This document shows, piece by piece, positions 1 through 64,000 of a stretch of DNA of 64,000 nucleotides; the stretch's first letter is position 1; every line of letters starts with the position of its first letter. The position numbers were made by a program, and so were the translations under genes. The notes beneath the pieces are model-generated. The model searched no databases. It was not told the DNA's origin and worked only from the letters and a program-made list of their open reading frames with translations. Origin of the DNA: Alphaproteobacteria bacterium (GTDB taxonomy: Bacteria > Pseudomonadota > Alphaproteobacteria > MPNO01 > UBA830). Location of the stretch: assembly GCA_964291215.2 (NCBI GenBank), contig OZ219791.1, positions 896,001 to 960,000 on the forward strand, given 5' to 3'.

Positions 1-224
1 AGAAGGCCGACGCCGGGAGGCCAGCTGCGGCGGTCGCGCATGGCGCTGTCGGGCGTCACTCCGAGCCATGTCGTCCAGCGTCCGTCGGCGCCAAGCCGGC
101 GCGCGACCGTGGCAACTGTCGTCCGATAGAAACGGAGCGCTGCAACTGCGCCTATGTCGGCTCCGAGGCGGGTCTTGACGCGGCCGAGCCTTGGCCGCCT
201 GGCAAGGATCACGACATGCCTCAC
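1..224 (-). CDS. DUF2064/TIGR04282-family glycosyltransferase-like protein, 5' part (runs off window)
   Basis: Manual translation from GTG at 224: MRHVVILARRPRLGRVKTRLGADIGAVAALRFY, with the family-typical GRVKTRL motif. GTGA overlap with the upstream GT2 stop. Confidence 0.75.
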   Translation of the reverse strand, partial: MRHVVILARRPRLGRVKTRLGADIGAVAALRFYRTTVATVARRLGADGRWTTWLGVTPDSAMRDRRSWPPGVGL

Positions 225-928
225 CGGTAGATCCTCTCGACGAGGCGTGGCGGCACCCCCGCGAAATACAACGCCAGGCAAAACAGGTTGCGAACCGGGC
301 GCAGCCACCAGCCGTCGCGGCGATAGCGGTCGGCCGAAGTGATGGCCACGGCATCCAGGACCTCGATCCGTTGCTTCCCGATTCTTCGGACCAGCTCCAC
401 GTCCTCGAAGAGCGGCAGCGGCCGGAACCCCCCGATCCGGTCGTAGAACCGGCGCGAGACCAGCAGCGCCTGGTCGCCATAGGGCAGGCCAAAGACGCCG
501 GTGCGCCACGCTGCCAGCTTCTCAACCCGGCGGGCCTGGCGGGCCCCGTCGTCGAACCGCAGCCTGAAGACGGCCGCGCGGCCGGCGTTCTCGGGTCTGG
601 CCGTGAAATCCCGGACCGCCGACCGCCAGCCCGGACCTAGCCGGGTATCGACATGGAGGAAGAGGAGCCATGGACAGCATGCCGCGCCGCCGCCAGCGCG
701 GAGCTGGTTTCCGCGGCCGCGCGGGCCGGTCACCACGCGGGCGCCGCGGGCTGCCGCGCGCTCGCGCGACCGATCCGTCGATCCGCCATCCGACAGGATG
801 ATCTCGCAGGAGAGGAATTCATCATCCCCGGACACGGCGTCGATTGCGTCCGCTACGAGATCCTCGGCATTCAGAGCCGGAATGACGACAGATATGTGCG
901 CGCGCCCGGACATCTCGGAACGACTCAT
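221..928 (-). CDS. TIGR04283-family GT2 glycosyltransferase
   Basis: ISVVIPALN, DGGSTD, LFLHVD, LPYGDQALL and PLFEDV motifs; adjacent to the DUF2064 gene. Confidence 0.85.
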   Translation of the reverse strand: MSRSEMSGRAHISVVIPALNAEDLVADAIDAVSGDDEFLSCEIILSDGGSTDRSRERAAARGARVVTGPRGRGNQLRAGGGAACCPWLLFLHVDTRLGPGWRSAVRDFTARPENAGRAAVFRLRFDDGARQARRVEKLAAWRTGVFGLPYGDQALLVSRRFYDRIGGFRPLPLFEDVELVRRIGKQRIEVLDAVAITSADRYRRDGWWLRPVRNLFCLALYFAGVPPRLVERIYR

Positions 929-1101
929 ATCACAAACCGCGCTGCGGCATGTGCGGGAAGCGGCGGAATGCGATATACAGGAGCCATCATGCGGATTGCT
1001 GCAACCCCGAGACGCCGCCGGCGCATCGCCCGCATGCGCACCGGGCGATGCGGCGCCCGGCCGGTTGCGGGCGCACCCTGCCCGTCCGGACTCGCCGTCG
1101 C

Positions 1102-2205
1102 ATGATCGGAAAGCCTCCCGGTCCGCCGCCGCGCAAGGGCCGCGGTGCCGTGACGAACCCCTCCGGACGGTTCGAAAAGACCCGCGTCGAGCCGTTCGAC
1201 GACGGCTGGGGTGACGGTGCTTGCGGAGAACCGCTGCCGCCGCTCAGGACCACGCTCACACCTGACGCGGCGCGGCGGGTGATTGCCCGCAACAGTTCGC
1301 CCGACATCCCCTTCGACCGCTCTATCAACCCCTATCGCGGCTGCGAGCATGGTTGCGTCTATTGCTTCGCGCGGCCTACCCATTCCTATCTCGGGCTCTC
1401 TCCGGGCCTCGACTTCGAGACCCGACTGTTCTTCAAGGCGGACGCCGCCCGGCTTCTCGCGGAGGAGCTGCGCGCGCCCGGCTACCGCTGCGAGGTGATT
1501 GCGCTTGGTGCCAATACTGATCCCTACCAGCCGGTGGAGCGGACCCGGAAGGTCACCCGTCAGATTCTCGAGGTCCTGTCGGCGCATGACCATCCGGTCG
1601 GGATCGTCACGAAGTCCAATCTCGTCGTCCGCGACATCGACATTCTCGAACCGATGGCGAGGCGGAACCTCGCCCAGGTCTCGATATCCGTGACCACGCT
1701 GGACCGCGCTCTTGCCAGGACCATGGAGCCGAGGGCGCCCACCCCCGAGCGGCGGCTTCTGGCCATGCGTGCGCTGTCGAAGGCCGGCATACCGACCTGC
1801 GTGCTGGCGGCTCCGGTAATTCCGGCGCTGAACGATTCCGAACTCGAGGCGATTCTTGACGCTGCGGCCGATGCCGGCGCCGCCTCCGCGGGATATGTCC
1901 TGCTGCGCCTTCCTTTCGAGCTCAAGGATCTGTTCACCGAATGGCTCGAGGCGCACGTCCCGTTGCGGGCGAAGCATGTGCTCAATGCGATCCGCGAGAC
2001 CCGCGACGGAGCGCTCTATGCTTCCGACTTCGGCGAGCGCATGCGCGGCACCGGTCCTTATGCCGGGCTGATCGCGCAACGCTTCGAGAAGGCCTGCCGC
2101 AGGTTGCAGCTGAACCGGCGCGGCGTTTCACTCGACTGTTCGCGGTTTCGCTGCCCGCCGCGGGCCGGAGATCAGCTCGACCTGTTCGACGGGGCGGCGC
2201 GGTGA
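1102..2205 (+). CDS. PA0069-family radical SAM protein (spore photoproduct lyase-like)
   Basis: RSINPYRGCEHGCVYCFARP (CxxxCxxC), GANTDPYQPVE, C-terminal QLDLF. Start placed at ATG 1102. Confidence 0.9.
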   Translation: MIGKPPGPPPRKGRGAVTNPSGRFEKTRVEPFDDGWGDGACGEPLPPLRTTLTPDAARRVIARNSSPDIPFDRSINPYRGCEHGCVYCFARPTHSYLGLSPGLDFETRLFFKADAARLLAEELRAPGYRCEVIALGANTDPYQPVERTRKVTRQILEVLSAHDHPVGIVTKSNLVVRDIDILEPMARRNLAQVSISVTTLDRALARTMEPRAPTPERRLLAMRALSKAGIPTCVLAAPVIPALNDSELEAILDAAADAGAASAGYVLLRLPFELKDLFTEWLEAHVPLRAKHVLNAIRETRDGALYASDFGERMRGTGPYAGLIAQRFEKACRRLQLNRRGVSLDCSRFRCPPRAGDQLDLFDGAAR

Positions 2206-2346
2206 ACGCGCCGGGACCGGCCCCTCCGGCCCGGACGGGCCGCAATGACGGGAGCACGGCGAACGGGCGGCCCTGATTCTTGTCAGCACTCGAGCGGGCA
2301 GTGCAATATCCGCGGCATGTTCCGGTGAACCGTGGGAAATCCGTGC

Positions 2347-4166
<1,820 letters not shown>

Positions 4167-4171
4167 CCCGG

Positions 4172-5257
4172 TCAGCGGCGGGGCGCGGGCCGGTCCGCCG
4201 CCACCAGTTGCACGATTTTTTTCATGGCGGTCGGCAGCCCTCGGCCGTCCAGCCGTTCCGGAGGGCTCCAGAAGCCCTCGATGCAGGCAGTATCCCGGAC
4301 CGCGCCCTTGAGTACGGTCAGCTCAAGACGGAAATGGGTGAAGACATGACTGACCTCTCCCGGCACCGGCTCCCAGTCCGCCTCGACCGGCGCGGCGCGG
4401 CGCGCCTCGCGGTCCGTCCAGACGGTCGCGCGCCATGCGGTTGACGGGATCTCGACCATGCCGCCGAGGAGGCCGGATTCCGGACGCTGGCGCAACAGCA
4501 CGGCGCCATCAGGCGCCGTGATCCAGAATGCCACGCCGTGCCGCACCGGGCGCTCCTTTCGCGGGGCGCGGTTCGGAAGCTGTTCCGCCAGGCCGCGCCG
4601 GCGGGCGAGGCACCGGTCCTCGAGCGGGCATGCCCCGCAGCGCGGGCCGCGCGGCGTGCAGACCGTGGCGCCGAGATCCATCAGCGCCTGCGCATGGTCG
4701 CCGCAACGCGCATCGGGAGTCAGCGCGGCGGCGTGGGCGCGCAATACCCTGCGGGCGCGCGGCAATGGCGTATCGACGGCAAACAGGCGCGCCATGATCC
4801 GCTCGACATTGGCGTCTACGGGTGTCGCCCTCGAATCGAAGGCAATCGCGACGATCGCGGCCGCCGTGTAGGGGCCGATTCCGGGCAGCCGCCGGAGCTC
4901 CTCCTCGGCAGCGGGGAAGGCGCCGCCATGGTCCTCCACGACCATGCGCGCGCATCTGTGGAGGTTCCGCGCGCGGGCGTAGTATCCGAGGCCGGCCCAG
5001 AGGCGCAGGATTTCGTCAAGCTCGGCAGCGGCAAGGTCGACGACGGTCGGCCAGCGCCCGACGAACGCCTCGAAATACGGCTTGACGGCGGCTACGGTGG
5101 TCTGCTGGAGCATGATTTCGCTGAGCCAGACCCGGTAGGGATCGGCAACCGCGCCTGCGGGAGCGCGCCACGGCAGGCTGCGGCGGTGACGGTCGTACCA
5201 GGCGAGAACCGGGCCGGCTATGCTGCCGGCCGGCCGCGTCTCCCGATGTCCGGTCAT
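4172..5257 (-). CDS. mutY: A/G-specific adenine glycosylase
   Basis: WLSEIMLQQT, WAGLGYYARARNL, HhH motif LPGIGPYTA, Fe-S motif CTPRGPRCGACPLEDRC. Confidence 0.95.
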   Translation of the reverse strand: MTGHRETRPAGSIAGPVLAWYDRHRRSLPWRAPAGAVADPYRVWLSEIMLQQTTVAAVKPYFEAFVGRWPTVVDLAAAELDEILRLWAGLGYYARARNLHRCARMVVEDHGGAFPAAEEELRRLPGIGPYTAAAIVAIAFDSRATPVDANVERIMARLFAVDTPLPRARRVLRAHAAALTPDARCGDHAQALMDLGATVCTPRGPRCGACPLEDRCLARRRGLAEQLPNRAPRKERPVRHGVAFWITAPDGAVLLRQRPESGLLGGMVEIPSTAWRATVWTDREARRAAPVEADWEPVPGEVSHVFTHFRLELTVLKGAVRDTACIEGFWSPPERLDGRGLPTAMKKIVQLVAADRPAPRR

Positions 5258-5422
5258 GAATGTCCCTCCGCCCCGTCCCGGCGTTCCGGCCAGCGGTATC
5301 TGCAGGGCTGCCACTTGCGGTCGTTCTTCGAGATCGTCATATCTCTGGTGGAGCCGGAGCCGCGCACCGCAGCGGCGGCAGCGCGCGCTGGCGGCGGACC
5401 CGACCAGGCATGTGAAGGCGAC

Positions 5423-5974
5423 ATGACCGGAAAACCACGCAGACGCAGGTCGCCGAAGGATGACAGCTGGCGCAGGGCGCGCGGGCTGCTCCATATCGGC
5501 ACCGCGCTCCCGCAAGCCGCCGGACCCGCGCTGCGCAGGCGGGGCGTCATCTATGCCAGGCTGGTGACGGAATGGTGCGACATTTTTCGCGGCGATCTTA
5601 TCGCAAACGGTACCCAGCCGGAAAGACTGGTGTTTCCGCGCGGCGGCAAGGGCGGAACACTGCACATACGCGTGGCGTCCGGCGCGCTGGCCCTCGAGCT
5701 GCAGCATCTCGCTCCCCAGCTCATCGAGCGTCTCAACCAGTACCTCGGCAAACCGCTGATCGCCGATCTCCGCTTCCGCCAGGGACCGATCCTGCCGCGT
5801 CCGAGACCCCATGTGGCGCCGAAGCCGGTACTGCCGCCGGCGGACGAGGCAGAACTCGACGGCAAGCTTGAGGGAATTCGAAACGAGCGACTCCGCGAGG
5901 CGTTGCGGCGGCTTGGCCGGTCCGTTGCAAGCCGCGGATCCGGCGCTTCGCTCGGGCAGACTCCGAAACGCTGA
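5423..5974 (+). CDS. DUF721 / DciA-family protein
   Basis: GTLHIRVASGALALELQHLAPQLIERLNQYLG...LRFRQGP; divergent from mutY, as is typical in alphaproteobacteria. Confidence 0.8.
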   Translation: MTGKPRRRRSPKDDSWRRARGLLHIGTALPQAAGPALRRRGVIYARLVTEWCDIFRGDLIANGTQPERLVFPRGGKGGTLHIRVASGALALELQHLAPQLIERLNQYLGKPLIADLRFRQGPILPRPRPHVAPKPVLPPADEAELDGKLEGIRNERLREALRRLGRSVASRGSGASLGQTPKR

Positions 5975-6103
5975 ACGGCCTGACGCTCGGGGTGCGGGCG
6001 GGAGGTTTTTTCACGGCAGTGCGCGAAAAAATTGGTTGGTAGCTTGGCAATATACCACCAGATATGGTAGTCAGGCCCCTCAAACCTGCTGGCGGGGATT
6101 ATC

Positions 6104-6802
6104 ATGCTGCAAATCTGGAAGTTTCTCGGCTTGGCGCTCGCTGTCGCAGCCCCCGCCGCGGCGCATCATGCGGACCGGCAGCAGCTAGCGTCCGCAGCCG
6201 CCGGACTGCAACTTGCCGACGCAAAGGGGCATGCCGCCACTGTGCCGAAGCCGTTGGGCAAGGTCGAAGATCTCGGCGTCGGCAAAGGGGATTACACCCT
6301 GGGCAACCCGGAGGCGGGGGTTGTGATGGTCGAATACGCCTCGCTGACCTGTCCGCATTGCGCCGTCTTCCACGAAAAGATCATGCCGATGATCAAGACG
6401 GACTACATCGACGCCGGCAAGATCCGGTACGTGTACCGGGACTTTCCCCTTGACCGCCTGGCCCTGGCCGCGGCGGTGGTTGCGCGCTGCGGCGGCCGCG
6501 ACAGGTTCTTCGGCTTCATCGAGACGCTGTACGGGTCGCAGGACCGGTGGGCGCGGGCATCAGACCCGCTGGCCGCGCTCAGGACCCTGGCGCTGGTCGG
6601 TGGCATGTCGAAAGCGGAGTTCGAGGCCTGCATTCGCGAACAGAAGGACATCGACGCGATCCTTGAGGCGCGGTTGGTGGCCGCCAGGAAATTCGGCGTC
6701 AGCTCGACTCCGACGCTCTTCATCAACGGGAACCGCTACCACGCGGCCGAGACGGTCGACGGGATGAGGGCGCTTCTCGATTCGTTCGTCGTCAAGCGGT
6801 AG
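6104..6802 (+). CDS. DsbA-family thioredoxin-fold protein
   Basis: Signal peptide, EYASLTCPHC, RDFPLD, STPTLFING. Confidence 0.9.
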   Translation: MLQIWKFLGLALAVAAPAAAHHADRQQLASAAAGLQLADAKGHAATVPKPLGKVEDLGVGKGDYTLGNPEAGVVMVEYASLTCPHCAVFHEKIMPMIKTDYIDAGKIRYVYRDFPLDRLALAAAVVARCGGRDRFFGFIETLYGSQDRWARASDPLAALRTLALVGGMSKAEFEACIREQKDIDAILEARLVAARKFGVSSTPTLFINGNRYHAAETVDGMRALLDSFVVKR

Positions 6803-6848
6803 GCGGGTGCGGGAACGGCGTCCACACCAGCAGAGGAATTGCTGACAA

Positions 6849-9800
6849 GTGCAGTTCGCGAGAATGCAGTTGACGGGGTTCAAGTCCTTTGTCGAACCGA
6901 CCGAATTGGTCTTCGAGAAGGGGCTGACAGGGATTGTCGGTCCCAACGGCTGCGGCAAGTCGAATCTCGTCGAGGCGTTGCGCTGGGCAATGGGAGAGAC
7001 CTCGGCCCGGCGGGTTCGCGGCTCGGAGATGGACGACATGATCTTCGCCGGCACCGCCGCCCGGCCTGCGCGCAACCTTGCTGAAGTTGTTCTCACCCTC
7101 GACAATTCGGAACGGCGCGCGCCGGCGCAGTTCAACGATGCCGATGAACTCGACGTAATTCGCCGCATCGAACGCGGCGCGGGTTCCGCCTATCGGGTGA
7201 ACGGGAACGATACGCGGGCGCGCGATGTTCAGACCCTGTTCGCCGATGCCTCGACGGGCGCGCGCTCGACGGCGCTGGTCAGCCAGGGCCGCATCGGCAG
7301 CCTGATTGCGGCGAAGCCCGCGGAACGGCGCCTTCTCCTCGAGGAGGCGTCGGGGATCACCGGGCTGCATGCCCGGCGGTACGAGGCCGAGCTCAGGCTG
7401 CGCGCGGCCGAAACCAATCTCGAACGGCTGCAGGACGTCATCGGGACCCACGAGGAGCAGCACCGGCAGCTGAAGCGCCAGGCCCGCCAAGCATCGCGTT
7501 ACCGCAATCTGTCGGACCGGATCCGGAAACAGCAGGCTATCCTCCTCCATCTGCAATGGATCGGGGCCCGTTCGGACCAGGAGAAGGCGGCAGAGGAGTT
7601 GGCCCGGGTCGAGGCCTTGGTGGCGAAGTTAACCCAGGCGGTGGCGGCGGCGACAACGGCGCAGTCCGAGGCTGCGGCGGCGATCCCGGATCTGCGGACA
7701 CAAGAGGCCGAGATCGCCGCGGTGCTGCGGCATCTGAATTCCGCCGTCGACGCCCTTGATGCGGAGGAACGCCGGATCAAGAACCTTGTCGATGAGATCG
7801 GCCGGCGGATCGTCCAGATTGACAGCGACACGGCACGCGAACGTGACCGAGCTACGGACGCCGGCAATGCGATTGCGCGGCTCGACCGCGAAAGAACTTC
7901 GATCGAGGCCGACCGGTCCCGCGAAGCCGACGACATCACCGGAGCGAAGACGCGGCTTGACGGCGCCGAGGCGGCGGTGGCCGCCTGCCAGGAGGAGGTC
8001 GACGCGCTGGTGCGCGATCTGGTCGCCCGCGAGACGCGCGAGGCCGAGCTTCGCCGGCAGCTTGATTCGATGGCGGCGCGGCGGCTTCGCCTCGGTGAGC
8101 GACACCGCGACGCCGTCACCGAACGGGAGGCGGCCAAGCAGGCAGCGGAGAGCGCCGCGGAGCTGGAGCAGGCGAGGGCCGCCGCCGAGCGCGCGCGCCT
8201 CGCGCTCGAGGATGCCCGCGCCCGGCTCGCGATGGCGGAGACGGAGACCGCGGCGGCTCGCGCCGAAGAGAACGCGCGGCGCGAGGCGCACCGCGAGGCC
8301 GATTCGGACATGGCCCGGCTACGCGCCGAACGGGAGGCACTGTCCGAGCTGCTAACGGATGGCGACCGCGGTCGCTGGCAGCCGCTGATCGACGATCTTG
8401 AGGTCGACGCGGGATATGAAGTGGCTCTTGGGACCGCGCTCGGAGACGATCTCAATGCTTCGACAAACGGGCACGCGCCGGTGCACTGGCGCGAAATTCC
8501 GTCCGGCACGGTGCCCCCGGAACTTCCGCCCGGCGTCGAATGCCTTGCTGACCATGTCCGGGGTCCGGCGGTACTCGACCGGAGATTGTCCCAGGTTGGC
8601 ATTGTGGGCAGCGCTGGTGCCGAGCTGCATCGCAGGCTGAAGCAAGGCCAGCGTCTGGTGTCGCGCGATGGCGGGCTGTGGCGTTGGGACGGTTTCGCGA
8701 TCGTCGCCGGCGCACCCACGGCGGCGGCAAACCGCCTGGCGCAGCGCAATCGCCTCGCCGAGGCGAAGACCCTCCTTGCGGCTGCCGAACGCCGCGCCGG
8801 AGAGTCGCTCGGTGCGCATCGGGAGGCGGCGGCCAACCTCTCCGTTGCCGAAGAAGCCGAACGCGGGTGCCGTAGCGCAATCGAAGCAGCCGACCGGGCG
8901 TTCCAGGAGGCACGCGATGCGGTGACCGCCGCCGCGGACCGGTCGGCAGACGCGCGTCTGCGCGTCGGCGCACTTGACGAGGCGCTGCAGCGGATTGCCG
9001 CCGATCAGGCCGAACTCGACGAAGAGGAGGCAGGCGTCCGCAGCGAGCTGGCGATTGCGGCCGACGACGGGGAGAAGAAGGATGCAGCGGAAAGATGCCG
9101 GCACGAGCTGACCACGCTGCGGGCCGAGGCCGCTGACGCCCGAAGCGCCAATGATCGGCTCCACCAGGCATCCGAAACCCGCCGGTTCCGCCTGCAGGCG
9201 ATCTCGGACGAACGTCTGACCTGGCTTGATCAGGCGGGCAATGCCGAACAACAGCTGGAGCGCCTATCCGAGCGTAGCGGTGTGGAAGCGGCGGAACTCC
9301 GGAAACTCGAGGCCCGCCCTGCAGAAATCGCGGCCGAACGCGCGGCCCTTCTCGAGCGAACCGCAGAGGCGGAACGCGCGCGCGACGAGGCTGCCGACAG
9401 CCTTGCCGCAGCCGAGAGTCGTCTCGACGAGCTCAACAGCGATCTCAGGATGTGCGAAGCCCGCCTGGCGGAAACCAGGGAGGATCGCGTGCGGCGGGAA
9501 GCGGCGGTTGATCACGCAAACCAGTCCCTCGTCACTATCAGCGGGCAATGCGAGGAAAGGATCGGGTGCGGTCCGGGGAACGCGCTGGAACTCACGGGTC
9601 TTGCGGAAGGCGAAGCGCTGCCGTCGCGCGAAGACGCCGAAACAAGACTCGGGCGCCTCGAACAGGAACGGACCAATATCGGGCCGATCAACCTGCGGGC
9701 GGAACAGGAGGCGCAGGAGCTCGACGACCGGATTCGTGAAATGGAAACCGAACGGGACGATCTCGTGGCCGCCATCGGCAAGCTTCGCCGCGGCATCTCG

Positions 9801-10304
9801 GAGCTCAACCGCGAGGGGCGCGGGCGGTTGCTGGCAGCCTTCGACGATGTCGACCGGAATTTCAGGGAGGTGTTCGTCCGGTTGGTCCCCGGCGGCCGCG
9901 CGCATCTGAAGCTGACCGATTCCGAGGATCCGCTGGAGGCCGGACTCGAGGTCTATGCGAGTCCTCCGGGAAAGAAGCTGCAGACGATGAGCCTGCTGTC
10001 CGGCGGCGAGCAGGCGCTGGCCGCGCTCGCACTGCTGTTCGCCGTGTTCCTTACCAATCCGGCGCCGGTCTGCGTGCTGGACGAGGTCGATGCGCCGCTC
10101 GACGACAGCAACGTCGACCGTTTCTGCATGCTGCTTGAAGATCTGGCCGACCGCCTTGACACGCGGTTCCTCCTCGTTACCCATCACCGGCTGACCATGG
10201 CGCGTATGGATCGGCTCTACGGCGTGACCATGGCCGAACCCGGAGTGTCGCAACTGGTCTCGGTCGACCTGCGAACGGCGGACCGGATACGTGATGCCGC
10301 CTGA
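6849..10304 (+). CDS. smc: Chromosome segregation protein SMC
   Basis: Walker A GPNGCGKSN, long coiled coils, LLSGGEQ signature, VLDEVDAPLD. Confidence 0.97.
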   Translation: MQFARMQLTGFKSFVEPTELVFEKGLTGIVGPNGCGKSNLVEALRWAMGETSARRVRGSEMDDMIFAGTAARPARNLAEVVLTLDNSERRAPAQFNDADELDVIRRIERGAGSAYRVNGNDTRARDVQTLFADASTGARSTALVSQGRIGSLIAAKPAERRLLLEEASGITGLHARRYEAELRLRAAETNLERLQDVIGTHEEQHRQLKRQARQASRYRNLSDRIRKQQAILLHLQWIGARSDQEKAAEELARVEALVAKLTQAVAAATTAQSEAAAAIPDLRTQEAEIAAVLRHLNSAVDALDAEERRIKNLVDEIGRRIVQIDSDTARERDRATDAGNAIARLDRERTSIEADRSREADDITGAKTRLDGAEAAVAACQEEVDALVRDLVARETREAELRRQLDSMAARRLRLGERHRDAVTEREAAKQAAESAAELEQARAAAERARLALEDARARLAMAETETAAARAEENARREAHREADSDMARLRAEREALSELLTDGDRGRWQPLIDDLEVDAGYEVALGTALGDDLNASTNGHAPVHWREIPSGTVPPELPPGVECLADHVRGPAVLDRRLSQVGIVGSAGAELHRRLKQGQRLVSRDGGLWRWDGFAIVAGAPTAAANRLAQRNRLAEAKTLLAAAERRAGESLGAHREAAANLSVAEEAERGCRSAIEAADRAFQEARDAVTAAADRSADARLRVGALDEALQRIAADQAELDEEEAGVRSELAIAADDGEKKDAAERCRHELTTLRAEAADARSANDRLHQASETRRFRLQAISDERLTWLDQAGNAEQQLERLSERSGVEAAELRKLEARPAEIAAERAALLERTAEAERARDEAADSLAAAESRLDELNSDLRMCEARLAETREDRVRREAAVDHANQSLVTISGQCEERIGCGPGNALELTGLAEGEALPSREDAETRLGRLEQERTNIGPINLRAEQEAQELDDRIREMETERDDLVAAIGKLRRGISELNREGRGRLLAAFDDVDRNFREVFVRLVPGGRAHLKLTDSEDPLEAGLEVYASPPGKKLQTMSLLSGGEQALAALALLFAVFLTNPAPVCVLDEVDAPLDDSNVDRFCMLLEDLADRLDTRFLLVTHHRLTMARMDRLYGVTMAEPGVSQLVSVDLRTADRIRDAA

Positions 10305-10498
10305 CAGCGGAACTCCGGCGCGCCGGGAGGGACGCCGCGGAAACTGCGGGCGCACCTTGCGGCCGCTCCCGCGTATCGATGCTGTCCTCGGAACCGTCCG
10401 CTACCGCGCCGTTTGACACGCGCCGCCCCAGACCCTATCCTGCAGCCTGCTCGCAGGCGGTCATCTGCCTGCGGCGTAGAAACCGCACGTCATACCTC

Positions 10499-10837
10499 AT
10501 GGTGGAGCAGGAAACACCGGAACCCCAGAGCGATCTGGAGGAACGGTTGCGCCGGTTTCGCCAGCACAGGAGCGTCGACAGCGACCAGCCGGCCCCGGTC
10601 GGCGCGTCCCACGGCGGTCTCGGGCTGGCAATGCGAATCGGCGTTGAACTGGTTGCCTCGCTGATCATCGGCGTCGGTCTCGGCTATCTGCTGGATGGCT
10701 GGCTTGGAACGATGCCGCTGATGTCGTTGCTCGGCTTTTTCTTCGGCGCCGCGGCGGGCATGCTAAACGTCTACCGCACGGCGACGGGACGGGGCAGCGC
10801 CATCGGCTTCGGAAGGCGTCCCGGCGGCGACAGATAG
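10499..10837 (+). CDS. atpI: AtpZ/AtpI-family ATP synthase protein I
   Basis: GLAMRIGVELVA...GYLLDGWLGT.P with two TM helices; first gene of the F0 operon. Confidence 0.85.
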   Translation: MVEQETPEPQSDLEERLRRFRQHRSVDSDQPAPVGASHGGLGLAMRIGVELVASLIIGVGLGYLLDGWLGTMPLMSLLGFFFGAAAGMLNVYRTATGRGSAIGFGRRPGGDR

Positions 10838-10851
10838 GAAGGGACGGGTTC

Positions 10852-11598
10852 TTGGCAAGCAAAGGCGGCGCGGGCGGGCACAGCCCGCTCGAGCAGTTCG
10901 AGATCAAGCAACTGATGCCGCTCGATGTCGGCGGCTACGACATCGCGTTCACCAATTCCGCGCTGATGATGGTCATCGCCTGCGCGCTAACCGTGCTGCT
11001 GATGACGCTTGGCGGGCGCAAGTTCCGGCTGGTGCCCGGGCGCTTCCAGGCGCTCGCGGAGATGTGCTACGAATTCTGCGCCAACTTGCTGCGCGATACG
11101 GTCGGCAACGAGGGACGCCGGTACTTTCCGTTCATCTTCACGCTCTTCATGTTCATCCTGTTCGGCAACATGCTGGGGATGATTCCCTACAGCTTCACCT
11201 TCACCAGCCACATCATTGTGACCTTTGTCATGGCCATGGTCGTGTTCGTCGGCGTGACCGTTCTCGGGTTCGTGAAGCACGGCATCCGCTTCTTCGGCTT
11301 CTTCGTGCCGCCCGGGGTTTCGGTGGTGCTGTGGCCGTTGATGATCCCGATCGAGATCATCTCCTACCTGTCCCGCCCGATCAGCCTCGCGGTGCGGCTG
11401 TTCGCGAACATGACGGCCGGGCACACGATGCTGAAGGTGTTTGCCGGATTCGTGCCGGCGCTCGGCGCGGCCGGGATCTTCCCGCTTGCGTTCGCGACCG
11501 CCCTGACCGGACTTGAGGTGCTGATCGCTTTCCTTCAGGCCTACGTGTTCACGGTCCTGACATGCCTCTACATTTCGGACGCGCTGCACCTGCATTAA
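10852..11598 (+). CDS. atpB: F0F1 ATP synthase subunit a
   Basis: SPLEQF, RPISLAVRLFANMTAGH, LQAYVF motifs. Confidence 0.97.
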   Translation: MASKGGAGGHSPLEQFEIKQLMPLDVGGYDIAFTNSALMMVIACALTVLLMTLGGRKFRLVPGRFQALAEMCYEFCANLLRDTVGNEGRRYFPFIFTLFMFILFGNMLGMIPYSFTFTSHIIVTFVMAMVVFVGVTVLGFVKHGIRFFGFFVPPGVSVVLWPLMIPIEIISYLSRPISLAVRLFANMTAGHTMLKVFAGFVPALGAAGIFPLAFATALTGLEVLIAFLQAYVFTVLTCLYISDALHLH

Positions 11599-11658
11599 GG
11601 CGCAGCGGTCCCGCACCACCGGACAAAATCCCAACATCGCAACAAAGGAAAGACCATC

Positions 11659-11886
11659 ATGGATCCCACAGCAGCAAAACTCATCGGCGCGGGGCTTGCC
11701 GCCATCGGCGTGATCGGCGCTGGCATCGGTATCGGGCAGATCTTCGGCTCGTTCATCTCGGCCGTTGGCCGCAATCCGGCGGCGGCGCCCCATGTCACGC
11801 AGATGACGTGGATCGGCTTTGCGCTGGTGGAGGCCATTGCCCTCTACGCACTGGTCATCGCCTTCCTCATTCTCTTCGTCTTCTGA
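11659..11886 (+). CDS. atpE: F0F1 ATP synthase subunit c
   Basis: GAGIGIG, RNP loop, FALVEAIALY containing the proton-binding Glu. Confidence 0.97.
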   Translation: MDPTAAKLIGAGLAAIGVIGAGIGIGQIFGSFISAVGRNPAAAPHVTQMTWIGFALVEAIALYALVIAFLILFVF

Positions 11887-11913
11887 CGGAGGCCGAAGAA
11901 CCGGGCCCCTGAC

Positions 11914-12408
11914 ATGCCTCAAATCGAACAGATCGGGACCTTCCTGAGTCAGACCTTCTGGCTGGTGGTGACGTTCGGCGTGCTCTACCTGCTGATGTGG
12001 AAGGTCGCGCTGCCGCGGATAACGACGCTGCTGATGGATCGCGAGGAACGCATCGACGAGGACATTCGGAAGGCCGAAGAGGCGGGAACGGAAGCGGAAA
12101 AGGCGAGGGATGCCTATGAGCGGGCCGTGGCCGATGCGGCCGCCAGGGCCCAGGCGGCGATTCGCGAGATCCGCCAGCAACAGGCGGACGAGAACGCGCG
12201 CCGGATGGACGAGTTCGAGGCACGGATCAGGGCGGAGGCCGAAGCCGCGGAGCAGCGGATCGAGGCAGCGCGGACCCAGGCCGCCGCCGACATACGTGAG
12301 GTGGCTACGGAGGTTGCGCAGGCAGCGACTTCGAGGCTGATCGCCGTCGACATCGCTGCCGAGGACGCCGATGCGGCTGTCTTTGCGGTGATGGAGGAAC
12401 GGGCGTGA
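11914..12408 (+). CDS. atpG: F0F1 ATP synthase subunit b'
   Basis: MPQ...SQTFWL N-terminus, one TM helix plus coiled coil; first of the two b subunits. Confidence 0.88.
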   Translation: MPQIEQIGTFLSQTFWLVVTFGVLYLLMWKVALPRITTLLMDREERIDEDIRKAEEAGTEAEKARDAYERAVADAAARAQAAIREIRQQQADENARRMDEFEARIRAEAEAAEQRIEAARTQAAADIREVATEVAQAATSRLIAVDIAAEDADAAVFAVMEERA

Positions 12409-12893
12409 TGGACCTGCAAGATCCGACATTTTGGGTTGCCGTCGGGTTCGTGATCTTCGTCGCGGGCGTCTACCGGCCAGGCAAGAAGGCACTTCTCGGC
12501 ATCCTCGACGCGCGCATCGAGGCGATCCGCGGCAACCTTGAGGAAGCGTCCGAGCTGCGCCGTCTGGCCGAGCAGGAGCTTGCCGAATACCAGCGCAAGC
12601 AGCGCGAGGCGAAAAAGAACGCGGAAGACCATGTCGCGCAGGCCCGCGGCGAGGCGGAACGCCAGGCCGGCGAGGAGCAGCAGAAGTTCGAGGCTGTCAT
12701 GGAGCGCCGGGAGCAGGCCGCCATGGAAAAGATCGCGCAGGCCGAGGCAGAAGCGCTGCGCGAGGTTCGCGCCGTCTCGATCGAGACCGCGATGGCCGCC
12801 ACCCGCCGTCTGATCACCGGGCGCATGGACTTGGAACGGCAGGGCGAACTGGTCGATTCCGCCGTCCGCGAACTGCCGGGCCGGTTCCACTGA
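12405..12893 (+). CDS. atpF: F0F1 ATP synthase subunit b
   Basis: PTFWVAVGFVIF TM helix, LDARIEAI coiled coil. Confidence 0.92.
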   Translation: MMDLQDPTFWVAVGFVIFVAGVYRPGKKALLGILDARIEAIRGNLEEASELRRLAEQELAEYQRKQREAKKNAEDHVAQARGEAERQAGEEQQKFEAVMERREQAAMEKIAQAEAEALREVRAVSIETAMAATRRLITGRMDLERQGELVDSAVRELPGRFH

Positions 12894-13100
12894 ACCGCGG
12901 CGCGGCCCGCGCTCGTTCCCCGACTTCCTGTCGCGGAGAACTGCCAGTCACATAACTAGCTAATATATAAAGGTTATTCTATTTTTCGATCTGTTCCGTG
13001 ATCAAAATGAAAGCGGTTTCGATAGTAGCGTAGCGACGCAGAGCGCATCCGATTCGTGATAACTGTTCCGTCGGGCCGTGACGGGTCTGATCGACCCATT

Positions 13101-13440
13101 TTAGCGATTGAGGGTTCGCTGCCAGTCTTTTCGCAGGGTGCGGAGCCAGATGTCCTTTTTCGGCTGGTCTCGTTTGTTGTGCCTATCGTAGCGTCCCCGG
13201 CCCTGGGTTGTGCCGACGCGGGTCCAGCCGGAAGCCTTGTAGACGGCGCCGGTGTATCTCGGGGTCGCGACGAAGGTCTCGATCAGCACCGGCGTGATGT
13301 TGTAGCGCTTGGTCCAGTCGGTGGGCAGGCGGCGGCGGACGATGGCGAGGATGTGGGAGCCGAGGTTGGGGATCTTGATCCAGGGCAGGATCAGGAAGCG
13401 CGGGTTGTCGACGACGAGCGGCAGGTTCTTCTCGCGCACC
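13101..13440 (-). pseudogene. DUF4338 (Druantia DruA-like) domain, C-terminal fragment
   Basis: VVDNPRFLILPWIKIPNLGSHIL...PVLIETFV...YKASGWTRVGTTQGRGR...KDIWL. The 5' part is replaced by an integrase fragment. Confidence 0.75.
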
Positions 13441-13612
13441 CAAGAGACCAGCAGCCGGATCGTCCGCAAAGACATCCTGTCCGCCTTCGACAATCTGACC
13501 GTAGACTCCATCACGGCCGAACGGGTTCGGGACTGGTTCGCCGTCATGAGCGGCCGGCCCGGCGTTGCCAACCGCGCCATGCCGGTGCTGTCCATGATGA
13601 TGCGCATGGCCG
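13441..13612 (+). pseudogene. Tyrosine recombinase/integrase internal fragment
   Basis: RIVRKDILSAFDNLTVDSITAERVRDWFAVMSGRPGVANRAMPVLSMMMRMA resembles a core-binding domain; no catalytic domain present. Confidence 0.6.
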
Positions 13613-13664
13613 ATGTGATTGTCGTTTCGGGCGTCCGGCTTCCATGAGCGGCGAGGAGGGAGGA

Positions 13665-15955
13665 CATCGTCGGCGGGCAACGGTCAGGCGGTGCTGTCGT
13701 GGACCGCCCCGAACAATGCGAGCATCACCGGCTACAAGCTGCGCCACGGCAAGACGACCGAGAGGGGCAGCGCGGCGTGGACCGCGATTCCGGGTTCGGG
13801 CGCGGCCACGGTGACCCACACGGTGACGGGGCTGGACAACGATGCCGAATACAGCTTCAAGCTGCGCGCGGTGAACGCCGCGGGCGACGGCGCCGCCACC
13901 GACTGGAAGACGGCGACGCCCTCGGCGACGACAGCGAAGCCGGCGAAGCCGGTCCTCACGGCGGCGGCGGGCGACGGCTCGGTCGCCCTGAGCTGGGGCG
14001 CGCAGGCGAATATCTCAACCTGGGGCTACCAGTATAAGAGCGGGGCCGGCAGTTGGGGCGCGACCCGGACGGTTTCGGACGGGGGTGCGACGAGCGCCAC
14101 GGTGACGGGGCTGACGAACGGGACGGCCTACACGTTCCGGCTGTTCGCCCGGCGCGGCAGCGGGGTCTCGGCCGTTCAGTCGGTGTGGTCGGACGAGGTG
14201 ACGGCGACGCCGGTGGATGTCGTGGTTTCGAAGTCGGCGCTGACGATGGCGGAAGGAGCGAGCGGGACCTACACGGTGAATCTGAGCACGGCGCCGTCGT
14301 CGGCTGTGACGGTGACGGTGAGCGCGGCCCGTGACGAGGACACGGTGGACGACAGCGCGACCCTGACGCATGCGGCTTCGAGCAGCGATCTGGACTACGG
14401 GGCGTCGCTGGAGATCGATGACGTCGCGGTGACGGTGACGGACACGACGCTGTTGCCGGTGCTGACGCTGGCGCGGGACCCTGCGGCGGTGACCGAGGGC
14501 GACGACATCCGCCTCGCGGTGACCGCCGACCGGGCGCTGACGGGCAGCCTGACGGTGCGCCTGACGCTGTCGGCGCGCAATGCCAGCGGCTTCGATGCCG
14601 GTGACGTTCCGGGCGGTCTGGGGCCGCGTTCGTTCGATGCGGTGTTCGGCCGCCGCGGCGCGGACCACGGGGGTGGTGATCATCCCGACGGCGGCGGATG
14701 CGGATGTTGAAGGCGCGGAAGCCTACCGCATCACGCTGAACGATGGTCCGGACTACGCGGTGGGGGGCACGCCACGGCCTCGGGCGTGCTGCGCGACCGG
14801 GCGGCGGGGGCGAACCGGGTGAATGCGGCGGTGTTGCCGCATGTGGCGGCGGCGATGTCGCAGACGCTGGGGGCGGTGACGGGGCGCATCGAGGCGGCAG
14901 GCAGGCCGGGCAGCTCGCTGCGGTTCGGCGCCCTGCCGTCGTCGCCAGTCGGCAGGCCGCCGCGCCCGGAGGAGCCGACCTTGGCGGAAGTTCTGGACGG
15001 TGCGTCCTTCACGCTGGCGGCGGGCGCCGGGGAGGATGGAGCGTCCGCGCTGCCGTTGGCGGTGTGGGGCCGGGGCGAGTGGTTGTCGCTGTCGGGTTCG
15101 GAGAAAGATGTCACTTGGGACGGCGGTCTGTGGTCGGCGCAGCTGGGGGCGGATCTGCGGGTGCGCCCGGACCTGCTGGCCGGGGCGGCGCTCTCCCATG
15201 CGCGGGGCGAGCCGGACACGGAGGCGGCCGGCGGCCGGGTGAAGGGCGTGCACGAGACCACGATCACGTCGGTGCATCCCTATGCGGCGTGGCTGCTGCC
15301 GGACGGCTCGACCCTGTGGGCGAGTTTCGGCTACGGGACCGGCGAGGTGCGGATCACCGAGGAGGACGCGCTGGCGCGCAGCGCCGGGCTGACGCATTGG
15401 AGCGTGTCTGCGGGCGGCCGCAGCGTCCTGGCCGAGGATGCGGACCTCGGCGGGATGACGCGCCTTGCGGTGAAGGGCGAGGGTTCGGCGGCGCGCCTGC
15501 GCACGGAGGCCGATGACGGTCTGGAGGGGCTGACGGCGGAGCTGCGTACGCGGCTCCTGGCGGCGCATGAGGCGGACCGCGACGAATGGGGAGTGAGCGC
15601 GCTTGTGCGCCTCGACCCCGGGGCGGACGGACGCGGGATGTTCCTCGCCTTCGGTCCCGCGCACGGGCGCACGGAGAGCGGCTTGGGGCAGTGGTTCGAC
15701 CTGCCCGCGGCCGCATCCGGCGCGGCGGAGAGCCGCCTGGAGGCCGAGGTGGGGCACGGGTTCGGTCTTGCCGGTCCGGGGCCGCTGGCGGTGCTGACGC
15801 CCTGGGCGGGCTTGAGCCTGGCGGAGACGGGTGGACGCACGCTGCGGCTCGGTGCACGCTACCGCATGGGCGCGGGGCTCTCCCTCGGCCTCGAGGGCGC
15901 GCACCGGCCCGGCCCCGAAGACAGCCTCATGCTGCGCGGCGCGCTGCGATGGTAG
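13665..15955 (+). pseudogene. FN3-repeat autotransporter-like surface protein, copy A (5'-truncated, frameshifted near 14650 and 14770, barrel internally deleted)
   Basis: Two FN3 repeats (LSW...HTVTGLDNDAEYSFKLRAVN), Ig-like repeat, barrel ending LMLRGALRW; near-identical modules to 25950-27630. Confidence 0.8.
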
Positions 15956-16195
15956 GAGAACGCCAGGCGGTGGCGCAGTGGGGCGGCGCTTCATCCGGAC
16001 GAGCCTGCCGCAAGCAAAGGAGCGGACCGGTCGCGACGGGCGTCGCGCGTGGAGATCGTCATGCGCAAGCGTTCCGCCAGACCCGTGGAGCAAGCTCCGG
16101 AACAAACCCTGCAAGGACGTCTGGCCCCTCGGAAGGGATTGGCGGCGCGCCCTCAAGCGATAGGATCCAGGCGACCGGACATGCGTGCAACCGTG

Positions 16196-16746
16196 CGCAA
16201 GCGATGCCGGGAAGGCATTTGACGCGGGCCTGAAGTTCCAAGGCGTGAGCTCATCGATCTGGCTGTTTGGATGGCCGGTGGCGATGGCATCGAGTGTGGC
16301 CTTCAGCCAGGCGTAGGGTTCGATGCCGTTCAGTTTCGCCGTCTCGATTAGCGATGCGTGCCCATGCGGCGGCGCCTTCATCGTGACCGGCGAAGAGTAC
16401 GTTCTTGCGGTTCAGGGCGATCGGCCGGGCGAGCTTTTCCACGGCGTTGCTATCCATCTCGATGCGGCCGTCGATGAGGAAGAGCCGGAGGCCGTCCCAT
16501 TGGCGGGCGATATAGGCGAGTTTCTCGCCGAGCCGGGACTTGGGCGAGACGCGGGCGCACTGCTGCTTCAGCCAGTCGCCGAAGGCCTCGACCAAGGGCG
16601 CGCTGCAGCTTTGCCGTTCGGCGAGCCTCCGCTCGGGCGAGCTGCCGCGGATGTCGGCCTCGATGGCGTAGAGCTCGGCAATCCGGCGCAGGCCCTCGGC
16701 CGCGATCTCCGAGCCGCTGCTGTCGTGGATTTCGCGGAGCCGGCGC
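16196..16746 (-). mobile_element. IS66-family TnpC 3' fragment
   Basis: KSRLGEKLAYIARQWDGL...IEMDSNAVEK..RPIALNRKN.LFAG and IETAKLNGIEPYAWL; cut at CTAG 16747 by IS1634. Confidence 0.85.
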
Positions 16747-16750
16747 CTAG

Positions 16751-18591
16751 CCCGAAGTTCCAGCGTCGATCAAGTGCAAGTACCTGATATAAATGACATT
16801 CGATGGATCTCAGAAGCGTCTGACTGGGTACACTACGGCTTCACGCCCAGGAGCTTGAGTGCCCTTCTCTGGAGCGGCGTGGGCCGCGTGGTGACTTGGA
16901 AGGGTTTGCCGTTCGCAGGGCCACGGTGTTGCGGGTGATGGTCGCGAGATCGCTGATGAGGGTGGAGAAGCTGTGCCATCCCCGGGCGTCCTCTTGGTTG
17001 CCGTCTTGGCCCGGGCGCTCGCCGAGACTTCTGCCGGCGCCACGACGGAAGACCGCCGGGCGCCTTCGGCATCCTCGTCGTCGAACAGCATGGGCTTCAG
17101 TCTCTGACGCATGTGCCATTCGACGTAGTAGGCGAGCATGCACAGGAAGACGTGAGCCCGGGGTTCGGTACGGTGGTAGACGGGACGGACCTTCAGATCC
17201 ACGGTCTTCAGGCTGCGGAAGGCCCGTTCCACCGAACTCAACCGCTTGTAGGCGCGCACCGTGCCGGGACCGTCGAGCTCGCTCTGCGGCAGGCGGATCA
17301 CGTAGAGGAGCCTGGCCTCGGCGGCGATGGCAGCCTCATCGCGCCCATAGGTGAAGACACCGTCGTCGTCGATGGACCACGTGAAGTGCTTCGCCATCTT
17401 GTACTTGCCGATGACCTTGCCGACCCTCTCCCCGATCTTCCCGGCACCCGGCACTTGTCGCGCCGTGTCGCTGCTGCGATCGGTTCAAGCAGGATCTCGG
17501 TAGCCTCAAGCAGTTCCTGGCGCTTGCGGGCCCGGTCCTCGGCCAGCAGGGGGTTGCGGCAGAGGCGTTCGCCGGGATACGCATCGCTGGTGATCTCCAC
17601 CAGGTCTCTCTCGTCGAAGAGCGACATCTCGACATCGCCGGCCTCCACAAGGGCGCGGATGGCCGGTCCCCTCAAGGCGCTGATCCAGTCCAGGCCCACA
17701 GGCTTCACCTCTTCGCGGGCCTCGGTCCCCCGGTCTCCCACCAGCACCAGCTTCGCAAAGGAGAAGCGCTCCTGCAGCGTGGTGATCTGTGACGCACGGG
17801 GTCCGCCGTGTTGTCGGGGAACACTTCCACCGACAGCCGTCCCGATCGCACAGAAGGCCGACTGCAGCTTGCCCTTCTTGCCATCCCGGGAATGACCCCG
17901 TTTGGCCAGGAAACACGCTCTCCCCTCCATCGACACTGAAGTCAGGAGCACCAGGCAGCCCTCTTCGAGGTGCCGCTTTGCCAGGGACCGCTCGATCCTC
18001 TCCTGACGCTCTAGGAGCCGGCGCCGTAGAGGGCGTCCTCGTCCAGCTCCGCATCGAGGATCTCGCCCAGGGTGCTGACCGCTGTCGCCAGCCCCCTGGC
18101 CAGCTTCGAGGCGGGCTCGAGGATGCGTGCCGCGATCATGGCCAAGACCTGATCGCGCGAGGGCTTCGGGTCGATCAGCCTGTCGAGACCGATCTTCTTC
18201 AGAGTTCCCAGCACTGCGGCCACATGCCCATGGGGAAGGGAGCGGACGATGTCGAAGGCGTTGTTGAGATGTCGGACTGCTGTTCCTCCCTTGAGGAGGA
18301 TGCGCAATCCCTCGACGAGAGCGGGGGACCACTTGGTGAGGTTGGCGATGGTGCGCTTCTTGACCTTTCCGTCTTCGCGACAGGACTCGCGGAGCAGGAT
18401 GGCGGGCGGCGAGGACCGGTTGGGGACGGCTTCGATGTACATGGCTACCGTATATAGGCATGGTACTGCCACATGTCAAGCACAAAATGCATCCGTACAT
18501 GGGTACGTTGTGAAGCCCGCCAAATCCAACAAACCACGCAAGATCAATGAGTTGACGCGACTATCAGCTGAAAAACGTCCGGAACTTCGGC
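16751..18591 (-). mobile_element. IS1634-family element copy 1 (degenerate)
   Basis: TIRs CCCGAAGTTCC / GGAACTTCGGC flanked by CTAG; MYIEAVPNRSSPPAILLRES..., VERAFRSLKTVDLKVRPVYH; many frameshifts. Confidence 0.85.
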
Positions 18592-18595
18592 CTAG

Positions 18596-20285
18596 CCCGA
18601 AGTTCCCGCCGATTTCAGCAGAAAAATCACGACAACTGCTTGATTGTGTTGACAAAATAAGGCGATGATGATGTGAAAATTTTCCCATGTAATGATGAGA
18701 TTTTCCCTTGAAACAGCGAGCTTTAATCCCCATATACGTTGCCATGTGCGTAGACATCGTCCCCAACCGCAACTCGCCGTCCTCCTGCGCGAAGGATGGC
18801 GCGAAAACGGCAAGGTCAGAAAGCGCACCAATCTTTCCTCCTGGCCCATGGAAAAGGTCGAGACCCTGCGGCGCCTCTTGAAGAACGAACCCCTCGTCGG
18901 TCATGCCTTCGACATCGTCCGCTCCCTTCCCCATGTCGCCGCAGTGCTGGGAACCCTGAAGAAGCTGGACAGGCTGATCGATCCGAAGCCCTCGCGCGAT
19001 CAGGTCCTGGTCATGATCGTGGCACGCATCCTCGAGCCGGCCTCGAAGCTGGCCAGGGGGCTGGCCACAGCGGTCTCCACCCTGGCCTCGATGCGGAGAT
19101 GGACGAGGATGCCCTCTACGGCTCCTGGAGCGTCAGGAGAGGATCCCCTGGCGGCGCCTCGAAGAGGGCTGCCTGGTGCTCCTGACTTCAGTGTCGATGG
19201 AGGGGTGTCCCCTGGCCAAACGGGGTCATTCCCGGGATGGCAAGAAGGGCAAGCTGCAGTCGGCCTTCTGTGCGATCGGGACGGCTGTCGGTGGAAGTGT
19301 TCCCCGGCAACACGGCGGACCCCGTGCGTCACAGATCACCACGCTGCAGGAGCGCTTCTCCTTGGCGAAGGTGGTGGGCGACCGGGGGACCGAGGCCCGC
19401 GAGGAGGTGAAGCCCGCAGGCCAGCGCCTTAAGGGGCATCCGCGCCCTTGTGGAGGCCGGCGATGTCGAGATGTCGCTCTTCGACGAGAGAGACCTGGTG
19501 GAGATCACCAGCGATGCGTATCCCGGCGAACGCCTCTGCCGCAACCCCCTGCTGGACCGGGCCCGCAAGCGCCAGGAACTGCTCGAGGCCACCGAGGTCC
19601 TGCCTGAACCGATCGCAGCAGCGACACGGCGCGACAAGCGCCGGGAAGATCGGGGAGAGGGTCGGCAAGGTCATCGGCAAGTACAAGATGGCGAAGCACT
19701 TCACGTGGTCCATCGACGACGACGGTGTCTTCACCTATGGGCGCGATGAGGCTGCCGCCGAGGCCAGGCTCCTCTACGTGATCCGCCTGCCGCAGAGCGA
19801 GCTCGACGGCACGGTGCGCGCCTACAAGCGGTTGAGTTCGGTGGAACGGGCCTTCCGCAGCCTCAAGACCGTGGATCTGAAGGTCCGTCCCGTCTACCAC
19901 CGCCCCGGACCCACGTCTTCCTGTGCATGCTCGCCTATTACGTTGAATGGCACATGCGCCAGAAACTGAAGCCCATGCTGTTCGACGACGAGGATGCCGA
20001 AGGCGGTCTTCCGTCGTGGCGCCGGCAGAGGTCTCGGCGAGCGCCCGGGCCAAGGCGGCAACCAAGAGGACACCCGGGGGTGGCACAGCTTCTCCACCCT
20101 CATCGACGATCTCGCGACCATCACCCGCAACACCGTGGCGCCCCGCCTTGCGGGCGCCCCAACCCTTCCAGGTCACCACGCGGCCCACGCCGCTCCAGAA
20201 AAAGGCCCTGGACTACCTCGGTGTACGCTTGTAGCGTTCCCAGTAGCGACACACCCGATTTTTTCAAACGTCAATACATTCATAA
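18596..20285 (+). mobile_element. IS1634-family element copy 2 (degenerate, right end truncated)
   Basis: Left TIR CCCGAAGTTCC after a shared CTAG; same transposase motifs; stops where the IS66-type end begins. Confidence 0.85.
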
Positions 20286-21639
20286 CGAGTATCTACTCAC
20301 CCCTTGTTGGGTTCTGATTCATAGTGCTCGTTGATGATGTCTGCGGCTTTTCCGTCGAGGGCGATCTGGGTGGCGACGAGTGGGTTGTAGCCGAGTGCCG
20401 CCATGGAGGTGAGGTAGCTTGAGCTCCGGCACCATGCTTTTGCGTGGAGCGGAAGCATCCGGGCACCTTGACCTTTGCCATCCTGATCTTCTGTTCTCCG
20501 GCATTGTTGGTGAAGCTGACGTTGGGGTCGTCTGTGAAGCGCAGGTTTTCGTGTTTCACGAGACGTTCGTGCAGGTTGTGCGCGTTTGCGTCCACGTTTT
20601 CCTTTCGGCGGCGGCGGGATATCGGGCAGTTCCCTGGCGCCCTGATGGTGCGGTAGCGCTTGCGCCCGGCGTCGTTCAGGGTTTTGGATGCGCTCTTGTT
20701 GACCTTGTGGCAGACCTCGCGGAGCAGGCTCTTCATCAGTCGCGCCCAGCGGTAGCCTCGACGACGAAGGTCAGTTCGCGCAGCAGGTGGCTACCGCACA
20801 ACTGGTGGCTACACTGGTCATAGCCCATGTACGAGGCCCAGCAATCGTGGACCAGGACGCCCTTGTAGCACGGGATGATGCCGATCTCTTGCCTCCCGGC
20901 CGCGCTTGCGGTGCGGGAACTTGCACGTCAGGGTCCCACGACATGGAGCCACTTACTGTTGATCCGAAATCCGGTCTCGTCGACATGCAGGGCCGGGCGT
21001 TGCAGGAGGTGCGCCACGGCGGCCTCCTCCCATGACACGAGCGCATCGTGAAAGCATAGCCGAGGCAGGTTGCCTCGGAGAGCTTGATGCCGGAGATCGC
21101 CTGCACGAACGCGACGGCACGGCGCAGGGACAGCATTTGGGCAACCAGCAGGTTGATGACGAGGGCCTGAATGCCGATGCCGTACTGCACGGGATGTTGT
21201 CGGGGAACCGGCCCTTGGTCCGGGCCTTGCACTTCGGGCATTCCTTGATCTCGGCGCGGCGCTCGACGACCTCGAACACGATGTCGTAGAGGACGCGGCG
21301 CTCCCGATCGATGGGGCCGTCGATGTCGGCGCCGCAGGCGTCGCAGGCCGCGACCGTTTCCTCGACGATGGTCTTGCGCAGGTTGTCGCCCATCTGCCGG
21401 TTCGGCTTCGGGCCCTTGCCGTTGCTTCCGGCACGCTCTTGTCCGTCTGTGACGGCGGCAGACCGGAGTTCCGGCTCGTGCGTGGTCTTCTCCAGAAGGA
21501 CGACGATGAGGATGTCGAGCAGGATGACGAATACGCGGATGACGGCCTCTTCCGCCACCTTGCCGGCCGCACGCAGCGCCTTGGCCGCTTCGAACTCCTC
21601 GCGCGCCGCGTTGACCGTCGCCATCACCCGGCCTTGCGC

Positions 21640-21753
21640 TTCATCAGCGCGCCGCCTCCGAGATGCGTTTCCACATACAGATCATGCGGGGGCTGGAGCC
21701 CCGGAAGCAGCTGGCACAGCCCGCTCGTCGCCTTCGATCCAAAGTAGCCCACT
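21640..21753 (-). pseudogene. Dam-like DNA adenine methylase N-terminal fragment
   Basis: GYFGSKATSGLCQLLPGLQPPHDLYVETHLGGGALMKRK matches the Dam-type N-terminus (Y.G.K ... Y.E.F/H.GGG). Confidence 0.55.
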
Positions 21754-21811
21754 GGCGGTCCCCGTCGTTCTCGATGACCACCACTAAACGAATCGGCCTG
21801 CAGTGTCAAAT

Positions 21812-21876
21812 CTCCACGAAAACCCGTTCGTTGCTCTACCCCGACATCAAGCCGGAACCAGGGGGTGAGCAGTTAC
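21812..21876. repeat. 65-bp IS66-type end segment, repeated at 63762-63826
   Basis: ctccacgaaaacccgttcgttgctctaccccgacatcaagccggaaccagggggtgagcagttac; 3 mismatches to the second copy. Confidence 0.9.
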
Positions 21877-21879
21877 CTG

Positions 21880-21932
21880 CCATGCGCCGCGCAGCATGAG
21901 GCTGTCTTCGAGGCCCGGCCGGTGTGCGCCGG
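21880..21932 (-). pseudogene. Third remnant of the autotransporter 3' end
   Basis: Reverse complement reads gcacaccggccgggcctcgaagacagcctcatgctgcgcggcgc (AHRPGLEDSLMLRGA), matching the ends of copies A and B. Confidence 0.7.
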
Positions 21933-21965
21933 CCCTGCGCCGAGGCGGTGCCGCAGCAGGTTGGC

Positions 21966-23414
21966 TCAGGCGGTCAGGAAGTCCCTGTACTCCTCCATCG
22001 TCAGCACGTTGAAGTTGTCGGCCGACAGCATGTCGAAAGTCACGCCCTTGAGGATGATCTCGCTGCCTTCAAGCATCTTCGACGTGATCCTGACGCCGCC
22101 CGCTTCGTAGTCGTCGACGACCTTCAGGTCGGAGATCTGGAGGAACAGCTGTCCGGGGTTCTCCGGGTCCATCGCCTGCGCCTTGGTCTGGGCCAGGAAG
22201 AGGATGGTGTCCTCCTCGACCGAGAAGTCGGTGATCACATCGGCGCCATCGCCCTGGCGGAAAAGGAACTGGTCGGCGCCCTTGCCGCCTTCCAACCGGT
22301 CGTCGCCTGTGCCGCCCACGAATTTATCGGCGCCGGCGCCACCGGAGAGGTAGTCGTCACCTGCTCCGCTGTAGAGCCTGTCATTGCCAGCACCGCCGTA
22401 GAGTTCGTCGGCGCCAGCGCCGCCGAGGATCGTGTCGTTGCCCTCCGCGCCGTAGAGTTCGTCGTCGCCATCCTGGCTGTAGAGCCTGTCGTCGCCCTCC
22501 TGGCCGTAGAGCTTGTCGTCGCCTGCGCCGCCCTCGATCCTGTCGTTGCCCTCCCCGCCGTAGAGTTCGTCGTCGCCCTCTTCGCCGTAGAGCTCGTCGG
22601 CGCCATCCTGGCCCCGGAGCAAGTCGTCGCCATCGCCGCCGAAGAGCTTGTCGGCGCCACTGCCGCCGTAGAGTTCGTCGGCGCCATCCTGGCCGTAGAG
22701 TTCGTCGGCGCCATCCTGGCCGTAGAGCTTGTCGTCGCCTGCGCCGCCCTCGATCCTGTCGTCACCCTCTCCGCCGTAGAGCCTGTCGTTGCCATCGCTG
22801 CCGTAGAGCTTGTCGTCGCCCTCGCCGCCGTAGAGCCTGTCGTTGCCCTTTTCGCCGTAGAGCTTGTCGGCGCCCTCCCCGCCGTGGAGCTCGTCGTTGC
22901 CCTCGCCGCCGTGGAGCTCGTCGTCGCCTGCGATGCCCTCGATCCTGTCGTTGCCATTCCCGCCGTAGAGCCAGTCGTGACCCCCGCCGCCGTGGAGCTT
23001 GTCGTCGCCGTCCTGGCCCCAGAGCCTGTCGTCGCCATCGCCGCCGAGGAGCCTGTCGTTGCCGTCGCCGCCGTAGAGCCTGTCGCCGCCATCGCCGCCG
23101 AGGAGCCTGTCGTTGCCGTCCTGGCCCCAGAGCCAGTCGTCACCCTTCCCGCCGTAGAGCCTGTCAGCGCCATCGCCGCCTTCGAGATAGTCAGCGCCGG
23201 CGAAGCCTTCGAGCTTGTCGTTGCCATCGCCGCCGAAGAGCTTGTCGGCGCCTGGGCCGCCGTAGAGTTGGTCGTTGCCCTCTTCGCCGTAGAGCAGGTT
23301 GTTGCCGCCGAGGCCGTAGAGTTCGTCGTTGCCGCCGCGGCCGAAGAGCCTGTCGTCGCCCGGGCCGCCGAACAGGCGGTCCTTGCCGCCGCCGCCAGTA
23401 ATGTCTTGCGTCAT
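21966..23414 (-). CDS. RTX-type Ca2+-binding repeat protein (42 tandem nonapeptides plus putative T1SS C-terminus)
   Basis: Uninterrupted GGxGxDxLx repeats over residues ~7-384, then DGADVITDF; GAAAGGAAGG RBS upstream. Confidence 0.92.
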   Translation of the reverse strand: MTQDITGGGGKDRLFGGPGDDRLFGRGGNDELYGLGGNNLLYGEEGNDQLYGGPGADKLFGGDGNDKLEGFAGADYLEGGDGADRLYGGKGDDWLWGQDGNDRLLGGDGGDRLYGGDGNDRLLGGDGDDRLWGQDGDDKLHGGGGHDWLYGGNGNDRIEGIAGDDELHGGEGNDELHGGEGADKLYGEKGNDRLYGGEGDDKLYGSDGNDRLYGGEGDDRIEGGAGDDKLYGQDGADELYGQDGADELYGGSGADKLFGGDGDDLLRGQDGADELYGEEGDDELYGGEGNDRIEGGAGDDKLYGQEGDDRLYSQDGDDELYGAEGNDTILGGAGADELYGGAGNDRLYSGAGDDYLSGGAGADKFVGGTGDDRLEGGKGADQFLFRQGDGADVITDFSVEEDTILFLAQTKAQAMDPENPGQLFLQISDLKVVDDYEAGGVRITSKMLEGSEIILKGVTFDMLSADNFNVLTMEEYRDFLTA

Positions 23415-23543
23415 GATGGTCCCTTCCTTTCAACGATTGTTCCCGAACGCATCCTGCCGCTCCTGATTGAATCGAGCTGGCCTGATTTCGGGGTATTGGT
23501 TTTCGGTTCCGCCTTGCGGTATCCCGGGACAGCCGGAAGCGGC

Positions 23544-25781
23544 TCAGCCGATGTCGAGGTGTTCGTTGTACTGATCGACCGTCAGGAAGCCGAAGTCGTC
23601 GGCCGTCAGCATCTCGGACGTCACGCCCCTGACGATGATCTCGTTGCCTGCGAGCTTGGCCGAGGTGATGACCACGCCGCCCGCCTCCTCGCTGTCGGTC
23701 AGCACCAGGTCGGAGAACGAAAGAAACTTCTTCTCGGTCCCGGCATTCGCCCCGGTCTGGGCCAGGAAGACGATCGTGTCGGTCCCGTCCTCGAAGTCGG
23801 TGATAACGTCCACACCGTCGCCCCGGCGGAACAGGAACTCGTCGGCGCCCTCGCCGCCACGCAGACGGTCGGCATCCCTGCCGCCCTCCAGACGGTCGTT
23901 GCCGCCATTGCCGAACAGCCGGTCTTCGCCCGCGCCGCCGGCCAGCACATCGAGATCGCCCTCGCCGCCTTCCAGCCGGTCATTGCCGTCCCCGCCGTCC
24001 AGCGCATCGCTGCCGCGGCCGCCATACAGCATGTCGTCGCCATTGCCGCCATTGAGCGTGTCATCGCCGTCTTCGCCGTACAGCCGGTCGGCGCTCTTCC
24101 CGCCGTTCAGCGTGTCGCCGCCGGCGCCGCCGTGGAGGATGTCGTTGTTGTCATCCCCGAACAGGGAGTCGTCGCCGCTGTCGCCATACAGCGTGTCCTT
24201 GCCATTGCCGCCATACAGCGTGTCGTCGCCGCCGCGCCCGTAGAGCACGTCCGCCGCGCCCTTGCCGTCAATGGTGTCGTTGTCCTTGCCACCGACGAGC
24301 ATGTCCTTCCTGTTCGTGCCCTTGAGCGTCTTCCCGGCCTGCGGGTCCGGATACTCCTCGTTCGGGTCGAAGTCCCAGATGAAGTCGACCTTGTTCCTGA
24401 GCTCCTGCAACTGCTGGGCAGTGAGATCCTCGAAGCCCTGGAACCGGGCCAGCACCGTCTGCGAGTCGCCCGGGCCGGTGACAAGGTGCGTGGTCACATC
24501 GTTCGGGTCCGTGATGCTCCGGACAAACCGGACATCGTCCCACGAGGGTGAGGGTAGTCTTCGCCATTGCGTTATGCTGAACGGCAACCGGATGTAGTCC
24601 TCCTCGACCTTGAAGTCCCCGATGATGTCAGCGGCCCCGTCGCTGCTCCGGCCCTCGCTGATCACGAAGATGTCCCGGCCGGCGCCGCCGTAGAGCACAT
24701 CCCTGCCGTCGCCGCCATCGAGCCTGTCGTGGCCGTCGCCGCCGTAGAGCCCGTCGTCGCCGTCGCCGCCGTAGAGCAGGTCGTTGCCGCCGTCGCCGTC
24801 CAGCGAGTCCATGCCCGCACCGCCCCAAAGCGTGTCGTTGCCGTTGCCGCCTTGCAGCCGGTCGTCGCCGTCCCCGCCGCGGAGGGTATCGTTGCCGTTG
24901 CCGCCGACGAGAGCGTCGTCCCCCGCGCCGCCCTTGAGCGTGTCTTCGCCGCCATGGCCGTAGATATGGTCGGAATGCGCGGTGCCCTGAATGGTGTTGC
25001 CATTGTGGTCGCCGTTGATCCAGTCCCCGCTCGCGGTCTCCAGGAACTCGTCAATCTTCCCTTTCGCCACCCTCACGGCTTCGGCGTCATCGGGATTGAC
25101 TTCCTCCTCGAATTTGAGCTCGGCGAGTACCTTGTTGCCGAGCATGATCCGGAAGTGGGCATTCCCGTAATGGCCGTCGGGGTGGTGGACAATGGTGAGC
25201 TCCGCCCCGTCCCGGATACCGGTCACGTAGATGTAGTCGTACCAATTCCGGAAGTCCTCGATATAGACATAGCTGTCGGGGTTGAGGATGAAGTGGTCGC
25301 CGCCATGGCCGCCATGGAGGAGGCTTCCCTGCGGATCCCCGGCCTGGTTGGAGATCGGCCCCCGGCCAAGCGTCGCGTCGGTCAGCGCGCCGGTGCCGTC
25401 GTCCTGCCGGTTGCTCGCCTTGAGCTTGCCCGCGATCAGGAAGTCGTTGTGGGAGCCGCCGTAGAGGCGGTCGGCGATCTGGTCCTTCTGGTTCCCGACC
25501 AGGATGTCGTTGCCCCAGCCGCCGCGCAGGGTGTTCGGTCCGTTGCCGCCTTCGAGATAGTCGCGCCCGCCACCGCCGTGTGCGTCGCTGCCGCCGCCGG
25601 AATCCTTGAACCAGTCATTGCCCTTCTGTCCGATGAAGGTGTCCTTGCCTGCCCCTCCGATAACGTTCATCGGGCCTTCGTAGGGACTTCCGCCCTCCCC
25701 GCGCCTGGCCTCGTATCGGTTTTCTCCGGTATCCCGGGATCGATCCACCGTCTCTTCGCTGTCGATATAATGAGTTGCCAT
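23544..25781 (-). CDS. RTX-type Ca2+-binding protein, multi-block
   Basis: Three GGxGxDxL blocks separated by unique domains; C-terminus paralogous to the 21966 protein; GAGGAG RBS. Confidence 0.92.
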   Translation of the reverse strand: MATHYIDSEETVDRSRDTGENRYEARRGEGGSPYEGPMNVIGGAGKDTFIGQKGNDWFKDSGGGSDAHGGGGRDYLEGGNGPNTLRGGWGNDILVGNQKDQIADRLYGGSHNDFLIAGKLKASNRQDDGTGALTDATLGRGPISNQAGDPQGSLLHGGHGGDHFILNPDSYVYIEDFRNWYDYIYVTGIRDGAELTIVHHPDGHYGNAHFRIMLGNKVLAELKFEEEVNPDDAEAVRVAKGKIDEFLETASGDWINGDHNGNTIQGTAHSDHIYGHGGEDTLKGGAGDDALVGGNGNDTLRGGDGDDRLQGGNGNDTLWGGAGMDSLDGDGGNDLLYGGDGDDGLYGGDGHDRLDGGDGRDVLYGGAGRDIFVISEGRSSDGAADIIGDFKVEEDYIRLPFSITQWRRLPSPSWDDVRFVRSITDPNDVTTHLVTGPGDSQTVLARFQGFEDLTAQQLQELRNKVDFIWDFDPNEEYPDPQAGKTLKGTNRKDMLVGGKDNDTIDGKGAADVLYGRGGDDTLYGGNGKDTLYGDSGDDSLFGDDNNDILHGGAGGDTLNGGKSADRLYGEDGDDTLNGGNGDDMLYGGRGSDALDGGDGNDRLEGGEGDLDVLAGGAGEDRLFGNGGNDRLEGGRDADRLRGGEGADEFLFRRGDGVDVITDFEDGTDTIVFLAQTGANAGTEKKFLSFSDLVLTDSEEAGGVVITSAKLAGNEIIVRGVTSEMLTADDFGFLTVDQYNEHLDIG

Positions 25782-25819
25782 GACGATCTCTCCTCAAGGC
25801 CAAGTGAACAATGTCCTTG

Positions 25820-25848
25820 ACAATACCGGGGGGGGGGGGGGAAGTCAA
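25820..25848 (-). promoter_or_regulatory. Sigma70-like promoter with a C14 homopolymer in the spacer (putative phase-variable)
   Basis: Minus strand: TTGACT-t-C14-gg-TATTGT, spacer exactly 17 bp, about 40 bp upstream of the RTX ATG. Confidence 0.75.
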
Positions 25849-25949
25849 CACATGGAATACGGCCTTGCCGAGAGCGGCGCGGCCTCCCTGTCACGGCCGG
25901 GGCGGCGGCCCCTGTCCTGCGCCATCGGCAGGACACGCCGGGTGTTTTC

Positions 25950-28900
25950 CTACCAGCGGAGCGCGCCGCGCAGCATGAGGCTGTCTTCGGGGCCCGGCTG
26001 GTGCGCGCCCTCGACGCCGAGAGACAGCCCCGCGCCGAGGCGGTAGCGCGCGCCGAGCCGCAGGGTGCGTGCGCCCGCCAGGCTGAGTCCGGCCCAGGGG
26101 GTGAGCACCGCCAACGGCCCCGGACCGGGCAGGCCGAAGCCGTGGCCCACCTCCGCCTCCAGACGGCTCTCTGCCGCGCCGGATGCAGCCGCGGGCAGGT
26201 CGAACAGCTGCCCGAGGCCGCTCTCCGTGCGCCCGTGCGCGGGACCGAAGGCGAGGAACGTCCCGCGCCCGTCGGCCCCGGGGTCGAGGCGCACAAGCGC
26301 GCTCACTCGTCGCGCTCCGCCTCGTGCGCCGCCAGGAGCCGCGCGCGCAGCTCCGCCGTCAGACCCGCCGCCGGGTCCCGCCAGGTCACGCCCGCCCCGG
26401 CCTCGAGGCCCGCCCCTTCGCCAACGCCGCCGTCATGGCGCACCCCCGCCTCCAGCGCCGGCGTCAGCGTCGCACCGCCCGCCAGCGCGTGCTCGTACGA
26501 GCCCTCCAGCAGCAGCCGCAGACGGGTCGTCTTCGCCGTCAGCCCCTCCAGACCGTCATCGGCCTCCGTGCGCAGACGCGCCGCCGAACCCTCGCCCTTC
26601 ACCGCAAGGCGCGTCATCCCGCCCTCGATCAGCTCTGCATCCTCGGCCAGGACGCTGCGCCCGCCCGCAGACACGCTCCAATGCGTCAGCCCGGCGCTGC
26701 GCGCCGGCGCGCCCTCCTCGGTGATCCGCACCTCGCCGGTCCCGTAGCCGAGGCTCGCCCACAGGGTCGAGCCGTCCGGCGCCAGCCACGCCGCATAGGG
26801 GTGCACCGACGTGATCGTCGTCTCGTGCACGCCCTTCACCCCGCCCGTCTGCGTGTCCAGCTCGCCCCGCGCATGGGAGAGCGCCGCCCCGGCCAGCAGG
26901 TCCGGGCGCACCCGCAGGTCCGCCCCCAGCTGCGCCGACCACAGGCCGCCGTCCCAGGTGACATCCTTCTCCGAACCTGACAGCGACAGCCACTCGCCCC
27001 GGCCCCATACCGCCAACGCGGACGCCTCCCCGGCGCCCGCCGCCAGCGTGAAGGACGCCCCGTCCAGCATCTCGCTCAGCGTCGGCTCCTCCGGGCGCGG
27101 CGACGCCCACTCGTCCTCCACCGGCGGCAGGGCGCCGAACCGCAGCGAGCTGCCCGGCCTGCCTGCCGCCTCGATGCGCCCCGTCACCGCCCCCAGGGTC
27201 TGCGACATCGCCGCCGCCGCCACATGCGGCAGCACCGCCGCATTCACCCGGTTCGCCCGCGCCGCGGAACCCCGGTCGCGCAGCACGCCCGCAGCCGTCG
27301 CGTCGCTCCCCACCGCGTAGTCCGCACCATCGTTCAGCGTGATGCGGTAGGCCTCCGCGCCTTCCGCATCCGCCGCCGTCGGGATCGTCACCACCCCCGT
27401 GGTGCGCGCCGCGGCGCCGAACACCGCATCGAACGAACGCGGCCCCAGACCGCCCGGAACGTCACCGGCATCGAAGCCGCTTGCGTTGCGCGCCGACAGC
27501 GTCAGGCTGACCGTCAGGCTGCCCGTCAGCGCCCGGTCGGCGGTCACCGCGAGGCGGATGTCGTCGCCCTCGGTCACCGCCGCAGGATCCTGCGCCAGCG
27601 TCAGCACCGGCAACAGCGTCGTGTCCGTCACCGCCACCGAATCGATGGTCACCGAACCGTAGCCGCCGCCCGAGGCGCCGTGGGTCAGCGTCGCCGTGTC
27701 GTCCGTCGTGTCCTCGTCACGGGCCGCGCGCACCGTCACCGTCTGCGCCGTGTCCCAGTTGGCGGTCGTGAAGGTCAGGCTGGCCGGTTCCACCGTCACG
27801 TCGCCCGACGCGCCGCCCACCGTCACCGTGACATCGCCCGAGGGTTCCGCGTCCAGCACCACCGTGTAGGCCGCACTGCTGCCCTCCGCCACCGTCAGCG
27901 CGGTCGGCGTCACCGTCACGCTTCCGGCGGGGGTCGTACCGCCGCCGGACGGCGGCGCCGCCGGCGCCACCGGCGTCGCCGTCACCGGCGCATCCGGACC
28001 CGCCCCGTTGCCGGCCCCGTTCACCGCGCGCACCTCGAACTGGTAGGCGGTGCCGTTGGTCAGACCGCTCACCTCGTGGCTGGTGGTGCCCGCACCGGAG
28101 CCGGGAATGTCCTCCCACTCGCCCCACTCGCCGCTGCCGGCCTTCCGCCGCACCTGCCACTTCGTGATGGTCGGGTTGTCCGGGTCGGTCCAGCTCAGCG
28201 TCACCGAGCCGCTGCCCGCCGCGCCGGCAAGGCCGGCCGGCTTCAACGGCGCCGCATCCTTCTCCGCCACGCTCACCACCACATCGGCGATGCTCACCGA
28301 GCCGTAGCCGCCGCCAGACGCGCCGTGAGTCAGCGTCACGGCGGGGTCCGTGTTCGTGTCCGTGCCTGCGTTCACCGTCACCGTCTGCGGCTGGTTCCAG
28401 TCGGTCCGGGTGAAGGTCAGCGCGCTCTGGTTGCCGGTCATGACGGTGTCGGTGTCCACCGTCACGTCCCCCGACGCGCCGCCCACCGTTATCGTCACAT
28501 CCGATGATGGCGGCGTGTTCAGCCGCATCGTGTACGTCCTGCTGCCCCCTTCCGCCACCGTCAGCGCCGCCGTCGACACCGTCACCCCCGGCGTATCGGC
28601 CACCGTCACGTCCACCGTGCCCGCATCCGGGATCGCATCCGCAGAAGCCCCCGTCAGCCGGAAGGCGTGGTTGATCACCGCCGTGCCGTTCGCCACACCG
28701 GTCACCGTCACCGTCCGCGCCGTGTTGTAGTTGGTGGTGGTAAACGTCAGGCTCGCCGGACTCACCCGCGCCGCCGCCGTGGCGTCGCTCGTCACCCGCA
28801 GCGTCCCCGCATACGCCTTCGTCAGCGCCACCGTGTAGGTCGCCGTGGAACCGGGCGCCACCGTCACCGGCGTCCCGGTCAGCGTAAGCGCCGCCGTGGT

Positions 28901-31036
28901 GTCGTCCTTGAAGGTCACCGTACGAATGTTCGACCAGGGACCCTGAAGGTTGCCCGTTCCCCCGGCGACACCCGCCATGCGATAGCCCGTTGCCCGAACC
29001 CGGACCTCGACCGATGCCCCGTCGGGATAGTCCAGCAGAAGCCGATTGTTGCGAGAGCCCGGGTTCTGTCTGGCACTCGCCTGGTTGAGACTGCGATCCG
29101 TCCAGGTGCTGGCCCCCTTCAGCCGGGTCTGCGCTCTCCACCAATGGAACTTGGCCGCGTCCTTCACATAGTCGTCCGCATCCGACAACTCGTTCGAGCC
29201 GCCGGCATGGGTCCAGGTCAGGTCGATCTGCCCGTTCGTCGTCGAGGTCGCCGCCGTCAGCACCGGGGCCGCCGGATCGGTCTTCGCCGTCACCTGGTCC
29301 GACCACACCGACTGCACCCCGGGACGGACCGCCGCAAACAGGCGGAACGTGTAGTCCGTGCCCTTCGTCAGCCCCGTCACCCGGACGCTCGTCCTGCTTC
29401 TGCCCGTGACCGTCGTGGTCGTGTTCCAGCCGCCCGTGCTCTTGTACTGATAGCCCCAGCTCGTTATCGGAATGCCCGTCAAGGCGCTCCAGCTCAGGGT
29501 GACCGAGGCATCGCCCCCGGCCGCCGTCAGGACCGGCTTGGGAACCGTATTCGTCGGCGTCGCCGTCACCTGGTCCGACCACACCGACTGCACACCGGGA
29601 CCGACCGCGGCGAACAGCCGGAACGTGTATTCCGTGCCGATCGTCAGGCCCGTCACCGTGGTGCTCGTCGTGCTGCCGCCGGTGACCGTCCGGGTCCTGA
29701 TCCAGCTGCCGCCCGCGGGCTTGTACTGATAGCCCCAGCTCGCAACCGTCACACCCGACAAGGCGCTCCAGCTCAGGGTGACCCTGGCGTAGCCCGGTTC
29801 GGCGCTCAGCACCGGCTTGGGAACCGCCGCCGACGGCGTCGCCTCCACCACCGCCGACGCGGCGCTGTTGCCGCCGCTGTTCCGCGCCCGGATGCGGAAG
29901 CGGTACTCGCTGTCGTTATCCAGACCCGTCACCGTGTGGGTCGTGGTGTCGGCGTCCGAACCGGAAATCGCGGTCCAGCTGCCCCAGGCGGCGCTGCCCT
30001 TCCTCTGCTGCACCCGATACCGCGTGATCGAATCGTCGTCCGGGTCGGTCCACGTCAGCTTCACCTGACGGTTGCCCGCCTCCGCCGACAGGCCCGTCGG
30101 CGCGGCGGGGACGGCGACGGTGGGGGGATCGTCGTCGTCGGTGATGGTCAGGGTGAGTCTGCCGGAGGTCCAGTCGGACTTGTAACCAAGCAGCCTGATG
30201 GTCTCGTTCGGCTCGTCCCGGGTGTCGCCGAGAATGCGCACTTTCATCGTGCCCTCGGTCTCGCCTTCGGCGATGGAGACCGTGACGCTGGCCGGATAGC
30301 ACCAGTCGGTATCCGCCGGGATCAGCGGCGCCGTGCAGGGATCGCGCCCCTTGTCGGAGCCTTTGGCCGTACCGCTGGGGCTGTCAGAAGTAACGGTGAT
30401 CGAAAAGCCCGCCGGCGCCGCCTCGCCGAGCGTGACGGTCACCGTCACGTCCGTCGAACCGGTGTTGCCCTCGGTGATCGAGGTCGAGGTAGCCGACAAG
30501 GTGATCGTCTTCGTGGTGGCCGCCACCGGCGTGGCGGTGACTTCGTTGGAGGGGCCACCGGAACTTCGATCAAGGCCTTGTTATAGTGTTCCAATGCCCT
30601 CTGACCTGGAAGGTGTAAGCGGAGTTGTTGGTCAGGCTCGTTACAGTGTGACTTCTTATTCCTATGCCGCCGGAGATGCTCGTCCATCCGATGTAGTTGC
30701 CCGTGCCTTTCTTCCACCGGTATTGCCACCGACTGTTGATGCCGTTATTGCCGGTCCACATGAGCGTAACCTGCCCGTCGCCCGCCGTGGCGGTAAGAAC
30801 GGGGGCCTGCGCTTGCGCATCCTGGGGCGCGAGGGCGGCGGCCAGCGCGATGAGGAAGAGGGCAGCGAGTCCCGCCTTCAGGCGGCGGGCGGTTCTCCCG
30901 AGGGCGCCCACCGGTTCAGCCCCGCGCCCTGACTCTTGGGGGGGGGGGGGGGTACAACGAGTTCGCGCGCGCGTGAGGCGCTCCGCCCGAAGAGCCGCAG
31001 GTCATGCATCCCGATATCGCCCGGCGTCCGCGTCAT
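25950..31036 (-). pseudogene. Giant FN3/Calx-beta/Ig-like autotransporter-type surface protein, copy B (frameshifts at the C15 tract, near 30580 and near 26305)
   Basis: Signal peptide (LAALFLIALAAALAPQDAQA), several FN3 repeats, Calx-beta-like DTRDEPNETI, barrel ending LRGALRW; split over ORFs 30570-30911, 26303-30526 and 25950-26306. Confidence 0.85.
30938..30952 (-). repeat. C15 homopolymer in the autotransporter leader coding region
   Basis: G15 on the plus strand; encodes PPPPP in frame with ATG 31036 but out of frame with the downstream signal peptide. Confidence 0.85.
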
Positions 31037-31399
31037 GACCTCATCCTCCCGTGCCTGATTCCAAACCTGCGCCGCGCCCGCACGACCGCAGCGAACCCGC
31101 CGGTGCAACCCATAACCCGTCCGCAGGCCGGTTTCAAGGCGCGCCGCGCCCGATACACGGCGATCCCACGCCAGGTTTGTTGGAAGGGTCGGTTTCGCTT
31201 GTTCAGGATGATTCGCATTTTTGCCGGCTTTTTGTGAAGCGGCGCAGTATCCGTTGTCGTGGAGGCAGCGGATTTTTTTGAGACGACTCCGGAGGGTTTT
31301 GCGCTCCGGGATGTGGTTGTGCGCCTTGCGCGGCCTGATGTCGCTGGAATCGTGCGGTCGACGGCAAGCGCGGCCGCACCGGCGAGGATCATTACGAGA

Positions 31400-31690
31400 C
31401 GGTCTCGCTGGCCGGTATTCGATCCTCAACTGTCACGACGGGGAGACCGCTGCCGTCCACGCCACGCTCGAGACGGCACCGGTTGCCGGCCGTCTGCTCA
31501 CCCTCGACGCGCTCCACACCACCCGCGAGGCTGATCGTCGAGACCCATCGCGCGGACTGATGGTCAAGGGCAACGCACCTTCGAGAGAGCATCAACTGGA
31601 AGATCGCGAGCACGGGACGCTACAGCGAAAAGCCCGCGCATGGCCGCCATCGCACCATCTTTACCCCGCTAGCGAAGATGATCAACTAGT
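31400..31690 (+). mobile_element. ISAs1-family transposase remnant
   Basis: ETAAVHATLETAPVAGRLLTLDALHTTRE...MVKGNAP...EHGTLQR. Confidence 0.6.
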
Positions 31691-31911
31691 CAGGTGACAC
31701 TGAAGTAAGGTTCATTGTAAGGTTGTGTCCCGAGTCGGACAATGGAGGTTATCTCGATGGGGCGCGGTACGGTACGGTCGCTGGCGGCCTTGACCACTCA
31801 AGACCAGCACCCGCCAAAGGCCGTCCCATACCGCGTGGCATCGCCATGACCTTCGTGTTCACACTCCAACCGCCATCATATAATCATGCTTACTTCAGTT
31901 CCAGATGACTA

Positions 31912-32751
31912 GGTTGTGGACTCAAATAATTGGTTTGCGATTCTGCGGAGCAAGAATCGGCTGGCAGCCAGTTGCACGGCGGAGAGGAAGTTCCTTGTCA
32001 TAACGAGTGGCGACTCGTCGGAACTCCTTGATCTTGCCGAAGAACCGCTCGACCAGGTTGCGCATCCTGTAGATCTCGCGGTCAAGCGGCCGGGGCGATG
32101 TCCGGTTGGATTTTGACGGAATGACCGCGGTTGCTCCTGCCATCTCGATCAGATGGCGTCGGTGTCGTAGGCCTTGTCGCCGACCACCGTCTCGCTCGAG
32201 GTCGGCGAGAAGCGCCTCCGCCTGCGCGCAGTCGGCCGCCTGGCCCGGGGTCAGGAACACGGTTTTCACCCTCTCGTTCTCGCCAAGATGGACCTTCGTC
32301 GTTCGTCCGCCACGGCTCACTGCGAAGGCTCGTCGTCCCGGGACGCCCCGGCTTGTGAACGCGCACCGACGAGGAGTCCACCATGCGCAGGTGAACCGAG
32401 CGAGCCATCGTCGCTCCCGTCATCATCGCTCGTAAGCCTTTGAAGCTTCTCCATGCCCAGGTGCCGTTCTTGCTCCACCGGTTGAAGCGGTTGAAGCAGA
32501 CGGACCGTACCGCTCCGGCAGATCGCGCCACGGCGTACCGGTGCGAAGCACGAAGAATATCCCGTTCATGACCCTCCGGTCATGCACCCGCTCCGGGCCC
32601 TGGTGCTTGTCGGGAAGCACCGAGCGGAGAACCTCCCATTCCGCGTCGCTCATGTCGTGTCGGTCGCCGCTCATCCTTCACTCTCCTTGTGGATCGCTTT
32701 TGACAAGACATGGCAAATCGTGCAAAAATGTCAACATTTGGGTACACACCC
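31912..32751 (-). mobile_element. IS5-family (IS427-like) copy 1, degenerate
   Basis: TIRs GGTTGTGGACTCAAAT / ATTTGGGTACACACCC next to CTAG; RHDMSDAEW, LRTGTPWRDLPERYG, RNLVERFFGKIKEFRRVATRYDK. Confidence 0.88.
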
Positions 32752-32753
32752 TA

Positions 32754-33335
32754 GGCTGTGGACTCAAATAATTGGTTTGCGATTCTGCGGAGCAAGAATC
32801 GGCTGGCAGCCAGTTGCACGGCGGAGAGGAAGTTCCTTGTCATAACGGGTGGCGACCCGTCGGAACTCCTTGATCTTACCGAAGAACCGCTCGACCAGGT
32901 TGCGCATCCTGTAGATCTCGCGGTCGAGCGGCCGTGGCGATGTCCGGTTGGATTTTGACGGAATGACCGCGGTTGCTCCTGCCGTCTCGATCAGATGGCG
33001 TCGGTGTCGTAGGCCTTGTCGCCGACCACCGTCTCGCCCGAGGTCGGCGAGAAGCGCCTGCGCGCAGTCGGCTGCTTGGCCCGGGGTCAGGAACACGGTC
33101 TTCACCCTTTCGTTCTCGCCAAGATGGATCTTCGTCGTTCGTCCGCCACGGCCCGATTTGCGAAGGCTCGTCGTCCCGGGACGCCCCGGCACCGTGCTTG
33201 TGAACGCGCACCGACGAGGAGTCCACCATGCGCAGATGAACCGGCGGGCCATCGTCGCTCCCGTCATCACCGCTCGTAAGCCTTTGAAGCTTCTCCATGC
33301 CCAAGTGCCGTTCTTGCTCCACCGGTTGAAGCGGT
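32754..33335 (-). mobile_element. IS5-family copy 2, 5'-truncated
   Basis: Tandem with copy 1 across CTAG 32751; near-identical 3' half; interrupted by IS1634 copy 3. Confidence 0.85.
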
Positions 33336-33339
33336 TGAT

Positions 33340-35186
33340 ATTGTTGGTAAAATTGCATGATGGCCACATGAAAATGTTCCCATGTAAAAGTGAATTTTCC
33401 TCTTGACAATTCACGAGGCAATGCCTATATGCGTTGCCATGTACTTCGACATCGTCCCCAACCGCAATTCGCCCCCCGCCGTCCTCCTGCGCGAAGGATG
33501 GCGCGAGAACGGAAAGGTCAGGAAACGCACCATTGCCAATCTCTCCTCCTGGCCCATGGAGAAGGTGGAGACCCTACGGCGTCTCTTGAAGAACGAACCC
33601 CTGGTTAGCCGTACCGATGCCTTCGACATCGTCCGCTCCCTTCCTCATGGCCATGTGGCCGCGGTGCTGGGAACCCTGAAGAAGCTGGACCGGCGGATCG
33701 ACCCGAAGCCCTCTCCCGAGCGCGATCAGGTTCTCGCCCTGATCGTGGCGAGGATCCTGGCACCCGCTTCGAAGCTGGCCCGAGGGCTGGCCGAGGCCAC
33801 CGCGGCGAGTACCTTGGGCGAGATCCTCGAGGCGGAAGGGGACGAGGACGACCTCTACGACGCCATGGACTGGCTCCTGGAGCGTCAGGAGAGGATCGAG
33901 CGGTCTCTGGCGAAGCGGCACCTCGAAGAGGGCTGTCTGGTGCTGTATGACCTGACCTCGGTGTGGATGGAGGGACGAAAGTGTCCCTTGGCCCGACGCG
34001 GGCACTCCCGGGATGGCAAGAAGGGCAAGCTGCAGATCGAGTTCGGCCTTCTGTGTGATCGGGACGGGTGTCCGGTGTCGGTGCGGGTGTTCCCCGGTAA
34101 CACCCGGACACGGTGTCCTCACAGATCGCCACGCTGCGGGAGCGGTTCTCCTTTGCGAAGGTGGTACTGGTGGGGGACCGGGGGATGCTGACCGAGGCGC
34201 GCATCCGCGAGGAGGTGAAGCCTGCGGGTCTGGATCAGCGCCTTGAGGGGACCGGCCATCCGTTCACTGGTGGAGGCCGGCGATGTCGAGATGTCGCTCT
34301 TCGACGAGAGAGATCTGGTGGAGATCACCAGCAATGCGTATCCCGGCGAACGCCTCATGGTGTGCCGCAACCCGCTGCTGGCCGAAGATCGGGCTCGCAA
34401 GCGCCAGGAACTGCTCGAGGCCACCGAGGCTCTGCTCGAACCGATTGCCGCGGCGACCCGGCGCGACAAGCGCCGCCTCGAGGGGGCCTTGAAGATCGGG
34501 GAACGGGTCGGCAAGGTCATCGGCAGGATGACGAAGCACTTCACGTGGTCCGTGGACGATGACGGTGTCTTCACCTATGGGCGCAATGAGGCTACCATCG
34601 CTGCCGAGGCTAGGCTCGACGGCCTCTACGTGATCCGCACCAGCCTGCCGCAGAGCGAGCTCGACGGTCCCGGCACGGTGCGCGCCTACAAGCGGCTGAG
34701 CTCCGTGGAACGGGCCTTCCGCAGCCTCAAGACCGTGGACCTGAAGGTGCGTCCCGTCTACCACCGCACCGAGCCCCGGGCCCATGTCTTCCTGTGCATG
34801 CTCGCCTACTACATCGAATGGCACATGCGCCAAAAACTGAAGCCCTTGCTGTTCGACGACGAGGATGCCGAAGGCGGCTGTCTGTCGTGGCGCCGGCAGA
34901 GGTTTCGGCGAGCGCCCGGGCCAAGGCGGCAACCAAGAGGACGCCCGGGGGTGGCACAGTTTCCGTACCCTCATCGATGATCTCGCGACCATCACCCGCA
35001 ACACCGTGGCGCCCCGCCTTGCGGGCGCCAAACCCTTCCAAGTCACCACGCGGCCCACGCCGCTCCAGAGAAGGGCATTCAAACTCCTGGGCGTGCGCCT
35101 GTAGCGTTCCCAGTAGCGACACACCCGATTCTTTCAAACGTCAATACATTCATAATGATACGTCTGATCGGCGCTGGAACTTCGGG
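33340..35186 (+). mobile_element. IS1634-family element copy 3 (least decayed)
   Basis: MYFDIVPNRNSPPAVLLREGWRE, LYDLTS, GHSRDGK, VGDRGM; right TIR GGAACTTCGGG followed by CTAA. Confidence 0.88.
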
Positions 35187-35507
35187 CTAACTGGTAGGAT
35201 GTCGCCGGGTGAGAGTCCCGGCAGGAAGAGAGGCTAACCACCACTTCCTCCGTGAACCATGCGTCGCGAGGCGAAGCGTTGGGGAACGGCAAGCGTGGGC
35301 TGGGCTATTGAGCCACGAGATACTGCGAACCGGAGTGCCGAGGTCGTGGCCGAAGGCAACACCCTGCGAGCCGCGTTGGTGAGGGGGGCTTCGCGGGGTC
35401 TGAGAACCATGGCCGAAGCAGGGACCTGGGAGGTCTTGCCCCACTGTCGTAGAGGGGTCGCAGAGGAAATTCCGTAAACCGATGATGAACGAGAAGTCAG
35501 ATTCGGC

Positions 35508-36386
35508 GTGCAGCGAGTCTAGCTGCTGTACTTGCGGGTGTGAGTCCCGCCGGCGCAATTTCCAGTTTGGCGCCGTAGCATTGGTTCAGGGGTGACCGTG
35601 GACCAGCGAGCTGGGATGTAGAAGCCGTTGTGGGCTGGCTGGAACGCAGTGTCCAGCCGGTTCGGTCAGCCAGGGCGGCGAGCAAACCGGAGGGCCGTAG
35701 CGAAAGCGAACGATTGGATGAAGCCCCGAAATTGATTTCCCACATGAAGCTGATTAGTGGGGTAAACGGGAATGCCAAGGGCCTGCCGATAGCCCGATGG
35801 CCAGAGTCGATGCGGAAGAACTGGAGAGCACGCATCGGGTTCCCCGGTGGTAGAGACGGCGGCAATCCGGGACAGTACAGCGGTGAAAGATCGGAAGGTG
35901 AGGAGGACAGACAGGATGAAGTGACCCTTGAATGTCAAGGACCGCGTCTATAACCAGGACTGGGAAAGGACGCGGAGTCCTCCTGACTGGCGGATGAGGT
36001 CGATTAAGCGTTGACGGGCGGGACAACACAACCCGTCCTGAGCGAGGACCTCAGGGCTCAGGTGGCCTGTGCCGCGGTAGGTCAACGCCAGTGCTCAGAA
36101 ACTGGCACCGACCGACAAGACCGCGAGGTCGAAGGACGGAGCAAACGCTCGGAGATGCCGTGGGTACGGTTGGGTCAGCCTTGACCATGGCGCGTCCGGC
36201 GGAAGGCTCCGCACCGAACTCCAAGTGGGTGCCTGATGCTTGAACCGGGAAAACCGGACGTACGGAATTTTAGGGAGGCTGCTGGAAACGTGGTCTATGG
36301 TAGTTCAGCGACCCCGCCCGCAATCGAAAGAGCGGTGACGGACAAAGCCTCTGCCTACGGATGCGCGCGCCAGCGGCCTACCCGAC
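35508..36386 (+). ncRNA. ORF-less group II intron nested in the outer intron
   Basis: Starts GTGCAG; gcgggtgtgagtcccgc hairpin; DV-like gggaaaaccggacgtacggaatt; ends gcctacccgAC. Removing it restores the outer DII/DIII. Confidence 0.75.
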
Positions 36387-36449
36387 CATAGTACCGTCGA
36401 AGGCGGCGAACAAGGGCTCCTCGGAGCCTGCGGAGCTGCTGGAGGGAAG

Positions 36450-37620
36450 GGAAATGCGGTTGACCCGCGCCGCGCGCAGAAGCGGGTCACAGGCGGCGCA
36501 TACGACAAGTTGCGAAGAGGAATCCGGAAGAGCGTCTTGTGACGTTGCTCCACCACGTGATGTCCTGCACGCGGCGTTTCACTCCTTGAGAAAGGACGCG
36601 GCAGCGGGCGTGGACGGAGTTACGTGGCACGCGTATGCGGAAGGTGTGGAACTGGTCGACCTGCCGTGTGCACAGGGGCGGGCGCCTCCGTCGGGTATAC
36701 ATACCCAAAGAGGATGGAGGGCAACGATCGCTTGCCTCGGACAAGATTCTTCAGCGGGCAGTGACGGACACGATTCTGGTACCGCGAGACGGAGTTCCTC
36801 GGGTTCAGTTACGGTTTCCGGCCGGGACGCACAACGCGCTCGATGCAGTCACGGTGGAACGGCGGAAGGTCAACTGGATCGTTGACGCCCGCGGGTTCTT
36901 CGACAATCGCGACCACTTGGTCGCGATGCTCGAGAGACGGATCGGGGGTCTGATCATCAAGTGACGCTGGCGTCATGGAGCGACACCGGTGCTGGTTCGC
37001 CGCAGGACGCGATTGTCAGCCCCTGCCTGGCGAACGTTTACCTGCACTACGTGACTGGTTCCAGAACCATTGGCGCAAACGGATGACTGACACGATCATC
37101 GTGCGTTATGCGGATGATTTTGTGTGCGGCTTTCAGGATCAGGGCGATGCGAAGCGCTGGGACCTCGGGGAGAGGTTGGCTCACTTGAACTGCACCCGGA
37201 CAATCATCGAGTTCGGTCGGTTTGCGAGAGCGAACCGCCGGAAGCGGGGGCAAGACGTTCGACTTCCTCGGTATGACGCACTATTGCGAGCAGACGTGGA
37301 AGGGCAAGTTCAGGGTCGGCCGCAAACCATCCCGGAAACGGGCACCCTGCGGCGGATCAAGGAGGCGCTGCGCAAGCGGTGGCACGACAATCGGCACAAG
37401 ACGGCCAAGTGGCGAGTGATCAAAGGCTGCTACTACGCCGTTCCGGGAAGCAGTGAGTCCCTGCAGGGGTTCATATACCAATGCAAACGGCTGCGTGCCC
37501 TTCGGCGGCGTTCCCAAAAGGATCGCACCGAATGGAGGGACATGGACACCCTCATCGAAGCTCACTGGCCTAAGGCCAGCATCCGTGGCCAAACCAGCGC
37601 CTTGTCGTCAGGACCTGAGG
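36450..37620 (+). pseudogene. ltrA: Group II intron reverse transcriptase/maturase (fragmented)
   Basis: LRKDAAAGVDGVTW, RRVYIPKEDG, DKILQRA, IIVRYADDFV, FDFLGMTHYC, LRRRSQK spread across shifted frames. Confidence 0.88.
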
Positions 37621-37687
37621 GAGGAGCGAACAGCGCAAGTCCGGATCTGTGCGGGGGGACCGGGGAAACCCGGTTCCCTACCGCGAT

Positions 37688-38168
37688 ATGGCGAGACCGT
37701 CACAAGGGCCTCGGCGGCCGATCTCGATGATCGCCGGTGCGGCGATCAAAGCGGTGATCGCCGGTGATCCCGAGCAGAGCTACGCCATCCTGACCTCGAT
37801 CCGGTGACCGCCGCGACCCTTCTGGATGCCCGAACTCGGCAGCCTTGATCGGGGTGGCGCCAACGACCACGGTGCTCGGCACATCCGTGGCGGGCGCCGA
37901 AGGCCACGCGATCTCCTGTTCATGGCCGCAACCGGCACGCTTCAACGCGGACCTGGTGCGCCTCAAGACTGCCGGCAAGCAAGGTCGCGATTGTCGCCGT
38001 GATGCGCAAGCTCTGGCGAACACCTTGCTGCGACAGCAGCGTTGCTGGTCGACCGAAGCACCGGTGAGTGAGCGAAGGAGACCACCCTCATGGCCCTCAC
38101 CCCTGCCGAGAGGCAGCGCCGCGATCGGGACTGTCTCGACAGTCTCCCTCTACGACACGACTTGGGGA
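37688..38168 (+). mobile_element. IS110-family transposase 3' part (3' exon of the intron)
   Basis: Homologous to 52256-52791; LIGVAP, RFNADL, KVAIVAVMRKL-like motifs. Confidence 0.75.
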
Positions 38169-38199
38169 GCTCGCTGATTCCTTCGCGCTATTGTCGGGC

Positions 38200-40181
38200 G
38201 CATGGACGACCCTGTTTCGATTCCCAGCGCGCTTTCCTCGCCACAAGGCATGGTTGTCGCGGATTCTGGCGTAGCCGGAGGTCGCACGTGCCGGCCGCAG
38301 GGTATGCGACGCTTTCGGCTTCGTTGACTTTCGCGGGCGACCGCAGATCACGAGTTGCCTTTCCGCCCTTCGCCGTCTTGAGCGGGCGGCGTTCTTCCTT
38401 TGCCCCGCCGTGGCGGCGGCAGCGGTGCCGTGACTCGCAGGGAGGTAGCGGTTGCCTGTGGGCCTTCCGGCGAGCGCGGTCGAGGGCCTTGAGCTTGTCC
38501 GGGTCGAGGGGCTTCGGCTGATCTTCAACGAGCTGATGGCGTCGGAGCGCCCGTCTTCACGTCAGCTGCGCTACCTGATCGGATCGTCGCATGGGTTCCT
38601 GTTTGCTCCGGCGACGCGGGTCCTGGCGGCGCCTGGCTGGGACGCCGCATCTCGACGAGGTGTGGCGCGATTCCTGATCCGTCGATCCGTTTGTGTACGT
38701 TATCTTGCGTCTTGGGCATGGCGGCGCGTGGTTGGTGACTTTGCGGCGGCCTATGGCATCCGTCCGGTTCTGGCCGAGACCTTTGTCGCGGGGCAGTTGC
38801 TTCCTGGCGGCCGGCTGGCGCTGTGTCGGCACCGGGCGCCGGCTTCGTGGCGGAACCGGCGAAGCGCATCCTTCTGCTGCCGGCGGACTGGGACACCTGC
38901 CTGGAGGCGCGTCCTGGCGCCCGGGGACGGTCTTGACAGCGCGGCAGAGAACGAATTCGGCGCCGCGCCCTTGGGAGACGCCCGCTTGACGCAGCGGCTT
39001 GTGCGCAGTGCCGAGGTTCAGGCCCGGTCGCCGACGAAGACATTCTTCGCTGTGAGGCGACGGGATACTACAGGATGATCGAGCATCCGGACTACGACGC
39101 GGTCTGTGCGTCCACCATCATCGGGGGGCATCGCGAACGGACGCAGGCGCTGTCGCTTCTGGTGCAGGACGGCCTCAACTTCGCGACCCGGTTGCGAAGG
39201 CCTCGGGATGATCGGCTGCAACACGGGGACATCGGGCCTGCACACGACCTTCGCCGTGAGCGGCGACGGGGTTCCCCTCGGCGTTGTCAACCTCGAGTTC
39301 GACGCCCCGGACGGCGGGCAGGATCGTCCGGTGGAGGAGCGCAACGGTGGCTGCGCGGCCTTCGCCACAGCATCGCGGCGGCGAAGGACGGGGTGAAGGC
39401 CGTGGCGGTGATGGAGGGGGACGCGGTGCTCCACGAACACCGTGCGGCGCGCTGCCGCCGTCTGGCGCTGCGGCATGACCGCAGCTTCGGCCGGCTGGTG
39501 TGCGCACGGCACCGGAAGGCGGACAGTTCTCCCTCACGGTGGAGCGACTGTCGGGGTGACCAGGGGCGCAGAAGGCCTCCGTCGGGCGAGCGAGGCGCCC
39601 CTGCGCTGGCTGACACTCGAGATCCCGCCGCCTGCACACACAAGGGCGCGCTTCGGGCCGCTGACCGTGATCCATGCCGGGGAGGTGGACGGGTCACAGC
39701 CGGTGTCGTGGACCCTGCCTGTCACGAGCCTGCACCAGGCCCGCGAGGTAGTGCGGCGGGTTGAGGTGGCGGATCGAGGACTGGGATCCTCAAGTGCAAG
39801 GTGGAGACGATCGCGCACCGGCATCGAACGGGCCGTGGCGATCAACGCGGTGACCGCCTGGCGCATCGCCGCCCTCCTGGCGCGAACGGAACCGGAGCTT
39901 CCGTCCACGACCGCGTTCACCGACCTGGCGCTGCTGAAAGACTTCGCGCATGTCCGCAAGCTGCCGCCACCCGAGGATCTCGGGCAGGCATTCCGCCTCG
40001 TGGCGACGATGGGCGGATACCTGAACCGCAGCAAGGACGGCCCGCGCGGAGATCACCTGGAACGGTCAGGCTGCGCTGTCGTTCACGGCGTGGATGCTTG
40101 GCCACAGTGTCGATACCGGGGACGACAGCGCCGTGCGGCAACACATCAGCTAGCCAGACGGCATTTGTGGGTAATGGGCAG
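38200..40181 (+). mobile_element. IS4/Tn5-like element A with an N-terminal DUF4338 domain (degenerate)
   Basis: DFAAAYGIRPVLAETFV, ENEFGAAPLGDARLTQRL, LHTTFAVSGDGVPLGV, LVATMGGYLNRSKD; right end TGTGGGTAATGGGCAG. Confidence 0.75.
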
Positions 40182-42200
40182 GGCGGGGCAGATCCCCGAC
40201 CTTGCAGTGTCGCCGGTGACCGACCGCGCCGGCAAGCACACGTGGGCGACGATGATGGCCCGGGAGAATCCTCTCGGTCCGGTGCGAGCGGCGGGATCGC
40301 AGATCCGCTATGTCCTGACCTCGGGCGAGGGGGTTCTCGGCGGTTTCCTGTGTGCGGCACCGACCCGTGTGCAGGCGGCGCGCGATCGTTGGATCGGCTG
40401 GACCCCGGCGCAGTGTGCGGCGGGGCGGCACCGCATCGTCGGCTTGGCGCGCTTCCTGATCCGGCCGGCTCTTGGGCGCTGCCGCAACCTCGCCTCCCGG
40501 GCGCCTGTGCCTGCGCCGGGTGGTTAGGGACTACGAGGCCCTCTACGGTCTGCGTCCGGTGCTCATCGAAACGTATGTCGGTCCCGAGCACGACGGTACC
40601 AGCTGCCGGGCGACCGGATGGATCCGGGTCGGGCAGACGGCCGGTCGCGGCCGTCATCGCCGGCCGGTGGCGGTCAAGCAGGTCTGGATGCGCCCGCTCG
40701 GCACCGACTGGCGTTGGCAACCGGGGGTCCGGGTGGAGCCGTTGACGCCGGGTCTGGACAGCACCCGGTGGGCGGAGCAGGAACTGGCTGGAGCGGAGTT
40801 CGGCGATGTCCGGCTGAGCCGGCGTCTTGTACAATCGGCTGCCCTGCTGGCGCAGACGCCTTCGAAGCCCTTCGTGACCACAGCCCGGGGAGATGCAGCG
40901 ATGGTAACCGGCCATTATCGTCTGATTGAACACCCCGACAGCGCCTCGGTGCAGGCGATTCTCGCCCCGCATCGCAAGCGGACCCGGCAGCGGATCCAGG
41001 GACAGGACACGGTGCTGCTGATCCAGGACGGCTCCGACCTGGCGGCGCACCAGGCTTGCGACGGTCTCGGCGTGATCGCCCGCAACCGGGGATCCCGGGG
41101 TACTCTGCACCTGCACACGACCCTCGCCGTCGCGGCGGACGGTATTCCGCTGGGCGTGCCGCGGATCGAGTTCGATGCGCCGCCGCCCGAGGGCGCCGCC
41201 GCCGCCGACCGTGACACCAGGACTCGGCGCCGGGTTCGAGGACTGGAAGACAGCGGGGCCCTGATCAACGGATTGCACGAGCTTCGGGCCGTGGCCGTCA
41301 TGGATCGCGAAGGCGATGCCTTCGAGGTCCTGGAGGCGCCTGGAAGGGCGGATCCACATCCTCGTCCGGGCCCGTCATGACCGCAGTCTCGGCAAGGGAC
41401 GGTTGAAGCTGTTCGAACGCATGCGCCGACAGCCGGTCCGGGAGTCCTGGACGGTATCGGTGCTGCGGTTGTCGGTACGGCGGGCGACGGGGTCGCAGTT
41501 CATGGGCCGCGCGCCCTGCGCTGGAAGAGCCTCGAGATACCGGTTCCCGAAGGACGTGCCGAACCGGGCGCGCGGGCGATCCGCCTGTCGCTGGTCCATG
41601 TCCAGGAAACCGCTGATCCCGAGGACGAAACGAAGCCGCTGGAATGGCTGCTCCTGACCTCGCTGCCGGTGAGCGATGCCTGCCAGGCCCGGGAAGTGGT
41701 CGGCTTCTACGAGCGGCGCTGGCGCATCGAGGAGTTCTTCCGCATCCTCAAGTCCGGCTGCGACGTGGAGACGGGAGCCCATCGCACGCGTCGAACGGGC
41801 CGTCGCCCTGCGCGCCGTCATCGCCTGGAGACTGTCGGTCCTGGCCCTGCTCGGGCGCGAGACGCCGGGGCTTGAGCCCGGGGTGCTGTTCTCCGAAGCC
41901 GAGCTGGCGGTGATCGCGGACATTGCCCGGCAGCGCCGCCTGGAGGCGCCCGACAACCTCGGCGCCGCCATCATCCTCCTGGCCCGCATGGGCGGGTACC
42001 TCCAGCGCCGGCACCGCCCGGAGCCCACGTGGTCCGGGAAGGATACAGCTACCTCGCGCTCGGCGCCGACATCGTCGAGCGGGCCCGGCAGATCGGCCAC
42101 CAGAGCGACGTGAAGCGCTGGATCTCCGACTGAGGCCCGGCAAGGGCGCCTCGGCCGACACCTTTCGCTTACCTCACGGCACCTGGATGTGTGGCAAAAA
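40182..42200 (+). mobile_element. IS4/Tn5-like element B with an N-terminal DUF4338 domain (degenerate)
   Basis: ARDRWIGW, ARFLIRP...NLASR, YGLRPVLIETYV, WAEQELAGAEFGDVRL, VMDREGD, YERRWRIEEFFRILKSGC. Confidence 0.8.
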
Positions 42201-42398
42201 TGCCCTTGTAGTGACAGGATTTATAAAGGGCCACTTTCGGGATTAACGCAGCGGTTTTGCGACACGGTTTCCTCTTGCATTGATGCTCATGGAGCTTTCC
42301 GGACATGGCGCAGAGGCTTCCCAGAACGGCCCTCTCCCACCCCCGGTGCCGCCGCGTTCCGGTTGGGCGCCTGACGCAGGGTGCGCCGGTCTCCCGTG

Positions 42399-43943
42399 TC
42401 ATCCGCCCTTGAGCCTGTCCTCGAGCAGGTGGCGCTGGATCTTGCCGGAGGTGCTGCGCGGAATGTCGTCGAAATCGATGAAGTAGATTTCCTTGGGCAG
42501 CTTGTAGCTCGCGATGCGGCCGCGGCACATGTTGACGATGTCGTCGGCGGTCAACGCGGGGTCGTGCCGCGCCGCGAACACCACGGGCACCTCGCCCCAT
42601 TGATCGTCTGCCTTGCGGACGACGGCAGCATCGGCAATGCGCGCGTCGGCCATGATGTGGCGCTCGATCTCGGCCGGATAGATGTTCTCGCCGCCCGACT
42701 TGATCATGTACTTGACGCGGTCGACGAAATCCACGGTGCCGTCGGGGTTGCGGCGGAAGATGTCGCCCATGTGGAACCATCCGTTGCGGAACGCTTCCCG
42801 GTTGGCTTCGTCGTTGGCCCAGTATCCCGAGAACAGTGTCGGGCCGCGTATGACAAGCTCGCCCGGCTCGCCGTCGGCGACATCGTTGTCGTCGGGATCG
42901 ACCAGGCGCACCTCGCAGAATCCGCTCAGCCGCTTCGAGAGCGTTTCGGGGACGGTGCCGACGGCGACGAAGTTGGCGGTGGCCGGAGGCAGCCCCGTTT
43001 CCGTGGAGCCGAACGTGTTGACGTAGGGCGCATTCAGGAAGGCGGTGATGTCCCTGAGCAGCGGCCGTGGAACCAGGTCGGCCATCGCCCCCATCATTGT
43101 TATCTCCTTTGCCTGTGTCCCTGCCTTCCTCATGCGGTTCAGCAGATCGTCGATCATTCCCGGCAGCACCATCAGGTAGTGAATCGGCCATGTCTCTATG
43201 GCGCGGATGATCTCGTCGGGCTGGTAGCCGTCGACAATCACCACCTGTCCGCCGAGCAGCAGGGTCGAAAGCGCGAAGTCGTTGGCGCCCATGTGAAACA
43301 GCGGCGACCAGGCGATTAACGTGTCCCGGTCGGGAACCTTGAGCTCGGCCGCATAGGCCAGCGCCCGCGCGACCATGGCGCGGTGGCTGATCAGGGCGCC
43401 CTTGGGGAGTCCCGTTGTGCCGCTCGTGAAGATGATGACGAGTCCGTCCTCGGAGTCGACCAGGCAGTCCGGATCGTCGTTGCGCGATGCTGCGATCTCA
43501 GCCTCGTAACTGCTTCCGAAGACCAGGTTGGCAGGAAAGCCGACCTCAGCGAGTATCTCCTCGTACTCCGGCGCCGCTACCACGAGACCCGGTCCGGTCA
43601 GGTTCAGGCAGTGCGTGAGCTCGTCGGGCGATGACCGCCAGTTGAGGTTGACGGATATGGCCCCGATCTTCGCGGCGGCGAGCTCGGTCTCGATATAGGC
43701 GATGCAGTTGCGCGCCAGCAGCGCAACGCGGTCGCCGTGGGTGATCCCGCGGGCGCTCATGACATGGGCGAGCCGGTTGGCGCGCGCATCGAGTTCCGCA
43801 TAGGTGAGCCGCCGGTCGCCCTCGATGAGCGCCGTGCGTTCCGCGTGGCGTCCGGCGCTGGCCGCGAAGAGGCGGCCGTACTGGCTGCTTCCCGCCTCGT
43901 GGACTTCGCGCGGCGGCGCATGACGTTCGGTCTGGTCGGCCAT
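42399..43943 (-). CDS. Acyl-CoA synthetase / AMP-binding protein
   Basis: FTSGTTGLPKG, FGSTET, MIKSGGENIYPAEIE, SGKIQR. Confidence 0.92.
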   Translation of the reverse strand: MADQTERHAPPREVHEAGSSQYGRLFAASAGRHAERTALIEGDRRLTYAELDARANRLAHVMSARGITHGDRVALLARNCIAYIETELAAAKIGAISVNLNWRSSPDELTHCLNLTGPGLVVAAPEYEEILAEVGFPANLVFGSSYEAEIAASRNDDPDCLVDSEDGLVIIFTSGTTGLPKGALISHRAMVARALAYAAELKVPDRDTLIAWSPLFHMGANDFALSTLLLGGQVVIVDGYQPDEIIRAIETWPIHYLMVLPGMIDDLLNRMRKAGTQAKEITMMGAMADLVPRPLLRDITAFLNAPYVNTFGSTETGLPPATANFVAVGTVPETLSKRLSGFCEVRLVDPDDNDVADGEPGELVIRGPTLFSGYWANDEANREAFRNGWFHMGDIFRRNPDGTVDFVDRVKYMIKSGGENIYPAEIERHIMADARIADAAVVRKADDQWGEVPVVFAARHDPALTADDIVNMCRGRIASYKLPKEIYFIDFDDIPRSTSGKIQRHLLEDRLKGG

Positions 43944-43955
43944 GTCGCTGGTCTC

Positions 43956-44762
43956 CTATTCCTCGAGCAGCGCAAGCGCCCGCACCGGGCTTCCGGACCC
44001 CTGCCGGATCTTGAGCGGCGGCGTGATCAGGAGGGCGCCCCGAGGCGGTAGCTTGTCGAGGTTCGTAAGCGCCGGCAGCCCGAACCGCCCGCGCCCGTGC
44101 ATGTGATAGTGGCAGGGAAAGGGCACCGCGAAGTACTGCGCCTGGCCGGCATCCGTGCCTACAGCCTCGCAACCGAACCCGATGACGTCACGTTCGTCGA
44201 TCAGCCAGGGAACGAGGTCTTGGTGGGGCCCCGGCGTATGCGCACCCTCGTCGGACATGTTCAGATAGGTCACCGGATCACGCCGCAGCGACCAGTCCGT
44301 TCGCATCAGGAGCCAAGACCGTGGCGGTATCGCTCCGTGCTCGTCCTCCCACTCCATGACCCGCTCGACCGTCAGCAGGTAGTCGGGATCGGCCTCGGCC
44401 TCAGCCGAACAGTCGACGACGCAGGCATGGGCGAGGAACATCTCCGGCGGGATGGTGTCGGTGGCGTTGTCCGGAAGGTCCTTCCCCGAAATCCAGTGGA
44501 TCGGCGCGTCGAAATGCGTACCGGTATGTTCGCCGCAGGAAAAGTTATTCCAGTAGGTTGCGGGACCGCGATGATCATAGCGCGAGATCTCCTCCATCCG
44601 GAACGGCCAAGATTGCCCGAGCTCGGGCGGCAGGACGATGGTCGGAACCTGCTGGTCGAGGGTCATCGTGAGATCGATGACCCGGATGCTGCCGCCGGCG
44701 ATGCCGTCCAGCAGGCTCGCGAGAATGCCCGTGTCGTGTCCTGATTTGGTCGAAACTGCCAT
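43956..44762 (-). CDS. Cyclase-family metal hydrolase (kynurenine formamidase/isatin hydrolase-like)
   Basis: EHTGTHFDAPIHW and GSGSPVRALA motifs; start at MAVSTK. Confidence 0.88.
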   Translation of the reverse strand: MAVSTKSGHDTGILASLLDGIAGGSIRVIDLTMTLDQQVPTIVLPPELGQSWPFRMEEISRYDHRGPATYWNNFSCGEHTGTHFDAPIHWISGKDLPDNATDTIPPEMFLAHACVVDCSAEAEADPDYLLTVERVMEWEDEHGAIPPRSWLLMRTDWSLRRDPVTYLNMSDEGAHTPGPHQDLVPWLIDERDVIGFGCEAVGTDAGQAQYFAVPFPCHYHMHGRGRFGLPALTNLDKLPPRGALLITPPLKIRQGSGSPVRALALLEE

Positions 44763-44791
44763 GGGATGCGCCCTGTCTTCCGCGCGCGGCG

Positions 44792-46033
44792 TCACAGCCG
44801 GATGGCGCGCTCTATTTCCTTGGGATTCTGCGCGAGGCGTTCGAGGATTTCCTCGGCAACCGCGCCAACGGGCACATCCTCGACGCCGTCCCGGAGCGTC
44901 TTGACGATGCGTCCGGCGATCGTCGATGGCGGCAACTTGGGCGGCGGCGCCAGTTGATACCATTCGTCCTCGATCGGGCCGACGAAAGCGTTGACCACTC
45001 GCACGCCGCCGTCGGCGAGCTCGGCGCGCAGGCACTGCGACACCGACAGCGCCGCCGCCTGGGAGGCGGAGTAGGTGCCGAGCGCCGGGTTGTTGACCAG
45101 AGCGTAGGCCGAGAGCACGTTGACCCATGCCGTCGCTCCGTAATTCCCGTCGGCGCCGCGCGACCGCATCACCGGCCCGAAATGCCCGGCAAGGCGCAGC
45201 AGGCCGTGATAGTGGACCTCCATCTCGTCATGCGCGGTGTTGATGTCGCACCGGTCGAGCACGCCGCCCATGCGCAGGTGGTAGCTGTTGTTGACGAGAA
45301 TCTCGACCTTGTCGCCGATCATCGCCGCCAGCTCCTCGACGCTGTCCGTGTCCGTCACGTCGAGCGGAAACACCGTCACCTGGTCGAGTTCCCTCAGCGC
45401 ATCGAGATGGGCGCTGGCGCGCCATGGCTGGGCGAACCCGGCGAATATGCCGCGCGCGCCGGCGGCAGCGAAGGCATGGGCGAGCTCAAGGCCGAGCTCT
45501 GTCTTGCCGTCGACGATCAGTACGCGCCGCCCCTTGGGATCGAAAGACATTTCGCGCAATTGCAGGTCATCCTCCTCGTTCGGCGCCGGATTCTCGGGCC
45601 GCGCGGTCACCACCGCGTCGCCGCCGCGGTCGAGCCCGAGCGCCAGCCGGACGCGCGCGCCGCGGACGCAGTCTTCGGCCAAGTGCGCGACGACCGACGG
45701 GCCGGCATCGGCAGCGACGACGCCGAGCCGCCACGGCAGCCGGTCGCGGAAGAACAGGTCGTTCGAGTGCCGAAGCGTGGTCTCGGCCAGCAGCGTTCCG
45801 CCGTCGGCCACGTCCCGCCACTCGAGATCGTCGCCAAGGCAGCGATGGCAGACCTGCCTCGGCGGGTATTGCACGGCCCCGCAGCTGCCGCATGTCTGCA
45901 GCGCGAACCTGCCGGCCGCCGCCATCGCCGCCAGCCCCTGACCCTCGCGCGAGCGGTTTCCCGGAGGGCGTGTCGGCAGGCGGGTGCGCCGGACCGGATC
46001 CTTCCGTTTCGGCGGCGGCAGCGGCGTCGTCAC
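44792..46033 (-). CDS. DUF35 (Zn-ribbon + OB-fold)-SDR oxidoreductase fusion
   Basis: CGSC...YPPRQVCHRC Zn ribbon, OB fold, then Rossmann fold with LDVTD and YSASQ. Confidence 0.85.
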   Translation of the reverse strand: MTTPLPPPKRKDPVRRTRLPTRPPGNRSREGQGLAAMAAAGRFALQTCGSCGAVQYPPRQVCHRCLGDDLEWRDVADGGTLLAETTLRHSNDLFFRDRLPWRLGVVAADAGPSVVAHLAEDCVRGARVRLALGLDRGGDAVVTARPENPAPNEEDDLQLREMSFDPKGRRVLIVDGKTELGLELAHAFAAAGARGIFAGFAQPWRASAHLDALRELDQVTVFPLDVTDTDSVEELAAMIGDKVEILVNNSYHLRMGGVLDRCDINTAHDEMEVHYHGLLRLAGHFGPVMRSRGADGNYGATAWVNVLSAYALVNNPALGTYSASQAAALSVSQCLRAELADGGVRVVNAFVGPIEDEWYQLAPPPKLPPSTIAGRIVKTLRDGVEDVPVGAVAEEILERLAQNPKEIERAIRL

Positions 46034-47205
46034 GCAGTGCCCCGTTTCAGGATCGCGGCCGACGTGCAGAGGCCGCGGTCATAGTTGATCATCCCGAAAC
46101 ACGATACCAGCCCATGCCGTGCCTTTTCCACGGCTCTGCCGAGCGTCTGGCCAGTGAGCTGGCGCACGGTCTCGACGAGGCCGATGAAGCCTCCGCCCGC
46201 GCCTGCCTGCCCGGCCGAGAGCTGGCCGCCGCAGGTGTTGAGGGGAAAGTCGCCGTTGACGGTCAGATCCCGGAGACGCACGAATTCCGCGGCCTCGCCC
46301 TTGGCGCAGAAACCGAGATCCTCAATCTGCATGAAGCAGATCACCGGATAGTCGTCATAGACCTGCACAAGATCGACATCCTCCGGTCCGAGACCGGCAG
46401 CATCGTAGAATTCGCCGACATCCATCGCCCAGCCGCCGCGCACCTGTATGGGATCGTCGGGAAAGGCGTTGTGCCGTTCGATTGTCGAGAGAATGGTCGC
46501 GTGGGCGAGGCCGAGGGACCGGGCACGGTCGGTGGTCATGACCAGGCAGGCCTCGGCGCCTGCGCACGGCATGACGCAATCGAACAGCCGCAGGGGGTCG
46601 GCGATGACGCGGGCGTCGAGATACTGCTCCATCGTGAGCGGCCGTTTCATCATGGCGTGCGGCAGCGCAAGCGCGTTGCGGCGCTGGTCGATACAGAGCT
46701 TTCCGAAATCTCCCTGTGTCGCGCCGAACTCTCGCATGTAGTGGTCGGTGAGGAACGCGAAGCTGGAATTGGGTCCGCCCGAGCCGTAGGGATAGACAGC
46801 GTCATTCGCGAACTGGCTGAAGGTTGCGATGGTACGCCGGAAGGTATCGACGTGGTTGGTATCGGCGCCAATACAGGCAACGATCTCGGCATCGCCCGAC
46901 TGCACGGCCCGCGCGGCGCGGCGCAGCGCAACGACGCCGCTGGCGCCGCCCATCGGAATGTGGTCAAGCCAGCGTGGCGATGCGCCGACATGCTGCATCA
47001 GCCCGACGGCCGTGTCCGGTGCAAGCGTGAAGCTGGAGATGCAGAAACCGTCGACATCCGACTTGTCGAGGCCGGACTGCGCGAGAAGCGCGGCGAGCGC
47101 GCGCCCGCAAAACCAGTGGCCGCTCCGGATGGAATAGCGGGTATAGGGAACGGTGGCCGGAGCACAGACGGCGATGCCCTCGTAGCTCGCGCGCCGCGAT
47201 GCCAA
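46030..47205 (-). CDS. Thiolase-family (SCP-x/Ltp2-like) protein
   Basis: PLRLFDCVMPCAGA, VQVYDDY, PLNTCGGQLS motifs; overlaps the DUF35 gene. Confidence 0.88.
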   Translation of the reverse strand: MASRRASYEGIAVCAPATVPYTRYSIRSGHWFCGRALAALLAQSGLDKSDVDGFCISSFTLAPDTAVGLMQHVGASPRWLDHIPMGGASGVVALRRAARAVQSGDAEIVACIGADTNHVDTFRRTIATFSQFANDAVYPYGSGGPNSSFAFLTDHYMREFGATQGDFGKLCIDQRRNALALPHAMMKRPLTMEQYLDARVIADPLRLFDCVMPCAGAEACLVMTTDRARSLGLAHATILSTIERHNAFPDDPIQVRGGWAMDVGEFYDAAGLGPEDVDLVQVYDDYPVICFMQIEDLGFCAKGEAAEFVRLRDLTVNGDFPLNTCGGQLSAGQAGAGGGFIGLVETVRQLTGQTLGRAVEKARHGLVSCFGMINYDRGLCTSAAILKRGTA

Positions 47206-47207
47206 GC

Positions 47208-47990
47208 CTAGAGGCCCTTCGGATTGGTCATGAACTCTTCGATCACCTCGGGTGGCGGCTGCGCGAAATCCGATGTCCGGCTGACATTCAGTCCGGTGAG
47301 GCGGCGAAGCTTGACGGCCATCTCGGTCATCTTGACGAGAATCGGGATGCCGTTGATGATCGGGGCGCCGTCGATGTTGTGGTTGTGAACCCTCGAGAAC
47401 AGCAGCATCGGAATGCCGCCCCCCGTGATCAGGACGTCGACCCCGCGCTCGACAAGCGGCCTCCCCTGTTCCTCGAACAGCGCGACCACCTCCTCAAGCC
47501 CCCCTTCCCTGTCGAAGGCGGCCAGGATCTGGCCGGGCTCGAACGTCATCGCATGCACGCCCGTGACCCGTTCCCTGAGTCCGTACTTGCCGATCTGGTG
47601 GTGGAACCACGAAATGTAGCGTGGGTTGATGGTCACGATTCCGATCTGGTGCCCGAGCTGACAGGCATAGAGCATCGAGGCCTCACCGAGGCTGAGGACC
47701 GGAATGTCGACCGTGGCGCGGGCTTCATAGAGCCCCGGATCCTGGAAATGCCCCATGGCGAAGGCATCGTAGCCTTCGCGTTCGGCGGTCACGGCGTTGC
47801 AGATCATCTCGCGGGCGCAGCGAAATTCCGAAAGCGCGTGAGCATAGGAATCGTGCGGCGTTATGCCCTTGATGTCGACGCTCGTTCCGGGATCGACGAT
47901 CTTGTCGAGGTGGGCCTGCAGGTGCTTCCAGTAGGTTCCTGCATGTTCCGCGTCGATGAAGCTCTGATAGGCGATGCGGATCGGTTCCAT
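47208..47990 (-). CDS. Asp/Glu/hydantoin racemase-family protein
   Basis: AEREGYDAF...DPGLYEARATVDIPVLSLGEASMLYAC. Confidence 0.8.
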   Translation of the reverse strand: MEPIRIAYQSFIDAEHAGTYWKHLQAHLDKIVDPGTSVDIKGITPHDSYAHALSEFRCAREMICNAVTAEREGYDAFAMGHFQDPGLYEARATVDIPVLSLGEASMLYACQLGHQIGIVTINPRYISWFHHQIGKYGLRERVTGVHAMTFEPGQILAAFDREGGLEEVVALFEEQGRPLVERGVDVLITGGGIPMLLFSRVHNHNIDGAPIINGIPILVKMTEMAVKLRRLTGLNVSRTSDFAQPPPEVIEEFMTNPKGL

Positions 47991-50225
47991 GTCATTTTCT
48001 CGCGATGTTGAGGCAGCCGGGCCGCGGCGGCGGAGGCTTGTAGGTGCGGCCCGGCCGGTCGTGCAAAGTCCTGCGGGCCCGCCGACCGGACGCTGCCGCC
48101 GACTGTACGCAAACGCGCTGTCGCTGGCAACAAACGCCTCGCGACGCGCCAAGACTTCCCACGCTGTGGTTGATGTTCTGAATGGCCGCTGAACGGGGCA
48201 CAAATTTACACATTCTTGTCAGGTTTTCCGGCTGCGGCGACTCGTGGACAGCCCTGCGGCCAGAAAGCCTGGCAGGGTTGGTAAGCGTTCGTTTATGTGG
48301 TGAGGTGTTGTTGTTTTCGTCCGTTTGACGGGCTTTTGTCAGGGAGTTCCAGCGTCACCCGGAGCGGTTTCGTGCACCGGGATGCGCGGTGAGGGGCACT
48401 GGCGTCATGCCGTGTTTGCCGCATTGGTTGCGGTTTTGTCCCGGCGCTGCGGAGGAGGAGCTGAGCGCCATCCTGTGCTGGTTGCAGGGGTCTGAGGGTC
48501 CGCTCCTTGCGGAGAGGGCCAGATGTCCTTCTTCGGCTTCTGTCATGTCGGTCGTGGCGGCCGCTGGTTGTTCCGACGCGGATCCGGCAGACGCCGCGGC
48601 GCGGGACCTCGACCAAGGTTTGGCAGGGCACGGGCGGGGTGTTGCAGCGCGCGGTCCATGCGGCGGTCGAGAAGCAGCGGCTCGCCGCATGGTAGCGCAT
48701 CTGCGGCGCTGCCAGGCGCGTGTATCCGAGGTCGTGTCAGCGGGCGGAGCTCGTCGAGGGTCTTCGGGGCGGCGGCTCGGTGTCCGACGTGATCAGCTTT
48801 GGGGCCAGCGGGGCTGGCGGCGGTAGAAGGCGCGGGCGATGGGGTTCGCTCCGTGATCGTCGCAGCAGCCGCATCTCCGCGACCATGAAGTCGCGCCCTC
48901 GACCTCACGGCGGCGCTGCGAATCTCCGCCGCCTCTCCGGGCTCACGGCAACCAGGGCGACAGATCGCCGGGCCGCCGTTCTCCGCGCAGGCGCCAGCGC
49001 AGAACGTCGAGGCCGCTCCTCGCGACCGTGCCGTGTACATGACAGCCGTCCATGCTGTCGGAACCGAAGCCGGGCTTCCGCCCGGGCCCCTGACAGCCCT
49101 TTCCCCGAAATTGTTGTCCATGGTCGACGAACACGCGATGGTTGAGCGCAGCGGCCTGCCTTCCGGCGCCGCTTTCGGAAGCCTCGGCGCTTCCGCAAAC
49201 AGCGACCGCAGTCTCCGGCGCCGCCTGCGCGGTCTCGAACGCCGCCGGAAGCAAGGCAGTCGAGCCGTGTTCAGGCAGCAGATCTCCGCGATCGACCCGT
49301 TCGTCCGCCCACCCCTCCTGCTGCGGTCGGCGCAGTCCGGAAAGTCGCGCCGACAATGCGCCCGGCAACAGCACAGGATGATGAAGGGCCACAGGCGCGC
49401 CAGCTTCTTGCAGGCGCCGTAGCGGTCGCAGACATGGGGGCGTCCGCGAACAGCTTCGCCGCGACCTCGGCGCTGCGCGAGGGAAAGGACCGCGTCACGG
49501 CTGACCGATGTCTGGAGCCAGGCGCGACTTCCGGACCTCCCTCGGGGCCTGGATGCATCGGCATGGCGCAGACCCTAGTGCGCGGGGATCGCGTCCCGAA
49601 GCGGCTCAAACAGGGGCAGCATCCGGCTCGCTGGCCAGCGTTCTTGGTCGGGCGACGCGGCGCAAGGGCCGCATGCACGCGCTCGTGCAGCACATGCGTC
49701 CACATCCGAATGCGGTGCCGGGAAACAGCCGCGCCGCCACCTCACTCGGCGAACCGGGGCAGTCACAGCCCCGGCGGACAATCCGCCGCTTTTGATCTCG
49801 ATGATCCTGGTGCGAACCGTTGGCAACGCAGCACGAGCAGGCGTCCTCCGCCACCTCCAGCCGCTCCTCCACCTCCTCGAGCGCCGGCCGCGGCCAGGAG
49901 TGCCGCACTGCTGGCCGCGCTTCGATGACGCCCGCTGCCTCTTCTCGCTCTTGCGCCCGTACGACCTGTTCGAACGAAGCTTGTCGTTCTCCGCCTCGAG
50001 CGCCTCGACCCTTCAGAACCTTCATCGCGGTCTTCAGGCTGGCATTCTCCATGCGCAGCGATACCACCGTCGACCGCTTCCGCGCGCCGGCCTCGGCAAG
50101 AAGCTGGCCCAGACGTGCAACCTCCTGCTTCAGCGCAAGAGACTGCTTCGCCGTCCGCCGAACTTCCCTGACCTCCGCACGGGCAGCTGACAGCTTCTCG
50201 CGATTGCTCTTGAAAATCGCCTTCA

Positions 50226-53200
50226 CCCAAGTTGGCACTTTTTGCGTCAGTTGAAGGGGAAATTTATGCAGCAGCCCCGCTCCATATACTATATACTGGT
50301 GTTTTTTTATATATCCACTATATTTGCGATTTTCTGTCCGGAATGGTCGGTGTGGTGCCGGGATATTGCCAATTCGCTCGACCCCGCCGCCAAACCCGGT
50401 ATATCCGGAGCCTCGTCAACACAAAAGGCTCCAGACAACATGTTCATCAGGGCAACCAAAACCCACAGCACCGCAGACGGCAAACCCGTCCACCGGCTCG
50501 TGCTTTCTCAACGCATCGGCGACAAGGTCAGACAGCGCACTCTGCCTCGGCACCGACTATCCGGTGGCGCGCAAGAACCGGAAGGAGGTTGCCGCCGAAG
50601 CGCTGGCCACCCGCCGCTGTTCGAAGCCGCGTGCAGGCCGCAGGACATCGTCAACAGGGGCCCGGAGGTTCCGCGCCGACGCCCTGGAGGAAGACGCACG
50701 CAAATTGCGACCGTCAACCTCGACAGCCTCGAGCACGAGAGCCCGCGCTCGGTCGGCTGGCCTGTGCCTCGAGGCGCGATCTCGGCTTCACGACCTCGGC
50801 TTCACGGGCCGCGAGTGCGCTGATCGTCGCCAGGATGATCCGCCAGCGAGCGCTGGCTGCGCGATGACAGCGTGACCGCGGAGCTTCGATCTGGAGGGCA
50901 AGGCGCGCAAGACGCTGTACCGCATCGGCGACCTGCGTCACCGGACCGCCATCCGGAAAGAACTGTTCAACCACGAGCGCGCGCTGCATCCCCGACACCA
51001 TCGCCTTTTACGACCTGTTCACGGCCGCGCCGACGGCAAGCTGCCCCGCTTCGGGCGCTCGAAGCGCAATGATTGCCCCACGCTTGCGCGGCGCGGGCTT
51101 TCGGCGCAGTTGCGAGGTCTTGCGGGGCAACGTGAGCGAACCCGGTACGCTGGAGGACGCGCTGTCGAGGCTGGAGGCGGCCCGGCGGCGAAGCCGACGG
51201 CAGTCATGGACGCCGGCACCGAGGCGAACATCGCGTGGCGAGCACGGCTGGATCGCGGGCGGCGCCGCCCGAGGGTGGGCCCGAGGCTGATCACCAACCA
51301 CGAAGTGCAGGCGCCTTGCCAGCGAGGATGGCGCGGCGTGGTCAGCGAGAGCAGGAAGAGGGCGAGGACGCCATTCTTGGCCGCAGGGCTTCGAGGCGGC
51401 AAAGCTCCACCTCCAAGGGCCGGCGCTACGACAAGGTGCTGGAGAGCGGTCTCGAGCAGCGCTTCTCCACCGTCGCCCGGCACTACGAGATCACCGTCGA
51501 GAAGGCCGGCGCCAACGCAACGGCCGTGCGCTTCAGCCACAGACGACAAGACAACGCGGGCGCCTGCACACCAGCGACCGGGATATCGAGACCGTCCTTA
51601 TATGACTAGGTTTTGTCCCCTTGATGATGAAATCATCCACAGCAGTTGGGGGCGGGAAAATGTGGATAACCTCGACTATGGGAGAGCTATGGTTGCAAAG
51701 AGATTCCGCTCCCCTGTGTGAGAACGTACAGGGGAGCGGGGATCAAACGATCTCCGCGGAGGCTGCCGTTCCGTCCTTGGCTTTATAGAGCTCGTTCCCG
51801 AGCGTGGCAACCTCCTTTGGCGTCCCTTGCGTCCTGAATGGATGCTTGGGTTTGAACCGTATCATCATAAGGCGAGGAACGATGGTCAAGGTAGTAGCAG
51901 GGGTCAGCCAGTCTGGACATCTGGGGCGTCGTTTTACGAACGATGCCACGGGCACGTGGCTTCGCAGCCTCGAGGTAACCCGTGTGGTGGGCGACAGGCC
52001 GCTATCACCGCAAGGTTCACCAGTGTCTTCATGACCGGGGCTTCGAGGTTGTCCTGCCCGTTGAGGGCTTCGCCGAGGCTTTGGGCCATCTGGCCAACCG
52101 CGTTGACGCGCTGGCCAAGATCGGCACGGTGCTCGGCGATCTCGAGCCTGTGGCTCCTCAGGAAGCCTTCCTCAACTGCCTGGGGGATCTCCTAGTATCG
52201 CGCGCCGCGCTTGTCGACGTGCGGACCAAGTTGAGGCAAGTGGCAGATGAGGTGGATGGCGAAGGCGAGACCGTCACAAGGGCTTCGGCGGCCGATCTCG
52301 ATGACCGCATTGCCGGTGCGGCGATCAAAGCGGTGATCGCCGGTGATCCCGAGCAGAGGTACCCTGACCTCGATCCCCGGTCCAGTGACCGCCGCAGCCC
52401 TTCTTTGTTGGATGCCCGAACTCGGCAGTCTCGACCGTCGTCAGGCGGCAGCCTTGATCGGGGTGGCGCCGATGGCCAACGACAGTGGCCACGGTGCTCG
52501 GCATATCCGAGGCGGGCGCCGGAGGCCACGTGATCTCCTGTTCATGGCCGCGACCTCGGCAGCACGCTTCAACGCGGATCTGGTGCGCCACAAGACCGCC
52601 GGCAAGGCCCACAAAGTCGCCATTGTCGCCGTGATGCGCAAGCTCTGGCGAACACCTTGCTGCGACAGCAGCGTTGCTGGTCGACCGAAGCACCGGTAAG
52701 TGAGCAAAGGAGACACCCTCATGGCCCTCACCCCTGCCGAGAGCGCGATCGGGACTGTATCGACAGTCTCCCTACACGACACGACTTGGGGAGAATGTCT
52801 GCAGATCATCGTCGAGGCCGACATCGAGGAGATCGAACCGCCTTGGGACACCTGGAACCCGGACGGTCACGTGCCCGGGGGCGGCAAGGTAGCCGCGTTC
52901 ACGTGACCAATGGACGGCAACCCGCCGCCGGGACCACAAGCTTCATGTCGCCTCGCTCGCAGGGCAAATCCCACACCGCTTGTGGACAACCACAGAAAAC
53001 ATCACCGCAGACACCCGCAAAAACCTTGCCAGGAAACATGGATGCTCGGGACACGGATATCGAGGCCACCTTCCGTTCATTGAAATCCGAGCCCGGATTG
53101 CGCCCGGCCAGCGCATCGCCGCCCACCTGTTGATCGCCGTGCTCGCCGCGGTGCATCTGATCCCCGCGCGGGGCATCGACAAGTGCCGGACATCAATCCG

Positions 53201-53437
53201 CGAGAGCATGCGGAACCAGGGTCACCACGCGCCTGCGCGCATTGATCGTCAACCGACAGGACACGCACCGCCGAGGTTGCCGAAATCTCCTCGGCGGCTG
53301 GTGTCGAACCCGCCGCACGAAGAGCCGCCTCACAAGCTGACAGAATTCAACAGGATGTAGTGCCATGTTGAAATCGGCCGACAAAAAAATCGCGCAACGC
53401 GATAAAAATTCCAGGCCGCAAAAAGTACCAACTTGGA
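50226..53437 (+). mobile_element. Second IS1634-type element nested in the IS66
   Basis: 19-bp TIR CCAAGTTGGCACTTTTTGC / GCAAAAAGTACCAACTTGG; TTCA duplicated on both sides; MFIRATKTH...KVRQRTL, TDIEATFRSLKSE. Removing it restores the IS66 frame RANSLKAIF. Confidence 0.85.
51684..53048 (+). mobile_element. IS110-family element (degenerate) nested in the IS1634-type element; ends approximate
   Basis: MVKVVAGV N-terminus, SIPG, ELGSLDRRQAAALIGVAPMANDSG, KVAIVAVMRKL; structured ~200-bp 5' non-coding region. Confidence 0.75.
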
Positions 53438-53940
53438 TTCAGGGAATTCGCGCGGCTGCGCCCCTCCACCTCCTGCAAGCGCAGCTCCTCACAGCGACCC
53501 TCCGCAGCCTCGGCTCGAATACGCTCGCGATCGTACAGGGACTTCCGGGCGGCCGAATCACGACACGACGACTGCGGCACGTCGCCAGCGGCGTCCGCAC
53601 CCGATGATGACACGAAATCCTCGATGCACATGACCATGTACGACCTGATAGTACCGCCAAAAAATTTACCGGCCCCCTTTTCCTCCGAATCACCAAAATA
53701 AACCTCAGCGCAGATCGTCATCACCGCACGAACGAACGCTTATCAGGGTTGGGCCTGTGCAACCTCCGTTCATCACCAGTCGGCAAGATTGAACGCAGCG
53801 TGGGAAAGTCCTGCTGACGAAGGCGTTCCATGTTCCTGCATGGACCTATCCTGTATAGTCGGCCCTTCGTGATGGAGGGATCCTGCACCGAGACGCGGGA
53901 CTGTCTCCGGAATATCCGTGTCAAACAAGGGAGTTGCATA

Positions 53941-54924
53941 ATGTGGAAAAAATCGGGAGCGGTTGTCGGCATCGGCGCGCTCGCCGCGGCCTTGGCGTCA
54001 GTCCCTGTGGCCGCGAAGGAGGTGACAATCAGCAGCGCAAGCTGTTTTCCGATCGGCAGCCCGCCCTCCAGGGTCTACGAGAAGCTGGTCAAGGAGCTGA
54101 ACGAGCGCGGCAAGGGCGTTCTCAAGGTCAACATGAAAGGTGGCGCGCCGGCGATCGGCAGCCCCTTCACGCTGACGCAGAAGATGGCTCGCGGCGCCTA
54201 CGACATGGCCGGCTGCACTGAAGCTTATTTCGGGAACGTGCTCCCCGAGGCGCCGGTTTTCCGGTTCTCCGAGTACACCTACGCCGAGCTGCGCAAGAAT
54301 GGCGGCCTTGCCTATGCGACCAAGCTGCTGGCGGAAAAGAACATTCACTATGTCGCCCGCCATGACGACAACGGTCCGTTCCACCTGTGGATGAACAAGA
54401 AGGTCACCAAGCCCGATCTCACCGGCCTCCACATCCGCGTCTCTCCGGTCTACACGGCCTTCGTCAAGGCTCTTGGTGGTACGACGCAGACCTCGAATAT
54501 CGCGCAGGTCTACACCTACATGGAGAACGGGACGGTTCAGGGCTTCGGCTGGCCGTCGCTCGGCTGGGTGCCGACATGGGCCGAGGTCACGAAGTACCGG
54601 CTCGATCCCGGCTTCTATAGTTCGTCACTGCACACGCTGGTGAACCTCAAGAAGTGGAAGACGCTTCCGAAGGCGGCCCAGGACCTGATCACCAAGGTCG
54701 GCCTCGAATACGAGGATAAGTCGGAGCCGCGTGGCACGGCATTCCAGGAGAGAATTAAGAAGATTTACGCCTGGTATGACGAGAAGGGGATCGAGGCCAT
54801 CGAGTTTAAGGGTGCCGATCGCGAAAAGTGGCTGAAGACGGCCTTCGATGCCGGCTGGAAGGAAGTTCTCGACCGCAGCCCCGAACATGGGGCGAAGCTG
54901 AAGAAGCTCTTCACCAGGCCGTAG
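53941..54924 (+). CDS. dctP: TRAP transporter substrate-binding protein
   Basis: Signal peptide, DLTGLHIRV, QVYTYMENGTVQG; followed by dctQ and dctM. Confidence 0.88.
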   Translation: MWKKSGAVVGIGALAAALASVPVAAKEVTISSASCFPIGSPPSRVYEKLVKELNERGKGVLKVNMKGGAPAIGSPFTLTQKMARGAYDMAGCTEAYFGNVLPEAPVFRFSEYTYAELRKNGGLAYATKLLAEKNIHYVARHDDNGPFHLWMNKKVTKPDLTGLHIRVSPVYTAFVKALGGTTQTSNIAQVYTYMENGTVQGFGWPSLGWVPTWAEVTKYRLDPGFYSSSLHTLVNLKKWKTLPKAAQDLITKVGLEYEDKSEPRGTAFQERIKKIYAWYDEKGIEAIEFKGADREKWLKTAFDAGWKEVLDRSPEHGAKLKKLFTRP

Positions 54925-54943
54925 GCGCGGCATCCTGTAATCG

Positions 54944-54974
54944 GGGAAGCGGCACCGGCCCGGTGCCGCTTCCC
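54944..54974 (+). other. Perfect 14-bp stem-loop between dctP and dctQ (mRNA stabiliser or attenuator)
   Basis: gggaagcggcaccg-gcc-cggtgccgcttccc; no long U-tract. Confidence 0.6.
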
Positions 54975-54994
54975 TTGTCCCCCGGGGCGAGGCA

Positions 54995-55516
54995 ATGGGT
55001 GAACTGCTTGACCGTCTTGAGGTTGGAACCGACCGTTTCAACAGGATCGTGGCGGGCGCTGTCGCGGTCTCCATCGGGCTTTTTGCGGTGCTCATTCCGC
55101 TCAACCTGCTCTCGATCCGGCTCGGGCTCGGCGGCTGGTGGTGGTTGTATGAGGCCGTCGAATACACGCTGTATTTGGGGATATTCCTCGGCGCTCCGTG
55201 GGTCCTGCGCCTCGGCGCACATATCCGCGTCGATGTCTTCATCACCAGCCTTCCCGCGAACTCCGCGCGGATCCTCGATCAGCTGCTCAATGTTGCCGGC
55301 GCGGCACTTTGCCTCCTGCTCTTCGTCTACGGAACGCGGTCCGCGATTGCCGAATTCGCCGACAACATCCTGCCCGACAAGGACCTCCGGATCCCGACCG
55401 GCTACCTGATGGTCGTGTTTGCGTTCTCGTTTCTAATGCTGACCGTCGAGTTCCTGCTGAGAATGCGCCACGCGCGCGCCGAACATCTGGCCGTAGACAC
55501 CAAGGCAGGCCTCTGA
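54995..55516 (+). CDS. dctQ: TRAP small permease
   Basis: Four TM helices, GAHIRVD motif. Confidence 0.9.
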   Translation: MGELLDRLEVGTDRFNRIVAGAVAVSIGLFAVLIPLNLLSIRLGLGGWWWLYEAVEYTLYLGIFLGAPWVLRLGAHIRVDVFITSLPANSARILDQLLNVAGAALCLLLFVYGTRSAIAEFADNILPDKDLRIPTGYLMVVFAFSFLMLTVEFLLRMRHARAEHLAVDTKAGL

Positions 55517-55517
55517 G

Positions 55518-56963
55518 ATGGAGTGGTATCTCGCCCTCCTCCTCCTGCTCGGCACGGTGTGCGTGGCGATGTTTCTCGGCTTGCCGGTGGCCTTCGCCTT
55601 CTTCGGCGCCAACGTGCTCGGCACCTACCTGTTCCTGAACGGCGACATCGGCCTCGTGCTGATGCCGATGGAATTCCACAACGCAATCAAGTTCACCCTG
55701 GCTCCGATCCCGCTGTTCCTGCTGATGGGCGAGATCCTCCTGCAGACTGGGGTTGCCTTCAAGGCCATCAATGCCATCGACCGCATGATTGCACGCGTCC
55801 CGGGGCGACTGTCGGTGGTGTCGATCGTCGGCGGGACGGTCTTCTCCTCGCTGTCCGGGTCGACCATCGCCAACACTGCGATCCTCGGATCGGTGCTGCT
55901 TCCGGACATGGTGAAGCGCGGATACCGGCGGACCATTGCGATGGGCCCGATCATGGCCGTCGGCGGCATCGCCATGCTGATTCCACCGTCGGCCCTTGCG
56001 GTGCTGCTCGCGAGCCTCGCCGAGCAGTCGGTCGCGCAGCTTCTCATAGCGGGCATCGTGCCGGGCATACTCATGGCCGTCCTCTTCTTCGGCTACGTGA
56101 TGATGCGCTGCACGCTCAACCCGTCGCTGGCGCCGAGCTATGCGCCCGACGAGAGCGGGCTGGACGAGCCTGTCATCGTGGCCGTCAACGCCGGCGGGAA
56201 GACCCGCTGGAGCTGGACCTATGCCGGACGCTTGCGCCGGCCGCTCAACCGGCTGCTCCCGTTCTCCCTCTACATCTTGCCGCTGTTCATCATCTTCATC
56301 GTCGTGGTCGGCAGCATCTTCTTCAAGATCGCGGCGCCGACAGAAGCGGCCGCGCTGGGTTGCCTCGCGGCTCTCGGCGCCTGCTATTTCTTCCGGCTGT
56401 TCAGGAGCGTGATCACGATTACCGGCATCGAAGGGGCGGATTTCACTTGGCGAGAGATCGGCAAGGCGCTCCTGGAGACGGCCAAGATCAACACCATGAT
56501 CCTGTTCATCATCGCCGGTTCGCTGGTATTCAGCCAGGCATTGGCGAATTCGGGGGCCACCGACGGGCTTTTGCAGCAGATCAGCGCCTTGAATCTGACA
56601 CCGTTGACGGTCGTGATCGTGATGATGCTGGTGCTGCTCTTTCTCGGCGCCTTCATGGACCAGGTGAGCATGCTGCTCCTCACCCTTCCGTTCTTCCTTC
56701 TCGGTTCGCAATCGCTTCAGGCGGCGTTCAATATCGACGTCATCTGGCTCATGGTCCTGATGCTGATCACGATGGAGATCAGCCTGCTGACGCCGCCTTT
56801 CGGCCTGTTGCTCTATGTCATGAAGGGGGTCGCGCCGTTCAGCGTCTCGCTCGGACAGGTGGTGATCGCAGCGCTTCCGTTCATCACCATTGAACTGTTC
56901 GTGCTTGTGCTGCTCATCGTCGTGCCCGAACTCGCCGTCTGGCTCCCCCGGCAGCTGAACTGA
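55518..56963 (+). CDS. dctM: TRAP large permease
   Basis: PIPLFLLMGE, SGSTIA, LIPPS, LLTPPFG. Confidence 0.92.
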   Translation: MEWYLALLLLLGTVCVAMFLGLPVAFAFFGANVLGTYLFLNGDIGLVLMPMEFHNAIKFTLAPIPLFLLMGEILLQTGVAFKAINAIDRMIARVPGRLSVVSIVGGTVFSSLSGSTIANTAILGSVLLPDMVKRGYRRTIAMGPIMAVGGIAMLIPPSALAVLLASLAEQSVAQLLIAGIVPGILMAVLFFGYVMMRCTLNPSLAPSYAPDESGLDEPVIVAVNAGGKTRWSWTYAGRLRRPLNRLLPFSLYILPLFIIFIVVVGSIFFKIAAPTEAAALGCLAALGACYFFRLFRSVITITGIEGADFTWREIGKALLETAKINTMILFIIAGSLVFSQALANSGATDGLLQQISALNLTPLTVVIVMMLVLLFLGAFMDQVSMLLLTLPFFLLGSQSLQAAFNIDVIWLMVLMLITMEISLLTPPFGLLLYVMKGVAPFSVSLGQVVIAALPFITIELFVLVLLIVVPELAVWLPRQLN

Positions 56964-57167
56964 CAGTGCAGGTCGTTCGCAGGACCTGGCCGTCGGCAGG
57001 GCGGCTTCAGGCGCGGTGTAAGCCATCGAACGCTCCTTCCCGCATGCGCGCCGCTCATCCCGGTTGCCAAATTCGCGAGTCTCTCTATCCTGCCCACCCA
57101 GAGACGCTCAGGGGCTTGTCCGGGCCGTTGCGGCCGGCGTGCTGATCCGAATACCCCGGAGATCGAT

Positions 57168-58847
57168 GTGGCGGATATTCACACACTGGTCCGCGAAGCT
57201 AGGGCTTGGCCGTATGAGGAGGCGCGCCGGCTCGTCGACCGTCTCGGTGGCCATGCTCCCGGGAAGGGATACGTGCTGTTCCAGACCGGATACGGCCCGT
57301 CCGGGCTGCCGCATATCGGCACGTTCGGCGAAGTCGTGCGCACGACCATGGTCCGCCAGGCGTTCGAGGATATGGTGTCGGATATCCGGACGCGGCTGTT
57401 CGCGTTTTCGGACGACATGGACGGCATGCGCAGTGTTCCCGACAACATTCCAAATCCGGAAATGCTCGCCGAGAATATCGGCAAGCCCCTGACGAGCGTT
57501 CCCGACCCGTTCGGCACTCACGAGAGCTTCGGCCACCATAACAACGCCCTTCTCCGCGAATTTCTCGACAGGTTCGATTTCGACTACGAGTTCAGGAGCG
57601 CCACCGAGTGCTACCGGTCGGGAGAGTTCGACGAGGTGCTCTTGGCGGTGCTGCGCCATCACGAGGAGATCATTGCCGTGATTGCGCCGACGCTGGGCCA
57701 TGAACGACGCGAAACCTACAGTCCCTTCCTTCCCGTATGCCCCCGAACCGGACGGGTGCTTCTCGCCCGGGTCGCGTCCACCGATCCGGATGCGGGCACG
57801 ATCGTCTACGAGGACGAAGACGGCTCGAAGGTCGAGACCCCGGTGACCGGAGGCCGGTGCAAGCTTCAGTGGAAGGCGGACTGGGCCATGCGCTGGGTGG
57901 CGCTGTCGGTGGACTACGAAATGTCGGGAAAGGACCTGATCGATTCCGTCCGCCTGTCGGGCCGCATCTGCAGGATCCTCGGCGGCACGCCGCCGGCCGG
58001 CTTTACCTACGAGCTGTTCCTTGACGAGAACGGCGAGAAGATCTCGAAGTCGCGCGGCAACGGGCTGACGGTGGATGAGTGGCTGGACTACGCGCCGGCC
58101 TCCAGCCTCGGCCTGTTCATGTACACCTCGCCGCGCAAGGCCAAGCGGTTGTATTTCGATGTCATCCCGCGCCATGTCGACGACTGGTCGAAGCATCTCG
58201 AGAACTTCGCGGACCAGGACTGGGCCGGCCGGATCGAGAACCCGTACTGGCATCTTCGTGATGTCCTGCCGCGCGCCGCCGGCAGTGCGGAGGGAAAAGC
58301 CGCAGGCCCTTCGAGGCGGGAGATCCTGGGCGGCGCCGACCTCGATGTCGGCGGCGAGACGGAACGTGGGCGGAGCCCTGTCGGGTTCGGGCTGCTGCTC
58401 AACCTTGCTGCTGTCTGCAATACCGAGGACTCCGCTGTGCTGTGGGGCTTCGTCAGTCGCTACGCGCCGGGAACGGGTCCCGAAGGCGATCCCAATCTCG
58501 ATGCGATGATCGGCCATGCCATCGCCTATTACCGCGATTTCGTGAAGCCGAAGAAGAACTACCGTCTGCCCGATGACGCGGAGCGCGAGGCTCTGGCGGC
58601 GCTACTCGACCGTCTTGAGCGCCTGCCCGCCGACGCTGGACCGGAAAGCATCCAGAGCGAGATCTACGAGATCGGCAAGGCATCCGGTTACGAGAACCTG
58701 CGCGAATGGTTTGCGATGCTCTATGAAGTGCTGCTGGGCCAGAGCCAGGGGCCGCGCTTCGGATCGTTCGTGGCCCTTTACGGCATTGCCGAAATGGCGG
58801 CGCTGATTCGGCGCGTATGCGACGGAGAGTTGATAGCGGCTGAATGA
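57168..58847 (+). CDS. lysS: Lysine--tRNA ligase, class I
   Basis: TGYGPSGLPHIGTF, KLQWKADW, KISKSRGN, GPRFGSF. Confidence 0.95.
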   Translation: MADIHTLVREARAWPYEEARRLVDRLGGHAPGKGYVLFQTGYGPSGLPHIGTFGEVVRTTMVRQAFEDMVSDIRTRLFAFSDDMDGMRSVPDNIPNPEMLAENIGKPLTSVPDPFGTHESFGHHNNALLREFLDRFDFDYEFRSATECYRSGEFDEVLLAVLRHHEEIIAVIAPTLGHERRETYSPFLPVCPRTGRVLLARVASTDPDAGTIVYEDEDGSKVETPVTGGRCKLQWKADWAMRWVALSVDYEMSGKDLIDSVRLSGRICRILGGTPPAGFTYELFLDENGEKISKSRGNGLTVDEWLDYAPASSLGLFMYTSPRKAKRLYFDVIPRHVDDWSKHLENFADQDWAGRIENPYWHLRDVLPRAAGSAEGKAAGPSRREILGGADLDVGGETERGRSPVGFGLLLNLAAVCNTEDSAVLWGFVSRYAPGTGPEGDPNLDAMIGHAIAYYRDFVKPKKNYRLPDDAEREALAALLDRLERLPADAGPESIQSEIYEIGKASGYENLREWFAMLYEVLLGQSQGPRFGSFVALYGIAEMAALIRRVCDGELIAAE

Positions 58848-58868
58848 CCGGTTGCGGCCGTCGCGCAT

Positions 58869-59273
58869 TCAGTTGAGCGGCCCGGGCGCCTCCTCGTGCG
58901 AGATTTCGGGCTGCGCGGCGGTTGGCCCGGACTGGTGGTGGACCATCTTCCACAGGCGATCCTCGCGGACGAAGATGTTGGTCGCAACGAGGAACCGCTT
59001 GTCGATTTCCTCGAAGCACACAACGCTCGCGGTCTCGCCGTAGAGGCGGGCTTGCGCCATGTGGCATGCGATCGTCGGCGAATCGGGATGGCTGATGATC
59101 GATTTCCAGGTCTGCATGACCTGCGTTCTGCCGAAGACCGGGCCCCATCCGGGGTGCAGGCAGGTAACCGGCGCCGTCTTCGACCAAAGATCGTCCATGG
59201 CGGCGAAGTCCCGGTCCACGAAGGCGCGGTAAAAGACCTCGTTTGCGAACAGGACAGCGTAGGTATCGGACAT
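58869..59273 (-). CDS. NTF2/SnoaL-like protein
   Basis: ANEVFYRAF...CLHPGW...ATNIF...WKMVHHQS. Confidence 0.85.
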   Translation of the reverse strand: MSDTYAVLFANEVFYRAFVDRDFAAMDDLWSKTAPVTCLHPGWGPVFGRTQVMQTWKSIISHPDSPTIACHMAQARLYGETASVVCFEEIDKRFLVATNIFVREDRLWKMVHHQSGPTAAQPEISHEEAPGPLN

Positions 59274-59332
59274 AGCCGTATGGCGCTCGCTTGGTGTCGG
59301 ACATCGCAGTATGGCGTCTTGTGCGGAGCTTG

Positions 59333-61258
59333 TCAGCCCGTGACCGCGCGTCTGCGGTTGGCGAGAACGAGGGCGGCGGTAGCGGCGGCGCCGACGAGGT
59401 TCAGCAAGACGGCGCCTTCGAAGAGAGTCCCCGGGACCAGGAGCGCGGCGCCCGCAGCGATAAAGAGGATACGCATCGGCACGCCGGTCGAGCAGAAGAG
59501 CCAGCCTGCAAGCCCCACCGATACCGCCCACACGCCGGCGACCGTGGCGGCCGTGCTCCCGAGAATCTGTCCGGTCGTTCCGATCATCAGGAGCACCGGC
59601 GAGATGACGAACAGGAAGGGGATGAGATAGGCGGACCATCCGAACATCACCGCGGCATAGCCCGTCCTCATCGGTTCGGAGCCAGCGACCGTGGCGGCGG
59701 CAAAGGCGGCTATCGCGACCGGCGGCGTGATCATCGACAGCATCCCGAAATAGAGCGCGAACATGTGCGCCGCTATCGGCTCCACCCCGACCTCGACCAG
59801 CGATGGCGCGACCAGCGTTGCGAGCAGGAGATAGACGCCAAGGGTCGGCATGCCCATGCCGAGGATGATAGAGACCAGGGCCGCCATCACGAGCAGCAGG
59901 AAGAGGCTGCCGGCCGCCATCTCGATGAGCGCCTGGGTCAGCGCGAAGCCGAGCCCGGTAATGTTGAGCACTCCGATGACGACACCAGCCATCGCGCCGA
60001 TCATGACGATCTGGGTGACGGCAATCCCGGTGGTGGACAGCGACCGGATCACGCGTCCCGGCGCCATGCGCTCTCCCCGGTATCCGGGGAACGTCCCGAC
60101 GACGACGACCGCGAAAGCTGCCGCCAGTGCGGAAGTGTCGGGTCGCAGGTTGAGATTGAACAGGGCCACAATCAGGACGGCGAAGGGAATGAGGAACACC
60201 CAGCCCGCGCGGAATACATCCCGGCGCGCCGGAATCAGCTCGTCAGCGATGCGCGCGATCCCGTTGCGCGCGGCATAGAGATCAGCCTGGATGAAGAGCG
60301 TTATGTAATAGAGGAGCGCCGGGATGATCGCCGCGATGACTACCTCGCCGTAGGGAATCTGCAGAAACTCCGCCATCACGAACGCGGCGGCGCCCATGAT
60401 CGGTGGCATCAGCTGACCGCCGGTGGAAGCCACGGCCTCGATGGCGCCCGCGGCATGCGCCGAATAGCCGCCTTCCTTCATCATCGGGATGGTGATCACG
60501 CCCGTGGAGACGACGTTCGAGACCGCGCTGCCGGAAATCGAGCCGAAGAGGCTCGAGGCGGTGATGGCGATCTTCGACGAGCCGCCGCGGTAGCGACCCA
60601 TCAGCGAGACCGAGATGTCGGTGAAGAACCGGGAGCCTCCCGATGCCTGAAGGAGATGACCGAAGAACACGAAGGCGATGACGATGGTCGTTGAGACCAC
60701 CATCGGGATGCCGACGAGGCCGTTCGGATCGAGGGCGATGTACAGGAACATGCGCTCGACATCGACGTTCCGGCCCTCGAACTGCCCGGGAACCAGATGG
60801 CCGAACAGCCCGAACAGGATGAAGAAGAGCATGAAGAAGAACAGCACCTTGCCGGCGGTCCGGCGTAGTCCCTCCGCGACCAGCGCAATGATGACGACCG
60901 CGGAGGCCACGGCTTCCGGCAGGCGGGCATGCAGGCTGTCAAAGATCACCGCGTACTGCCAGGTCACATAGGTGCAGACGGCCACCGAGGCGCCGATTGC
61001 GAGCCAGTCGTGCCAGGGGATCCGGTCGCGGGGGGCTCCGGGAACGGCAGGAAAGACAGCGAAGACGAGCACCAGCGCGATTCCGAGCATGCCGACCAGG
61101 CGCTGCTCGATGAACGTCGCCATGCCGGCGAGCTGGTAGAGGTCGAGCGCTTCGGCGACCGATCCCAGCGTCAGGGCCGCGCCGAGGACGGATCCGATGA
61201 TCCGTGCAAGCTTTGAAGACGGGGGATCCGTTCTCGGTTCCCGGCCCTTACTGTCCAT
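59333..61258 (-). CDS. TAXI-TRAP fused permease (4TM/12TM)
   Basis: GSISGSAVSNV, ASTGGQLMPPIMGAAAF, ITPPVA. Confidence 0.92.
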   Translation of the reverse strand: MDSKGREPRTDPPSSKLARIIGSVLGAALTLGSVAEALDLYQLAGMATFIEQRLVGMLGIALVLVFAVFPAVPGAPRDRIPWHDWLAIGASVAVCTYVTWQYAVIFDSLHARLPEAVASAVVIIALVAEGLRRTAGKVLFFFMLFFILFGLFGHLVPGQFEGRNVDVERMFLYIALDPNGLVGIPMVVSTTIVIAFVFFGHLLQASGGSRFFTDISVSLMGRYRGGSSKIAITASSLFGSISGSAVSNVVSTGVITIPMMKEGGYSAHAAGAIEAVASTGGQLMPPIMGAAAFVMAEFLQIPYGEVVIAAIIPALLYYITLFIQADLYAARNGIARIADELIPARRDVFRAGWVFLIPFAVLIVALFNLNLRPDTSALAAAFAVVVVGTFPGYRGERMAPGRVIRSLSTTGIAVTQIVMIGAMAGVVIGVLNITGLGFALTQALIEMAAGSLFLLLVMAALVSIILGMGMPTLGVYLLLATLVAPSLVEVGVEPIAAHMFALYFGMLSMITPPVAIAAFAAATVAGSEPMRTGYAAVMFGWSAYLIPFLFVISPVLLMIGTTGQILGSTAATVAGVWAVSVGLAGWLFCSTGVPMRILFIAAGAALLVPGTLFEGAVLLNLVGAAATAALVLANRRRAVTG

Positions 61259-61294
61259 CCCGGGAAGTCCCGCCCCCCCTGAACGGAACCGGTG

Positions 61295-62242
61295 CTACCT
61301 TCCCATTTCCGTGTAGAAGCGCTTCGCCCCGGGGTGGTAGGCGATGCCGACATCGAGGTGCAGCTTGCTCTGCCGCATGCCCGTGAAGGCCTTGTGGGAG
61401 GCGACCAGCTTCTTCTTGTTCCCGTGGATTGCCTTGGCAACCTTGTAGACGACATCGTCGGGGGTCTTGCTCGATGCCATCAGCAGGAACGGGGCCTCGA
61501 AAATGTTCGTCGGTTCCGATATGCCGGGATGGGCCGGGCTCGGCCCGATAGTTGCGATATAGGAGCCCGGCGCGATCTTCTGCATCGCCTTTTCGGATTC
61601 CGGCGTCTTGGGCAGCGACAGCACGCGGATACCGCCGACCTTGGCGTGGGCCTGCGCTGTCTTGCCAGACGTCAGCGAGAAGGTGACGGCATCGATCTTG
61701 CCGGCCATGAAGTCATCGACCTGGCGCACGCCGTTCGGCACCGGCACGCCGACGACATCCTTGTGCGTCAGACCTGCGGTTGCGAGCTTGGCCGCTCCGG
61801 TGAGAAGGACGACGCGCTGCTTGGGGTAGCCGCTGCCGAGACGTTTGTTCTTCAGATCGGCGATAGCCCGGATCGGGGAGTCCTTGCGCACAAAGAAGCC
61901 GAGCTGCAGCGGAAACAGCGCCGCCACGACGCGCACGTTCGGCTGCTTGCCCGGTTTCGTGAACATGGCCCTGCCCTGGGTGGCGAAGGCCGCGGGAATG
62001 CTGAGTGAAATCGAGAAGTCGAGTTCGCCCGTATTGACCAAAGGCAGCGTAACGATCGGACCACCCTGCGGAATGACGCGAACCTTGAGGTCGCTGGTCT
62101 CGGTCGCGACCTTCGCGATGCCTGCGGCTGTCGAATAGGCGAGCGAGCCCTGCGGATTGCTGCCGATACCGAATGTGCGCGCGGAAGCTGCATTGGCGGC
62201 CAGCGAAACCGCGAGTACGGCTGTAAGAACAAAATGCTTCAT
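61295..62242 (-). CDS. TAXI-family TRAP substrate-binding protein
   Basis: Signal peptide, GSNPQGSLAY, HPGAKRFY C-terminus. Confidence 0.9.
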   Translation of the reverse strand: MKHFVLTAVLAVSLAANAASARTFGIGSNPQGSLAYSTAAGIAKVATETSDLKVRVIPQGGPIVTLPLVNTGELDFSISLSIPAAFATQGRAMFTKPGKQPNVRVVAALFPLQLGFFVRKDSPIRAIADLKNKRLGSGYPKQRVVLLTGAAKLATAGLTHKDVVGVPVPNGVRQVDDFMAGKIDAVTFSLTSGKTAQAHAKVGGIRVLSLPKTPESEKAMQKIAPGSYIATIGPSPAHPGISEPTNIFEAPFLLMASSKTPDDVVYKVAKAIHGNKKKLVASHKAFTGMRQSKLHLDVGIAYHPGAKRFYTEMGR

Positions 62243-62335
62243 CGTCTTCTCCTCGTGGGGCGGGGCGGCGTCATGCCGGCCACGATCCACCGGCACTGCC
62301 GGCGGCAGCCGCTCAGGCTGACGGACAGTCCGATG

Positions 62336-63229
62336 TCAGATATCGATCCGAAGCAGATCATACGCCAGTTGAAGGGGACCGTCATATGCCTTGCGGATAT
62401 CGCGCACGACATCGTTCATCAGCCCGGGCCCCATGAGCTCGACCGGAAAATGGTGCCTGGCGGCGCGGCGTATCACTTCGTTCGTCGATTCGAAATGGCC
62501 GAAGTGGGTTGCGACAAGGGACTTGACGCCGGCATCGCGGGCTATCCTGCCGAGGTCCTCCGGCGAGGTATGGGCGAAGGTCCCGACGCCGGTCCGGCGC
62601 CGGTGTTCGATGAAAGATTCGGGAAACGTGCATTCGTGGATTAGGAGATCGGCGTCGCGGGCAAGCCTGACCATGCTGTCGCACGGCGAAGTGTCTCCGG
62701 AAAAGGCTATGGCCCTGTCCTCGGCCTCGAACCGGATGCCGAAGCATTCGGCGATGTCGCGGGGAATATGCTCGACATGGTCGCAACGGATCGTCACGTC
62801 GCCGTCCTCGTAGGCCAGGCCAGGACTGACCTCGCGCACGTCGGGCCGCACGGCGTCGAGATTGCCCTGACGCAACGGATAGGCGCTTCGCGCTCGGAAA
62901 TCGGCGTCGAAGGCGCCGTTCTCGAACAGATGCTGGCAGAAGGCCGCCGTACCCTTCGGGCCGAGAACCACGGGGGCGGCGGGCCGGTCCCACATCCATC
63001 CGGTGATCGTGAACAGCGGAAAGTCGCATATGTGGTCGTGGTGCAGATGGGTCAGGAAGACGACCCGAACATCGGCGGGGCTGGCATTGGCCGCGACCAT
63101 GTTCCGCACCGTTCCGGCCCCACAATCGAACAGGTAGCGCCCGCCATTGTCCAGCGTCACGAGAATGCCGGACTGCGCCCGGTCGGGGTCGGCGAAGGCT
63201 GCGCCCGTGCCCAGCATGGTGACATACAT
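62336..63229 (-). CDS. MBL-fold metallo-hydrolase (RNase Z/arylsulfatase-like)
   Basis: LGTG, FDCG, THLHHDH, SGDT, HECT, HTS motifs. Confidence 0.88.
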   Translation of the reverse strand: MYVTMLGTGAAFADPDRAQSGILVTLDNGGRYLFDCGAGTVRNMVAANASPADVRVVFLTHLHHDHICDFPLFTITGWMWDRPAAPVVLGPKGTAAFCQHLFENGAFDADFRARSAYPLRQGNLDAVRPDVREVSPGLAYEDGDVTIRCDHVEHIPRDIAECFGIRFEAEDRAIAFSGDTSPCDSMVRLARDADLLIHECTFPESFIEHRRRTGVGTFAHTSPEDLGRIARDAGVKSLVATHFGHFESTNEVIRRAARHHFPVELMGPGLMNDVVRDIRKAYDGPLQLAYDLLRIDI

Positions 63230-63428
63230 ATTCAAATCCTCGTTTGCGTGACGGCAATTCAGGTGCGGGAGATAACTCCGATCCGGGGTGTTTCCGGCGG
63301 TTATCAGCGAACCCGTCCGAGAATGTGGTATGGAAGAACAGGACGCGATAACTGGCCCATGCCGGTTCGGACCCAAGTGTTCCGTCCCCCCGACGGCCCG
63401 GAAATCCCGGGGAGGGGTCAGGCAGGAA

Positions 63429-63503
63429 TGGTGGGCGCGGCTGGGATTGAACCAGCGACCCCTACGATGTCAACGTAGTGCTCTCCCGCTGAGCTACGCG
63501 CCC
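63429..63503 (-). tRNA. tRNA-Val(GAC)
   Basis: GGGCGCGTAGCTCAGCGGGAGAGCACTACGTTGACATCGTAGGGGTCGCTGGTTCAATCCCAGCCGCGCCCACCA: cloverleaf, GAC anticodon, encoded CCA. Confidence 0.97.
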
Positions 63504-63520
63504 TTAAACCACCTGAGGCA

Positions 63521-63549
63521 AATCTAAAGTCCTGCCACGGCGAGTGCAA
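63521..63549 (-). promoter_or_regulatory. Putative sigma70 promoter of tRNA-Val
   Basis: TTGCAC-N17-TAGATT on the minus strand. Confidence 0.6.
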
Positions 63550-63761
63550 GAGTTCGTCTTCGGACCGCACCGTGATCCCACGCTGCTAATCCAGCGACGA
63601 CTGACGAGACTGTTTTCAGTTTGCGGCGCGCTGCAATCGTGCCGCCAAGGCTCAATGGGGCCTTGTCGGCACGAAAATTGCGATCAAGGGGGCGATCTGT
63701 GATGACGCGAGCCCCAACGCATCCGGATTTCGCGTCTCCGAATTAGCATGGGATCATCGTG

Positions 63762-63826
63762 CTCCACGAAAACTCGTTCGTTGCTCTACCCCGACATCAA
63801 GCCGAAACTAGGGGGTGAGCAGTTAC
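63762..63826. repeat. Second copy of the 65-bp IS66-type end
   Basis: Matches 21812-21876; ends GGGGGTGAGCAGTTAC. Confidence 0.85.
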
Positions 63827-64000
63827 TAGTGATCTGCGAAATGCCCAAGCCTGCCTCCGCTCTGGTCGCGGCAGGCGTATTGGCAAGAGATCTGGTGATA
63901 TTGTCCGGTGATCCGGTCAAGGCGGATGCTTTTGCACCGCTTGTCGCTGCCTTTCGCCAGCATGCCGGCGAGACTGTTCGCGCGCCGGCGGAGGTCCTTG

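What the first reader, a model, noticed from the sequence alone, without database searches (positions are those of the whole stretch)
25820..25848. C14 tract fills the -35/-10 spacer of the RTX promoter: a transcriptional phase switch
Seen: TTGACT-tC14gg-TATTGT gives exactly 17 bp of spacing, upstream of the RBS and ATG of the 745-aa RTX gene, with the second RTX gene co-oriented downstream. Established: spacer homopolymers tune expression by slipped-strand mispairing (e.g. Neisseria porA). Inference: the assembled state is ON, and +/-1 C would reduce expression of the RTX pair.
Basis: partly seen in the sequence, partly recalled or inferred. Interest (0 to 1): 0.75.

Follow-up and report, generated by a model that had tools for sequence, protein, structure and literature searches.

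The report
Slippery C-run dimmer in RTX promoter
A run of 14 cytosines sits between the two recognition boxes of a predicted promoter for a pair of likely secreted calcium-binding repeat (RTX) proteins, and because the run differs in length between gene copies and related genomes it likely lets cells turn these proteins up or down at random, a trick known from human pathogens but seen here in uncultured alphaproteobacteria.

Summary
Observation confirmed: TTGACT-tC14gg-TATTGT (17 nt), 38 nt before the ATG of a 745-aa RTX-repeat gene. The consensus match alone is not above chance, but comparison supports a real promoter. The genome's tRNA promoters use TTG-17-TA. Homologous genes in four genomes keep TTGAC at the same place, and the tract-less ones have a 16-17-nt spacer where a -10 is recognisable. 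Seven gene-linked tract copies in two genomes have spacers of 16-18 (runs C9-C15); a copy cut off by an insertion has 20. A second, unrelated RTX family carries a G-run at the same promoter position in four genomes. In genome G078, 15 of 27 long runs lie at RTX promoters or autotransporter 5' ends. Against: this genome has 133 long C/G runs, many in decayed transposases, so runs also arise neutrally. The G-family spacers are mostly not 17. Switching, start site and expression were not measured, and assembly error of ±1 is not excluded. Verdict: most likely a porA-type slipped-strand promoter, a dimmer more than a switch, on a cassette that appears horizontally transferred. Known mechanism, new setting.

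The parts
25843..25848 (-). Predicted -35 hexamer TTGACT
   Evidence: TTGAC invariant in all 11 aligned homologous upstream regions
25828..25841 (-). C14 homopolymer inside the 17-nt spacer (25842-25826)
   Evidence: C13 and C15 in paralogues, C9-C12 in G078
25820..25825 (-). Predicted -10 hexamer TATTGT (has -11A and -7T)
   Evidence: TATGTT at two tRNA promoters of the genome
25812..25814 (-). Predicted transcription start (C25813, or neighbouring A25814/A25812); not mapped
   Evidence: inference from the usual 6-bp gap between -10 and start site (PMC8407463, passage)
25790..25795 (-). Ribosome-binding site GAGGAG; leader predicted unstructured
23544..25781 (-). RTX-repeat protein 1, 745 aa, two repeat blocks; no toxin, protease or lipase domain detected; likely type I secreted
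   Evidence: HlyD gene next to a paralogue
21966..23414 (-). RTX-repeat protein 2, 482 aa, 129 nt downstream; possibly co-transcribed
   Evidence: no terminator-like or promoter-like site between the genes
30938..30952 (-). Second run, C15, in the 5' coding leader of the upstream FN3 autotransporter; out of frame as assembled
25950..31036 (-). Upstream FN3-domain autotransporter, in pieces as assembled (leader ATG 31036; ORFs 30911-30570, 30526-26303, 26306-25950); part of the same module in G078

Best explanation
The C14 run fills most of the spacer of a predicted sigma-70 promoter for the RTX gene, and slippage during replication would likely add or drop C's, moving the spacer off its predicted optimum of 17 and so likely dimming transcription of the RTX gene (and possibly its neighbour) in a heritable, reversible way. 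Shown: the sequence, the conserved position of the hexamers, the length differences between copies and genomes, and the recurrence at a second RTX family. Inferred: that RNA polymerase starts here, that C14 is the high state with C13 and C15 lower and larger shifts near off, that the run switches within a population, and that selection keeps it. The run probably arose by homogenising an older, interrupted C-rich spacer, helped by a genome-wide tendency to merge and expand C runs. The module appears to have moved horizontally among distant bacteria.
For: (1) The genome's own promoters favour 17: 10 of 14 tRNA-upstream matches (48 tRNA genes examined). TTGAC[ATG]-N-TAnnnT peaks at 17 genome-wide, 35 versus 4-18 at other distances. 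(2) Tract-less homologues keep the frame: G000 C2:3288369 (68% aa) has TTGACT-17-CATAAG-38 nt-ATG, the same distances as the window; G080 has 16 and G081 has 17. (3) All 7 gene-linked tract copies have spacers of 16-18 (G000 16, 17, 18; G078 17, 16, 17, 16; SD 0.76), although their runs span C9-C15. Runs in multi-copy IS-type families of G000 have SD 2.3-2.7. The copy cut from its gene by an insertion has 20. (4) Tracts occur in two protein clades separated by tract-less relatives on well-supported branches. (5) A second RTX family (starts MAIE[RQ]TGG) has a G-run between TTGA(C/T) and a TAGAnT/TAAAGT box in G000 (5 copies), G078 (4-5), G079 (5) and G080 (3). (6) In G000, 15 of 133 runs have promoter-like flanks, against 82 of 3551 shorter control runs. 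Nine of the 15 belong to the two RTX families, and all 6 with an RBS-ATG 33-38 nt downstream start RTX ORFs. (7) Of the 27 runs of 10 or more in G078, 7 are in RTX promoters, 8 in autotransporter 5' ends and 2 at the 5' end of DNA methyltransferase genes. (8) In public-run contigs of related strains, 10 and 14 different contigs cross the tract in two runs, against 1-2 at positions 30-40 nt away. This is what many length alleles would give (one study). (9) Precedent: porA, where gain or loss of one G in the -35/-10 spacer changes transcription (PMC3899988, passage).
Against: The consensus match alone is at chance level. No start site, expression level or read-level length distribution was obtained. 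G000 has 133 long runs, and C-runs form and expand in decayed transposases (about 9 of 62 IS630-like copies, up to 8 of 67 IS256 copies), so no selection is needed for a run to exist. Copies are related, so the SD comparison overstates. G-family spacers measured from the nearest TTGA(C/T) run from 11 to 26 and only 2 of 17 are 17. The G079 homologue has the -35 but no clear -10. The many contigs at the tract could be sequencing stutter, or several paralogues. mutS and mutL are intact, so high slippage cannot be put down to lost repair genes. The C-spacer pattern was found in no other of 78 genomes of the order and in no JGI metagenome contig.
Confidence: 0.62

Rival explanations
1. The promoter is real, but the run is a neutral by-product of this lineage's mutational bias (deletions that merge short C runs, then expansion). 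It may alter expression incidentally, and purifying selection merely removes copies far from 17; it is not an adaptive switch.
For: 133 long runs with a bimodal length spectrum. All stages of merging and expansion are seen among transposase copies. Run-rich genomes are scattered among relatives: 102 runs of 11 or more in G000, 50 and 40 in two congeners, 0 in a third. The ancestral spacer was already C-rich. A narrow 16-18 range fits purifying selection as well as switching.
Against: Spacer runs with a downstream start fall only at RTX genes. Two unrelated RTX families carry them, one as C and one as G. In G078, where background is low, 15 of 27 runs sit at RTX or autotransporter genes. Interrupting substitutions would stabilise the spacer, yet pure runs persist in two clades.
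Confidence: 0.22
2. The RTX gene is transcribed mainly from elsewhere (read-through from the upstream autotransporter, or another sigma factor), and the hexamers around the run are incidental.
For: No terminator-like site on the minus strand between the autotransporter and the -35; the hairpins there are no stronger than shuffles. The consensus score is 9 of 12 and not above chance.
Against: TTGAC is invariant across homologues with quite different upstream genes. In G078 L029 and L052 other sequence begins within about 20 nt upstream of the -35, yet the hexamers and intact reading frames remain.
Confidence: 0.09
3. The length differences are consensus errors of long-read assembly and the true run is invariant.
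For: Long homopolymers are error-prone in sequencing (general knowledge). The three intact G000 copies differ by only +/-1. Source reads were not seen.
Against: Runs at the same position occur in separate assemblies and in contigs of public runs. G-family and autotransporter runs span 9-24 and 9-33, far beyond +/-1. Core genes are intact (completeness 99.3%; mutS and mutL without stops). Deletions in transposases are shared by many copies.
Confidence: 0.07

Closest known systems
Neisseria meningitidis porA promoter (poly-G between -35 and -10)
   Same: Homopolymer inside the sigma-70 spacer of a surface or exported protein gene; one base changes the spacing (PMC3899988 passage; the primary paper PMC176907 was not held).
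   Different: Here poly-C on the sense strand, in a multi-copy RTX gene family of uncultured alphaproteobacteria. Switching and expression are untested. porA is a single-copy porin (recalled).
Bordetella fim2/fim3/fimX C-stretch promoters
   Same: Poly-C of similar length (10-18) in promoters of paralogous surface-protein genes, each varying on its own (PMC1891110 passages).
   Different: There the stretch is described as spacing an activator-binding region from the -10 box. Here it lies between a good -35 and the -10, and no activator box was identified.
Haemophilus influenzae hifA/hifB (TA)n promoter and other simple-sequence contingency loci
   Same: Repeat number sets the -35/-10 spacing (PMC3899988). 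The genomes here also put runs in autotransporter leaders and methyltransferase 5' ends, typical contingency targets (PMC4085013 passage, for surface genes; methyltransferases recalled).
   Different: Mononucleotide rather than dinucleotide repeat, and no divergent partner gene. Background runs in dead transposases are abundant.
RTX (repeats-in-toxin) exoproteins secreted by type I systems
   Same: Glycine/aspartate nonapeptide repeats (PF00353, 11 and 21 stretches); a paralogue lies beside ABC-transporter and HlyD genes.
   Different: Matches to haemolysins, serralysins and lipases are confined to the repeats and lie far below family cut-offs. It is not a member of those toxin or enzyme families, and its activity is unassigned.

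Membership tests
Promoter-spacer SSR phase variation (porA type) | Simple repeat located between -35 and -10 hexamers of a sigma-70 promoter | tested here: met
   (promoter predicted from consensus and conservation)
Promoter-spacer SSR phase variation (porA type) | Repeat length differs between copies or strains | tested here: met
   C13, C14, C15, C15 in G000; C9, C10, C11, C12 in G078; +/-1 assembly error not excluded
Promoter-spacer SSR phase variation (porA type) | High-frequency reversible switching within a population | tested here: inconclusive
   10 and 14 contigs across the tract in two public runs; lengths not resolved, stutter or paralogues possible
Promoter-spacer SSR phase variation (porA type) | Transcription starts just downstream of the -10 | not testable with these tools
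   needs start-site mapping
Promoter-spacer SSR phase variation (porA type) | Expression depends on repeat length | not testable with these tools
   needs reporters or paralogue-resolved RNA data
Promoter-spacer SSR phase variation (porA type) | Target is a surface or secreted protein | tested here: met
   RTX repeats; type I secretion genes beside a paralogue; secretion itself inferred
RTX cytolysin/haemolysin (NF033943) | Score above family cut-off, with a pore-forming region | tested here: not met
   220 and 301 bits against a cut-off of 1000; best matches confined to the repeats
Mismatch-repair-null mutator genome | Loss or disruption of mutS or mutL | tested here: not met
   both above cut-off, no internal stops

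The most novel reading that the evidence does not exclude
Distantly related uncultured bacteria share a horizontally transferred repertoire of RTX and FN3-autotransporter genes that travel with built-in slippage switches: C-runs and G-runs in the spacers of two independent RTX promoter families, and C-runs in autotransporter leaders. Each cell would display a random subset, a pathogen-style contingency system spread across several bacterial orders. RTX N-termini are 93-97% identical between genomes whose MutL N-terminal domains are only 57-62% identical.
Probability: 0.42. Interest if true: 0.72.

Novelty: new member of a known kind. Interest (0 to 1): 0.55.

Why it matters
Promoter-spacer phase variation is documented mainly in human and animal pathogens. 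A conserved, multi-copy, apparently mobile version at secreted RTX genes in uncultured, IS-rich alphaproteobacteria would show the same bet-hedging outside that setting. It would also point to which of their many repeat proteins are under fluctuating selection from hosts, predators or phages. The natural allelic series (spacers 16, 17, 18 and 20 in one genome) and the dead-transposase runs as built-in neutral controls make it directly testable from existing long reads and metatranscriptomes. My four literature searches on this point (plus RTX-specific; open-access full text only) listed no paper whose title or abstract opening describes this, which does not show it is unpublished.

Tried and rejected
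(1) The opposite-strand perfect TTGACA beside the run has no -10-like hexamer at 16-18 nt and is lost in G078 copies; rejected as a promoter. (2) Loss of mismatch repair as the cause: mutS and mutL are intact. (3) RTX toxin identity: below cut-offs. (4) Structure: the single-sequence AlphaFold model had mean pLDDT 39.6, was confident only over parts of the repeat blocks, and was not used for a fold search. The protein atlas did not complete. (5) Exact promoter pattern in JGI metagenome contigs: 0 matches. C-spacer pattern in the order: only G000, 1 of 78. (6) No RNA holder was listed among public runs, so there is no evidence on expression. (7) The run lengths carried by individual contigs at the tract could not be read, because the indel table was cut; within-population length spread remains open. 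(8) Intergenic regions fold no better than shuffles (z -1.2, -1.1). (9) One search's regular expression found only three full-context copies; the fourth (C2:37029) has an A in the run and was placed. (10) G030 homologues (47-48% aa) and G080 L071 have unrelated upstream sequence and were left out of the spacer counts. The G079 copy was left out for lack of a clear -10. (11) Three look-ups of earlier scan findings returned nothing. (12) The large peak of 230 at 17 nt for the loosest pattern may come from repeated elements and was not used.

Full report
Observation. On the minus strand the window reads TTGACT (25848-25843), t, fourteen C (25841-25828), gg, TATTGT (25825-25820): a 17-nt spacer, 38 nt before the ATG at 25781, with GAGGAG at 25795-25790. 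The downstream ORFs of 745 aa and 482 aa match only the RTX repeat PF00353. The site is the only sigma-70-like hit in 20-30 kb, but shuffles give 0.5 +/- 0.6, so the match alone proves little.

Setting. The window is G000:C2:896001-960000 of a 6.15-Mb, two-contig genome, 99.3% complete. It has GcrA matches over the Pfam cut-off, pointing to Alphaproteobacteria, and intact mutS and mutL. It is full of decayed insertion sequences. It holds 133 C/G runs of 9 or more with a bimodal spectrum: 1053 of length 6, 141 of 7, 26 of 8, then 8-19 at each length from 9 to 16, up to 33. Many lie in multi-copy elements. In an IS256 family (Pfam PF00872) and an IS630-like family (label from recalled peptide motifs, not matched directly), copies show every stage from short interrupted runs through deletion-merged C6-7 to C9-C18: about 9 of 62 and up to 8 of 67 copies. 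Long runs therefore arise here without any obvious function. Relatives vary: 102 runs of 11 or more in G000, 50, 40, 2 and 0 in four congeners, none in 33 of 78 genomes of the order.

Is it a promoter? Fourteen of 48 tRNA genes had a TTG-N-(T/C)A match upstream, and 10 of the 14 had a 17-nt spacer (others 14, 16, 18, 19). The rRNA promoter-like site has 18. Genome-wide, TTGAC[ATG]-N-TAnnnT peaks at 17 (35 versus 4-18). A survey of start-site data gives 17 bp and 6 bp as the commonest distances across taxa (PMC8407463, two passages). A diverged paralogue (C2:3288369, 68% aa, beside the HlyD gene of a type I secretion system) has TTGACT, an interrupted C-rich 17-nt spacer, CATAAG and again 38 nt to the ATG. 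Homologues in other genomes keep TTGAC at about the same distance: G080 with a 16-nt interrupted C-rich spacer and TATGCT, G081 (titled Pseudomonadales) with 17 nt and CAGAGT, G079 with the -35 but no clear -10. TTGAC is invariant in all 11 aligned upstream regions. Several copies lack -7T, which is common in alphaproteobacteria (PMC7703639, abstract opening in a search listing only).

Does the run vary? G000 has four tract copies: C13 (spacer 16), C14 (17, this one), C15 (18), and tca-C15 (20), the last cut from its gene by about 2 kb of inserted sequence. G078 has four: tca-C12 (17), tca-C11 (16), and in the secretion-linked clade C10 (17) and C9 (16). All seven gene-linked copies lie at 16-18 (SD 0.76), against SD 2.3-2.7 for runs in IS-type families. 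The copies are related, so this is suggestive only. A tree of the first 235 residues (15 rows) puts tracts in two clades separated by tract-less G079, G080 and G081 on 98-100% branches. That means either two origins, re-interruption, or promoter exchange. In contigs of three public runs from one study, every contig over position 25840 carries the tca form. In two runs 10 and 14 contigs cross the tract, against 1-2 at sites 30-40 nt away. This fits many length alleles but also stutter or paralogues, and the lengths themselves were not seen.

Is the placement special? Of 133 G000 runs, 15 have promoter-like flanks (82 of 3551 control runs of 5 or more, taken from the first 1.5 Mb of each contig). 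Nine of the 15 belong to two RTX promoter families, and all six with an RBS-ATG 33-38 nt downstream start RTX ORFs. Two others had more distant starts (45 and 72 nt) that look spurious. The second family has a G-run between TTGA(C/T) and a TAGAnT/TAAAGT box before genes starting MAIE[RQ]TGG (MTIKRTG in two G079 copies), and is found in G000, G078, G079 and G080. Against a simple reading, its spacers are 11-26 and only 2 of 17 are 17. A second -35-like hexamer 4-7 nt upstream makes the active spacing ambiguous. In the order-wide search that pattern hit 5 other genomes of 78; only G038 looked like a similar promoter, before a long signal-peptide protein. In G078, the 27 runs of 10 or more divide as 3 RTX C-promoters, 4 RTX G-promoters, 8 autotransporter leaders, 2 methyltransferase 5' ends, 5 behind ssb-like genes, and 5 others. 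The autotransporter upstream of our gene carries a C15 in its leader. Such runs put the strong-RBS ATG in frame with the signal peptide in 0 of 11 scored G000 copies (the twelfth, C9, lacks the signal part) and 2 of 8 G078 copies, although many downstream frames are long and intact.

Mobility. RTX N-terminal regions are 93-97% identical in G078-G080 and 68% in G081, while the MutL N-terminal domain is 62, 60, 57 and 49% identical, lower than in the five same-order genomes tested, at 65-78%. Three of four congeners have no match to the RTX protein and the fourth only repeat-level matches (genomes 93-99% complete). Horizontal transfer of the gene with its promoter is the simplest reading. The host or habitat is not shown by any search.

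The protein. Matches to haemolysins, CyaA, serralysins and lipases cover only the repeats and are far below cut-offs. The single-sequence model is unreliable outside the repeat blocks. It is best described as a likely type-I-secreted, calcium-binding repeat protein, perhaps adhesive or surface-coating (inference). The second RTX gene follows after 129 nt with its own RBS and no predicted terminator or promoter between, and is present behind 2 of 4 G000 copies and in L029.

Mechanism. Slipped-strand mispairing in C14 would change the -35/-10 distance. In porA one base is enough to change transcription (PMC3899988, passage), and Bordetella fimbrial C-stretches of 10-18 act similarly but through activator spacing (PMC1891110, passages). 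Since this genome also uses 16- and 18-nt spacers, +/-1 is more likely to dim than to silence. I give this 0.62, a neutral by-product in a real promoter 0.22, transcription from elsewhere 0.09, and artefact 0.07.

Literature seen: passages of PMC5084427, PMC8407463, PMC1891110, PMC4085013 and PMC3899988; search listings only. No supplements were read. Searches listed nothing that describes spacer homopolymers at RTX promoters of uncultured alphaproteobacteria; subscription papers are not covered.

Verdict. Interest 0.55.

Noticed in passing
window 30938-30952 (-); 12 copies in G000, 8 in G078 (L047-L050, L056, L064, L065, L069): Poly-C (9-33) in the leader between a strong-RBS ATG and the signal peptide of large FN3 autotransporters. 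In frame in 0 of 11 scored G000 copies and 2 of 8 G078 copies, while many downstream frames are intact (1280-2163 aa). A likely translational phase switch, mostly OFF, or a GTG start downstream of the run.
   Followed up: partly
G000 C1:33659, 2154016, 2156230, 2457316, C2:2876174; L082-L093: Second RTX family with a G9-G24 run in the promoter spacer in four genomes, usually with two -35-like hexamers 4-7 nt apart, which could give two active length windows.
   Followed up: partly
L058:729-738 and L061 (G078): C10 in frame at the very 5' end of an N6/N4 DNA methyltransferase gene (PF01555), two copies; candidate phase-variable methyltransferase.
   Followed up: partly
G000 C2:2068079-2068102; L046:784-795 (G078): A G-run between cas1 and cas2 in G078 (12 long); the matching sequence in G000 has 24.
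   Followed up: no
L101 (G000 C2:2056812-2059150), 8 copies: A conserved element with a C17-C31 run in a leader resembling the autotransporter leader and a second C6-C14 run about 300 nt on. In the copy read, it precedes a 604-aa lipoprotein-like ORF.
   Followed up: no
G000, about 30 sites, e.g. C1:770016-770050: Palindromic G-run-CTAG-C-run junctions at insertion-sequence ends, with either or both runs expanded from 6 to as many as 17.
   Followed up: partly
window 16200-21800 and 31400-36000: Dense stacks of transposase fragments with many small deletions; in the families examined genome-wide, the same deletions are shared between copies, indicating real decay rather than random assembly error.
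   Followed up: partly
window 25950-31036 (-): The upstream autotransporter is broken as assembled in three places (leader run, near 30570, near 26305).
   Followed up: no
L073 (G038:C1:2785573): TTGACG-G15-t-TATGCT (16 nt) before a long signal-peptide protein: a similar spacer run in another family of the order.
   Followed up: no
L019:9413 (G030): C13 about 390 nt upstream of the G030 RTX homologue, not in an evident spacer.
   Followed up: no

Follow-up and report, generated by a model that had tools for sequence, protein, structure and literature searches.

A poly-C leader cassette heading giant FN3-repeat genes: a probable family-level phase-variation switch and a decayed copy in the analysed window

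The leader, the C15 tract and the start site

The window, i.e. the whole stretch of 64,000 nucleotides that was analysed, comes from an alphaproteobacterial genome (G000; 6.15 Mb, two contigs, 64% GC) of the same order as G030. On its minus strand it carries a copy of a giant gene for an FN3-repeat protein, preceded by a leader with a run of 15 cytosines and followed by a second poly-C run and an RTX-repeat gene:

31109 to 31137, minus strand: putative sigma-70-like promoter TTGAAA-17-TATGGG, 72 nt before the ATG
31045 to 31050, minus strand: Shine-Dalgarno (SD) sequence GGGAGG, duplex -10.3 kcal/mol
30878 to 31036, minus strand: leader frame of 52 aa in the assembly, which past the tract is out of frame
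30938 to 30952, minus strand: C15 homopolymer (G15 on the plus strand) of poly-Pro codons, one base under the in-frame length
30810 to 30935, minus strand: signal-peptide-like segment ESGRG...LKAGLAALFLIALAAALAPQDAQA, judged by eye, conserved across copies
30909 to 30911, minus strand: alternative GTG start with a weak SD, within a GC-rich hairpin
30570 to 30809, minus strand: first FN3 domain, interrupted where a second frameshift falls between 30594 and 30568 (blastx; fn3 E 1e-3, below the cut-off)
26303 to 30580, minus strand: 1425 codons that cover the main passenger with FN3 repeats and the start of the beta-barrel, ending in a premature stop
25950 to 26306, minus strand: last ~118 barrel codons, shifted into another frame by the loss of 7 nt that intact paralogs retain
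25820 to 25848, minus strand: second tract, C14 (25828 to 25841; G14 on the plus strand) in the spacer of TTGACT-17-TATTGT
23544 to 25781, minus strand: RTX calcium-binding repeat protein of 745 aa (PF00353), downstream of the second tract

A preliminary description of this DNA had proposed that the tract frameshifts the leader, and the layout it gave is borne out: GGGAGG (31050-31045) is followed by an ATG at 31036, and as assembled the frame encodes a peptide of 52 aa (MTRTPG...VVPPPPPKSQG...PPAA) before a stop that ends at 30878. From this ATG it is 122 nt to the CCG-GTG that belongs to the signal frame, and a tract of C13 or C16 joins the leader to this frame, whose peptide sequence matches the one quoted there; the assembled C15 allele is out of frame, as had been claimed. 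The tract begins 84 nt past the conserved SD and ATG and would thus lie within the 5' coding region. The basic, hydrophobic and AQA parts of the signal-like segment were recognised by eye alone.

The same description had named initiation at GTG 30911, downstream of the tract, as an objection to a switch. The SD duplex of ATG 31036 is equalled in only 0.8% of 1500 random GTG contexts, while that of GTG 30911 reaches -5.0 kcal/mol, a value equalled by 18% of random GTGs (both energies were calculated with what we take to be the anti-SD core). The cost of opening the site is 20.9 kcal/mol at the GTG versus 10.9 kcal/mol at the ATG, so that its weak SD and its burial in a hairpin disfavour the downstream start. 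Translation very likely starts at the upstream ATG, which has a strong SD, is kept in 34 of 35 copies of the leader and opens in-frame alleles with intact genes in relatives. Of the 22 type-A copies, 19 have 84, 90 or 96 nt between ATG and tract, while two of the others differ at the tract edge only and one broken gene has +1; most length changes thus preserve the frame, and hexamer slippage alone could produce such lengths. Furthermore, in four distant 50%-cluster representatives (P0010, P0011, P0013 and P0037) the homologous leader is read in frame from a like-placed Met. Substitution patterns in the leader carried no coding signal, with similar syn/nonsyn ratios in all three frames, and retention of the Val codon (GTG) in most homologs counts against the upstream start. 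Gene callers often place the start of these proteins at this GTG.

The TTGAAA-17-TATGGG motif and its spacing are common to 19 of the 22 copies examined from G000, G078, G081 and G082, and were absent from those of G030, G079 and G080 (0 of 10 examined); a consensus promoter scan did not call this putative promoter. From 31036 to the gene body, the minus strand showed no intrinsic terminator. At 31156-31500, immediately before the cassette, two ends of a repeat with dozens of genome copies abut, which elsewhere lie 800-900 nt apart, so that this piece is likely an internally deleted insertion element. Elsewhere in the window there are a match to Group II intron D1-D4 (RF02005) at 35212-35408 on the plus strand and a tRNA at 63432-63503 on the minus strand.

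The giant protein and the decay of the window's copy

The encoded proteins consist of FN3 repeats and a following beta-domain, which in the intact paralog L039 passes the autotransporter model PF03797 (35.1 bits against a cut-off of 26) and in P0002 scores 50.5 bits, while the pieces of the window's copy and P0001 gave no match to this model at E 0.001. The barrel of L039 (L039:3090-4349, on contig C2 of G000) was predicted by AlphaFold from a 70-sequence alignment with a pLDDT of 85 and 18 long strands; from the single sequence the pLDDT was only 35. Foldseek matched the model to outer-membrane barrels, and the 12-stranded autotransporter barrels fit only partly (BrkA: TM 0.51 by target, rmsd 6.7), while a profile search of the PDB returned matches to passenger domains only. 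Relatives are abundant, with 6341 cluster representatives matching the barrel at E 0.001, i.e. thousands of metagenome sequences. Thus, the term autotransporter used in the preliminary description holds in so far as an intact paralog passes PF03797, but the predicted barrel has ~18 strands rather than 12; it looks like an autotransporter barrel that, as modelled, departs from the 12-strand architecture. From the domains only, we infer an adhesin role of these giant proteins.

Two more frame changes, which had been missed, lie 3' of the tract in the window's copy: one between 30594 and 30568 (stop ending at 30570) and one at ~26306 (stop ending at 26303). At the first the blastx frame switch falls at the contiguous residues 107/111 of L104, and the break near 30580 is probably real, since there is no long run at this place. 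The second results from the 7-nt deletion in the barrel, which is also present in the paralog C1:1115670 and is therefore a real shared lesion and not an assembly slip; in the predicted structure it takes away the last seven barrel strands. Intact copies end in an aromatic residue (W, Y or F), whereas the main ORF of the window does not. Because these two frameshifts follow the tract, even an in-frame tract would yield only ~155 aa, comprising the leader, the signal peptide and one FN3 domain, and not the full-length protein. The barrel piece has a dS of 0.03-0.05 to the nearest three intact paralogs, which indicates that the damage is recent. Judged from these lesions, the window's copy is a recent pseudogene that a change in tract length could not turn on, and a working switch at this locus is not supported, given the two extra frameshifts, one of them in common with C1:1115670.

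The preliminary description had also seen the leader as a second contingency switch 5 kb from a first one. Of this pair, the tract in the promoter spacer is real, but the leader locus of the window does not stand as a working switch. For the 745-aa protein behind the spacer tract, NCBIfam RTX-toxin models scored far below their cut-offs. Poly-C in a -35/-10 spacer was also seen at three further sites of the genome (C1:1121776, C2:2939169 and C2:37038); the spacers measure 16, 17 and 18 before three RTX-repeat genes and 20 in the fourth copy, which is not followed by an RTX gene, and all four come after a copy of the giant gene.

Tract length and reading register across the family

The genome-wide paralog check for poly-C leaders that had been suggested found the leader 11 times in G000, with tracts of C12-33 (a twelfth, truncated leader with C9, L023, was left out of the counts). 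This range argues against the objection that C15 is a miscall of one fixed length. None of the 11 leaders is in frame, which has a probability of 0.012 under random registers. Altogether, the cassette of SD, ATG, leader, C(n) and signal segment was found in 35 copies in seven genomes, with n = 5-33; the six further genomes are four Alphaproteobacteria (G030, G078, G080 and G082), one gammaproteobacterium (G079) and one Ca. Binatia (G081). Within the order, the leader was matched in at least 2 of 78 genomes, with 9 candidates scored per genome. Median tract length tracks the host, with 18 in G000, 11-12 in G078 and G030, and 9 in G082.

The long homopolymer in the 5' coding region thus differs in length between copies such that the frame shifts, and all three reading registers occur: among the 34 copies with the ATG (L038, which lacks it, was excluded) the tract is in frame for 5, one base long for 9 and one base short for 20. 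For the 18 copies with an intact barrel end these numbers are 3, 3 and 12; the other 16 lack an intact barrel end. The in-frame alleles are L103, L104, L032, L037 and L101, and in L037 (1602 aa), L101 and L103 the open frame extends intact through the last residue of the barrel, giving full-length proteins of ~1600-2200 aa. In L101 (G082, C1 ~2152012, minus strand) a one-short C9 is offset by an extra G 15-20 nt downstream, which restores the frame of an intact ~1900-aa gene. Likely orthologs were found in opposite states, with C1:773236 (C19) off and L103 (C11) on, at 94% identity over 6.9 kb. In G000, six of the 11 copies are still open for 1281-2164 codons between the tract and the residue that ends the proteins of the family, and the barrels of these six off genes have a dN/dS of ~0.32; the remaining five copies are broken.

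On the DNA level, the genes of this family share 87-94% (G078) and 85-90% (G082) identity with G000 copies over 4-7 kb, while the RpoB proteins of these two genomes are only 70% and 68% identical to that of G000; for the Binatia copy (G081) the values are 74% and 59%, respectively. This discrepancy points to horizontal transfer, and the family genes appear to move between bacterial classes.

A pattern scan of metagenome contigs for the cassette returned two unrelated chance matches only, and one of viral contigs returned none, so that these scans yielded no independent assembly from short reads. Public contigs from three runs of one study (share of words 0.28-0.43) mostly end at the tract. A single contig, from a relative, has at least 31 letters on each side of it. 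Its span exceeds the matching span of the window by 4 bases, which would correspond to the in-frame register; it was not counted as support for switching.

Long C/G runs in the genome are not restricted to this cassette. G000 contains 114 C/G runs of at least 10 versus one A/T run, and 11 of the 114 lie in the leader cassette, so that the tract is not due to chance. With 1.66 runs of at least 11 per 100 kb, G000 has the highest count among the 78 genomes of the order. Such runs expand genome-wide, also within repeat elements and within transposase and recombinase relics, and tract length alone is therefore no evidence of a switch. Nine transposase relics (e.g. C1:908137 and C2:2878286), presumably IS630-like, contain C10-18 in mid-gene. 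A palindromic repeat with a G6-CTAG-C6 core occurs at ~60 sites (e.g. C1:770009 and C2:329491), and in 58 copies its arms are bimodal in length, mostly 5-9 (typically 6), with 13 of 116 at 11-17, which suggests runaway expansion above a threshold. A rate of 1.66 long runs per 100 kb is attained by ~1% of the genera genomes reported on in PMC9262707. Loss of mismatch repair was rejected as a cause of the long runs, since mutS and mutL are intact.

The tract might accordingly be a lesion, lengthening neutrally like any unconstrained C/G run in decaying, horizontally acquired genes, and not a selected switch. The top rank of G000 among its order, the bimodal arms, the tracts inside the transposase and recombinase relics and the five broken copies out of 11 would all fit such an origin, as would the decay of Campylobacter capC, described as independent of its tract (PMC7168839). 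However, the tract sits at the same place in all seven genomes including tract-poor ones, the intact off genes are under purifying selection, strongly interrupted tracts occur in broken genes only (L035 and L099), and both mismatch-repair genes are intact. While 13 of the 116 arms of the control repeat reach at least 10, all 11 leaders do so, and in the run-poor genomes leaders account for 7 of 16 (G030) and 8 of 36 (G078) runs of at least 9. The leader copies share descent and are not independent origins of the tract. On balance we regard a purely neutral origin as improbable.

Several other observations concern long runs. G002, G004, G019, G038, G043, G044 and G082 have tens to more than 100 long C/G runs while their close kin have none, and many of those in G043 sit at contig ends and may be artefacts. 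At C2:2068079 of G000, a G24 lies directly before a 110-codon frame which, judged by a motif, may encode a Cas2-like protein. A degenerate version of the leader with C17-31 and a second tract ~295 nt on is present in eight G000 copies (C1:1247507, C1:2139894, C1:2452754, C2:160543, C2:1144304, C2:1237740, C2:1844694 and C2:2056824), of which seven lie ~545 nt before a lipoprotein-like gene (575-581 aa) with its own start; a control of this gene by the upstream frame is possible.

Plain random slippage does not predict the skew of the registers (5/9/20, n = 34; chi-square p 0.005). One-short alleles are in the majority also when G000 is set aside (14 of 23) and in tracts of at most 11 (8 of 12). 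Three readings of the skew remain, namely slippage out of the on state that is biased toward deletions, a shared under-call in the consensus, or recoding. A deletion bias of long G tracts has been reported for G10-11 in C. jejuni (PMC4085013).

In case of an under-call, long C runs would have been called one base short, and many seemingly off alleles, including C15, would really be in frame and expressed. That exactly one base is lacking in 20 of 34 copies and in 12 of 18 intact ones agrees with this, nanopore consensus is said to have problems with homopolymers of at least 10 (PMC9262707), and all genomes are highly contiguous metagenome-assembled genomes that may share one error bias. By contrast, lengths of 12-33 cannot be miscalls of a single length, the skew is the same in the short tracts, in-frame calls are present in the same assemblies along with nine alleles in the other off register, and the C. 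jejuni bias offers a biological source of the same pattern (PMC4085013). As a control, all 21 C/G runs of 7-9 that lie inside sequence called coding were in frame; at 10 or more there were only two cases, one in frame and one short. An under-call thus has little probability as an explanation of the off alleles.

Recoding would turn the tract into a three-state switch, in which out-of-frame alleles are expressed at graded levels, with ribosomes either re-initiating at GTG 30911 or slipping by -1 on the C run before the hairpin, and one-short is a low-expression state. Beside the skew itself, this could account for the conserved position of both off-frame stops, one of which ends an off register 4 nt before GTG 30911, for a GC-rich hairpin immediately 3' of the tract, which each of the 16 distinct sequences folded is able to form, and for the frequent GTG starts of the gene callers. 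However, the SD of the GTG is weak and its site is costly to open, the pairing of the hairpin varies between copies with a weak consensus (-8.7 kcal/mol), shuffled sequences fold better than the region does (z +2.3), and there is no terminator-like site between leader and gene. Furthermore, the CCC slips described in PMC5009743 are +1, opposite to what the dominant class would require. Recoding is hence doubtful, and we would expect it to be wrong.

Probable phase variation of the family and comparison with known systems

The repeated leader with its C run is best explained, and we think probably, as an on/off switch by slipped-strand phase variation at the level of the gene family. The translational phase switch of the preliminary description is therefore a likely property of the family, but not of the window's copy, which is broken. 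Translation would begin at the upstream ATG, and replication slippage would add or remove cytosines at a high rate. In cells with an in-frame tract, the protein would be exported by Sec and displayed from the outer membrane, while most loci would be off in most cells, so that a population would show shifting subsets of adhesin-like proteins. The cassette probably spreads by duplication and by transfer between unrelated bacteria. A far-reaching version, in which a portable cassette is traded together with giant adhesin-like genes between Alphaproteobacteria, Gammaproteobacteria and Binatia, the preferred one-C-short state is decoded by a -1 slip or by re-initiation, and the result is a graded three-state switch on a new ~18-stranded autotransporter barrel, is unlikely as a whole.

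If the switch is real, opa-like combinatorial surface variation would not be limited to pathogens, and uncultured bacteria of three classes would share one switch cassette together with giant surface proteins. For annotation, it would mean that gene callers beginning at the GTG conceal the switch. For the window's locus alone, the outcome is an ordinary one, i.e. a recent pseudogene. In one open-access library, no paper on this gene family was found, nor literature on phase variation, contingency loci or homopolymers in sponge or marine symbionts.

The layout of the family resembles that of the opa genes of Neisseria, where each of ~11 paralogs has its frame set independently by a repeat within the N-terminal signal region. 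The opa repeat is a pentanucleotide and the proteins are small 8-stranded adhesins, whereas here a mononucleotide run precedes proteins of 1300-2200 aa. In pil1 of Streptococcus gallolyticus, a variable repeat lies in an upstream leader frame and is described as working via a terminator and a separate leader gene (PMC3894217). Attenuation by a leader peptide of this type was rejected, since no intrinsic terminator was found and, in alleles that are in frame, the leader becomes part of the protein. The pilus switch of Bifidobacterium breve, a non-pathogen, operates through replication slippage at a G/C tract that lies 5' within the coding sequence of adhesin genes, and its reference alleles are off (PMC9187656). 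It concerns Gram-positive sortase pili at two loci and switching was measured, whereas the present system is known from assembled sequence.

Among autotransporters, the proposed switch would work like NalP and AusI/MspA of Neisseria meningitidis, which are described as phase-variable single protease genes with 12-stranded barrels (PMC5472700). By contrast, up to 11 paralogous FN3-repeat genes here share one cassette, its tract lies ahead of the signal peptide, and few alleles are on. In Campylobacter, the homopolymer lies in the coding sequence (capD) or upstream of it (capC), and, as in the present family, interspecies exchange and frequent decay via extra frameshifts, as in the window's copy, accompany the variation (PMC7168839). 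The capD/capC tracts are poly-G of ~4-10 in few copies in AT-rich genomes, whereas the tracts described here span C5-33 in GC-rich uncultured bacteria and are found across classes.
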